DNA of 62,661 bases, filler included, from Choristocarpus tenellus KU-1152 (taxonomy: Eukaryota > Protista > Phaeophyceae): NCBI GenBank assembly GCA_964200185.2. It is 11 parts of 11 records of this genome, joined end to end, with 100 filler letters (N's around TTAATTAATTAA, not from the genome) between each part and the next. Parts side by side here need not be neighbours in the genome. Positions count along the whole stretch, not along the records: positions 52,060 to 56,159 come from CAXNAD020016210.1; 10 more parts are not named here. The stretch is one strand, 5' to 3'. How positions within the stretch are numbered: the first letter of the stretch is position 1; each line of letters starts with the position of its first letter. Positions 1 through 62,661 of this stretch are shown piece by piece. The notes beneath the pieces are model-generated. The model searched no databases. It had not been told where the DNA came from and saw only the letters and a program-made list of their open reading frames with translations. The translations under genes were made by a program, and so were the position numbers.

Positions 1-91
1 GTCGGATGGATAATGTAAGTGCACTTTTCCTACTTATGGTCCAAATGGACACCCTGGTGTTGACCCCCCCCCCCCCCAGATACTTTGGGTC
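1..91 (-). mobile_element. MITE family B, partial copy (cut by window start)
   Basis: Ends CAAATGGAC-27 nt-AGATACTTTGGGTC; reverse complement of the left part of the copy at 18965-19145. Confidence 0.8.
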
Positions 92-440
92 AACCTCCCG
101 ACCCTCTCCCCACTATTGCTTGCGTAGCCAACACATCGAGAGTACTTTGTGGTTGCTTACTGAGGCGCTCAAACCTTTCCACCGCGAAGGTGTTGAGGTT
201 AAAACGACGAAGGCCAAAGAATCCTCGTAGCGCGTGCGCTTTCGCGCCTCAGTTGCTGCAGCAACTACTCCAGTATATAGAACAATCGTGTCCAAACGTT
301 ACCCTGCAATTTATAGAATAGAACTGTGTGTAATTCTTACACTATTAAACTTAGAGGGAAAGAACAATTGTGTGCACATATTAGGTTAGTACTACTGTAA
401 GTACATAATGAAGGGACTGCTTCGTTTCCATTGTTGTTTT

Positions 441-700
441 GAGTGAAAGTATCTTATAGGGTACGAGTTTTGCCCTGTTTGTTCATTTAGGGCTTTGGCT
501 TCCCATGGGGGTTTTTTATGACATTTTCCTACTCTGAAATGTCTCGGAATAGGTAAAATGCATACGTTATGAGAAGGTGTGTCTGGAACAAGGATATTGG
601 CACTTCCTAACAACACGATAGCAAAAATTATGTCAAAATCGCAACATTGGATTTTGTCCCCCAAATGGACTCGGCTATACCCTCTAAGATACTTTGGCTC
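441..700 (+). mobile_element. MITE family A (Sola2-like non-autonomous DNA transposon), full copy
   Basis: TIR GAGTGAAAGTATCTTATAGGGTA ... TACCCTCTAAGATACTTTGGCTC, flanked by TTTT/TTTT; about 12 copies in window. Confidence 0.9.
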
Positions 701-1979
701 TTTTATGCATAGTAAAAAAAATCATACCCTCAGCTAAACTACTTCAAAGAAATACATTGTGGAAGGTATAGTAGGCTTCTACGTAACATGACGCTTGTAG
801 AGGGTCATTATGGTGTCCCTTGAAACTTACAATCTGAAAACAAGTACCCGAATATTGTTCTGTACCCGGGTGGTCAGCGGTTGCATTTTGCGTATGGGTA
901 CCACCAATCCTGTCTTAATAACATCTACAAATATTTTCAGCACGACTCATCCTACCTATGCGAAACAGTACAAATATTGGTCGAACCACCACTCCCCCAT
1001 CTAAAAAGTGCAGAAGTAATTGTCGTAACACTCACCTGACTTATGAAACAAGTAAAAATATTTATTTGTTATGCCCTCTCACATTTTGCAGGTTGCCAGG
1101 GCAAAAGCCAAACCAATATCACAAGGAGCCCTGTAAATATAACAGTTACCGAAAAATTGAAATATACCTATCCACACATTGTTTATTATTTGAATACTAT
1201 TTACACTACAACACTCCCTTAAAGGTTGGGATTACGATGTTTTGCGTACACTGCTGCTATGCCAATGACCTAGCTTGGCCCTAAAAAAGTGGGGTGAGGA
1301 GCTCGGAGAGTATCTCAAGAATCTGATAGGCCACTTCTTGCCCATCTGCTGGCAGCGAGTCTAAACTCTACAGGAGGGGGCTGACATGCTCGTTCCAGGG
1401 GCTGTGTGGAGGCCCATGCATTTGTCCCTTGTCCAGACTGGCTCTGGTGGCGTGCCAGGGCTAGGGAAGAACCTTTCCCTCCAATGATCTGCATCGTCCA
1501 GGAGGTTGGTCAATTTCATCTGGGCAAGTCAAACCGGATCCTGTTCAGGAGGCGGGTAATCCAGTGTTTACCCCTTTTTGTGATCCTGGCGTTGTGATCT
1601 GACAGAGGGTGGACTTCCAGCACGAGTAGGGTTTGGTGTTCCTCCCTAGGCTACCCAGCCTTGGTCAATAATACCCACCAAGTCTGCCATAGTGGTGTGT
1701 GGATGGATGATCCTTGGGCCCTGGACTGTGGGGCTCATACAGATGGCCTGTGTGAAAACCTCTCCATGGGGTCCTTGTTGCCTTGCTAGGAGGGTGGGCA
1801 GAGTGGTACTACCAATCCTACAAAAGCTACATGCTGGTGATGTTTCGTGTAGGATAGACTGAAGCCCCCCAAACTTGTGAGAATCTTTGTTTGTACTTGG
1901 TGTGTTTCGAGGCGAAGAGACCCATTTTCATACACCCTATCGATGAAATCAGTGACTCCAGCTGAGTCTGCTACCTCCA

Positions 1980-2239
1980 GACTGAAAGTATCTTAGAGGG
2001 TACGAGTTTGCCCTGTTTGTCCATTTGGGATTTGACTTTCCATGGCGTATTTTCATAACATTTTCCTACTCCAAAATGTTTCGGAGAAGGTAAAATGTAT
2101 GTTATGAAAAGTTGTGTCTGGAACAAGGATATTGATACTTCCCAACAAACACGATAGCCAAAATTACATCAAAACCGCAACATTGTTGGGTTTGGCCCCC
2201 AAAATGGACGAGGCCCTACCCTCTAAGATACCTTCGCTC
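1980..2239 (+). mobile_element. MITE family A, full copy
   Basis: Same TIRs and interior; exact 4-bp TSD TCCA/TCCA. Confidence 0.9.
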
Positions 2240-3050
2240 TCCATTATCTTCTCCAGAGTGAATAATGAGGTGTTATCGGCTTGTTCCATGGTGGAGTGTG
2301 CCAGGTGGGGGGAATAACCCTTACCAGATAACTCAAGCTGGAAGAGAGGGACAAGGAGTTGAGGAGCCAGGATATTTGTTTATCTTCCATCTCACTCAGG
2401 TGCGTGGCCAGACTTTGTGAGACTAAGCTCTCAATCATTCCGAGAATGTGGGCTTGGATGAATTTATTTGTTCCTACTGCAGCCTCTGTATGACAAAAAC
2501 ACCACTCTCCTATCTGCAACACATGTACAAGCGGTTCCCTGGTACAAACACATCGATTTGAAACCCTCCACGACGATTTGCCATTGTGTACACAAGTTGT
2601 GTACAAATCACAATGTGTTGATTTGTCAACATCTCATCATGTTGTCGGAAGATTTGTCCCACAACACTCTCAATAGTACAAATAATTGGAATCCACAAAT
2701 AAATGAAAGATTTAACCCCCAAATCTTTAATATTGTGAAGATGTGCCATTGATTTGTCAGAAATTGATTTGAACGCCAAAAAACGGATTTGATTTGTTCG
2801 ACATGTATACAGTTTTGGTCTTGGTTCCCCCCTCCTCCCCACACACATCTCCAATATATTAGACTTGATAGTATATACGTACGATCGTGTAATATGAAAC
2901 GTGTTCGCGGTTTCTTGTCATGGAGGTTCCGCTTCAACTTCTCAAATGACTGTTTGGGAATTGAAGAGACACGCGGCGGAAGTCCCCTTATTTTCGGTAT
3001 ATATAGTCCAAGATGTACTACTTGTCTTCGTATTTCCATGTTACTCGAGT

Positions 3051-6000
3051 ATGAGGCAGCCACCAAGGAGTCGTCGTCGGCGTCAAAACAGAGGTCAAGA
3101 TGGCTCAGGTATCCACAGGGACATCGCCCGTGATGTGGCTCCTCCACAAGAGATGCTCTTTGGACGGCGAACGATGTACACCCCAGCGTGGAGGTTCGTT
3201 TTGGACTCCTTTCACACGAAGAGTAGCAGAGGAGATTCGCCCACATCAATCAAGATGCTCGACACTGTCCTCATGGACAACACCGGAGGTGGCCAGCCCA
3301 GAGCATACTTTTTTACAGGTGCCGATGGCATCGTCCGACGGAAAGCTGGGCGTCATGTCAGGTGTGAACCTTCTTTCGGCGAAACACGTCCCATAATCTG
3401 TGAAGGGTTCCCTCTCACTTTCTTACCCATGCTAAGCTGAATCTTTGATTTCGTCCTTCTACTGCCTCAATATGCGCAGTCTTAGGAGTATTCAGGAAGA
3501 ATTCATTGCTGTGGCGCGCAAATTAAAGAAGAGAGGAGGTGGAAACACCAGTGAAGAGAACGTGGTTGCAATAGCCTTGAGCAGCAGCGGCGCATACTTG
3601 CCGATAACCGGCGAGGCGCTGTGCACTGCTGTCAAGGCAGGTGCTCTCTCAGCAGAGTTCCAGTGCCTATACCCGTTCAATCTTGCCAAGGATTACAATT
3701 CCACAGGAGAGTTCGCCAACTATCGTTTCGAGTACACGCTTAGCGACACAGGGGGAGGCGTCCCCACAGGCAAGGGTGTAAGAGTCGTTGCCCCAGAAGT
3801 TTCAGGTAGCGTTGAGCACGGACATAGACTAAAGACAGTGGTGAGTCGGAATGAACGAATCAATGAAGAAATGCAATCAGCGACCACGGCCGTGGTTTTG
3901 GCAGTGGAACGGGCGTGCCAGTGCAGGGTGTTGAACATTGTCACAGAGTTTAGTCTCGATGAGTTCGACGAGTTGTGGCTTGTTGGTTCCCCTACTTGCA
4001 CCATAGCTGCAAGATCAAGGACCACTGGCGCGAAAGCTACTCGTTCACTCTCCCCTGCAAGATACTCCCAAAAGGAGTTGTGTGATGGGAAGGAAGGGGA
4101 AGGAAATGTAGATAATGACCTCACACTTGCTACAGAGAGGCGCTCACAACATCACAAAGCCAAAGACGTGGCCATGGTCCTCAATGACACTGATTTCACT
4201 CACCTGCTGGAAGATGTTGGATACTACGGGTCACTGGATGGGCATTGCAAAAGATCGACTCAGGAAAGTCAAGGGCATCCAAGACTCTCGCGGCGAGGGA
4301 GGGGCACCCCAGATAGGTCACAAAATCCGAGCTCCATGCCTTGTTCATTTCCACCCGATGCATATACAGTTACAGTGTCTGCACGTGAAGAAGACAAGAG
4401 TCTGTCAGCTATATCATCTTCACTGTCAGTTCACATGACTGATGACGGTCGAAGCAATGAAGGAAAGTTTGCTGGCAGTGGCAGAGGTGCATCAACACTA
4501 CGTGGGAACAATATGCCCACTCTTGGGTATTCCTTATCTGTGCCAAGCCTTGAACCTCATGAGACAAGCAAAATATTTGGTAGCAGTCAGGTGAGAGAAA
4601 GATTTCAAGGTCGAAACTATAATTGCGGAGGTTGAATTTTGCACATGCACAGAGAGTCAGTACACACTATTGATGGAACTAGGTCCGAATATAGAAAAGG
4701 GGGTGTACTACTATCATCACTATGCCCACAAGATTCACGCATTGCCTGCAATCTCACTACTTCCAATGTATACAAGTGGGAAGATAAATGATGCAATGGT
4801 ATCAAGAACCGATTCATCAGAGAGAAAACTTGCAACTGGAGGAGGTATACTATTCTCAAGGTAAGTGCCTGATAGACCCTGTCCCCCCCAACACACACTT
4901 GTTGCCTGCTGTTAACCACTGATGAAGCTTGAAGGCTGCCAGGGTGATTTCTGCAATTTCGATGTGTCCAAGAGGGTCAAGGAAGAGGAAGAGCGTGCAC
5001 ACTTCGTTGAAAAGGTGGCAGCAGCTGCTGGTGCCCCTGGTGGGGATCTCTCTGCTATCTCAGATTTCCGTCGCCACATACTCACCCTGGATGATGTCAG
5101 CAAGAAAGGACAGGGCGACAGAGTCACTGAGGTCTGGAGCGGGGACAGGGGTCCACACACTCAACGGCACATAGATCCTTCCTCGGAGCAACTGCAGATC
5201 CCCTACAAGGCTATTGTGCAGGCACGTAAGGAGCATGTGACGGTTGAGGCATTCCTTCGCAGATATGCACAGGGAAGTGGTGGGGATTTCATTTGGGGTG
5301 AGGGAGGAGGTGTAGAGTGCAGCTTGCTTGGGGAGAGGTTCCCTGGTGTGTACTATCGCCCAGTGAAAGTATGTTTCACTTGTCACATGGTCTACACACT
5401 CATTGAACAAGTGAGGAGAAAATCATTCCGGCGCCTACGCCGAGGCAGGCACAATATCCAATGTGGTAAGAAGTCTCAGCTGAGGAACAGTGGCAACAGG
5501 AGAAGTAGCATTATGTGCTCAGCTGGCGAAAGAGAAGGAGAGGAGTACCAGACCATCAACGTTTCTGGCATCTCTGGCCGTGCCACAGATTTCAAGCATG
5601 GGGTAGGTCATACCAATGGCTGTGGAGAAGGGAACACAGTCGAAGATGTCGATGAAACTGAAGACTCACCAGAAAATGAGCACTCAGCAGAGGCCCTAGG
5701 CATGATAGCAGCAAGATGTGCAATTCAGTCAGTGACTCAAGCTGATGTGTCAGAGCTGCGCTCATTCCTCAACCCTCCAGTTGTTGTTGAGCATGTGGCA
5801 GCAGCAGTTATGACATTGCTCGAGGGAAAGCCTCTACCCTGGTTGCAGGCCAAGGCATTAATGGCAAGGAGTGATCACCTGTCCCGTCTGAGAGGATTTG
5901 ATGCCAACTCAGTCACACAGTCTCAGCTGCAACACCTGGAGTCTCTACTTCTAAATCCAAAATTCCAGCCAGCAGTCATTGAGCCGCTTAGTAAGGCTGC

Positions 6001-6660
6001 CTCCAAAATGTGTTTATGGGTCCTGGGAGTGGTTCAAGCCCACCAATGGTTGACAGGGAATGGCCATGAGCGAACAAACTTGTTGCCAGGGTCAGTATCA
6101 GCTCCTGCCAGAGTAGGGAAGAGTGTTTCCAATAAAATGGCACTTGTGCGAAAGCCCCTTGCTGAAAGGTGCTCACAGCAGTACCAGGTAGAGGGATCCG
6201 TGCTGAAGGATGAGATAAGAGTCACCAAAAAGACACCTGAAAGAAAAATGATCAAGAATTTACAAGATACCAGTGAGCAAAAAAACCTTGGACGTGATTT
6301 GGGGGGAGAAGAAATTGATCAGGCAATATCTGGTCACCTACCAATCATTTTGCCCGGCTCAGAGACCTCACCCTCTGATGTCTCCAAGGTTGAGTTTGGG
6401 CTTACTATCAAGCAAAACTTTATCCAGGGCAATGGGGCAAGTGAAGAAACCAAGAGAGGAAACAAGGAATCAGTCAGTGTGGTGGCAGCATCTGAGGCTC
6501 TTAAGGGGGGTGGAGGAGCTCCTCTTGGCCATCTGCAGGGACGAGGGAGCAGGGTAGTGACACAGCAGAACTCATCCAGGCGTCTCATGAATGCCGGCAA
6601 GGCACCGGTAGTCAGGCCCAACCCAATGAGCACGTTTCTGTGCTCGGACGGGAATACCTC
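3051..6660 (+). CDS. Large multi-exon protein with a dynein heavy-chain microtubule-binding (stalk MTBD) domain but no AAA motor; 3' truncated by contig end
   Basis: Exon 3051-3361 splices in phase to 3480-4590; probable exon ending 4860 (gtaagt; its acceptor and phase unresolved); long exon ~4928-6660. Contains ELRSFLNPPVVVEHVAAAVMTLLEGKPLPWLQAKALM...FDANSVT...PKFQPAVIEPLSKAASKMCLWVLGV (MTBD) and a YYRPVKVCFTCHMVY CxxC motif. Confidence 0.8.
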
Positions 6661-6760
6661 NNNNNNNNNNNNNNNNNNNNNNNNNNNNNNNNNNNNNNNN
6701 NNNNTTAATTAATTAANNNNNNNNNNNNNNNNNNNNNNNNNNNNNNNNNNNNNNNNNNNN
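6661..6760. other. Artificial contig spacer N-TTAATTAATTAA-N (also at ~16946, 24783, 28651, 34159, 41612, 45611, 49085, 51960, 56160)
   Basis: Identical ~100-nt N runs with a stop-in-all-frames core, 10 times. Confidence 0.97.
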
Positions 6761-7674
6761 CAAAATGGTGTTTATGAAACCGCCATCAAGACATATCGCC
6801 TGTAACAGACCTCCCCCTCCCTTACCCATCATCCCATTTGGTCGTGAGAAGGCGAAAGGGTGGGTGGGTGGGAGAGACTGATCAGAGGTTGGTCTTGTCT
6901 AGCCCTCCTCGTCCTGTACCACCAGCCCCCTAGGTTTTCCTTACGTTCTGACCATTTCCTTCTTACCTCGTGCATCCACCTACCACCCATTTCTTTAACT
7001 TCTCTCCCACCTCTTCTGCCTCCTAGCCACTCAGTACTCTTTACTCTTCGTTCACCCCTTGACTAATTTTTATCTTTCCTTCCTCACCTCTCCCTTCCCT
7101 GTACATCATTCCTACCAGAATTCTTTCACCCACAAAACTCAGATTACATCATAAACCTTCCCTTCATAAAAAAAACGAACCGACTCCATTTACTCGTTAC
7201 AATTCAGAACACCAAGTGTGAGGAAATCTCAATTCAGTATCCCTACACACAACAAGTAGCTACAATTAATTGTGTAATAATCCGATTTGAAAATAGTTCA
7301 GCCTTCACTTTGGTGTCACGAACATGCAAAGGTACCCACCTCTGGATGACTTTATCCCGCCTGAACGTGATCTTTAGAGGGTAATTCAAGGAATTATTAA
7401 CCAACAGTTGGATGAAGATGCAAGGGCTACAACAGTGTAAATAAGACGCAATCCTGCCTTACAGTAGCCTTCCAGCGCTCCAGAACTCCTGAGTATCAGG
7501 GTATTCGAATTTCACACATCGGCCTTCAAGTCCATGCTGATGCATTGCTCTTACTTACTATTTTAGGCTGTGAAACCGAATCACTTGAAAATTTGACAAG
7601 TTGGTCTTTTTGAGATGCAGGGTACACATCCTTCACACTTAGCGGAATCCAAAGCAAGTATGCAGGTGGTACAC

Positions 7675-7932
7675 GAGTGAAAGTATCTCAGAGGGTACGA
7701 GTTTTGCCCTGTTTGTCCGTTTGGGGCTTGGATTCCCACGTGTTTTTAATGATATCCTCGTTCTTCGAAATGTTTCAGAGTAGGTAAAATGTATATGTTA
7801 TTAAAAGGTGTGTCCAGATGAAGGATATTGAAACTTCCTAACAAGCATGATAGCCAAAATTACATCAAAATCGGAACATTGGATTTTGGCCCCTAAATGG
7901 ACGCAGCTCTACCCTCTAAGATACTTTGACTC
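7675..7932 (+). mobile_element. MITE family A, full copy
   Basis: TIRs GAGTGAAAGTATCT...AGATACTTTGACTC; exact TSD ACAC/ACAC. Confidence 0.9.
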
Positions 7933-8229
7933 ACACGTCACACGTTCTGACAAACAATTACCATCACCTCTTCTCACCACACCCACAAATATTAACATAA
8001 ACTATATCTAAATGTTAGATCGGTTGTGATGAGTCAGATATTCTGAGATCTGAGCCCAAGTTCGTAAAATGATGCCATTTGGACTTCAAACATGCTCACA
8101 ATTACTAGTCTTGAGGTAGATATCAACTTGAACAGTCCTGGAGTTATAAAGTTTCTTGGTAAACTGATTCAATAACGAACTTCAGTATATTGCACACATT
8201 GACGACTTGATTTCCAACTACCAAAGCAT

Positions 8230-8448
8230 GCTATAGTAATACCAATAGCTTATGTCTCTGGGGTTGTCCGTCATACATTTTGATGTAGACATCGGTTTTT
8301 AAAAGTAAAAGCATAATCGTGGTGCCCGTCACAATTCACTTCAGAGTATACGGGCTTCGTTTTTTTACTCTTTTTTCCATTTTTTGAAGAAAGATCGCTC
8401 TTATCGGGGTTCGAACCCTGGACTGTTCGTCACCAAGAGTGGCAACAG
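8230..8448 (-). mobile_element. tRNA-derived SINE-like repeat, 5' truncated
   Basis: Reverse complement aligns over ~220 nt with 49393-49610; B-box GGGTTCGAACCC preceded by TCTGTTGCCACTCTTGGTGAC. Confidence 0.65.
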
Positions 8449-9591
8449 AAACAGTGTGAAGATCCAACCACGTTTGTGTGGTAATGCTTTCAATGTATCT
8501 TCTCTTTAGCATCAGTGTCGTGGGCCGCGTGGTCGATTTCGCGATTTGATCATGCTGCTGCGCCATAGTAGACGCACTTCCTCATTACCTTAACATCGCA
8601 CCGAATGTCACACGGGTACTTGTTTTTTGTCGCCTCTCCACAGAGAAGGTGCCGAGGGTAGATTAAGGGGGGTAGAGTGGGCTCGGCGATTCTCCTTGTC
8701 TCACCGTCACGGTTCTTCTTGTTGCTGTGTGGGTCACGTGTGTGTGTGTGTCCTCTCAAAAAGTCTGCATATGGTGCTAAAATGATGTCCGCAAATCTTT
8801 CTCTTTTTTTTCAGGATTGGGACGTCCACTGTACTTGAGTAATGCCCTAACCCGCATAATTTTTTGTGAGGAATTCAGGTCACACCATAAAACTTTTATA
8901 CATTTTTTGAGGTTGTGACAATCAATTTTTTGACAGAATCCTCCACGTTTCTCCATTCTTTGATCGGGGTAATAGTTTTTGTTCACGAACGTTAGTACAT
9001 ACCTGTATAGAAACCTTCAACACCTCTTCTCATCACAGTACAATTCTCTATCAACTAATCTTACGACATTTGAAATAATCAATATATTGTTTCAGTGAGT
9101 AAATAATCCAGTAGTGAGTGAGACACTACTACATTTACCTACTTCTCAATTTTTCTGTTGATGCCAATATAGGATAACCTAAAACATATTTCTCAATTTT
9201 GTTTGATTTGTGGTTATCCCATAGAACATCAACAACTGTACTATTTAAATATTCGAGGAATTTTTATGAAGGATAGTGTTGGTTGATTTGTACTTTTGTA
9301 CTGTTCATTTTGGTTCGTTTCAACTATAATACTACTTGATCGGAAAGACTATCCATCTCCATCACGTTGAACGACAGTGATTGAGGTAGATAGGTCTGTT
9401 AGACCCAAATCTTCCCACTAAACGGTTATTGTACCCCTCGAGACAATATCTAACATTCAAAATATATGTACAGTTGTAACAATTAGTATTATTGAGAAAA
9501 AGGGAGAAGTAGAACCAAAATTAAGACGTCCACCCTCCCCCGCACTCCCAGTCCCACACCATAGGTCATATCTGACAAGCCATTAGTCAAT

Positions 9592-12500
9592 ATGGCGTCG
9601 CAGGCGAGGACGCTGTTGTTGGCGGCCTTCCTCTCATCGCTCGTAAGTGTTCGTGCTCATCCTCTGTGTTGGTATGGTCCGGACGGTACTCCCTCTCAGA
9701 CCTACGAACCCACTTTCTGTGATGACGACCCAAGTGGTAACTGCTGCAACGCTGCTGAAGAGTTGGAAGTCCAGCAAAGATTTAATGCGGCGAATCCCAC
9801 AGGGGAATGTGCTGATCTGCATAAGCAGGTAGGTCCGAGGCGGTTAGCTGGGGAGGGTGGAATGGGTTGGGATTAGGTTGTGCTTGGGTCAATTCTGTGG
9901 ATAGTGTGTCCATACAATTTGTGTGAAATGAAGCATGTTTGCATTGTTATCTACAGATACCGGTTCCACCCTTTTGCTCTGCTGTTTCTGCGTATCCGAA
10001 ACCAATCCTACATACAGGTTGTCTGCGGAGTCTGTACGGCTTTCAGCGCTCATCTATATGAGAGGATCGGTCCAAGTCTAGGACCTGAGGATGGGATGAC
10101 TCTCACGAACGAGTTCTGTAACACATACGTGAGCGCATGTGGAAGCCAACTCGGCCTCTCGAGCAACTATTGTGACGTGCACACAGGGGGCGATGAAGAC
10201 CAATTCTGGTCATACCCTTTGGAGGTTGATGGTAAGAGTGTTGCCTTAGGACGTTCGGAATGATGCCGTGATAGTCGGATAGTTAAGGTGGGAGGAAGAT
10301 GCCAGTGTTGATGAAGATCGAAAACAATGTGATGAAGACGAGATGTTCAGCGTCTTCGAGTATCAGAGCACTGTACCCTGCAGTAGTCAATATAGATGTA
10401 GAGTACGTGAGGATTGGGGGAAGCATGGACCTCTACTACTCTATGCGCTGAAGCCTTCGAAGATGATAATCGCTCCAATGATAAGAAGACATGTTTCAAA
10501 TTCCCCTCGCTGTTCTTGCTCTGCCACTGAAGCTGGTGACTTCGATCCTGGTTTTCAGAAGGCTTTCAAGTCCCTTCCTAGTGGCAGTCTCCCCAGCAAT
10601 CCGATCGCGATGCATATGACACCAGACAGCAGCAAGTGGTGGGTAGCAGGACAAGGAGGCGAGATCAAAGAGGTGCAGTAAGCGCTGTTTTTGCATACCC
10701 AGCAGGGCATGCTTCTCAATAAATCATCATGCCGATGTGTGCCTCTCATTATAGAATCGTGTTGAATCAGTTCCCCATCGACCCCTCTGATCAAGCCTCA
10801 CTACTAGAAGCGGTCTTTAAGTACTACAAAATGCTGCAAGTTTGGACTTGAACTACTCCACCAGTAGGCTAATCATTGATTGAAACGAAACACCCAATCA
10901 TATCGAATAACTCCGTGTGTCCCCTCCCTCCTACGTGGTTTACCTTCCGTTTCCCTAGGGCTTAATAATTGATGTGATCCATTATTACTAGCATCACTTC
11001 GATTTAACCACCTCCTGCGTTTGACATTGTCACTGGGGAGGTTTTGTAGATGATACCCCAGATCGTAGTCAACACCATACACCACCACTTGACCGTATGG
11101 AAACTCTTATTTCATGTGTGCCATCTCTACAGTTTGATGCTACGGATCCGGATGTGTCCTCTGCCAGCCAAGTGATGGACATTGGCTCAGGGCACAATCT
11201 CTTCCTTGGCTTTGAAGAGGTGAGCACAGTGATTTGAGTGTGCTTTTTACATATTATCCTTTCATCCAACACAATTCGACGATCCTTGAGGTATGCATTT
11301 GCTCTTGTCTTGTCGGTGCAGTCGTTATGTTTTGGTGTTGACACACTGCAAACGTTCGTTACCATCATTCTACCAGTTGTATGTATTGCGTGTCTCTTTC
11401 CTCTCCAACTTGTATCTTGTTTGTGTGCTATGATGCACTTGTGCAGGGGCTACTGGACTTTGCATTCCACCCGGAGTTCACTTCAAACAACTTGTTCTAC
11501 GTTCACTACAACGTTGATCTGGTGAGTCAGCGCTGGCGGGAACCCTGGCTAATGATATTCAAAGATTTGAGACATCTTTCCTTGGTGTGACTTGTTGACT
11601 TTGAATAACGTCAGCTGCACACTACGCTGTATTTTCCTACGTGTCCAAACCTAATATTCCAGGGATCCAACAGTCAGGCCCGTATGTCCAGGTTTACGTA
11701 CAACAGTGGCAACTCCGGTGCTACAAGTGGGTCAGAGATTATTCTCTCCACCTCCATCCCTAAGCAGACTACAATCCACTCTGGTGGGTGGTGTGGATTC
11801 AAGCCATCTGACTATGCGAACCCAACAAAGGTGATGCTCTTACACAGTGTGTGATAACTGAGGTTGAAAGATTCACTATCCGAATTTTCTGTTTAACTTG
11901 ATGAGTAATCAAACCTTACAGTGCACTGCTTCTGATGCTCTTTGCCAGTCTCGACACTAACCACTATTTACCAATTGCTGATTCTGGAGACAGTCTTCGT
12001 ATGAACTGTTCTGGGTTGTTGGTGATGGAGGACCCCAGCAAGATCTTGCAAATCGGGGACAGGACCCAACCAATCAGATGGGAGCAATGATGCGGATTCT
12101 GGTGTCAGACGATCCTGCTGTGACAGACTACGATATACCGAGCAGCAATCCTTTTGCAAGTTCAGGTGGGTACATATCAGAATCTACTTTAAATATGCTT
12201 ATCTCATTTGCCACATTCTGCAAGGAAAGAACCTGTACATTATGCCAAGCCACAAGATCCAAAGGAATGGTACCATCACCATTTCCTGCATGGCTTACCC
12301 TGAGTGTGGTTGATGCTGTCCTGTTGTGCAACGGTTTCAATGCTCCTCCTCCATTAGGTGCTGGTTTGGGGGAGATTTGTGCCTGGGGTATGAGGAATCC
12401 GTTCAAGTGCAGCTTTGACAGGGAGACAGATGAGCTATATTGTGGTGAAGTTGGCCACACCTTGCTCGAAGAGATCAACATCATTGAGTGAGAAACCAAT

Positions 12501-15500
12501 GACCTTGTTTTTTTAAATCCCCACATTTTGCTAATACTTAAGTGGATCGTGATCTTGAGTTTTGGTGAAATGTTGGATTGTCGCTCCTACAAATGCTTTT
12601 TGTTCCCAAGAGGTTTGACACACCTGCTTGACTTGACTTGTAATCCTTTCTGGCTGTATCCTTAAAAGATGTGGAAATAACTATGGATGGAGGCGCTTTG
12701 AGGCTGGACGCTGCAACGATGCTGTGGAGGATGATTTTCCTGAGCCTTGCTCTGCAGTTAATCGCTCTCCATACACATTCCCCACCTTCCAGTACTGTCA
12801 CCCAAATTATGACTCAAATGATGACAGCGATGTCTACACTGATGGACAAGATCTTTGTGGCAATCGTGAAGTGGTGGGCTCCTCCGTCATTGGTGAGCTC
12901 TGCGATATCTGCCGTCAAGTATCTGGGGGGGGGGATGTACACCACGGTGTACATTTGGCCAAAATCAGGAAAAGTGCATTTACAGGATCCATTCGACGTA
13001 TGTAACCAAATCACCCAAAACTATGGACATGAAAAATTTGACCCCAAATGGACAGCCACCACCCCCTCACATATGGTTTGAGCCTATCCATCTGATGTAT
13101 GCAACCAAATCGCACAAAAAACGCGACATGAAAAAATTGACCCTGAATGGACAGGTGCTACCCCTCCCAGATACTTTGAGCGTAGTGATAACAAATGAAT
13201 AATCGAGGTGAACAAAGTATTAGTGTTGGAGTACGTTTGTGAGCAAGTTCTGAAGATGTCATATATGCCCTCTTTACATCTCTCTCAGTTGAACCTCTCT
13301 AACCACCCCTACCGTAATGCTTCTTTCTTTTCATGTCTCACCTTCCTTTTAGGTGGTTACGTTTATCGAGGAACGAAGTATGAGGACATTGGTATGGTTG
13401 GCAACTACATCTTTCATGACTTTGAGTACAAGTGAGGAATTAATAATAGTGCTTGTTTGAACTCTCAATGCTTTAAAACACATCTTGTGAAGTATTTAAA
13501 TGTATGTTAAGGTTACGTACAAGTGTGAAAAAGGAAAGATTTTTACCCAGTTATGTCATCTGTATTGGGCTATGATGCCTAAGTTAACTTTCCGAGTAAC
13601 TCCATCAGGCAACTCTATTTCGTGGCAAATTGATCCAGGTCAGTCCACTATCTGAGTCCCAACGGTGGAGGGTGGACTCCTGGCACCATGTTTGGTCAAA
13701 ATGAAGTGAACAAGATTGTGACATTTGCTGAGGACAACCAGGTATGGATGAGTATCACAGCCACACTACTTTGGTCGACTTGGATAGTCTTTATTCTATT
13801 TTTTATATAGCAAGTTGATGTGTATAAACGATAGTGGATCTTAGTGGTCGTTTCCATGTATAAAACCGTTCTTACTTATCTCCTTTGTCCCCTTCGATCA
13901 CATCCAGGGCGAGTTATACATTGTGGAGTGGTTTGGTGACATCTTTGAGCTACCATGCGGTAGCTTGTGTCCGGATGTTGAAGGTGTTACACCTACAAAT
14001 GTTGATATCCCTGGAGCAGAGTTCGTGGGCTGCTTTACTGATAGTGTAGACAACCGAAGAATGACCCTTGATGATACTACCAGCATGGCAATGACGAATG
14101 AGGTGAGCTACAGTCTTTTCATTTTAGATGTAGTCTGTATTTTTGAGTATAGATTAATGTAAGAATCTTGCCCATCTGTACCCTTGACCTGTTTCCGCGA
14201 ATTCTTGTTAGGAAGTGGGTTTTTACAATAGTGCATGGTATTAATATATTGACATATTTGACCATGGGTGCACCCTTCTCCACATTACTATGTGCTGTGT
14301 CACAGGTGTGCTTTACAACCTGCTCTGCATTAGGAGCATCCTATTTTGGGACCCAATATGGCGAAGAGTGAGTTCATTGGTTATGCTTCTCTTGTGTTGA
14401 TCTGTCTTGCACACATGTTGTACCCATCTCCAGCTAATCAAATCTATGTATTGTACTAATAATAACTTGTTGCAAACAAATACTCTTGCGGAAGGTGCTT
14501 CTGTGGAGGGGCGAGTACAAGTCTTGATGGAGTTTCAAATGCATGTTCATTTGCATGCAGTGGTGACTCGTCTCAGCTCTGTGGTGGCTTTGAAGCACTA
14601 AGCGTGTATAGCATAGATTCTGATGGGACCGCCCCTACCCCTGTACCACCCGAGAATACGTTCACCACTGTAGGCTGCTTGACTGACAGCGTTAGTTCTC
14701 GAAGATTTACACTAGGAGAAACGACAAGTGCCTTCATGACAACACAGGTTAGCGTTTTGTCCTTTTGGAATTTTTAACTAGGTGTGATGAAAATCTACGA
14801 ATCGTGCCGAGCTCTGAGAGGCATAAGATTCTCAATATGCTTTTTCAAATATGTGACTGAAGAGATGGGTATGACAAGCGTTTTGTCTTTTACCTATCTT
14901 TCAAGACTGTGTTGCACATCTTACAATGTCCTTGTGGTGATGATGTTTGGGGGCTGAAGGTGCTCATCTCTATTGAGGCTTGCCTAATTGTGTCCCAGTA
15001 TCGCCAAGGGCCTATCTTTCTGGCAACGAATACTCATCACACAATACCCCATCAATGCTCAAATGCAGGCATGCGCAAGTTATTGCTCAGGATTGGGCGC
15101 AACGTTCTTTGGTACTGAATACGGTATTGAGTAAGTAAAACTTCCCCGATACAATGTCTCGGGTCCCCAAAAGGAAGTGTCTTCTCAACTCTTTCATGTT
15201 GAGCGACTTTTGAAAGTTTTCAATGGATAGATTTTTCCTTGTCTCCTGGGTGGGTTTTTCAAGGTCTTTCTAGATGAATATTTGGGTGTGAGAGTGACTA
15301 TTTTTCAGCGCGGTATTTTTTGTGGTTGATCATGAGTGCAGTAAAACAGAGGTTACGAGGTGCATACTTACCGCTCTTGCCCCTTGAGGACTGTGTCCAG
15401 TTTCTCAGTTGAGACATCCTTTCACAACTCTCCCTTTGTGTTCATGTGTTGTCACAGGTGCTTCTGTGGGGTAGAGAGTGCAAGTCTGAGCGGAACGTCT

Positions 15501-16914
15501 GCTGACTGTGACGTGGCTTGCGGGGGAGACATCTCTGATACGTGTGGTGGATTTAATGCTATGAACGTCTACGAGTTTGATGAACCAGGGACTGTGACTA
15601 CTTCTCCGCCAATAGAACCTCCCATTGAACCAAGTATAGGATGCTTGACGGACAGTGCCAGTTCTCGTAGGTTTACTTTGGGAGAAACTTCAAGCAGCTC
15701 AATGACCACTGAAGTGAGGAACAATTGATTCGAGTTTTTGATTTGTAACATATCGTTGTCTCTGTCAAGAGTGTCTAATTGTTAGTCTGCTTTTTAGGGA
15801 AACCAAACTCCTCTCCAGGAGGGCTCTCTTCTTTTGTGTTGGTAATAGTCTGTCCAAAGATGGAGTGTCTATGCTTGCATGCATGTGGTAATGATATCTG
15901 AGACCCTCAAATGTTTGACCAAGTGAAAATATATACTAAGTTTGTTTTCTGAAATTCCTGCTCAACAGGTCTGCTCAAGCTTCTGCCTTGGACTTGGTGC
16001 AACCTATTTCGGTACTGAGTGGGGCATAGAGTAAGTCAATGTGTTGGGGGTTCAACTACTTGGAAATCGTACACTTTCGTGTCTTGCCACCTTTCATAAT
16101 TCCCTGCGTGGAAATAATAACCTTGCATACTTGATGACATGACCACAGGTGCTTCTGTGGGAATGCTATGTCTAGTCTGAGCGGAGCCTCTACTGCCTGT
16201 GACTTTGAGTGTGGGGGTGATGCAAGTCAGACTTGTGGTGGATTTAATGCCATAACTGTCTACGTTTACGATGATACTCCTCCAGTGTCTGGGACAACCC
16301 CAGCTCCAGTTACTGTGCCCGAGACAACCCCTTCACCTGTTGCGGGACCTGTGGAATGGTCGGTTTTGGGGTGCTTGACAGACAGTGCTAGTTCCCGTAG
16401 GTTTAACCTTGATGATACGTCGAGCGAGTCGATGACGACTGCGGTGAGTGTGATCTTTCCCTGTTTCTTTTGCGGTAGGGATATAATAATCAGAAAATAC
16501 ATGTATCTTGATGCAGAATCGACTCATGGTGATCTAATATGCTCTGGAACGTTTTTGAACAGACCTGCTCAAGCTTCTGCTTTGGAGTTGGTGCTACTTA
16601 CTTCGGAACTGAGTGGGGCGTAGAGTAAGTCAATTACGATAGAGTTTGATGATGTTTTCATTTTCTTGTCCGAAATGGTGTGTTTTGGATAATGACTAGT
16701 ATTACTAAGCACTCTCGAGATTTGTGGTAAGTATTCTCTATTTTCATCTATGTGACTGGAAGTTTTTCGTTTTGATGATTATTTCAGGTGTTTCTGTGGA
16801 GCGGCAGGTGCAAGTCTAAGTGGAACATCATCTAGCTGTGACTTCGATTGCAGTGGTAATACCTCTGAAACATGTGGTGGATTTGATGCCATGAGCGTCT
16901 ATCAGTTTACCTAA
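9592..16914 (+). CDS. Secreted HHIP/HIPL1-like protein: signal peptide, Cys-rich folate-receptor-like domain, glucose/sorbosone dehydrogenase-type beta-propeller, four WSC domains
   Basis: 20 GT-AG exons in phase: 9592-9828, 10018-10231, 10533-10672, 11133-11219, 11447-11521, 11663-11830, 11994-12165, 12358-12487, 12669-12892, 13353-13431, 13639-13741, 13908-14102, 14306-14367, 14495-14747, 15069-15130, 15458-15713, 15969-16030, 16149-16443, 16563-16624, 16788-16914 (TAA). Motifs HPLC, EEGLLDFAFHPEF, VGDGG, WGMRNPFKCSFDRET, NNYGW, GGYVYRG; WSC GCxTDS...MT..C...C....A.YFGT.YG.ECFCG...C...C.GD....CGGF. Confidence 0.93.
12911..13182 (+). mobile_element. MITE family B copy with duplicated right half, in intron 9 of the HHIP-WSC gene
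   Basis: CAAGTATCTGGGG... first end TTTGAGCC at ~13084, then a second TATCCATCTGATGTATGCAACCAAATC...CCCAGATACTTTGAGC. Confidence 0.8.
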
Positions 16915-17045
16915 GTGGGTTTAACCTTGTCCCAAACAGGAACGGNNNNNNNNNNNNNNNNNNNNNNNNNNNNNNNNNNNNNNNNNNNNTTAATTAATTA
17001 ANNNNNNNNNNNNNNNNNNNNNNNNNNNNNNNNNNNNNNNNNNNN

Positions 17046-17420
17046 CCATTTTGGGTCAAACCCATCCTCCATAGTATGCTCCATCCTCAATTTTGGAGAT
17101 TGGCTGTTTTAGGCACGTTGAAATTCTAGAAAAAATAGTTGTGGCTACGGTCTATTTCTTTGACCGAATCCCTCCCATCTTCGGATGTCAGCTTCCTTCT
17201 TGTCACTCTTGGCATCCTCCCATCCATGCATCTACCTTGACCCAGATGCTATGCAGGGAGACGAGAAACATTGTCCCACTCCAATATATCTTTGCTGTAA
17301 CAATATTCAATATTCCCACATACGACAACGAAACATAGCAAGCAAGTTTTGCTATGCTTGGAAAGAATAGAGCCATCTCTTGCCGCCACTTAACCAGATC
17401 ATTGAAGACGCTTCCCTCAT
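17046..17420 (+). pseudogene. Degenerate Copia integrase remnant
   Basis: Frameshifted VVATVYFFDRIP / SHLRMSASFLSLL resembles the integrase 'AVxTAxYLxNRxP...SPFEL' segment. Confidence 0.35.
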
Positions 17421-18964
17421 CATTCACTTGAAGGAATGGCACCATTTTTCAAGGAGTCAAATTCCACTGATGCTGACTGCTCCATATGCCCTCTCCCCAC
17501 GACTTGTACCACCCTTCCACCACCAGGAGCTGTACTCCCACCACAATGTTCGAAGGAAGGCGCTCTAGCGAAGGCCTTTGGCCTCTTCGTTGGATTGGGC
17601 TGTGATCTCTCAGCATGTTCTATATATGCGTGCTTGCATTGTACTCTGCCAGCTGCGTCTAGGATGTCCTGCCTTGATTGGTCGTGTCACTCTCGCCCTT
17701 ATCCTCCAGTTGATCTCTTCCTCATCACCGCCATTTATATGTGGTAGAACATACTGGGAAGATGAATCACCGATGTCTAGAGACTCAAGGCCTCCACAGG
17801 CATCACCAGATTAGTGCTTACGAAGATGTGTGATGGGTGGTGGGGAGTCCTTTGCAATAGATTTGGTCATGTTTAGAGCAGTACAAGGAAAAAAGAATAA
17901 TCGAACTTTGTGTTTGTTTAGATACAATTGATAGCCAATTAAACGAATAGAGGTGATTGAATCAGCGCTTCACAGCACAATACTCAGTGCAATGTTGATT
18001 TTAAGAAAAAAATATAGAGACAATATTACCCAGGCATTTTTTTTTAAATGGGTAAATGTGACGGGACCAGGTCAGAGTTTCTTTTATTCCACCCTAGAAA
18101 AGATTCAGCCTCTCACACTTGGTAACATTTGAGATCTGTCCCTTCCTAGAAAGTACAATTTTAGGGACTCCCAAACAAAATTCCTGTGTGTAGGTGGTTG
18201 GCCGGCTGACTGAATCTGGAGTCATTGTCATGGCCTAAATCGCATGGTCGTGAGCTGCGCTTTAAAAAAATATATTGTAGAACGATTTGGACGAGGCCAC
18301 AATAGATTGGTTGATCCTTTTCCAATCTCTTCAAATAACCATTGAGATAGGAGAGGGCTCGGTAACTTATGACAATAAATCATACTGCTACAGGTCGAAG
18401 GGAAGAGGTTTGGTGTGACAGTGGTTACAGATATCCACTGTTTTGAGTCCAGCGAAACCTGCGACAAGTATGTGCTTACTTTGTTCAGAGTCAGTTGGAG
18501 GAATTTGTGGATAAGGAGAAATACCGCACCAGGAAGGCATTACTTGCGGCATTCCAGCGGCAGTATAGAGTAGGTAGACTAAGTTGGATTTCGCTGAGAT
18601 ATTAGGGTAACCTCATAAAAAAAAAAGTTGCAAGACTCCAGCGAAAAAAAGAAATCATGAAATCACATTTTGCGTTTATAGCCTGCCCCACAAAAAGTTT
18701 GAACTGATGCTGAACAGAGGAAGGACACTGTAAGATCTTATTATTCACTTGCTCTTGTCGCAAATGGTATACTTCGTAGTACTAAAATAGTACTAAATAC
18801 TACTTAATGATTTTCAGAATACGTTCATAATGAGTACGCAAAACAATCTGTCTTGGCCACTAATTTACTGGGTAGTCTAAATCACTATCATTTTAGTTAG
18901 TGTGAGAAGTCATCACTTTCTTCCCTGAAAAATATCGAATAACATATTTTTAGAATGACCGTGA

Positions 18965-19145
18965 GACCCAAAGTATCTGGGGGAGGGGGGGGATCTACAC
19001 CAGGGTGTCCATTTGAGCCATAACCAGGAAAAGTGTACTTATATTATCCATCCGACGTATGCAACCAAATCACCAAAAAATCGCGACATGAAAAAATTGG
19101 CCTCAAATGGACAGCCACCACCCCCCCCCCCAGATACTTTGAGCC
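18965..19145 (+). mobile_element. MITE family B, full copy
   Basis: TIR GACCCAAAGTATCTGGGG ... CCCCAGATACTTTGAGCC; subterminal GTCCATTTG / CAAATGGAC; flanks TGA/TGA. Confidence 0.85.
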
Positions 19146-19535
19146 TGACGATGTGTGCACTCGCCCAAGAAAAAGTTCCCCAATTGAGGGAGGAATGAAA
19201 TGACAATGTAGACAATGGTGTCAATGTGTTGCAGCAAGTCATATTCGCCTATCAGATTGTGTCAACTACCATATCGAAGGCCTCTCCATTTTGATCTGGA
19301 CCAGGATTGTGCTTGACGGATTCCTGGGATTGAAATGTCCAACACGGGCTACCTACTCTTCACCAGGAACCTGTTGGTGACCACCCTCAAACTTGATTCA
19401 TCCTGTAGGAGGATATCATTTTAGCGAGCGTATATATCGTCACTATTGTTCTGAACGGTGTTGATGTTGACAGTAAAAACTAAGTTCATTGAAATTTGAC
19501 AACTTCAGCTTAGTGTCCAGCCTACGTCTAGTTCT

Positions 19536-19607
19536 TCTCGTGTGGGGAAATGGTTATCCCCCCAGTCTTTGAAACTGGTATTCCGAGTTCGAGTCTCGGC
19601 ATGAGAA
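19536..19607 (+). tRNA. trnQ-UUG: tRNA-Gln (anticodon TTG), intronless, 72 nt
   Basis: Full cloverleaf: acceptor TCTCGTG/CATGAGA, D stem GGGA/TCCC, anticodon arm CCAGT-CTTTGAA-ACTGG, T arm CCGAG-TTCGAGT-CTCGG; T-run terminator 2 nt downstream. Confidence 0.85.
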
Positions 19608-22600
19608 TGTTTTTCAGAACGTTCGTAATGTTTTTGGTTCGTATGTATTCTTCCCAAACCTGACCCAGACCAGGTCTATTACGTGTACGATGTCTGGATT
19701 GTGAGTGTCTGCTTTTCGTGGAGGGTAAAATATGAAATATGGGGTAGTTTCACCTTATTTGGAGTCGAACATGAAACTAGAAACACATCACAAATGCAAG
19801 TGACCGTATCTTTACTAGGACAAAAAACAAACGAATACTAGATAAAAATTCTACTTCCAATATGTCGCATCAATCCTCTGGTAAAATACTGAAGTCAGGC
19901 CATAACAGGTGGGGTGGCCCTCGCTTGGAGTGGAAGCAACGAGTATGGAGTGAGGGGGTGAAGGATATAATTCCGTGATGGGCAATGAGATATGTGAACA
20001 ACTGTGAACGCAAATTGGTTTGAAGGTACTTCCGTTTTGGACTTGCGCATCGAATGGAATGGTTCAAAGTTTATTGGATGCTTCACAATGCGAGTTGAAA
20101 ATACGTTAAAGCCATGTGGTGGGGTGGTGATGTATGCTATCCAGTCTGCAAATTCAGCCCTCGGCTGTTGTAGACATAGAGCAGAGCACATATTGATAGC
20201 AGTGATGAGCAGTAAATGACAGTCTATATATCCAACACAAGGTACGCGACTCATTTACTCACCTGATATGCAAGCAGGGGAGACCTTGATCTTAAGTTAA
20301 GTTATTACCAAGGGTAGGAGAGGATACAAACGTGCACCAATACACTTTCGTAAATACCAAAACCATTTTTTAACACCAAGGCACTATGACTTGATCGGTG
20401 TCTGAAATTCAAATACCGAAATTCTTAAGAGGGAAGAAAGAGTGAAAGAGCCAACGCTAGACCCTTGCTCTCCTACCCTATCCCAAATTATTCCCACGTG
20501 TACCATGTGATTTGATGCTTGTGTAACTTGTCAAAACTGTACATATGTGAGGATGATATAAAGTTAAGCAGGGGCACGTAAATTTCTAGTGCTCCCTCTG
20601 TTGATTTAACATCGTCGTTATAGGTGAAATGTTCCATTCACTCATTATTACATTGTTATCTTAGGGTGTTGTCCCTATATATATTTAGATCCTTCATACA
20701 TTTTATTACAAATTTGTTGTGCCGATGCGTATTTAAACTATTGAATCTACGTGATTTTAATCTTTCACCGTTGACTAATTGTGCTGTATAATATGATAGT
20801 TGGATCTAATAATCAGTCAGATATTGCTGTAACCGCTTTATCCTTCTCAATGATTTCAACAATACCAATGTGAGAATCTGCAACCTATCTTAGTTTTATC
20901 ATTCCGTCACACGAGATTTTCTATTCAATCACTAGCCCATGTATTGTTTTGAGCTCACATATGCTAAAGGTTTGAATCCGTTGTATTATCCAAAAAATAT
21001 TACTAAGAAACAAGAACTTGTCATGTTACAACATAATGGGGTTTTAGATTATATAGCATAAGTGAATGTCCATGTAAGAGTATATTACAACTTGCGAGAT
21101 CTTTGTACAGGCAAGCAAACCTGACCCTTTAGGTTGAACTGATTGGTGTTCCACTCTCTTACGTCAGGTCTTCAAGCGGTACTACGTATAGCATCAACCT
21201 AAATTCAACTGAAATTACGCCTTCATTATTACCAGGCAAGAGGACTTAGCAATGTTTCAACATATGGTAGTAATGACATCAAACAGACAATACAAATCGA
21301 ATCTCTATGTTGATCAAAGTTCTGTTTTCAAATTTATGTTTATGTTGGAGGCTAGAGATCACTACAGGACTCTCGGAGCTATTCTAGGAAAAACATACTG
21401 ACCATATTTCAACACCATGAATCGATTAATTATATAATCCTAGATGTTACTACAACTTTCCAAGATCTTTGTAAAGACTGGTATAGAGTTGTAACCCTCC
21501 AGAGTCATTGTTTTGTCCAAGGCCTGCTCTCTATATGGTAGACAGTGTTTCCTGCTCCATCTAAATGTTTCTTATAATAAGAGGGCACAAATTCCTCTCC
21601 ATATCAAGACTGGAGTAGTGCATGGTATTGTAAAACACGGCATGTCTTGTAAAACTGGATGTTGTGTCCAACAAGTGGATCTCTTCGAGATGCCTCATTT
21701 TTCTATATCTGAGGTTCTTAGTGGGTGGTGATCCACCCTACTGAAATGGTTGCCTCTCATGTTCCTGCTGACACTAGAGATAGAGCCATACTTGCTGTTA
21801 TGAGGTATTGGGCTCTGCCGCATTAATTTTATTTCCTAACACAATGAAGTACTGTTGTGAACTATACTCCAACACTTGGAGTATTAAAATACCAGAGTTT
21901 CTGATGGTGAGCCTGAGCAGTACTAGCATCACAGTAGAAGGTCATTGCGGTTGGTTGCATGCAATTCATGAACTATCACTATGCATCATGACTGTAGCAA
22001 TTTGCTCCAATACCAATCGATGCTATTTTGTAGATAAATATAAAGATAGAAAGGCATATAGTGATGGGTTCAACCGAATAGAGCTCTAGTTCTTGTGAAA
22101 AACGAAAATTGGATTCTTTGTCACCTCAAGATTTTCTATTTTGACATCAGCATGTAAAAAAAGAGTCCCTTCTTTCCAACGAAAGACTCACATTTCACGC
22201 CTATCGACAACAAAAATGTCTTGTTACAGTAAACAAGAACACCCTCATGAAGAGCATGCAACCACAGCATCAGGTCAATTCCTCATACAGAGGTACTACA
22301 TAAACCTTGCCATATGTTCATGAAAGCATCCTGCTCGTCAAAAATTCCTGATAGATAGGCTAAAAATGGCAAACCACTGACCACAAGCGGTTCCTCCAAC
22401 CTGTATCTATTCTGAGTACAATAACAATCAGCAAGATGATTCCACTCCTCAGACCCCGCTATCCTATTGTTACTGTACTTATGGTCATTTATATCAAATC
22501 AGTGCAGAGGTATACAGGAGGGAATAAGACATGACAATGAACTTATCAAAAGGTAAATGTTGCGAATCATCACTGCACTGCCAAAGAATCGACCAACACA

Positions 22601-22787
22601 ATCGGTGCACTTACCATAGCCAAGTACTACCTGCTCCAAAGCATATAGCACCCCCATTGCTGTGATGGTTTTATGGTTAAGCAAGTGCTAACATAGGGAC
22701 GAACGCTTGGAAAGCATCAAATAGAAAAAATATGTCGTCTTCTGCAACAAAACTCACATCCTTTCCCACCTGCCTAAATTATCATAA

Positions 22788-24555
22788 TCACAAATCATCG
22801 TCCTTTGGCCTCTTCCGACCCTGTCGGACACTCTTCCCTTTACCCGTGCCCATGGGTGGCTTCTTCCCTCCCCTTCTACCTCCCCTACCCCTTGCCCCTT
22901 CGCCAGGACGGCGGCGAGCACCTGTTGTGTTGGATCTGGGGTTGCGCCCAGTCCTCTGAGCTGACCTCCTGCTCTCCACTTCCCTCCCTTGCCTCCTTCG
23001 GCCGCGCACCAGCTGCTGTAGGGCAATCCTTGCAGCACGTATAACAACCAGAAGGGCCAATGAGGAGCCCACTCCACGCTTGAACACCAGGCAAAACGTG
23101 GCCACAGTGACTAGAACATATTCACGGGGCAGCAAGTCACCCCCAGCCCACTCGGCTGCCGCCTCTGCCCCACGTATGCCGGCATTTGCTGCACCGCTTA
23201 CCAGTGCCACAGCGGCACGGTTAGCTGATGATTGAAATAGGCCTGAGATCTCTGACTCCTGTCCACTGTCATCCTCATCATCCCCATAAGCAACGCTGGT
23301 GCTGGTGCTGCTTCTCCTGTTGTTGCTGCGGAAGCGGGTTTGGGTGCCAACGTCCCCATCATTCTGACCTCTCCACTGTGAGTTGCCGTCCTCTGAGAAG
23401 AAGAATGCAAGACAGCCTGCAGCAAATGATGCAGCCTCCTTCGTCAGGACACGCATGGCGCCAGCCAAGGAGTGTACCAGAGCCTCTAGCTCCTGCCCAT
23501 ATATGTCATCCCCTTCGTCTTCATCATCAAGACCCACCCCTTCCCACCACTTTCCTTCACTATTGAATGATGTACCCCCTGGTCTCGATCCCAGCCTCCT
23601 CCCCCCTGTCACATCTCCTTTGTTAGGTTGCCCTGCCCCAACCCTTCCCATGCGGCGTGATGCCCCTGACTGGTCACGGTTGCTGATTGGGAGCCAACCC
23701 CCACCCTCCCTCTGGAGGTTTATCTCAGCAAGTTGTTTGGCTAGATCAATCTACAAGAATACAGTAGGACGAGGGTCAAGGGTGGCATGTCAGGGATGTT
23801 CCAGTATGGTATGCGATAAATGTACAGGGTACTGAAGAGAGTACTAAAAATACAACCGTGATATTAAGAGGGGGGACTGGTATGATGTTCAAGAAAATAA
23901 ACTGCTGATCGACTTCCTGTAGCACTGTATGATCTGAGGACGAGGAAAAGCATCAGGAGAATGGCTGTCATTGGAAGCTGGGCATCTGAAAATTTAGTGT
24001 GGAAGGCCTTTGGTATGTAGAACTCTACTTCGAAGTATTTCTATACATGGCAGTATACATAAACAGTATGCAGGTACTATTGTGGACATTCCTCTGAATG
24101 CAAGTGTGGGCATTTCCACAACCACAGTGGCAAGTGGGCAGGAGGTTTACAGTAGGCACAGGTAGAGAGCTCCATAGTACTGAGTACATTCTGGCAACAT
24201 TTGCATTGTCAAGCATGCTATGTTGATCATGGTGTAGTAACACAATTGAGAGCTATCCTTTAGTAGAGTGTAGGTACTGGACAAACAGCATGAACAACAT
24301 ATTACTGCTCCAAAGTATGGCATGCATATGGAAGAACAAAATATGCAGTGTGTTTTCAATGGAGTTCAAGATTGTGTCATACATTGAACGTTATTGACAT
24401 GTGTTCTGTATCATGCAAGGGAGATGAGGGGCAAACCTTGCTCCAGGCACTATTTATCTGCACCCCAAGGGACTCCAGTTCACGGGAGATGGCCTGCCTG
24501 CTCATAGTCATGGCCAGGTCCAGCTCTGCTTCATAATCTTCCACATTGTCTAAAT
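22788..24555 (-). CDS. Hypothetical membrane protein with HeH/LEM/SAP-like helical motif and basic C-terminal tail; 5' end missing
   Basis: Exon 24555-24437 splices in phase to 23750-22788, giving MSRQAISRELESLGVQINSAWSK|IDLAKQLAE; hydrophobic YVLVTVATFCLVF...SLALLVVIRAA; ends RKRPKDDDL*. Confidence 0.65.
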
Positions 24556-24755
24556 CTATCAAACAGGACAGAGGATTGTGTATTGGATGGGGTAAGGCGA
24601 AGGAAGTCATCCCCAGCACCAACTGGCTACAACAATGATGATATGTGGTCAAGAGAGGGATGTGCTTGATATCTACTTATTCCTCTCTTTAGCATGCAAT
24701 ACCCTATATTCTTCAAACTGAATGCATATGCAGGGGGATCGCACTGCATGGCATG

Positions 24756-24782
24756 GGGTCAAAGTATCTGGGGGGGGTGCCG
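24756..24782 (+). mobile_element. MITE family B terminus at contig end
   Basis: GGGTCAAAGTATCTGGGGGGG. Confidence 0.6.
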
Positions 24783-24882
24783 NNNNNNNNNNNNNNNNNN
24801 NNNNNNNNNNNNNNNNNNNNNNNNNNTTAATTAATTAANNNNNNNNNNNNNNNNNNNNNNNNNNNNNNNNNNNNNNNNNNNN

Positions 24883-27800
24883 GTGTCCCAGTTTTACTGT
24901 TCCTCCTGATCCTGCATCCCATAAATTTGGTTACCTCACCCAAATTCACCATTGGGAACTTCTCATTTAGTCCCTCTATGATACGCACAGCATATCCAGT
25001 CCCTGATTCCGCAGCCATCAGCATATCATCCACATGAACAATCATGATCATCACAGTCTCACCATCCACAATCATCCTGAACAGACATGGATCTACCTCA
25101 GATTGTTCCAAGCCAAGCTCCAACAAAGCTTCCACGAGCAGAAAATTCCAGTTTCGAGAAGCCTGGACTATCCCATACAGGGACGTTTTTAGTAATCCCA
25201 CTGCTCCATCAAACTTTGCCTTTCCTTCAGGAAGTTCCACATGTATGGCTTCTTCCAAGTCAGTCTGAGTGAAAGCCTTCTTCCCATCATTGTGGATCAA
25301 CACATAATTCATCCTCTATACTAGAGCAAGTAACATGCGAAGAGAAGCATGCGTGGGTGTTGGTTAAAATGGCTCGAAGTGATCCTCCCCCTTCCTCTGC
25401 CTGAATCCCTGGACAACTAACCTGGCCTTGTACCTTTCCACTTCTCCATTAGCATCCACCTTCCTGGTAAACACCATCTTTGTCCCGAGTACCTTGTGAC
25501 CATCAGTGGGGCGAGGTACTTGAATCCACACTCCCCTGTTGTCCAGATCATCGACTTCATCATCAATGGCACCTTTCCACAAAGGCCACTCCTCAGACTC
25601 CATCGCTGGTGGCAAGAGATGAGGATGTGCAGGAACACCATAAAATATCTCAAACGGGGGCTTCCAGTGTGGATTAGCAGACGTGGGGGACAAGTTAGTT
25701 AGAGTGTTAGCCACGTTGTGCGCCTCAGTCACAATCCCAGTCGATCCCCCAGACCAGCTGCATACATCATGACCATATAAATCATTTTCCGCAGTCAGGG
25801 CAAGAGCCCTTTCCACCTTCCCATTGAGTTGAGGAGTTCCAGGCACAGTATACTCATGCCGGATCTTATGTTCATCGAGTACATCCTCAAAGTCAACATT
25901 ATTGAACTCCGTCCCCTCGTCAGTCCTCACACACCCAATGCTTATCTCCACTTCAGCCACATCCCTGATGAAAGCCTGAAATACCTTGGCAGTCTCATCC
26001 TTCGATCTCAGAAACCGTAACAATCCCATCCCCGTCTTGTCGCAGACCATGAGCATCTCATATAAAATCCGCCCGGGCTGCCCACCCATGGCTTGGGTCC
26101 ACTGAGATCTATGAACACCCTCCCCAAGCGCTTCCCTGATCTGCACGACGTCACCTTTGGTACTGGTTTGCAGTGAGCCTTCCCAACAGCTCACCCCTTG
26201 CAGTACTACTGCCACTCTCCAGTGAGATTGATCCCACGTTCCTTGGTGTACCTGCGTACCATTGCCTCATGACAATGACCCAGCTGATGATGCAATTGAT
26301 GTATGCCCATACTCCTAGTGGGTCTCATTCCCCCACTCAGCACCCATGGGGCAGTGACAAATGCTCCAGCCCCACCCCGGGCGAGCTCATCAAATGTCAC
26401 AACCTCCTCCTCTGACCTTACTTGGGCTCCAGTAGATCCCTCCAGATCAACACGTACTTCAGCCACTTCTGAGGGAGGCCTTTCCTCCTCAATAGTCCCC
26501 CCTGGGTCGATGGCATCTCCTGAAACCCCCTCAAAGGTATTCACTCCTATCCCTGCAACAACCTCCTCTGACATTCCAGTCTCCTCAGATTTTCCACCTG
26601 TGGCGGTATCTCCTCCAGCCCTTGTCAGGGCAAGTGTGTCTGTTCCCGCCTCNNNNNNNNNNACTTCAGGTGGTTGTCTTGAGGGCAGGTCAGGAATTGT
26701 CAACAAGCTTCTTCGATTAGCTTTCAATGTAAACAATCCATAATTCTTCCCACCTGTCTTCATAAATTCCAATCCAGGTCCTCCAGAAGAAGGGGTTAGT
26801 CGCAGAGAACTTCCCCTTTCCAATATAATTCTCCCCCTGATTGTTTCCCGGCTTGTATCATTGAGAAGAGATTAAATTTTAACCCAGGAACAAATGACAC
26901 ATTGTGCAAGATGAAGTTTGAAACTTCTCCATTCTGTACACAAGATAGTGACAAATTACCTATGGCTGAAACTTGTAGATCCTTTCCATCCCCAACAGTC
27001 ACCGATGTCCCTACCACAGGTTTTGGATCCGTCAGAGCAGTAGGGTTGTTTGTCATATGAGCCGAAGACCCACTGTCAAAGAAACAAAGTTCATCCACTT
27101 CCACAAAACTTCCATCATTGCTCACCGATGAGAATCCTCTAAGTTGAACTGGTGTGCCGTTTGCTTTGTGTTCACCATCACCAGCTTCACCAGTGTTGCT
27201 TGCGTTGCCACTCCCCTTCCCTTTACCAGCCTTCTTCTTCCTTCAAGGAGTTTGTCCAGACAATCATTGACCCAATTCTCCCAAATCACCAGCGCGCTTG
27301 GGACAACAGTAAGCCTTATGTCCTTTGGCTCCACAGACATAAAAAGAACCTGTCTAAGATCCAGAACGGGACGAAACAACAGTGGGACAAGAAGATTAAA
27401 AGTGTTGTCCTCCACACTGCCAGCACTCCACACGTCTTGACTGCCAATCCTTCTGAAAACCAGCAGTTCCATTTCTCGAACGGGGACCTCCAACCATCAA
27501 GGCACCACCATTCTTTCCCATCCGTTGTTTAAGCTGTCGTTTACGAAGTTGATACGAGTCAAACTACCTCAGAGGGTAGATCAGCGTCCATTTGGGGGCC
27601 AATATCCGATGTTGATATTTTGATGTAATTTTGGCTATCATATTTGTTAGGAAGTGTTAATATCCTTGTTCCCGATACACATTTTCGTAACGTGTACTTT
27701 TTGCTTACTCCAAACTATTTCGGATTAGGTAAAATGTCACTAAAAACCCATGGGAAGTCAAGCTCCAAATCGATAAACAGGGCAAACCTCGCACCCTCTA

Positions 27801-28650
27801 AGATACTTTCAATCTACATTTCGCAAACTCGTTATAAATCTATCCTAGTTGCCCGACCACATCCTGTGACCTGTCGAATCTCAATAAAATATTCGTCGGT
27901 CAAGCAATTGTGCATGGCACTCAATTGATCCTCATCACTCGGTTCATCATCCAGGGATCCAATTTTCTTCACAATGCTGTCCAGCTCCATGATCACTATG
28001 GACAGGTCCTAGTCCTCTCCAGCAGGTAAACGTAACGAACTAAGCTTCGATCTCATGGTTGCCCTTTCAGTGATACCACTTCTCCTAAAGTGGTTCCTTA
28101 AAGCTTGGAAAGCTTCGGAAGGACTGTCGTGGTTGCTCGCCACTTGTTCCGCCATCCCATCCAAAGCCATCACCAGAGCAGCTATCGCCATACTCACCTT
28201 TCCGATTTCTCGTTTGGACCATCTTGAATCGTTGAAGGAATCACTGCTGATTCTGATGTGATCATCACAAAACAACATATCCTTCCAGCCGCCCATGGCA
28301 GTACATGAAAGGAATTTCCGCTCAAACATGGCAAATCCATCACCATCATCATCGCCACCATAGACCTTAAACTATGATGGTGGTGGAATCAGTCGTCTTA
28401 ATCTCCGTCCAGTTGGTACCCCCTATTGCACGGTTCTGCTAACCGCCTCTCCGTCTTCATCCTCCACAGACTCGACTACCTCTCCACCTTCTTCAACTGG
28501 TGTTGCAGGTGTCGTGTCTCCATACTCCGCTCTTCTTAAAGTACGTCTTCTGTAACCAACGGCCTCCTCCATCGGGACTCCCCCTCAAATCGATTTAACG
28601 CTAGCCTTGAGAACTTAGCACACTTCAATAAGTAATGCTAGCTAGAATGA
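24883..28650 (-). mobile_element. Ty1/Copia LTR retrotransposon, decayed (gag, protease, integrase, RT)
   Basis: gag-like ORF 28009-28329; protease FFDSGSSAHMT; pre-integrase HHQLGHCHE; integrase VRTDEGTEF...PQLNGKVER; RT YKARLVVQGFRQ, LKTSLYGIVQASRNW, IVHVDDML. Copia domain order; frameshifts, stops and a MITE insertion; LTRs not in contig. Confidence 0.93.
27556..27814 (-). mobile_element. MITE family A copy nested in Copia gag region
   Basis: Family A TIRs and interior in reverse; flanks TAC/TAC. Confidence 0.85.
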
Positions 28651-29402
28651 NNNNNNNNNNNNNNNNNNNNNNNNNNNNNNNNNNNNNNNNNNNNTTAATT
28701 AATTAANNNNNNNNNNNNNNNNNNNNNNNNNNNNNNNNNNNNNNNNNNNNGTCGTTGGATTTGAGTTGTACATCCTGGAAGGTGAGCATTGAGGGGCGCC
28801 TGTAACACCTCCGCGGCCAGGCCTCTTAACCTCTTACTCCTCTCTTATTCGCCATCCAGAGACTCCTTGCATGGGCCGTTGATAAGTTGAGATTTGGTTT
28901 GGTTCTTCTCAAAAAAGGTCTGGATAGATAGGTTTGTGCGTCTATTCCTCTTCTGTTCGACAACCAAGTCTAAACTTGGACCGTGATCAGGACTTATAAA
29001 AGGGACCCCTGACTTACGGTCACCAAGAAGTGAGTATTTACAAATAGGTGTGTCAAGAAGTGGACTGAGCGATACCTGAATCCAGGTAGTAATTGTGTTA
29101 ATATGTGAGGAATTAAATTTCAGTTGAGAGAACGAAATTAAAAAAAGAAAAGAAAAATATTTTGGCCTGCACTAATGTTGTAGTGGTATCTAACAACACG
29201 CGAAGAAACACCTGAATTGGTCAAGTAACAGGAATGCACGGTTTTGACCTACGGTGTGATCATGGTTTCAGAAACCCACCTTTAATGATCCCACCTCATT
29301 TTTCTGAAGGTTAGATCAATAGAAGTGTCGAAATCTACCCTGAGGAATCGCACATCTTTGTGTTCGTAACTTCATTTCTTTTGGATGTTGTTTTCCTTTG
29401 AC

Positions 29403-30587
29403 ATGCCAGGCGTCCGAAGAAAACATTGGTTACACAGAGACAAGCTTAAGGATCGTCCTCCAACAGAGGATTTTCATAGCATTCTTGAACCCATGTTACA
29501 TATAGAGCCATTGGCAAGTGCGAGCCAGTCGCACCCTTGTGAATTGGCATGTTCAACGCAGCACTTCGCTGTGTGTGGGGATTGGATGGTCTCTAGAACT
29601 GATTCTCTAAGGGAAGAAAATTGGATCAGTTCAACTCCATGCTGTAGCTCTAGTAAGGAGGTCACTGGTGAGGAGAATGACTGGAAGGATAAGGAAAGCA
29701 ACTGTTGGCTGAGCGACGAGGAGAACGACGAGGGATTTAGCTTCGTCATGTCATCGGCCTGGGCAGAGCGTTTTCGCAACTCGAAACCTGTACAGCGATG
29801 TTGTAAGTGGAAGTGTGGTGGCTACTCCTAGAGAGCTCTAATTGTCGAGACTTGCTCAGCTTTGTGTTGGCATGTTCCATAATGCTAACGATGGTGGTTG
29901 TGTATCAACAACATGCAGTCTCTCATTGACTTACCGTCAACTTTCTCCCTCACCCATTTGCTACACGACTCTATGGATGCACTGTAAACTCAGTGCGACG
30001 GCTTGGAGGCAAGAACCGAAAGCATCCTGGAGGTGATAACTGATTTTACACGCTTTGCGTTGAGCATGGAGGGAATTGGTATCTACGTAACTTAGAAGAA
30101 ACCACTGGGCCCTATCATGAAGGGGTGCTGTTTTTGGCAAGCAACATGAGTGCACTCGCACACTATTGGGCTGTTGGTTTAAACTGCTACCTAGTTCTGC
30201 TGGATCTTGGGAGATGTTACTCAATAGTGTTGTCTTGCTAAGGAAGGCTTCATTGTGGTGGATTGCCATAGATCAAAGCGCTTCAAGATATGCCACCATA
30301 CAGTATATTACCACTCCTCCTTTCTATGAATTTCCAACACAGTAATCTCTATCTGTCCTTCTGCCCCACGCTTCTTTAAATCTTCCCTATCCTGCCTGAC
30401 AACCCTATGCCTTGTCTAGAACGAGATGGAAAGAGTGGAGGCAATGGCAAGAAAAAGGGCCGAGGGGCCCAGAGTCACACAGAGGACACTGATTTGATAT
30501 GCATCGTGAAACCCAAGCCCCTGCATCAGTGCAGTGAAGGGGAGCAGGGAGAGAGAATATTTCGTCAGCTGGAGCAGGATGCAGTAC
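29403..30587 (+). CDS. Hypothetical protein, partial exon structure
   Basis: ORF MPGVRRKHWLHRDK...SDEENDEGFSFVMSSAWAERFRNSK, and a later coding-like segment ERDGKSGG...IFRQLEQDAVR ending at a gtatgc donor; no family recognised. Confidence 0.45.
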
Positions 30588-31944
30588 GGTATGCATGCCA
30601 GCACCGACATAGCACACGGGAAGGTTTTAGGAAATGACATACAAAATATTCTTCTTGATACTGGTACTTACCGTATCAGGTTATATGTGCACTGCACTGA
30701 TGTGTTCGAATGTGTTATTTCAGACAGTGCAAATGCAACGAAATTTCCATTTTGATCTGGCTGCATACTAGTGCAAGGACTTAATTTAATCATGGTTCCA
30801 AGTTATATACTGTACACATTTCACTGCTGGATTACAGACTACCTCCTCTTCAAGTTTAGTACTAACTCTGAAGAACCTTTTCCTGCCTCAATAGATAAGG
30901 ACAAAAAATTAAACACGTGCCTTAATCACTCAGATTACAGTATCATCCGTCACTTACTAAGTCACTGACTAACTTCTCCCCCCTCAAGTGTTGAGCTCCA
31001 TATACAGAATTGAATTCATCTACAATGTATGGAGACATTTTCAGGTGTCACCACATGACCCCATTTAGTGTGCATCGACAAGTTAATCACAAATGTTTAG
31101 CATGAGCTACCAACAGGGGGAAAACATGCTGTCAAGAAAAGAGTACAATGCCATGCAGGAATACAATAACTGCGTTCACTCATGCTCTCCAGGACAAACA
31201 ATGAACAGAGAACGCCTGCCATACTTTGTACATGTGTCAGGGGTATATCCACAGCCATACACAAAGTAGTATGTAGCAATATTCCTTTACTTTATGTGTG
31301 TATGTCTCTTCAAAACAGTCTGAAGGTCAAAATAGTTGAATTTTTGTCACTCTCCTTTGCTTTTGAAAGCACAGGATACTGTTGATGACTACCAGGGCTG
31401 TCATGACCACAAAGAAAGAGCACATCATCTTTACCATGTTCAAAAATAAAATCCAACATTTCATTCTTAACAACTAAATGATCGTTTCTGTGGTCACAGC
31501 TTTCAAACAAGTAAAAATGAAAATAAAAATTGCTAAAAATGAAAAAAAAGTGAGGAACAGCCCCAATGTATCTGCACTGGCTCAGACTGGAAAACAATAT
31601 TTTCAACAGAAACACCTGGTAGGCATAGCCAGTACTATATTGCACAATAATTACAAACATAAATAGAGAAACGTGGCACCTAAAGAAGCAATGAATCTGG
31701 AATGTATTTTTACATTCTAAAAGTTATCATTGTTCTCATGTGAATTTTGATGAAAAACACAAAATGTGTACCTGCCATCTTAAAAGAACAGTCCCAAGTA
31801 CTAAAAGCAATACCCCTCCAAAACTGACACACACTCTCTCTTGCTTGAAACGAAATATACACACAATCCATGCACAAAATTAGTGTGCAACCTGAATGTA
31901 TTTTTTTAATGAAAGACAGGGCAGTTCTGTTTAAAACAAATGTT

Positions 31945-33922
31945 TCAGGTTTCGAATCTGATCTGGTCCTCCTCCTCCTCACTGGGGGGCTTGACCACAG
32001 TGAAAGCCATAGATTCAGATTCTTCATGCTGACTTCCTGCCCGGTACAGCTGGAGACCAATGATGATCACAACAAGACTTGCCATTGTGAATACATTTAC
32101 ATCTTCATGTGCCCATTTCTGACAAGAAAACAAGTTTTTGAGGTATGGAAAAGGCGATTCAGCTCAAGCAAAAGCTGAAGATATTTCACACATAATCAGT
32201 ATGGTTAAGATCAGTTCATGTGGAGATACAGAGGGTATAGATACACTACTGAAGGACTATGCTGACTGTGCAGAGTCATCCTGATCATGGTCATGTACAA
32301 AGTTGGGGGTCACGTACATGCCATCCTTCCCCCACATGTATTCATTTTCCAAAAAGACAAAATTATGAATTGCTGTTAGCACTTTACTCATGGTTATGGC
32401 AATTTTGTTGCAAGAAGTTGAATACATTCATTCACCTCACACCTTCATGTATGTAAGCATACATTTTGCACGATCAGGTATAGAGCGCACATTCTCTTAC
32501 TTTAACACTACTAGGGCTCCTACAAACCGGCTCCAAAAAAGGGACATCCTATGCATTTTTTTTTGTGTTCTACTGAGAAATCAAACCTACCATTTAATAG
32601 TAGCAACATATTTTCTTGTTCCCTATGTATGTACTTGAGAACTATGCAATGACAGCATGGTTTCAGCTGAAAGATGGAGTTTAGTGAGGCTTGGGTGGGT
32701 TGATTCACCTGTTTCTGGTACAAGGCAAGTGCCAAGAATGCTGTGGGCACTGACAGCGTCATGGTGTGATAGTAAGCTGCAGTAGACCTGCTAGACAGTT
32801 ATTCAGTTATTCACAAGTTAGAGCTGGTGTTAGCACGGGAAGAGGGGGGCGGTCGGTGCCTAATGCTTGAATAGATACAAGTAGAAGTAACCCCACACCT
32901 TGTAAGGGAAGTAAAAAGGGGGCTTGGTCATTTGCGGAGTTCACAGATAAGGAAATAAAAAATATTTTCCATGTACTTACTCGGCAGCATCCACCACTTT
33001 CTGCACAAAGTGGCTGACAAGGAGGGTGGCCATAACATATGCCATAACCAGAGGAAGACCACCCTCACACTGTGCTTCCAGGGGGTACCTGAACTTGACG
33101 GGGCAGTGACACAAATATATTTAGTGTAGTTTAGTGAGTTCTGGAAGACTTTTACCATGGTTTGCTTAAGAGAGGGATATACACTCTGAAATACCCTGTA
33201 CTCCAAACTGTACAAAAACAGACTCCCAGCATGAGAAAATCTTGTAGGGTTAGGAGGACCAAGTAGGGGTAGGAGACGTCACTTGAGGATGAAGCTTTTC
33301 TAGAATATAGTCAATGGGTTAGTTTTTTCTATCAGTCAAGATTTATAGCACATTGTGTTTTCTGATTATGCATGCAGTATAGGATTGACTGGCCAACTCT
33401 CTCTTACAAAGTTACCTACTTGGTGGCAGACCTTCAGCTGCCCTCCATTTCCAGGGCAATAGTAACAATCTGTTACTCATGATAACAAGCCTCGCCAGTC
33501 AGCCTTTATTGTGGCATTTGAGATAATGAAACTCATCTTTGTGTTTCATTCCTTTTTTGCCAGGTTATCTGCCTAAAATACCACAACTAAACAAGCTTCA
33601 ATTGAACCCTTTCTACATCAACGGAACAATTGGATCAAAAAAGGAAAAAAAACCTGGTGCACACTATTGTATTAAAGAGGTGATCAAGGACAATGGACAT
33701 AAACCAAACACTAAATATGTGCAGGGTACCAACCACAACAAAGCTCTTTCAAGGACACAATCCAAGGACAACAATGGGAGGGCAGCATGATCAGATTTCA
33801 AGGTATGTAGTGGGAACAAGCCTGTTTGGGTCTTCTACTGGCTTCATGAGCAACCAGCATCGCCAACCTTCCTGCAGACTTGATCCCAACAAGGACTTCA
33901 TGAAATGATGGTACCCCAAGTT
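31945..33922 (-). CDS. CRT-like (chloroquine-resistance transporter family, DMT superfamily) membrane protein, 3' exons
   Basis: In-phase exons 33922-33822, 33088-32981, 32787-32709 and final exon ~32118-31945: LQEGWRCW...AQCEGGLPLVMAYVMATLLV...STAAYYHTMTLSVPTAFLAL...SLVVIIIGLQLYR; pattern matches the CRT C-terminal TM region. Confidence 0.7.
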
Positions 33923-34137
33923 CTGGAGGTAAGAAGGGGAGAAATGTGCTGTGTGGTTACTCTCTGTCCAAGCACAAACTAAAAAAAATAGCTACATCAG
34001 AAGTCTATCATCTCCTTCAACACAGAAACAACTTGCATGCATCTATTCTGAACAAATCACTCACATACGCAAGATCGCAACAGCTCTTTCAGTCTACATA
34101 CTGTTTGGGCAGCAACATATCACCACCCTGCCCTCCT

Positions 34138-34158
34138 GGGTCAAAGTATCTTGGGGGG
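34138..34158 (+). mobile_element. MITE family B terminus at contig end
   Basis: GGGTCAAAGTATCTTGGGGGG. Confidence 0.6.
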
Positions 34159-36749
34159 NNNNNNNNNNNNNNNNNNNNNNNNNNNNNNNNNNNNNNNNNN
34201 NNTTAATTAATTAANNNNNNNNNNNNNNNNNNNNNNNNNNNNNNNNNNNNNNNNNNNNAAAAGTAACATGAATATCATGATGTTCAAGATAGGTAACCTT
34301 CAGGGTATACCTTCAGAGGAATGTGGCTCTCACATGTATGATAAATTCATTTAGTGATGGTACAAACACTTACGTATGTGGAACGTATCGTTCTTGAAGA
34401 ATAATGGTGCGTGGACATGATGCCACACGAAAATCCAAATAATAACCAAAATCGGTGGGAGTATCTAGTTGGTCAAGGCAACGCCTTCGTTAATATTATG
34501 TGCGAAACCGACATTGAAGTATTCCTTGTATTGGGACTTTCGAATCCAATCAAGGGGAGGGGCTATGAGATCGGCTGAGACAAACACGACGCAATTTTCT
34601 TTTTCGATTGCCCTGAAAACCACAAAGGCCGTTCCGGTTCCTACTATCTTGAAGCGAGAGCTCTCCAACGAATATGCCATACGGTACCTCGAGCACGTGC
34701 GTGTTTACCCTACTCGAGGAGTACCGATGGCCTTGTAGCCCTCCTTCCCTTTAAAAAACGATATATATATATATATGGTGTTTAGGTACCGAACTGATGG
34801 GGCATCGACCTTTGCTTGTTCCTCCTGTACTTTTTCACATCATGCCATATATGCATCAATATATCATGTGGATGTTCGATGTGATGGACAATCTTGGGCG
34901 TAAGGCCACGGTGTTTCATGCTCTCGAGAAGAAGCTCAAATGCTTATCACTTTTGGCTTCTTTTCCACACACAGATGTGTAGTTCAGAAATCGCATCTCC
35001 CCTGATCACCACACCTCTCAGATCGGAGCAACCCCTACCATGGAGAACTGCCGTCTTATCTTGGAAAATATGCCGCTTGAAAAATGCACAATTACTACCA
35101 ACTTGAGGAGCAGGGGATGCCTCACGGATGCGGTTTTCATCCAACCTCATAGTTCGAGTGGGCAAACAGCTGAGTCGACGACTACAACACCATCCGCATC
35201 CGTGACCTCTGAAAACTTCCCAAGTGGCTCGCAGGTGTGTGGTATTTTATGACTAGGCAGCAAAATATGTACCATCCTCTCCCTACTCACTGTCGACCAC
35301 ATAACTTTACATAAATTTACAAATTATGCCATCAAGTAGAAGTGTAGAGTAAACCACTCAATGCAAGGGAATACCATTGTGTATAAACAACAACAAAATC
35401 TGCTCCAGATTCTTAGAGATGCGGTCGGTTCTATAATCGACTCTATAAGTCTTCTTGCTGAAGTCATGGGCCTCACCTCCGCCTCAATTCCTTACACAGA
35501 TTGTGCTTTGCACTTGAAAACAACTACAGCAGTACTGTGGTTAAAGTGTACAAAAATGACGGCACAACAAAATGAAATCTTTAGTATCACCTCAGGCACA
35601 AATATGACGATGTGTGCAAAGTTAGTCTCACATTGCCCCTGGATGAGGTGTTTCATATTTGTTCATATTGGGAAAAGGGGATATCAACACGGTGAGTTTG
35701 CCAATCCGAAGGATTCAGTGTTCAAGCCACAGTGCATCAATGTTTCGCAGAAGATCTCTATATTATACGCTGTAGAGCTTAGCTCTAGATACAGTCATGT
35801 AGAGAGTCAGTCTTCAACTCTGGTTGAATAGTCATTACTTGAAGTCAAAATGTAGTCCCTTGTGAGTTTTCCCAGAAAGTCACATGGTCATGTCATTATC
35901 TTCTACTGCTACTGCTACTGCTACAGTGCGCCTATTGCTCGAACAATTTGAAACAAACTGGAAACGCGAGGTGGTCCTCTGTGGTAGAAAGAGTTGGGAG
36001 GTGCAGAATGCCAGGCAATAAGCAACATTTGAAGTACATCATCATGTGAGCACTCTTCTAGTGCAAGAGTTCTAACGGTGGATGGAGTCCATCATGAGGA
36101 TGAGATTCAAGTCCAACGTTTCAGACATTTATGCCTGAAACATTTCTCGATATTATTCCTCCATAGCATACGGTATCATTGCTCTGTTTGCTGCTCAAAT
36201 CCTCCCACACTTCTTCCGGAGTGTGTTGCTACTAGACGTCCTCCTTTCTGACTGACCTCTCTTCTGCTCTGCTGCTCCTTGGTCTTTGCCATCCACCCAT
36301 CATTGGGCTTCAAGGTAGATAGGAGTGAGGAGAAAGTGACCTCCTCCACCAAACTTGACTTGAGTACTAAAGCTAGAAGAAGGACAAGGAATAACCCGAG
36401 GGTGAAACAACGTCAGCAAGGCATCTCTCAGATGGGGCGGGCAAGCCCCCACAAGGTGAACTGGCCAGTGGAGGGTTGTTTGTAGTCATGAATAGAGGCG
36501 AGGGCCCACTAATCTCACCCCTTGCTTGATCTGTGGAAGTAGACCCTTCACTGCTCCGTAAAAATGAACTTTCAGGGAAAAGAGAGGCACAAAAACTCAC
36601 AGTCCTCCCTGCATTTTAGGGAAGAGATCAGAAATCCACTCACAAGCAATACACCGCTGATGATCGGACCACAAGTATGTCTACATGCAGCGCATCTCTG
36701 CACCCCAAGTTGATTGGCCCAACCATGGTCGGCCGGTTGTGTTCCTAAG

Positions 36750-36930
36750 GGCTCAGAGTATATCTATGGGGGGGTAGTGGCTGTCCATTTGGGGTCCATT
36801 TTTCCATATCGCGATTTTTTGGGTGATTTGGTTGCATGTGTCGGATGGATAATGTAAATATACTTTTCCTGGTCAGGGCTCGAATGGACACCCTGGTGTA
36901 GAATCCCCCCCCCCTCAGATACTTTGAGCC
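36750..36930 (-). mobile_element. MITE family B, full copy
   Basis: Reverse complement of the 18965 copy; ends AGATACTTTGAGCC; flanks TAAG/TGAG. Confidence 0.85.
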
Positions 36931-37381
36931 TGAGAGTCAGTTCCATTTTGCCTACGTGAGAGGATCAACAGTGTTACTTTGATGGTCTACTGACATTTCC
37001 AGCGGGTTGAATCAACAGTTGCAAGAACTGTCACTATTTGTACACTGGTTGGGGGTTATGGCTGGAGTGGTCTCGCATGGGCTGTATGTGATGATGCTGA
37101 GTGAACCAAAACAAGAAGGCGTGCTGTGTGTGTGGAAGAACAAAAAAAGGTATACTTATCACTTTTTAAAAAATAGAGGCATCTGGGTGCATACAGTGAG
37201 GGGGGTGCTTTCCCATGACGGACTGATGGCTGTTTTCAGGTAACTGCCAAAAAGTAAACTCATGATACTGGTGTAGTGGGGGATTTCTCTGTGTTTGTGG
37301 AATTTGTTGCAACGGGATGTTGACATGAAGAGGGCAAAAATTAGCCAATCGTGAACAGGAGATAGTGTCCTCCTTTTTTTA

Positions 37382-37645
37382 GAGCCAGAGTATCTTAGAG
37401 GGTAGAGTCGCGTCCATTTGGGGGTCACAATCCAATGTTGCGATTTTTATGTAATTTTGGCTAGTGTTTTTGATAGGAAGTGTCAATATCCTTGTTGCGG
37501 ACACACCTTTCATAATGTACACATTTTACCTACTCCGAAATGTTTTGGAGTAGGAAAATGTCAGCAAAAAACTCGTGGGAAGCCAAAAGACCCAAACGGA
37601 CAAACAGGGCAAAACTCGTACCCTAACCCTAAGACACTTTCACTC
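37382..37645 (-). mobile_element. MITE family A, full copy with CCCTAA insertion in one end
   Basis: GAGCCAGAGTATCTTAGAGGGTA ... TACCCTAACCCTAAGACACTTTCACTC; no exact TSD. Confidence 0.88.
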
Positions 37646-38660
37646 TCATTTACCTCTCTGCCTTTACCTCAATGGAGCTGATAGTGGTCATCTTACCACC
37701 TGGTAGAAGCCCAGCTCGTGTCAGTACAGACTATCCACCCGTGTCTACCCACTTAGCCTTGCTGGCGTGTAGGGGTGAAACCAATAAGTCATTGCAGATA
37801 GGCCAAAAATGCAAGTCCCAAACCCTCAACAATAGGAAAGGTCTTTATGAAACAGTAGGAAAGCCTTTATCTGGGAATATGAATACCTGCTATGTACATT
37901 GGATATCACAAAGTATATATTTTGTATTTATCAATTCGAACGTATGCAATTAAATGGCGTTCGATTTGGGCTCTGATGTCAAAAAGAAGTTCACGATAAA
38001 GTTGAGAATGAGGGTTCAAGGTATGTGAATGGGAAACACAATGCCAATATAGGGACCTAAGCGTCAAATTGAGCCAGCATGACACAGGCACCTTCCCCTA
38101 CCCCTCCCCAACCTTACTGTTACTCCGAGTGTCGATGTACAGGCAACAAAGGAAGGCATGGGGGTTCGAAATGACTTTGAAATGATAAGTTTTGTCCCGT
38201 ACTTCTACTAATACCCTTCATTGTATTTGAACTCGAAAAACACGAAATGATACTACGGTTGAACCAACTGAGATGGTCGACAGGGTTTCATTCCAAGGAT
38301 GCCGCTTTTCTTACGATTGCAAAAAGAGCCTTTGCTGAATTGTGGTGTTGTCACTCTGTGTGTGGATTAGGGGAAATATCAATTCTGTGTACACAATTGT
38401 CCACACCAATCACAAATGAAAATATTAGTAGATACTAGGAAGCATTGGGTGGGGGGTAAGAAAGATGGCCTTAGAATTGCGCAAGGTTCCAAATCTGTCC
38501 ACCTCTCAGTTGGTTTGGCTCGCTAGTCAACCTCCGTGTCTTCCAAAAAAATTGTTTGCAATAACCTGCCGTATCATAGGGGCCCGGTAACGATGTCAAC
38601 CTGCCCTAGCGAGTTAGAACTGTCATGGGATTCCAGATGTCCTGGCCTTCCCCAATGATG

Positions 38661-38925
38661 GACCCAAAGCATTTAAGGGGGTAGGCAGGGGTTTTGTTCC
38701 GTTTGTTCGTTTGGGGCTTGGCTTCCTACGGTTTTTTTTATGCCCCTTTTCCAGTCTTCGGTGTGAACACAGCTACCTGAAATGTATACGACTTTGAAAG
38801 GTGCGTCCGGAGCAAGGATGTTGGCACTTGCTAACAAACACAACGGTCAAAATTTCATCGAAATCGCAACATTGGTTTTTGAACCCCAAACGGACGCGGC
38901 CGTACCCTCTCAAATGACTAGATTC
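38661..38925 (+). mobile_element. MITE family A, diverged subfamily copy
   Basis: Shares TTTGGGGCTTGGCTTCC, AATCGCAACATTGG and CCCCAAACGGACGCGGCCGTACCCTCT; carries a GTGTGAACA segment also in 39363 copy. Confidence 0.7.
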
Positions 38926-39362
38926 GTCACCTTTTGTTCGAGAGAGACAGACAGAAAAAAACTCCCAAAGCTGACAGGACTCTAAACAGAAAATCATATA
39001 TAGAAAGGGGCAAGAACAAGCAAAGGAGAGGACATGCGATCTTTGGGCTGAGCTTGTCTGTGAGGAGGTAGTTCAGGGTTTGAAAACATATTTTAGATCG
39101 AATATCAAACGGCTGTGAATAGTGGTCTCATCCCTACCTCCATCCACACTCTTGCAACTGTATCGGATGCCCTCTTTTTGTCCATTCCACTTCAATAGGT
39201 TAACCTGTTTGTCAATGAAGTTGTCAGCGCAGCAGTCCCTAAGAGTCCCTCAGAAGTGGTGCCTCCGAAAACAAACAGGCCTGTGACGCAAGATGGACGA
39301 GGTGGTACAGGTGCGATGGTGTCTTGAAAAAAAAGAAGTGAGATTTAGGGTTGATTTTGCAT

Positions 39363-39631
39363 GAGTAAAACACTTAAGAGGGTAGGAGTTTCGATCTGTT
39401 TGTCCGTTCGGGACTTGGCTTCCCACAGGTTTTATATGCCTTTTTTCGGTTTTCTGTGTGAACATTTCAGATTTTGGAGTAGGTAAAATGTGTAAGGACT
39501 AGGAAGAGTGTGTCTGGAACAAGGGTAATAACACTTGCTAACAAATACGATAGCCAAAATGAATCAGAATCGCAACATTGGATTTATGACCCTGAATGGA
39601 CGAGGTCCTACCCTCTTAAATGATTTCGCTC
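39363..39631 (+). mobile_element. MITE family A, diverged subfamily copy
   Basis: GAGTAAAACACTTAAGAGGGTA ... TACCCTCTTAAATGATTTCGCTC. Confidence 0.78.
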
Positions 39632-39762
39632 ATTTAGGGTTGGTTACGAATCCCATGTTCTAGGGTCCGAAACTCAACGGTTCCTGGCTCTTGATCATGT
39701 AGTGTGATGTTAACCGAGGCGACAGTTCAGAGGCGTTTGTCATTTCATGCTATATACATATA

Positions 39763-41543
39763 AACTCTCTGTTCCATAGGTTTGGACTATAAAGTTGTAG
39801 CTCTTGAGGATGACCTCCGATTCCAAAACAGACCTTTGCGTTGGATTCCTTGGAATATTTTACATTACAATAACTAAGCTACAAAGAATTCTACCAAGAA
39901 TTCTGTTCGGAAATAGTTCTGAAAGAATGGAACACAGAATGGTCCATATTTTTTAAATTTTAATGTTCCTGCTGCAGTGTGGAGCCGCAAAATACCCTCA
40001 CAACCCCCATGGTGAGCCCCCACAGCCCATCGTCCCCGCCAAGAAGCCCACTGTCTCGGGGAAAGAACTGCAAGCTGACCAAGTAAGGTTGGACTGCACT
40101 TGCTCTGCGTTATGCATTGGCTCTTCCTCCGGGGCACGAGAGGCTCCCGAGGGGTGTAGGGTCTAAACTGGCGAAAGAGTTTGGAGTGGGAGAGAGAGAC
40201 CCTAGATGGGTGTGGGCGTGTGTCAAAGAACAGTTGGACAGGGGGAATGCTGTCTCCCTGAAATCCCAAGCACAATCTGGACGGTCGTTGGACTTTACGC
40301 CAACAAAACAAGCGATTATCTGGAAATCGGTGCCAGTGATCACACGCCGACTATCGACCAACTTTCCGCTAAGCTTGCCGAAGTGGGCCTCGTAGTCAGC
40401 AGCTCAAGGCTTCATTGATGGCTCAACATCATCAGGGCAACGAAGATTCAGCGGAGCGTCACCCCTAGCCTTTCGTTTTCTCACGAGAAGAACAGGTTGG
40501 AAGTCATCCTTGGCCAGATCTCCCGAACCTTCAAAACCTACAGGACTGGCCTCAACACCATTCACATTGACGAGGTGTGGTTCTACCTCATCTACGAATG
40601 AGAGATGGTGCGCATGTTCCCGGGGGAGGAAAAAGTGGACTTGATGAAGGTGCAGCACAAGGGTCACATTCCCAAAGTGATGTTTCGTGGGGCAGACTGA
40701 AGCATGGGGTGGGGCAGGGGGACAGCCAAGGAGAATTATCTCTATTGTTAACCTACTGTTGCACGCCCGGATCCTTCCCATGATTTTTTCCGTAAGATCG
40801 GGATCTGATGGGTTTGCGTCATCATGAAGGAGGTGCAATGGACTACAGTGCAGCACACGAAGGGCGAGGGGTACAAGGTCAACGTCACCGTCGACGCTGA
40901 GTGGTACCTGGAGTGGTATACGGGACAGATGTTGCCAGCAATCAAGGTGAAAATGCCGTGACTGGAATCGGGGGGGGACCTCCATACGGCAGGACGGTGC
41001 GACCCCGCATACGGGCAAGGGCATAATGCAGAAGCCGAATGCAACAGGGATGGAGGAGGGATGGAGTACTAAGCTCATGACGCAGCCAGCGCAGTTGCCG
41101 GATCTCAACTTCAATTATTTATTTTTTTGCATAGCTGAAGAGCAGTGTATGTGCGGAGCATCACAGCACCATTGATGAAGTTGTAGAGGGGGTTTCAGGC
41201 ACATTCTATGCGTACGATAAAGAAAAGCTCGAGTGAGTGTGGCAGATTCTGTTTAAGAGGTACATTCCGGTGCCAAGGGCACTGGGGGGGGAACGATTTC
41301 GAGGTAGAGCACATTGGGACCGAAAGAAGGCAATGGGAGGGCGGGTTGGCTAGATCAGTCAAAGTAGACTGAACGGACTCCACGGTGGCCCTGGATTGGT
41401 GGGTTGATGGTGTAGAAAAAAGGTGAGACATGACTTTTTAATGTAAAATATTCCAATAAATCCGACGTAAAGGTCCGTTTCGTAATCGGAGGTCATCTCA
41501 AAGAGCTACAACTTAATGTCCCAGACCTATGGATCAGAGGGAG
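39763..41543 (+). mobile_element. Tc1/mariner element of the plant-type (DD39D-like, Stowaway-TIR) clade with pseudogenised transposase
   Basis: ~105-bp imperfect TIRs (right end reads CTCCCTCTGATCC on minus), TA on both sides; motifs HIDEVWFYL, HIPKVMF, RQDGATPH, TQPAQLPDLN; stops and frameshifts. Confidence 0.9.
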
Positions 41544-41758
41544 TATATTTGTGAATCGTGTTATTCTTTGGCGGCGTTGTTCACTCAGGCAAGGGTGGTG
41601 AAGAGAATCACNNNNNNNNNNNNNNNNNNNNNNNNNNNNNNNNNNNNNNNNNNNNTTAATTAATTAANNNNNNNNNNNNNNNNNNNNNNNNNNNNNNNNN
41701 NNNNNNNNNNNCTCATTAATTTAGACACTGTTACTCCCTCCCTTCCCCCCCAACTCCC

Positions 41759-41796
<38 letters not shown>

Positions 41797-41883
41797 CCCT
41801 CCTTGAAATGATGAAAAGCACAAGTTCAGATCTAGGACACATTGGCTCTGGCAAACAACCCCACAACATCCACCCACACAGAC

Positions 41884-44567
41884 CTGAAGGTCCACGAGGC
41901 TAGCCCCATGAGGAGGAGGTGGTAGTCCTGAGCGTTCCGTAACAAGCTGACTCAGTTTTTCACGACCCTTCTTGTCCATGCTGCCACCAAATCCCCACAC
42001 CACAGAGTGTAGCAACCAACGAACAGCAAACCGATCCAACACATCCTGATCCATCACAATAAATAACACACACACACACACACACACAGAGAGAGAGAGA
42101 TAAGAGAGAGGGAGAGATAAGAGAGAGAGAGAGATAAGAGAGGGAGAGATAAGAGAGAGAGAGATAAGAGAGAGAGAGATAAGAGAGAATGATCGTTCAT
42201 CGTTCTCAATGATGATGATAGCCTCACACAGGGTCAAGCCACCAATATACACTCCTACAAAAAACAGTACGTCAGGCAGCACCAAGTCATCCACACCAAT
42301 AGAGACACCTACCACGGGCAGGGGGAAGTCAGGGTGACCTTCGTTGTACTCCAAAAGCAGCCCCACACCCCTCTCCAGCAGAGAGCAGAGAGTCTCCACC
42401 AAACGTTCCCTTGTGGTCTCCATGACATGAGGAGAGGTCAGAGCCATAGACAAGGCTACCGGCACAAGCCGATCGTCCTCAAACCTCATGCTGGTCGCAC
42501 CTGCTCCACTTCTGTGGCCGCCAACACGGCCACCAGGGTCCACCGCAGGTCTACCCGGGGCAAAGAAGTGCGGCTCCAGGGCCCGGACAAAGTTTTGCTG
42601 TGGTACAATAATAATAATAATAATAATGGTAATAACAATCACAAAAATTATGCATGGGGTTCACGAGCGGGAAGATTCAGGTTCAGAGGACATGTTATAA
42701 AAACAAAAACAAAATTTCAAAAAATAAATAGCAGAGAGACAGTGAGATGTGTGAATATGCTGAGCCAATAGGTGAAAATCATTTCTTCATCTATCAAATT
42801 GGGGCTGCAACTCACAGGAAAACCCTAACCCTATCCCTATCCCTATCCCACTGAAGATATCCACACGCTACAAGAAGGCGAGGGCACTTGATTGAATTGG
42901 AGTGTGGCTAGTGGAGGTCATGATCTGGTATTCAATAGCGTGCACCCAACCAGTCTCAGGACCCAGAACAAAAAGACAGGCTACAGAGTGCCACGGGACT
43001 GTGGGAGATTGTCTTACTGGTTTCATGAGGATGGGGAAGAACTAACACAACACAACAAAACAAAACACACACATTCTTACTCTGTGACACGTTAACATTA
43101 ATATCCTCCTCCCCCCCCCCCCCCCCCTCCCCTTTCCCCTCTCAGACTCAACATCAGAATCAGAATGGATCACTGGAGTTATGAACAAATAAACATACAA
43201 AACCTTCAAGTCCTGATTGTTGGGTTAGAGTCAGGGTTTCTCAGGGCTAGTTCATTGAATGGATACCGGTTACAATTGATCCCCTCATCACTTGCCTGAG
43301 CAGGAGGCGCCCCTGGCCCGTCCCCCACACCCGATGTCTCTCCAGAAGGAACGCCCGCAACAGTAGAAGATCCTTCCAACAACGACACCGCCTCATGGCG
43401 TAGACGCTCCATCTAACAATGTCACAACAATACCATGCCAAGGATGACAGGTGACAACAAAAATGGTGAACAAAAAATAAAAGAATAGAAACGTACCGCT
43501 GTTGATATGATATGACATCATCAAACCAACACCACTTCTGCTACTGCTGTCGAAATCATTTCAATTTATTCTTTTTTTGAAATCATACGCCTCCACCCTC
43601 CTTCAAACCCCTCCCCAAAGCTTGCCTAGAATAAGACACGCCTGATGTACAACAAAAGCTTGCATTAACCCAAACCCCCAATAATAAAAATAGGGGGGGG
43701 GGGGGTGTACATTGAGCTTTGCTCAGTCAGTAAGAAATTGAGACAGTGGCACCTGCTGTGGTGATGCAAGGTTCACTACCTAAGGGTTTAGCCCCTAAAC
43801 TTCAACTCCTGCCAACGATAAAAAAACTAACCTGTGGCAACCGGTGGTGCCCTGCAAGCATCAGCAACAAACTCTGACTTTGCCTGAGGTGATCTCATCA
43901 ATGGCCATTACATACACCAATCACTTAAGCATACCTTCACATAAAAGACCCACCGGTGGCGTAATAATTACTTACACAGCATGAACTCAATACATCAACA
44001 CCACCCAACCATTCACCACCACCACAAAGCACACACAATGAAACTCACACACTCCCAACCTCCCTGGTTGATATGTCTCAAAAATGCATAACCTACCATC
44101 GAGAAACAATCAAAAAGGTTAAATCTCAAATAAAGTTTCGCTACAGTTTCGTATGCGGTTCTCTGTACAAGCAAGAACAACCCAATTGTACATTTCACAT
44201 GACCAACTCGGAGCAGAGCAGATCTTGACCGGGCACATAGCGATACCCAATTTGACAAATAGCACCAAATCTCACAATAATACCAACCACTCTTCTGTAG
44301 ACAGGACACAAGCCCCAGGAACAGTTCACAAAGTCCCAACAATAGAGTAACAATTGACAGATAGAGGGACCTACTGCACTTGAGAGTCCTTTCTCTCCCT
44401 CAAAACAAATCCCTCCCAATCATACCTAGGATACATACCTTGTGCCTGAGCAGCATGTCCGTCGTCACCGTACCCGCCAAACCATTAACGCCTTCCTCCT
44501 GAGCGGAGAACCACACCATTCCGCAGCGTGAAACCGTAGCCAAAGTGGCGTACTGAAGGCTGTCCAC
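41884..44567 (-). CDS. DYNC1H1: Cytoplasmic dynein-1 heavy chain, internal fragment (end of AAA2 toward AAA3), 4 exons
   Basis: Exons 44567-44439, 43412-43296, 42597-42313, 42045-41884, all phase 0; LQYATLATVSRCGMVWFS, HVMETTRERL, EYNEGHPDFPL, SVVWGFGGSM are typical of dynein-1 heavy chain. Confidence 0.88.
42066..42188. repeat. Intronic (CA)n plus GAGAGAGATAA-type minisatellite
   Basis: Repeats visible directly. Confidence 0.85.
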
Positions 44568-44598
44568 CTGCCCCCCCCCCCCCCCCCCCCCCCCCCAC

Positions 44599-44632
<34 letters not shown>

Positions 44633-44719
44633 AAAAAATAAAATAAGGCCTCCCCCCCCCCCCCCCCCCCCCCCGCACCACAAATAAAGGAATAATAATA
44701 AATAAATAAATACCTTCAC

Positions 44720-44754
<35 letters not shown>

Positions 44755-45211
44755 TTTTGAAAAATGCAATATAGATGGAAGGACAGTGCTAAAGGCAATA
44801 GGGGGAGAGTTGGTGTAAGGACCAGACTTGGGTTGCACTCAGTGAGACTGCAAATAAGAGCACACTCCAATTGTAGCTCTTCCCACAATGGTATGTATGC
44901 AAAGTAAGAACGTTTGTGGGACTAGAGGACAAACCATTTCCAAGAAGGAACCGAATGATCAAGTAAGTGCACTCCTTGAGACACACCTTGATAGAGGTCG
45001 GAGGAGGGTGATATACATTCATGACATACATTCATGATACACATTCATTGGATTGGCGATGGATGACCTGTATAGTGTCATCGAGCTGTAGGAGTAAGGC
45101 ACTGAGCAAGTGAACCACTAAACACAACAATGTATCGTAGTGCCTGAAATGAAAAATAATATAAGGTACCACTTCATTGGACTAGGTACTAATGTATCAA
45201 TTGCTCCTCAG

Positions 45212-45257
45212 GGTATCAATAACATGGTATCAATAACATGGTATCAATAACATGGTA
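45212..45257. repeat. Tandem repeat GGTATCAATAACAT x3
   Basis: Three exact 14-bp units. Confidence 0.9.
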
Positions 45258-45801
45258 CAACAGTGGTACTCGAATTCAGCAATGAAGAAATGAAGGGAGC
45301 AATAAAAATCTCTCTAACAACCTCTCTGACAATCCAAGCTTGCCATTGAGCCAAACACGCCACAAAACTGGGACGAGGTCTAACTCCCTCATTAAGAGAT
45401 AAAGAATTCAACAACAATAACTACTCAAATGCCAGTTCCATCTATCCATTCTTAACCCCCCCTCCCCCCCCCGTCCTACTCCCTTTTCCGTCAACAAAAA
45501 CTCAACCAAGAGATCTAATGTACCTCCATAAATCAATTGGATGCCTTTGCCACGTAGACCCTCTTAGGGTTAGGGGCATTCTCATCCCCCCCCCCCAAAA
45601 GTACTATATTNNNNNNNNNNNNNNNNNNNNNNNNNNNNNNNNNNNNNNNNNNNNTTAATTAATTAANNNNNNNNNNNNNNNNNNNNNNNNNNNNNNNNNN
45701 NNNNNNNNNNTGTAACTAATGAGATAGTACATCCGGATTACATATGGAATTTGTTTATTATTCATTCCCTTTCGCGACTTTGAAATAGATAGCGAAAACA
45801 C

Positions 45802-45835
<34 letters not shown>

Positions 45836-46112
45836 TCAGGGACAGGTTCCTTTTTTTGGATCTCCGACACACACGTTATGTGTAAGATGCGCGGTCAGAT
45901 ACAATTGCGCGCCAAACACGTCATTTGAGCTCATCCATACTGACCAGTCCAAAGAAACAATCACACCCATGAGATCCGGATTTGACCAAACAGTCAAACA
46001 GTCGGAATGGACCCTCAGAACGAAGAACCATTCCGATTCTGACAAATCAATTTCTTTGCTATGACGTTGCTCAGCCATTCTGGAACATCTGTCGTGTTCT
46101 GGCTCTAATAAA

Positions 46113-46215
46113 AAATAATAATAATATTAATAATATAATATTAATAATAATATTAATAATATTAATAATATTAATAATAACATGATAAATAATAATAATA
46201 ATAATAATAATAATA
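46113..46215. repeat. (AAT)n / TAATAT low-complexity tract (also (AAT)n at ~42607 and ~45802)
   Basis: Directly visible. Confidence 0.85.
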
Positions 46216-46309
46216 AGAAACAATGAGAAGACACCCTCACAAAGGTCACTCTTCTAATTTCAACCATTCATTCCTTTCACGTTCAGCGAAAGGGGTCGTG
46301 TGAGGCTTC

Positions 46310-48250
46310 ATACCTTCTTACCTTCACTACTGACAAATGACATTACCTCCCAAGGTAATTTGCACACAATCAACCATAATGACAGAATGACCCTTCTGCG
46401 ATTGGTATTTTGTTCTGGACCCAGTGAAATTGTTATGCTCTGAGTGCTAATCTCTCCAAAGCATAGGGTATAGGACCCATTTTGGACCAGGCCACAACAA
46501 AGCAAGCATCAGAGTTGCATGGTAGCGAATCGCTTCACCTCAAAGAGGCTACATAACCCTGGGACGCAAAGACGTCGGGTGGCGACTTTGACCCTTGACT
46601 GCCAACTAGCTAGCTTTTGCCTTGCCTGGAGATTCTGGAGTTCCAGTCCCTGACCTACTCTAGCATCTCCTTGCTCCAAGTGTTGCAGTACAAAATGGAG
46701 CCCCCCTGTCTTCGGAACCCTGCTGTCATACTTTTTTTCAATTTTTCGCAAGAATTTTTCAAAACCTAAACCTAACTCAGACGGATGAGATGAACCCCCT
46801 TCACACAGAGGGAAGAGTAGTTTGACGCTAGTGAGAACTTGGGCTCACACCTGCCCAAGAAGCGCACTTCATACGCCTTTTTGATGGAGGGCAATTTATC
46901 AATTCGCCCAACCCGGACATGGTGCTTGTGTGGTGCTTATAACTGACCTTCTTCAAGGGGAACTTGATGAAGTAGCTGGCCACCTGCAAAAAAGAAGGAT
47001 GGGGTATACACAAAGAGCAGGGAGATTGAGTATGCAGCCTAGACCAAGAACTCAGTGCATGTACTTGCACTAGTTGTTCGTCATTTTAGCCTGCCGAGAC
47101 CCACAAAACTGTTTGTCAAGTCTTGGAAGAAGGAAGGAAGAAGAAAATAAATAACTGCTTGCCTTCTTAGGGACGGAATCAACCCTGACATAAAGTGGCG
47201 AAGATTTCATGGTATCCTTGGCACTGTCCGCGATTCAGTAAGTTGTATATACTATTGGCTGGTCTTCCTTGACCCTTGCCGCCACACCAACCTTTTTCAC
47301 TGATCATGACTGAGGCTCCATCGCTGGCAAACTCTATCAGTTTGGCAATATCAAATCCATTTTACTTGCCGCCTTCATGATCACCTGCGTGACAGCAAGC
47401 AGCCAAGTTTAGTGCCATGCAAAGGTGAGAGGTGCTGCATGGATGCACGTGTAACCAAAAGCAACCACCAACAGCACAAGAATGGTGGCATGCACGTACC
47501 TATACACACACACAAGCACTATAGCGTGAGTCTATACAATCATTGAAGTCACAGCTTTATGGATACCCTCACATGTTTCTACCTGTGCTTGAGCCACGGG
47601 CTTTTTCTCGTGAACCTGGGAAAGACCCATGAATTCAACACAGGGTTTGAAGTCATCCTGCACAAGGGAGGGAAGGGATATTTTGTTAGTTTGAAGTGAC
47701 TATTGAAAGCTAGGCCCCCAGTTCAGGTGCCACAAAAAAGAAATGGCGTTACAACTTCTGGTCAACACACTAACCAACTGTATACAATAGGGTCCATCTC
47801 ATGTTTGCCTTGAAATAGCAACGTACAGCAACAGGGCTCCAAGGTTGAATAGATAGAAATCTCTAGCTATAACCCCTTGATGTAGCCCTCAGAGACCAAA
47901 TCCTTCGAACACATACTTTGAAGAGCACCATGAGAAGGCAGCTTTCTCCTTTGATTCGCAGGAGCTCTCATCTGCCTCCAAAGCGTAGCTTCATCATGAT
48001 GGCTTCAGCTTCAACATCCATTGCATAAAGCATCTCATTTGCCCCCATCCTATTTTCATCAGTGGACTCCCTGTGAAGACGTTATAGAACCAGTCATTCA
48101 GGAGGTCCACAGCAGGGGCGAAGTCTGATAAGGAGAATTCCATCTGAGCCAGGAACCCTGTACCTCTGTCAGCAATGTATGAATCGCCTTAATAGACACT
48201 TTCTTCACCTTTATTGGTAAGTGTATGTTGCTGAAAAATCCTTAAAGGGG
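46310..48250 (-). pseudogene. hAT-superfamily transposase relic (ZNF862/C17orf113-like) interrupted by spliceosomal introns
   Basis: Exon-like blocks DDFKPCVEFMGLSQV (~47657-47583), KLIEFASDGASVM...GVAARVKEDQP (~47385-47240), VASYFIKFPLK...KKAYEVRFLGR (~46983-46850); stops and frameshifts; outer boundaries approximate. Confidence 0.7.
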
Positions 48251-48942
48251 ACGAGGCAGTGCCAATCAAAGATTCACCTTATGTACCACCAATTTGTCTT
48301 ATGCATCCATCCATGGATCTCAAGAAAGGTGTACGAGGGAATGGAGTACAACATGCACGCTAAAATGCGACACTTTAGGCGGGTCGACACAAAGAGGGCA
48401 CATGCACACTCACTCAGTACTGTAAAGTTTTTTCATTTCCTCTTATTATTTTTTTCTTGCATCTGTCTTTCCTTTTTGAAACATGTGATCAGTGATATTT
48501 TGGAAACTGGATGTGGACCCTGTGTGTCACTGATGTTACAGCATGCTCCAGAATCTGACCTCCACAGGATATACAGCTCCGATCCACTGCTTATAGATGA
48601 CGCTGATGCTCGTACAAGCCTCCCAGAATACTCCGACAGTCATATGTCCAACAAAGACGATGAGCGTCAGGTCAGCAGATAAGGGTACTCTTAAGAATCA
48701 ATAAGCATGAATATGAAAATTGGTATCAGTTAAGAGTGAGCCATGTGGTATCATTCACTTTTTTTTTCAGTTTACAGACGTTGGAAAACATCTGAAAACC
48801 ATTGCATACACTCCCGAGTTACATATCTTACTCTGCAACTTCTACCAAATCGGATTTCCTCTTTATCAGGTTCCCCACGCGTGTACACTGCTCGCGCTTG
48901 TTAGAGCGCAGGAAGAAATACTCGCTATATTCGCCTGTAACA

Positions 48943-49084
48943 GAGTGAAAGTATCTTAGAGGGTACGATTTTTGCCCTGTTTGTCCATATGGGACTTGGC
49001 TTTCCACAGGTGTTTTATGACTTTTTCCTACTCCGATATGTTTCGGAGTAGGTAAAATTTGCATGTGATGAAAAGGTGTGTCCG
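48943..49084 (+). mobile_element. MITE family A, left half cut by contig end
   Basis: GAGTGAAAGTATCTTAGAGGGTA and the central hairpin. Confidence 0.85.
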
Positions 49085-49392
49085 NNNNNNNNNNNNNNNN
49101 NNNNNNNNNNNNNNNNNNNNNNNNNNNNTTAATTAATTAANNNNNNNNNNNNNNNNNNNNNNNNNNNNNNNNNNNNNNNNNNNNAAACTGTGAGTAAATG
49201 GGAGAGAGACTTCCTAACTAAGGGCCACATCAAGGTGTCGGAGCAAGGGCGCTATGAGAGGCGTTTCGTTCTGGACCTTGACGAGGATATCCTTGCTGAG
49301 GACAAAGAGTGGGTGCGCAAACACGCAGGAAGAAAGCGTGGGGAGGCGTTTTTCCCGTCTAAACCCTTTTATTTTAATCAAATAATAGTGCA

Positions 49393-49610
49393 TCTGTTGC
49401 CACTCTTGGTGACCTACAATCCGGGGTTCGAACCCTAACATGAGCGTTCTTTCTTCAAAATGAATAAATAGCGAAAATAACGAAGCCTGTACTCTGGAGG
49501 ACCTTGTGACGGGCATCACGAATATGCTTTTTATTTTTTAATCCGACATCTACATCAAATGCTATGACGGGACAACTCCAGAGGGCGAAGCTACTGGTAC
49601 CACTATGTTG
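49393..49610 (+). mobile_element. tRNA-derived SINE-like repeat, second copy
   Basis: Homologous to 8230-8448 (-); B-box GGGTTCGAACCC. Confidence 0.65.
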
Positions 49611-49689
49611 GAGAACACAACATTATCGATGTGTCTTCGACATTTGCTCCCTCCTCCCCTCTTTAGGACAATCTCCTTACTTCCAAGTA

Positions 49690-49948
49690 GAGCCAAATTA
49701 TCTTAGAGGGTACAGCCGCGTCCATTTGGGTGCCAAATTCCAATGTTGCAATTTTGATGTAATTTTGGCTATTCTGTGTGTTAGGAAGAGTCAATGTCGA
49801 TGTTCAGGACACACCTTCTAATAACATACACATTTTACACACTCCGAAACATTTTGGAGTAGGAAAATGTCATAAAAAAACCCATGAGAAGCCAAGATCC
49901 AAATCGACAAAAAGGGCAAAAATCGTACCCTCTAAGATACTTTCACTC
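49690..49948 (-). mobile_element. MITE family A, full copy
   Basis: TIRs intact; exact TSD AGTA/AGTA. Confidence 0.9.
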
Positions 49949-52203
49949 AGTACGATTTGCACATCCTTAAAATATCATCTCAATACTCCATTGTACTCAG
50001 GATTACCTTTGTGAAGTAAATACTTCGTGATATGAAGCAGTTTCTCTCAGAGTTCGTACAACTCTCTCTCTATCACAAGATGTTCCACACTCTCACATGG
50101 TTTTGATGATGATGAAAGTGGTTGGTAGAGTTTAATGTTAAAAATATTGACAGCAAATTTCAACTCCACCATGCCCATGCCCAACCAAATCCACCCTAGA
50201 TCCAAGTCATACAGACAAACATATATTATTCATTTCAAAATTTCAATGTATTTTTGTTTTCCACCCGTCCACACTCTTTGTCCTGCTTAGTCAATGGGAA
50301 CTATGCAAGGACCACACGTGCAGGAATGATTGGAAGCCATGATCAAGCTACTTGGGTTACCACATATATAAATTACCTGCCCCAATCCACAACCTCTACC
50401 TTGGAAAATATGATATGTTCATACTGTCGAAGGAGATACCTCCTAATCTCAACAATACTCACTGAACCAATGAATATGAGCGAGTGAGACAATATGATCT
50501 ATCTGTGCCCCTTTGCTCCCTGAACCATGCTAGACCAAACAATAAAAATGTCCCCATTCACTTCCCGTCCTTCAAACGTAGCCATCGCAGTGCCAACGTT
50601 TCTGCAAGGGAAAATTCCTTTTTGTCAAGTTCCAGACCTCACTACCCCACCATGCAGGTTTTGCATACATCACGTACACAGTAAACATGACGTGCCAGAC
50701 AAACCAATTATCTAATCTATAAAACTCAGCACTACATGTAGCATTGGCACGACCAACCTATACTCAGAAAACACCAATGGCCTCATGGTGCGGAGTGCCA
50801 AATAGTCCATGGACCACCAATCCCTCCAAAAACGATTAATCCGCTTCCAGGACTATACCTAATCTCTACTTGCTAAACTCCCACAAAATATGTAAGGTAT
50901 ACCCTTGAATTCTCCCAGCATAAGCCCTGGACCTCAAGGTAGTGGACGACCAACAAGACCAAACAAGTGTCTCAAACGGAGGTGCAACATGTTGGCAGTA
51001 ATCTCTCCAGCTTGAAAGGACACACTGTAGCGAAAGTATTGCAAAGATATCATCTCGAATAATTTGTCTACAGACCTCAATCATATCCTGTTGGTTGATG
51101 AGGTACTATTCACACTGTTGTGCCAGGTGTCAAATTCACTACTGTCAACATATGTACTACGCTCCAACCATGCTAAATGTAAAATACTATCAAAGCGACT
51201 CTTGTAATAATTGTAAACTTCGTTTGCTGTCAATATATTCCTTTTTTACCAGATACACAAATCCATAAATCATTTTTATAGACTTTGTTTTACTTCTGTA
51301 TCATATAATTCAACTTTAACGTAATCAACAGGATTTCTCACTGATCCACACCAGGTAGGAAATACCTACATCGTAGAAACATTTCAAATCTGAACAAATA
51401 CTCCTTTAAGTATTGAAAGTGGATATAAGGTATTGACAAGACTAAGGTACAACAAGAGAACCATATATCACACCGAAAAATACAAACAGAAAAAAGTGGG
51501 AAAAATTCCTAAACTTGGTCACAATTCTTTTTTGCAGTATGTATAAAATATTACCATCGATATCTACCTCACCAACACTCCAGCAGACACTAGAGAGAAA
51601 GAAACAAAATCTTACAAAGAACTATATTCAGGACAAATAATGGAATATGATAAAGGGAGAAGACACACTACTTGTCAACAAGGATATACAAGGCCTCCCT
51701 ACGAAATATATCCACAACCTACACACAAAATGTCAAAAGAGAGGGAGGGAGGCTGTGGTTTCAAACATCTTACAAAACATCACACACAAGTAGTGTCACA
51801 CCTGGTGGGTGTTTCAAGTGGACCAGTGGAAAGAAAACCATGAAACCTCGTTTCTAATTTGAATGCAGTTTGTATAATTCCGTAATCACAACCCTAACAA
51901 CATTCAAGGGCTATCACGTGTTAAGAATTTGCTTTTTTATTCATGTGTAAAAGAAGATTNNNNNNNNNNNNNNNNNNNNNNNNNNNNNNNNNNNNNNNNN
52001 NNNTTAATTAATTAANNNNNNNNNNNNNNNNNNNNNNNNNNNNNNNNNNNNNNNNNNNNGGGGGGAGATGGTGCACACAAACAACAGGTCAAAAATTTAT
52101 GGAGTAATATGTCCCCCCCCCCTCCTCGATCATCCGTTATCCACCTGCAGTCCAACAATCTGGAACCAAAGCAAAGTAACTGAGCCATCAACCACCCGCT
52201 GAA

Positions 52204-55199
52204 TCAGTTGCTCTTCTTACAGAGCCCACCATCCACCACAAGATTCTGACCTGTCACAAAGCCTGCGCGTTTTGACAACAGGAATGAAACTGCTGAGGCC
52301 GCATCAGCACCGGTCCCTGCACGACCCAAAGGCGCCACACGCCTGCCACCCTCCTGTGGCACACTCACTGCATTCACCCTCACCATGGGCCCGCAGCTCA
52401 CAGCCTGGGCCTGCGTAAGTGCCACAAGTCCCCCATGTGCTGCTGCCAGCGACTCTGTATTAGGCAATGCCTGGAGTGACACTGTGGAGGTCACATTCAC
52501 CACTGCCCCACCCCCAGCCCCACGTGATGCCTTGAGCCTTGGGAGCGCATGCTTAGCTGCAAGCATTGGCCCTGTTAGCACCTCTGTCAGCACTCCCACC
52601 AGCATTCCTGAGTCAAGTACCTCAAGCTGGCCTTGGGTCCCCATTTGTTGCCCTGGCTTGGATTCAGCACCCGAAGTGTTGCACACCAGCCCATCCATGC
52701 CACCAAATGTGTCCTGGCAAACCTCCACTAACTGACGAAGCCCCTCCTCATCCCCAGGGATGCCTGTATCATGATATATTAGCCGACCCTCCTCCATAGC
52801 GGCGGCAGCTTCAGCTCCTGCAGTCCCATCAAGCAGCCCTGCTACCTCCGCGGCATCCTCACAAGCTCCATCATCTCCAGCAACCACTGAAGCACCATCC
52901 TGTAGGAGACGCCTCAAGATGGCAGGGCCAAAGCCACTCAAGGCCCCTGTGATCGCCACCTTGAACCCAGGCAGAGCCTGAAGAGCCTTCACTGTCTTCT
53001 TCTCCTTTGCCAATTGACTACGGAGTGAATCAATCTCCTGCTGCATCTCTTCTCGAACCTGGCATACGAGGGTTATTTATTATTATCAGTAATAGTAGGA
53101 TTTTCAACAAGGAGCAAAAACATAAAATAAGACCATCATTGTACCTCTAGTTGCCATGTACATTACATTATAACCCTAGCCCTCAAAAACACAGCAACAA
53201 GAAGAATAAACCTACTTGCTGCCAAGCAGAACTTATTTAGACCAAGCAAAAAGGGTGAAATATTACCCTAGGTTGACCCCCCCCCTCCCCCTAAAATGCA
53301 GAGCAAACCCAAAGCACACAACTCCACAACAACTCCACGCAACATCAGAAGGAAAATAAAACATCCACACCAATTTATGAGATACCCACCCCAACGACTA
53401 AAGCAAGAACATGACTACAGGAGACAAGTAACATCAGAAGGCACTATATTCTACACTATATGCACGAGCCACTGCACTGTCAACATCTCCCAAGACTCAC
53501 CTCTGCCAGCTTTGCAGAGAGAGTCTGCTGCGCAAGTCTCTCTTGCTCCTCCTCTGCCCTGCGCTGCTCAGCTTCCAACTCTTGCAATTCCTTCTCCTTG
53601 CGTTTTCGAACCAGTTCTGCCATCTCCCTCCCGACAGTGGCCCGTGTGCGCTCCCCACGATAAAACGACTGCACCTTCACTGCAGCCTTCTTCTTGGTCA
53701 CAAACTTCTTGCGAATTAGCCAACATCTAAGGTTCGTCTGGAGCAATGTGATCGATTGGGAAATCATACTCGTCCTGTCACAGTAACAAGAAAATGGACA
53801 AACGCTTCAGTAAGAACCAGAATCAACTCAAGGGAAAAAAGTTACCGCAGCAGAGTACGCCCAATCCTTACTGTGTCCTTAACTTCCCCTCTGTGATGCT
53901 GTGTGCTTCCACCCTCAACAGCGAGGACATCAACTCCCCCGCATCAGGAGGAAGCAATGGATGATCTTATCTTCTCAGCATAGCGTGCAGGTAATGCAGT
54001 TTTCTTATACTCAAGTTCAACAGCAGTAGAAACTAAACATATACCTTTATCACTTTGGTTGCATCTACAGCGACATACTAGGCGGTACAACACACAACAT
54101 GACCAATGACAACGCAATACTTCGTGAGCATAAAAAAGTAGTAACCCTCCTCCCCCCAATCCATCTTCAAATGAGACTCCGTGTAATACCTGAGGCGCTC
54201 AATGCTGTTAAATGCTTTTTGCTGGAAGAACACCTTGGAGAGCCCCATTTGCATGCCCACCTCACGACACAGATTCTGGAAGTCTGCATCAGTGCAAGAA
54301 GACAGTGCCCCCTTACCCTTCACCTTGCCCAGAATGGAGAACACCAGTGCCTTGCACACTGCCCTTTCAGAGTCCTGGTCAATCTCTCCCCCATCCTACA
54401 ATGCATTCAAAAGTTAGGAAGGCGTTGTCAGGGGGAGTCGACAGGAGGGAGGCGGAAAAGTGAGTGAAATGAATAACTAACTTAGGGCATCAATGTGTGA
54501 GGTGGGCAAAGGGGATGGTGACAACTTATTGAGCATCGCATGATACATGGGTCCAGTGAGGCTTCTTTCAAGAAAATGCCTACTATATCTTTCACGTATA
54601 GACTGCAATTCCAGTCCCTCCAAAGATATTTCCACTCAACAGAAAAACAAAAAAATATGTGCCAAAGAATACCAAACTGATCAACAACTCAATACCTGAA
54701 ATTGCTGTTCATGTAGACATATTTTACTTAGCAAAAGTGCTAAGAGGACAAGAGAGTCTGGGCAGGTGTCAAACACAACTCTCCATCCACCATTTCAACA
54801 TATCTTATACATGCACACTCACACTCATCTAATCCACATAGATGAAGTCAACCACTCCATGCCTAATCACTCTAGCTCAGGACTAAACTCAGTATCGAGC
54901 CCCTTCCCCTAGATCATAACCCCAGCCCCAGGCACCACATCAAAGCTTTGGGTTAAAAATACTTCCATGCCTTTCTCACAAAAACAAAAATGACACAATA
55001 CCATCCCTCAAACTGAAGACACAATACCATCCGGGGTCATGCAGCTCCCACCACAACAGAGTGAAGAGGAGGTGGAGATATCCGGGCAACAAATCAGAGC
55101 AACTTGTGACTTGTTGAATTATCTCCTCACCTGGGCACAATTCCTGTATGCCGTTTCCACCACCAACGGGGCAAGCACTCCATAGCGATCAATGAACTC
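52204..55199 (-). CDS. Myosin heavy chain 3' part (end of motor/converter, 2 IQ, coiled coil) fused to a C-terminal SDR (Rossmann) domain
   Basis: In-phase GT-AG exons 55199-55131 (EFIDRYGVL), 54395-54190 (MQMGLSKVFF), 53774-53501 (LQTNLRCWLIRK, VQSFYRGERTR, charged coil), 53058-52204 (coil, then ITGALSGFG...VRVNAVS...FVTGQNLVVDGG*). Confidence 0.85.
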
Positions 55200-56087
55200 C
55201 TGCAATGACAAGAGCAAAATCAACAATTTCCCATTGAGTGAGAGGGAAAGGAAAGTTGAAAGGCAGGAGGGAGTGGGGTGGGGAGGGCAGTGGCAAGGTC
55301 GAGGAGCTATGCTACGCAAAATATCGTAGTCTTAAAAGAACAAAAACGCAGCCCCTCTCTAGTCCGCATCTCCCTTACCACCCCTTGAATCAACTAAACT
55401 TGGAATCTGATCTAACATGTTCCAAGCACCAACTTCATACACTTTTTCCACCTCCAGTAGAACAGACACAAGAATCAATCAACTACGGAAATAGTACTAA
55501 GAAAGTACAACCCTTGACCAAAGTATATAAAAAAACTCTGCCTGATGCAGTCGTACCACTTGCCAGCACAGGGTGTCGAGAATAACACATAATCCAAGAA
55601 AAAGGTTCACACACGCTTGCTGCTCTATCGCCATTATATAGCTTCCCTTCGAGATGCTACACTCCAATCCTTGTCATCCGTCCTCACCAAAGCGTACTGT
55701 ACCCAACAAGCCCCTGGCATCACAAAACATCTTCCTTGATAAGCAGTATCGAGGGGAGTTATTACAACACTGTAAACACTGTCAATCTACACCACTCCAG
55801 GTTCCAAATTGTGTACTGCTGTAGATCTGTCTCTATCTACCGATTACACATTCGGCTCTTTCACCCTTTCATAAAACTCACAAACACTTCCATCTTCTTC
55901 CTTACGGCAACCTAACCTCACCAAATATATTCCAAAAAATATATATTTCAAGTACCAGTCTCAGACTGTTCCCCACTACTCAACTCGCCATGCCCTCCCT
56001 ACATGCACCACAGGGGGTACGGACAACAGTACCACCAGAACTAAACACAGAAACAACAACACAAAACCGCACAACTAGAACAACCCC

Positions 56088-56124
<37 letters not shown>

Positions 56125-56259
56125 ACCCCCCCCCCCCCCCCCCAACACCCCCCGGCGGGNNNNNNNNNNNNNNNNNNNNNNNNNNNNNNNNNNNNNNNNN
56201 NNNTTAATTAATTAANNNNNNNNNNNNNNNNNNNNNNNNNNNNNNNNNNNNNNNNNNNN

Positions 56260-56402
56260 CACACCTTTTCATAACGTATACATTTTACCTACTCCGAAAT
56301 ATTTTGGAGTAGGAATATGTCATTAAAAAAAAACGGGGAAGCCAACCCCCAAACGGACAAACAGGGCAAAACTCGTACCCTAACCCTAAGATACTTTTAC
56401 TC
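56260..56402 (-). mobile_element. MITE family A, partial copy at contig start, with CCCTAA insertion
   Basis: Central hairpin and TACCCTAACCCTAAGATACTTTTACTC. Confidence 0.85.
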
Positions 56403-57180
56403 AAGCAAAGAACCAGTAACTTGTGAACTGACACTTTGAAAAGATTGCATTGAAGGGTAGTGCAAACCAACTCCTAATTTAACTGCTGTTGGGCCTGGAT
56501 ATATTATTGACGGAGCCAGGAGGTATATTTCGGCTCACTGTATATTCTTCGTGTGTTGATATATAACCCATTCGGTTCATGTATGTCTGGGATAATTGTC
56601 CGTTTAGAAGTGAGGAAAAGCAAGGAGGGATCCAATCACAATTTTGTGAAATCATTCGTTGGTTCAACTCGTTGGTTCATGTATATGGGGATAGTCTGTG
56701 GAGGGTCAAAGTGAAGATCACCACAGGGCAAAGGAAATCACAGGAGGCGTTTCATGTCCTTCTTGAGTCGGTGAGATTAGTCTTCTTTAGCTCTTTCCCT
56801 GCACCATACCCTCCAAACCACATGCACTCTGATATTTAAAAAGAAGATACTTGGCGTAGTTAGGAGTCAGGAGGTACATGGGTACATTGTATACACTACG
56901 TATGGCGATGGTCTTTGCATCTAAGAGATAGGAGACAGAGGGGGATGCAAGTGAGATGAGCAAGGGAAAAACAGTAAATGGAGAGGTATAAAAAACACAA
57001 CCAAAAGGATGAACCTCCAAGTATATTCCTCACACCGTGCTGACAAACATTCGAGGAAGCTGTGGATTGGAGGGTGGCTACATGTGCAGCGAGCAAAGAC
57101 AAAGCAGGCCTATCCATAGAACGTATATGGTGGGTCTATCTCTATCCACCTCTGTGTTGCCATCAATCCATTCTATTCAC

Positions 57181-60086
57181 CGCCAGGGCACTGCACTCCA
57201 GGGACAGTTCTCTGTTTCAAAACTCTTGAAAGCAAACATGCTCAAGTGATTGTCGTACCAGCTTCGGAACAAACCGCTGCAAGAAGCTGAGCTCACGGTT
57301 GCCACCTATGAGGCAGGCAGTGGTGTTCTTAGCAGGGGTGCACTTAGACGCCCCACTACTTGCTGTTGCTGCATCTTCTTCCGTTCCGAGTTCTGCTGTG
57401 AAAAGGCTGTTGGCAGACCGAATAGTAAGGGGTGGTCCTGCAAAGGCATCATTCTCTGTAAGCGTATCAGTAGATGTGGTAGATGATAAAGAACCTGGTA
57501 TGCAAAGTAGAAGAGAGAGGGAGAGAGAGTGGAAGGGAGACAAAATATTCTCTTAATTGAGATCTTCTGGATGGAAATATGGTCTGTGACGAGCTGGTGT
57601 AGAACCCCTTCATGTTGAACATTCTCGATATACTTCATCATGCTATCAATATGTTCTATCGATGTAAGCTACTGCATAACTTTGAAGCTATCAAGCTGTA
57701 CTCACACACCCCTTTGTCACATTTTTTTTTAAGCATTAAATTTCCCCCTCTTCCCACACTGATTATTAGTGTGCAGAAAGGTCCGAGGACCTGGGAAAGG
57801 AGAGGAGGTTTGTGAATTATTCAGCTTTGAACATCACCAGTGGGAAATATCAAGAGCAAGGTCAGATATCAGTATTCCATACTCCAAAGCTGTACACACA
57901 ATGAAGTATTGGAAATTTCTCCTGCTGGGCAAATGCATTGAAAGAAGGACATAGCTTCCTCAAATCAAACCTAGCCCGCCTTCTACATCTATCCTGATTT
58001 ATGGTGGGTTAGCACATTGCACAACTTGCCTTGGTTGTTGAGAGGATTGCAAAGAAGGTGAATATTCATGTCATGCAGCCAACTCTATATATTTTGGTAG
58101 TCACAGCTATGTTGCCTGTGTGCAAGGAACCTCATGAGCGGTATATTGAGTGTGCAGGAAAATCTGACTTTGGCACTAAGGTCCCCCTGTCCCTGGTCCC
58201 CCCTGCAAGCTCCAAAAATATAACACTGCCAAACGAGGTCTTGCTGTTCTTCCCCTATAGGAATTAGGAATAGCTCCAAGGTTGTCAATCATGACAAAGG
58301 ATATCTTGAAGAAGTGATTGAGTTTATTTGAATAGTTGATGAAAATAGGTGCAGCGGTCAATCACACACTCCTTTGCATACTAAAGTTCAGTCCCTCTGG
58401 AAGAGGAAGCAGAGAGATGAGATACTCAAAACAATGCCACACCATGATTTTAACCGAACAATCATCGATGGACTATCCTGCCGGCTAACACCACTGTCTG
58501 CTCCAAGGCCATCGTCACCATCCAGCAAGCTTAATGACTCTCCAATCTAATTCAAGGTTGATGAAGATTGGGTCTATACCACCCTTAAAGAGATATAGAA
58601 CCTCCTTGTCCCGTGCAACATATTCACCATCGCGTCTTCTTGTCCTTGCACTCACTCCTGCAGGAGTCAGATCCCTGAAGGGGCTTCCAATACATTTGGT
58701 AGGTGTTGCACCCCCTGCATGTGTTTTTCTCCCTCTTTGAGCAAAGTATCCATATGTAGCATGAAAACACCTAAATAGATAGTGTCTATTCCTCCCATGG
58801 TCAAACACTTAAAGAGTGAAAGTATCTTAGAGGGTACGAGTTTTGCCCTGTTTGTCCATTTGGGGCTTGGCTTCCCATGTTTTATTTATGACAATTTCCT
58901 ACAGTAAAATGTTTAGGAGCAGGTAAAATGTGTATGTTATGAAAAGATGTGTCCGAAACATAGATATTGACACTTCCTAACAAACACGATAGCCAAAATT
59001 ACATAAAAAACGCAACATTGGATTTTGACCCCCAAACGGACGCGACTCTACTCTCTAAGATACTTTGGCTCAAACTAGGAAAAGAGGGATACAACTGTGG
59101 TGGTTCATACTATCTCAAGGGATACAGCAACCCTGAGCATGGAACTGAAATTGGTGCCAAAGGAAGGTACTACGTAGGCATGTTGAAATATATGTATCTG
59201 GATATCTCACCCCTGCCCCAGACTCAATTTTCTCGTTTTTCGTAAATATCCAACATTCATCACCTTAAACCAAAGGAGAAAAACCCCATGTACATATGTA
59301 TTGGTAACCAGTATATATATATATATATTCTACCTGCGACAGCTCAACGTATCACAAACATAACTGATGTACGTGCTTCTGACCGTTAAATCAGTAGTGA
59401 AGAGTAACACAGTATCATCAAGCAAAATGCATAGACTTCTACTAAACAAGTCAACGATTCAAGTGTTGAAATACAGTCTTGCTCGTTTGGAAATCATGGC
59501 TAAATGTCATGCTTGTGAGTTTGTCATTCACCACTAAAGTAAGCAATTTGATGCACGATGTCAAAGCACAGGTCTTTTTCGATATATCTCACTTGCTCGT
59601 GCGTGGTTCCACTGGAGCAAGTGAGTGGAACTCTATACCTCCAAAAAGGTTTAATGATATTGGCAGAGAAGGAGGTATGCGCCTCTCGTTGGCCTATTGC
59701 ATTTGTAAACGTTGTTGTAGACACGTGGTGTGATGAGCTAGTACCTCACGGGAGAGCACTGTATTAGGCAAGGGGTCTTTTGTAGGGCAGTACTCGGAAT
59801 AACTCAAAAAATGGCGAGTTGTGCCTCCTAGTCATCACAACTCTAACAATGCGGAATACAAAGAAAATGTATATTTACTCAATTGGAATGACAAGCCAAT
59901 CCCAAGCTGCACACGTATCCATGGACAACCTCGATCTGCTAGTATGAAGCAGTAAAATAATGAGAGTTGTGGAACTTAGAAGAGAAAGGCCTCACCTATC
60001 TCAGCCTCCGCGTCCTTGTCGTTTAGAATCTCCTCGGCATATCTGGCAAGCACGTCGCTCGTGCCAACTACTAGCGGGATATCCAT
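57181..60086 (-). CDS. Hypothetical multi-exon gene, head-to-head with the USP gene
   Basis: Exon 60086-59996 (MDIPLVVGTSDVLARYAEEILNDKDAEAEI) joins in phase to 59693-59593; further coding-like blocks at ~58770-58518 and ~57305-57181; full model not resolved. Confidence 0.4.
58814..59071 (+). mobile_element. MITE family A, full copy
   Basis: TIRs intact; flanks AAA/AAA. Confidence 0.9.
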
Positions 60087-60768
60087 ATAGCGCAACACCC
60101 CCAACGCTCCTTGTAGTATCTACCTTGCTCCTGAGTACCACTTTCTCATCCCAGCAACATCATCAGTGTTTCCTTCTTGGCGAAGTAGAGGGGAGTCTAG
60201 GATCGTCAATCCTCTTTGTGGAAAAAGCGAGAGCAGTCACCTGTGACGTCGACAACTCGCACGAAAGAAAAATTATTGGTAATTTGGCGCCATAGAGGGC
60301 CTGTAAGGAATGTAACATGTATATTTCATACAACAAGAATAAGTGATTGGTGACTTGGACCATCCACGTTGACACCAAACTATTCGTTGCACTAATGATG
60401 TATCGTTGGAGAAGTTTTGCGCTATCACCTGCTTCGCCCTAAAGTGGCACTTTCAAAAGCCCCTTTCTGTACGTGTAAATGCTAGCGATAATCCTGATCA
60501 AAATGACTTAGCCCAACATTAGGTTGAGACGAAAAATCCATACAGAAGACATATTTTGGTTGTTGTCTTGGTCCAGGAAGAGGTGAACATATTTTGGCGG
60601 TTTCACGAACTGTAACTACCTTATATTTTATTCTACCCCTTCGTGGAAACTAGGAACAAAACCAGGTAAGGCACACACACCTTCCAATGGTGTCATCGGA
60701 CAATACAGGGGCTATCGCAAGAACAACAATCTTCAGAATTTTCGAGGTACGATCCATGCCGGGAAGAC

Positions 60769-62357
60769 ATGTCCTCCCTCAATAGTGCCGTTCCCAATCA
60801 CGGCCATTGGAATGGGGGAGCACATGGCCAACAACAGTCATTGGTCGATCGCCTGCTTGGTAATCAAATTGGTTCGCATCGTTCTCACGTCTCTGCAGCA
60901 GCCAGTAGGCCAGTTGCTACCCCAGCAGTCATTTCTGGTACAGAACCAGGAGGTCTGACAAGGTGAGGGTGACGAGATTAATTGCATTCTATAACACAAC
61001 TCTATTCACAGGGGTGACTCAAAGGAGTAAGAGAAGTTGTGCCGGTGTGCCAATATACACTAAGTTTTTATTCTCCTGCAATCTGTATACCTCAATGAAG
61101 CCCTTCCTACCCATCCAACGGTGATGGTACGCGTGAACTACGCACAGGGCCAACAATTCGAGCAGTCGGCATGGAGTACAAACAGGTTTTCCAGGGCTGG
61201 CACGGAGGAGCTCTTCGATTAGAGCTGCTCTTGAGAGTGGATCACGTTCAAGGTCTGGAAGCTGCAGAGTTGGGATTAGTGGGAGGGATAGTAGTCTACG
61301 GGAACCATCCTCTTTCTCGTCCGCAGAGGAAAACTACCAACCAACAGCGCCAAGAGTAACCTCTCCGGGGCACGGTGTATCCTCCGTGAGGCAAAAGAGA
61401 GACAACCATTCCCTGCTAACCGCAAGGCAAAGGAGCAGTGAGACAATAGGAGGAAGGAGGGGTGATAGCTCAGAGCTGCGCCGAAATGGGCAAGCACAAG
61501 GGCAGAGTCGAAGTCAGGTCCAGGAGCAGGGTCAGGACGGGAGGTCGGGCAGTGGGGGGAGTAGTCTGAGCAGCAATCAGAGCGAGGAATTTTCTTCTGT
61601 TGAAGGAGGTGGGCGAGCTCAATCCTCTTCATCCGGGTGCTCTTACAGAGAGTTGGGGACTCAACGAATTCGTGACTGCCGAAGGGAACAGAGCGCGTAT
61701 GATAATACAGAGGATAGGTTCCTTGAGACACGTAGAGGAGGGGAGACAGTGGGGAATAGATCGAGCAAGTCAGAACCAGGAGCCAGCAACTGTATAGCTG
61801 CCACTTCTTCTGCTTCTTCCACCTCCAACCTTACTTTGCGCGCCCATCATCACTTGCCTCATATCAGTAGACTTGACATCGGAGGCAGGCATAGCATAGA
61901 TGGGACCCTCAAAAATCATAGTGGACGGACCTCCCCCAGTTCCTCCTCCAGGAGCACCGCTGTGGTTGCTGGAGACGTGGGGGCTGGGAGCTTGGTGGGG
62001 GCAGAAGAGGTTCATAGTAAATGGGAGGCAGGGAATGGGGGAGGTCCAGCAGTGCCAGGAGGAGGGGGAGGAGGAGGACTAAGACGAGAAAGCGGAAACA
62101 TTATTGGAGGACGGACAGCACAGGAGGCGAGGGGGTTGGTGGGGCTGCAGAACCTGGGAAATACGTGTTTCATGAATGCCTGCCTCCAGTGTTTGATGAA
62201 CACAGAGGTGTTGGCCAATTTTTTCCTTGTTGAATCACACCAAACAGTGCGGTTGAGTCGCAAGAGTCCCACCCAGGGTGCTCTCGCAACTGCGTTTGCA
62301 GAGTTGGTCCGGTGTGTGAATTGTTCTCCAATACATTCAAGCGTATCTCCAGCACAG
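60769..62357 (+). CDS. Ubiquitin-specific protease (peptidase C19) with long Ser/Gly/Arg-rich N-terminus; 3' truncated
   Basis: Exons 60769-60962 and 61148-62357 in phase; Cys box GLVGLQNLGNTCFMNACLQCL. Confidence 0.88.
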
Positions 62358-62363
62358 GTATGA

Positions 62364-62620
62364 GGTTCAAAGTATCTTAGAGGGTAGAGCCGGGTGCATT
62401 TGGGGACCAAAATCCAATGTTGCAATTTTGATGTAATTTTGACTATTGCGTTTTAAGGAAGTGTCAATATCCTTGTTCCAAACACAACTTTCCATAAGGA
62501 ATATATTTTATCTACTCCGAAATATTTTAGAGTAGGAAAATGCCATAAAAAATCCATGGGAAGCCAAGCCCCAAGTGGACAAACAGGGCAAAGCTCGTAC
62601 CCTCTAAGATACTTTCATTC
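62364..62620 (-). mobile_element. MITE family A copy at the start of a USP intron
   Basis: TIRs; flanks ATGA/ATGG. Confidence 0.88.
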
Positions 62621-62635
62621 ATGGACGGCATGTGT

Positions 62636-62661
62636 GACCCAAAGTATCTGGGAGGGGGGGG
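62636..62661 (+). mobile_element. MITE family B terminus at window end
   Basis: GACCCAAAGTATCTGGGAGGGGGG. Confidence 0.65.

What the first reader, a model, noticed from the sequence alone, without database searches (positions are those of the whole stretch)
52204..55199. Myosin whose tail is a short-chain dehydrogenase/reductase domain
Seen: four minus-strand exons with canonical GT-AG sites and matching phases (0,2,0) link the end of a myosin motor (F.xRY; MGLSKVFF), two IQ motifs and a charged coiled coil directly to a full SDR fold. The coiled coil continues into the SDR exon (VREEMQQEIDSLRSQLAKEKK), so the SDR ORF looks like the last exon and not a separate gene. Known: myosin tails are usually cargo- or lipid-binding modules (DIL, MyTH4-FERM, PH, FYVE, WD40), and enzyme fusions such as kinase, RhoGAP or chitin synthase are rare. 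I do not know of a described myosin class with an SDR tail. Inference: a lineage-specific myosin in which an SDR acts as an oligomerisation, cargo or NAD(P)(H)-sensing module.
Basis: partly seen in the sequence, partly recalled or inferred. Interest (0 to 1): 0.9.

Follow-up and report, generated by a model that had tools for sequence, protein, structure and literature searches.

The report
Brown-algal myosin with dead SDR tail
The piece holds the 3' end of a real, spliced brown-algal myosin gene whose tail is a short-chain dehydrogenase fold that has lost its catalytic residues; this design is conserved across brown algae and I found no description of it.

Summary
Contigs of one public run of the same organism behave like RNA: exon depth is about 380-880 and intron depth about 1-18. 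They skip exactly the three introns, including the decisive 53501|53058 junction that joins the IQ/helical exon to the SDR exon. An annotated protein of Discosporangium mesarthrocarpum carries the same join. Three longer contigs of relatives show Myosin_head exons, then IQ, then SDR on one strand.

New here: the SDR tail is a pseudoenzyme. In 24 algal sequences the catalytic Tyr, Lys and Asn are never present and Ser is present in only 2. The nearest bacterial SDRs keep all four. The glycine loop and the two Asp that hold the adenosine half of NAD(P) are kept. dN/dS is about 0.15.

Most likely this is a motor with two IQ motifs, a charged helix and a short coiled coil, ending in a non-catalytic SDR fold used for cargo binding, oligomerisation or nucleotide binding. 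That function is inferred, not shown. No full-length fusion protein and no paper describing it was found. The myosin class is unassigned.

The parts
55200..56159 (-). Intron upstream of exon A, cut by the contig edge. The preceding motor exon is not in the piece.
   Evidence: No myosin-like frame in three-frame translations. The X3 contig leaves the piece at 55202 and continues with sequence reading ...RAGFPVRLGIQ (table 7).
55131..55199 (-). Exon A: 23 codons, EFIDRYGVLAPLVVETAYRNCAQ, part of the converter end of the motor. Ends in phase 0.
   Evidence: Sequence. The splice joint 54395|55131 stands in an X3 contig. The exon is identical or nearly so in Discosporangium and in L003.
54396..55130 (-). 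Intron, 735 nt, GT..AG
   Evidence: Skipped by an X3 contig of depth 382.
54190..54395 (-). Exon B: 206 nt, the last part of the motor (…MGLSKVFFQQKAFNSIERL). Ends in phase 2.
   Evidence: It is 84% and 73% identical to the matching exons of L002 and L003. X3 record 14 (3113 nt) has this exon at its end and about 2.9 kb of further upstream mRNA.
53775..54189 (-). Intron, 415 nt, GT..AG
   Evidence: Skipped in an X3 contig. Only 26 nt lie on the shorter side, so this is the weakest of the three joints. The same join is in the Discosporangium protein P0002.
53690..53752 (-). IQ motif 1 (ITLLQTNLRCWLIRKKFVTKK)
   Evidence: Pfam IQ, two stretches, E 5e-8. The borders are approximate.
53630..53689 (-). 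IQ motif 2 (KAAVKVQSFYRGERTRATVG)
   Evidence: Best Pfam IQ stretch, residues 29-44 of the exon C translation.
53501..53629 (-). Highly charged helix (REMAELVRKRKEKELQELEAEQRRAEEEQERLAQQTLSAKLAE), ER/K-like. It is the end of exon C (exon C is 53774-53501).
   Evidence: The heptad and charge scan was run on the orthologous stretch of P0002.
53059..53500 (-). Intron, 442 nt, GT..AG: the junction that decides the fusion.
   Evidence: X3 record 10 (2503 nt, depth 879) covers 52060-53056 and 53499-53777 with nothing between them. Intron depth in X3 is 1.7-2.9.
52978..53058 (-). Start of exon D: a helix with a heptad pattern (VREEMQQEIDSLRSQLAKEKKTVKALQ), probably a short coiled coil.
   Evidence: AlphaFold2 model has a helix at residues 2-27 with pLDDT 79-97. 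The stretch is conserved in all 23 orthologues that cover it.
52207..52968 (-). SDR-fold domain (Rossmann fold). TGALSGFG, D62, D97 and N127 are kept. The catalytic Asn, Tyr and Lys are replaced by V160, L204 and H208; Ser191 is kept in this species.
   Evidence: Pfam adh_short_C2 8e-27. Model pLDDT 83.6. Foldseek finds classical SDRs at E 3e-13, TM 0.66-0.79. Column counts.
52204..52206 (-). Stop codon
   Evidence: All orthologues end within a few residues of DGGLSKK.
52060..52203 (-). Start of the 3' UTR
   Evidence: X3 record 10 continues through it and for 1227 nt beyond the piece.

Best explanation
This is the 3' end of one brown-algal gene for an unconventional myosin. The heavy chain runs from an N-terminal SH3-like region and a complete motor (both seen only in relatives) through two IQ motifs, a charged single helix and a short coiled coil. 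It ends in a full SDR (Rossmann) fold.

The SDR is not an enzyme of the classical kind, because the Asn-Ser-Tyr-Lys tetrad is gone. It keeps the glycine loop and the acidic residues that hold the adenosine half of NAD(P), and it is under purifying selection.

Shown: the exon structure, the splicing, conservation of the architecture, loss of the tetrad and the SDR fold.

Inferred: the IQ motifs bind calmodulin-like light chains as a lever. The coiled coil, perhaps together with the usual SDR dimer interface, pairs two heavy chains. The dead SDR serves as the cargo or adaptor-binding head of the tail, possibly with a bound dinucleotide as a structural or regulatory ligand.
For: Splice joints at all three predicted introns stand in RNA-like contigs of run X3, while DNA-like runs X1 and X2 of the same organism are colinear with the piece.

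Discosporangium protein P0002 (405 aa, 67-70% identical) reads MGLSKVFF…IQ…helix…SDR in one model. Colinear Myosin_head, IQ and adh_short ORFs lie on one strand in L003/L006, L007 and L008. In them the motor motifs GESGAGKT, NSSRFGK, DIFGFE and AGFPVRLGIQ can be read, and Pfam Myosin_head starts at profile position 1.

Tetrad columns in 24 algal sequences: Asn 0, Ser 2, Tyr 0, Lys 0. In 4 bacterial relatives all four residues are present in every sequence. The same Tyr-to-Leu and Lys-to-His mapping appears in the HMMER alignment to PDB 5f1p. TGxxxGxG is kept in 22-23 of 23, D62 in 23 of 23, D97 and N127 in 24 of 24.

dN/dS is 0.15-0.17 for exon D. The model is confident (pLDDT 83.6, pTM 0.83) and matches classical SDR structures.
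Against: X3 is not on record as RNA; its RNA nature is inferred from exon and intron depths. The window itself lacks the motor. Its exons A and B get no Pfam hit, and exon B alone gets no PDB myosin hit.

No full-length Myosin_head+SDR protein was found in the protein collections, so the complete reading frame has not been seen as one sequence in any species. dS is saturated, so dN/dS is rough.

Nothing shows nucleotide binding: the Lys and the PG…T segment that hold the nicotinamide half are lost. Nothing shows dimerisation; the complex prediction gave no answer. An isoform with another 3' end cannot be excluded.
Confidence: 0.8

Rival explanations
1. There are two neighbouring genes, a myosin and a stand-alone SDR starting at the Met of MQQEID (53046), which the reader joined by chance splice sites.
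For: The SDR exon is an intact ORF with its own ATG. Gene callers list it alone in many contigs. Sphacelaria and Laminaria models contain only the SDR, or the SDR plus part of the helix.
Against: A contig of depth 879 joins 53501 to 53058 in frame. The Discosporangium model joins the same exons. The helix before the Met is conserved in frame. The short models lie at contig edges. Myosin exons always lie directly upstream on the same strand.
Confidence: 0.03
2. The tail is an active oxidoreductase that the motor carries to a site on the actin network, as the chitin-synthase myosins carry an enzyme.
For: The fold is complete and the glycine loop is intact. This species and Discosporangium keep the catalytic Ser.
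Against: Tyr, Lys and Asn of the tetrad are absent in all 24 sequences. Ser is Trp, Cys or Tyr in 22. The segment after strand 6 (PGxxxT in relatives) is replaced by Gly/Ser-rich low-complexity sequence.
Confidence: 0.07
3. The SDR exon is only one of several alternative last exons, and the main isoform has a different tail encoded further downstream.
For: The X3 contig runs 1.2 kb past the piece after the stop. Contigs cannot show isoform shares.
Against: The SDR exon has the highest contig depth in X3. The exon is conserved, with the stop at the same place, in all orthologues. Purifying selection acts on it.
Confidence: 0.1

Closest known systems
Myosins with enzyme-derived domains: class III (N-terminal kinase), class IX (RhoGAP tail), class XVII (chitin synthase tail)
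   Same: A myosin motor with IQ lever fused in one polypeptide to a domain of an enzyme family.
   Different: Those domains are catalytically competent and unrelated to SDRs. Here the tail is a Rossmann-fold SDR without its catalytic tetrad, and it is confined to brown algae in the searches made.
Classical SDRs, e.g. PDB 3tzq, 5f1p, 2hsd, and bacterial 'SDR family oxidoreductase' P0028/P0045/P0053
   Same: Pfam adh_short_C2 is above threshold. Identity is 36-43%. The fold is the same (Foldseek E 3e-13). The TGxxxGxG loop and the C-terminal GR.G…VTGQ..VVDGG block are shared.
   Different: There is no Asn, Tyr or Lys of the tetrad, the PG segment after strand 6 is lost, there are Gly/Ala-rich inserts, and the domain is fused behind a myosin.
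Non-catalytic or atypical SDR-fold proteins used as NAD(P)(H)-dependent binding modules, such as NmrA and HSCARG/NMRAL1
   Same: A Rossmann SDR fold lacking the catalytic Tyr and acting by binding rather than by catalysis. This is recalled from my own knowledge and was not tested here.
   Different: No sequence relationship closer than the superfamily was shown. Those proteins are free-standing regulators and are not motor tails. Nucleotide binding is unproven for the algal tail.
Unclassified 'orphan' myosins shared by Ectocarpus siliculosus and Saccharina japonica (Kollmar and Mühlhausen 2017, PMC5583752)
   Same: Brown-alga-specific myosins outside the 79 classes. This gene may be one of them.
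   Different: That paper's text and held supplements do not mention a dehydrogenase or SDR tail. Identity with any of those orphans could not be tested.

Membership tests
Myosin superfamily | Motor domain with P-loop, switch I, switch II and converter (Pfam Myosin_head) | tested here: met
   The motor is not in the window itself, which holds only the last two motor exons; exons A and B get no Pfam hit, and exon B gets no PDB myosin hit. The feature is met in the orthologous colinear genes. Myosin_head E-values are 7e-25 to 9e-36 on four exons tested, one of them starting at profile position 1. GESGAGKT, NSSRFGK and DIFGFE are read in L003. The window's transcript contig continues upstream with …RAGFPVRLGIQ.
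Myosin superfamily | IQ light-chain-binding motifs after the converter | tested here: met
   Pfam IQ E 5e-8, two stretches, in exon C.
A named myosin class (motor-domain phylogeny) | Motor domain groups with the class in a reference tree | not tested
PDB matches of two motor exons are equally good for classes II, V, X and XI.
Short-chain dehydrogenase/reductase superfamily (fold and homology) | Rossmann fold and a Pfam adh_short/adh_short_C2 match above the gathering score | tested here: met
   94.7 bits against a cut-off of 27. Foldseek E 3e-13, TM up to 0.79.
Short-chain dehydrogenase/reductase superfamily (fold and homology) | Cofactor motif TGxxxGxG and an acidic residue at the end of strand 2 | tested here: met
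   T37-G38-x3-G42-x-G44 is kept in 22-23 of 23 algal sequences and D62 in 23 of 23. Binding itself was not tested.
Active classical SDR enzyme | Catalytic tetrad Asn-Ser-Tyr-Lys (YxxxK) | tested here: not met
   The window has V160, S191, L204 and H208. Over 24 algal sequences the counts are Asn 0, Ser 2, Tyr 0, Lys 0. Four bacterial relatives have all four residues.
Dimeric coiled-coil myosin | Heptad-repeat segment able to pair two heavy chains | tested here: inconclusive
   A crude a/d scan on orthologue P0002 gives 62-75% hydrophobic core positions over about 40 residues before the SDR. The preceding about 30 residues are 60-70% charged. The homodimer prediction of exon D gave no answer.

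The most novel reading that the evidence does not exclude
This is a new, brown-alga-specific myosin class. Its catalytically dead SDR tail still binds NAD(P)(H) and makes cargo binding or motor activity depend on the cell's redox or photosynthetic state. That would be a direct link between metabolism and actin-based transport.
Probability: 0.15. Interest if true: 0.85.

Novelty: new variant of a known kind. Interest (0 to 1): 0.66.

Why it matters
Myosin classes are largely defined by what their tails bind. A Rossmann-fold pseudoenzyme as a tail is, as far as the searches here go, undescribed.

The design is conserved from early-branching brown algae (Discosporangium) to kelps (Laminaria). It therefore probably predates the radiation of a lineage that evolved complex multicellularity on its own.

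It gives a concrete, testable candidate for lineage-specific actin-based transport. It is also a clean case of an enzyme fold recruited as a binding module. Ectocarpus now has gene tagging and knock-out tools, judging from a preprint title listed that I did not read, so the function could be tested directly.

Tried and rejected
- **Homodimer prediction of exon D** (two copies): no answer. It counts neither for nor against binding.
- **RNA runs on record:** none listed. The splicing evidence comes from a run of unrecorded kind.
- **Full-length fusion protein:** not found with exon D against 1.84 billion representatives, nor with the 405-aa Discosporangium protein in the 223-709 aa range. The annotated Laminaria and Sphacelaria models are cut by contig edges.
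- **Ectocarpus orthologue in the supplement of PMC3942036:** short motif searches found nothing, but the file is cut in storage, so this is inconclusive.
- **Paper searches:** blank for myosin plus short-chain dehydrogenase plus brown algae, for dehydrogenase-domain tails and for the assembly accession. The Phaeoexplorer-plus-myosin and Rossmann/stramenopile searches returned only papers on other subjects or the known myosin classification papers.
- **Exon B alone against PDB, and exons A and B against Pfam:** no myosin hit.
- **Class assignment from PDB neighbours:** uninformative.
- **Joined protein:**, the spliced model was searched exon by exon by reference. The joined protein was never built, searched or folded.
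- **Organism:** its name was not given. Only the record GCA_964200185.2 / CAXNAD020016210.1 is known.

Full report
**What is in the piece**

On the minus strand of 52060-56159 there are four exons with AG/GT borders.

| Exon | Coordinates | Content |
|---|---|---|
| A | 55199-55131 | 23 codons, EFIDRYGVLAPLVVETAYRNCAQ, ends in phase 0 |
| B | 54395-54190 | 206 nt, ends in phase 2, contains MGLSKVFFQQKAFNSIERL |
| C | 53774-53501 | 274 nt, ends in phase 0 |
| D | 53058-52204 | includes the stop codon |

Pfam finds two IQ stretches in exon C (E 5e-8). It finds adh_short_C2 (8e-27) and adh_short (4e-17) in exon D, both far above their cut-offs. Upstream of exon A (55200-56159) none of the three frames looks like myosin. 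The rest of the motor therefore lies beyond the contig edge.

I never built, searched or folded the joined protein.

**Is the fusion real?**

No run is on record as RNA, but three runs of one study and one organism hold the stretch. Laid on the piece, they behave as follows:
- X1 is DNA-like: one colinear 8257-nt contig at depth 16.
- X2 is DNA-like: seven short colinear contigs at depth 5-8.
- X3 behaves like RNA. Exons stand at depth 380-880 and introns at 1-18.

X3 contigs skip 53059-53500, 53775-54189 and 54396-55130. Each skipped part has GT..AG on the gene's strand.

The decisive joint is 53501|53058. It stands in a 2503-nt contig with at least 255 nt on either side.

The same contig set leaves the piece at 55202. 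It continues with sequence that reads, in frame, …RAGFPVRLGIQ before EFIDRY. That is the AGFP.R…EF..RY signature of the myosin converter (motif assignment from my own knowledge). A 3113-nt X3 contig carries exon B at its end, followed by about 2.9 kb of upstream mRNA.

**Independent support from relatives**

The window is NCBI record GCA_964200185.2 / CAXNAD020016210.1.

The best match of exon D is an annotated protein of the early-branching brown alga Discosporangium mesarthrocarpum. This is P0002, 405 aa, 67-70% identical. It reads MGLSKVFFQQKAFNSIERLR, then IQ, then the charged helix, then the SDR, all in one model. Its contig starts 1989 nt upstream, which explains the missing motor. Exons A and B can be read there.

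Further orthologues come from Laminaria digitata, Sphacelaria rigidula and about twenty unnamed Logan or ENA contigs, at 47-58% identity.

Three longer contigs show the same order on one strand:
- L003/L006, from a 1.17-Mb ENA contig
- L007
- L008

In each, ORFs with Pfam Myosin_head are followed by an IQ ORF and then the SDR ORF.

In L003/L006 the whole gene can be read:
- a start Met with an SH3-like N-terminus, and Myosin_head from profile position 1
- GESGAGKT, NSSRFGK and DIFGFE
- HYVRTIKPN and AGFPVRLGIQ
- the counterparts of exons A to D

Exon B of the window is 84% identical to its Discosporangium counterpart and 73% identical to the L003 counterpart.

Taken alone, exons A and B get no Pfam hit and exon B gets no PDB myosin hit. 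The myosin call for the window's own letters therefore rests on orthology and on the transcript contig.

**The tail is an SDR fold without its chemistry**

I aligned 24 algal sequences with the four nearest named bacterial SDRs (A1) and counted columns.

| Position (window residue) | 24 algal sequences | 4 bacterial relatives |
|---|---|---|
| Catalytic Asn (V160) | 0 | 4 |
| Catalytic Ser (S191) | 2 (window and Discosporangium; Trp, Cys or Tyr elsewhere) | 4 |
| Catalytic Tyr (L204) | 0 | 4 |
| Catalytic Lys (H208) | 0 | 4 |
| TGxxxGxG loop | 22-23 of 23 | 4 |
| D62, end of strand 2 | 23 of 23 | 4 |
| D97 | 24 of 24 | 4 |
| N127 | 24 of 24 | 4 |

The bacterial TEAYAASKGG corresponds to TESLAAAHGG in the window. 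HMMER's alignment to PDB 5f1p gives the same mapping.

The residues that remain invariant hold the adenosine half of NAD(P) in classical SDRs (from my own knowledge of the family). The PG…T segment after strand 6 helps hold the nicotinamide half. In the algal tails it is replaced by Gly/Ser-rich sequence.

An AlphaFold2 model from A1 is confident: pLDDT 83.6, pTM 0.83, with an N-terminal helix at residues 2-27 followed by a Rossmann fold. Foldseek places it among classical SDRs at E about 3e-13, TM 0.66-0.79 and 25-30% identity.

dN/dS of exon D is 0.15-0.17 between the window, Discosporangium and L003. dS is saturated, so this is only a rough sign of purifying selection.

**The linker**

I ran a crude scan on the natural orthologue P0002. 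The roughly 30 residues after the IQ motifs are 60-70% charged with few hydrophobic a/d positions, which looks like an ER/K-type single helix. The roughly 40 residues that run into the SDR exon have 62-75% hydrophobic a/d positions, which suggests a short coiled coil. A homodimer prediction of exon D gave no answer, so it is no evidence either way.

**How it most likely works**

Shown:
- one spliced gene
- an architecture conserved across brown algae
- an intact SDR fold with a dead active site
- retained adenosine-site motifs
- purifying selection

Inferred:
- The two IQ motifs carry calmodulin-like light chains, and with the charged helix they form the lever.
- The short coiled coil pairs two heavy chains. 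The SDR's usual dimer surface may contribute.
- The SDR fold is the cargo or adaptor-binding end, possibly with a bound dinucleotide.

My estimates: the architecture is right, about 0.95. The tail is not a classical oxidoreductase, about 0.85. It binds an adenine dinucleotide, about 0.4. The molecule dimerises, about 0.5.

**Comparison with what is known**

None has an SDR.

The two broad classifications, PMC5583752 and PMC3942036, do not mention dehydrogenase, reductase or adh_short in their text or held supplements. None of the myosin classification papers listed uses the word Rossmann.

PMC5583752 does mention unclassified orphans shared by Ectocarpus and Saccharina. This gene may be one of them, and I could not test that.

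Only four cluster representatives match the tail at E<1e-30 among 1.84 billion. All are 405 aa or shorter.

The class of the motor is unassigned. PDB neighbours of two motor exons are equally class II, V, X and XI.

**Verdict**

What this stage adds is that the tail is a pseudoenzyme and that the design is conserved from Discosporangium to kelps. It is a new variant of a known kind: a myosin with a new tail. It is of real interest to people working on myosin evolution and brown-algal cell biology. Its function is still inferred.

Noticed in passing
window 56076-56159 and 52060-52135: The piece ends in long G/C homopolymer tracts. Read laying says reads seem cut at 56076-56159. These tracts probably caused the contig to break here, leaving the motor on another contig.
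   Followed up: partly
window 52116: C in the window and in the RNA-like run X3, T in the DNA-like runs X1 and X2. This is a variant in the 3' UTR among samples of one study.
   Followed up: no
window 52060 and beyond (X3 record 10): The spliced contig runs 1227 nt past the low end of the piece. Either the 3' UTR is longer than about 1.3 kb or the assembler joined a neighbour.
   Followed up: no
exon D, window 52207-52968: All named non-algal relatives of the tail in the top 120 hits are bacterial SDRs (Pseudomonas, Nannocystis, Haliangium, Truepera; 36-42% identical). They share the C-terminal DGG(M/L)SKK ending. No closer stand-alone algal SDR appeared. The tail may have a bacterial origin.
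   Followed up: no
L003:1388-1828 (= first long intron of the orthologous gene, L006:2822-10000): An ORF in the roughly 7-kb first intron of the relative's gene looks transposase-like by eye (…RKAFLRYYRMPEETFDKLV…). It was not scanned.
   Followed up: no
A1 columns 113-140, 200-240 and 300-330 (between conserved SDR blocks): Gly/Ala/Ser-rich inserts of very variable length sit in surface loops of the tail in many species. The window and Discosporangium have the shortest versions.
   Followed up: no
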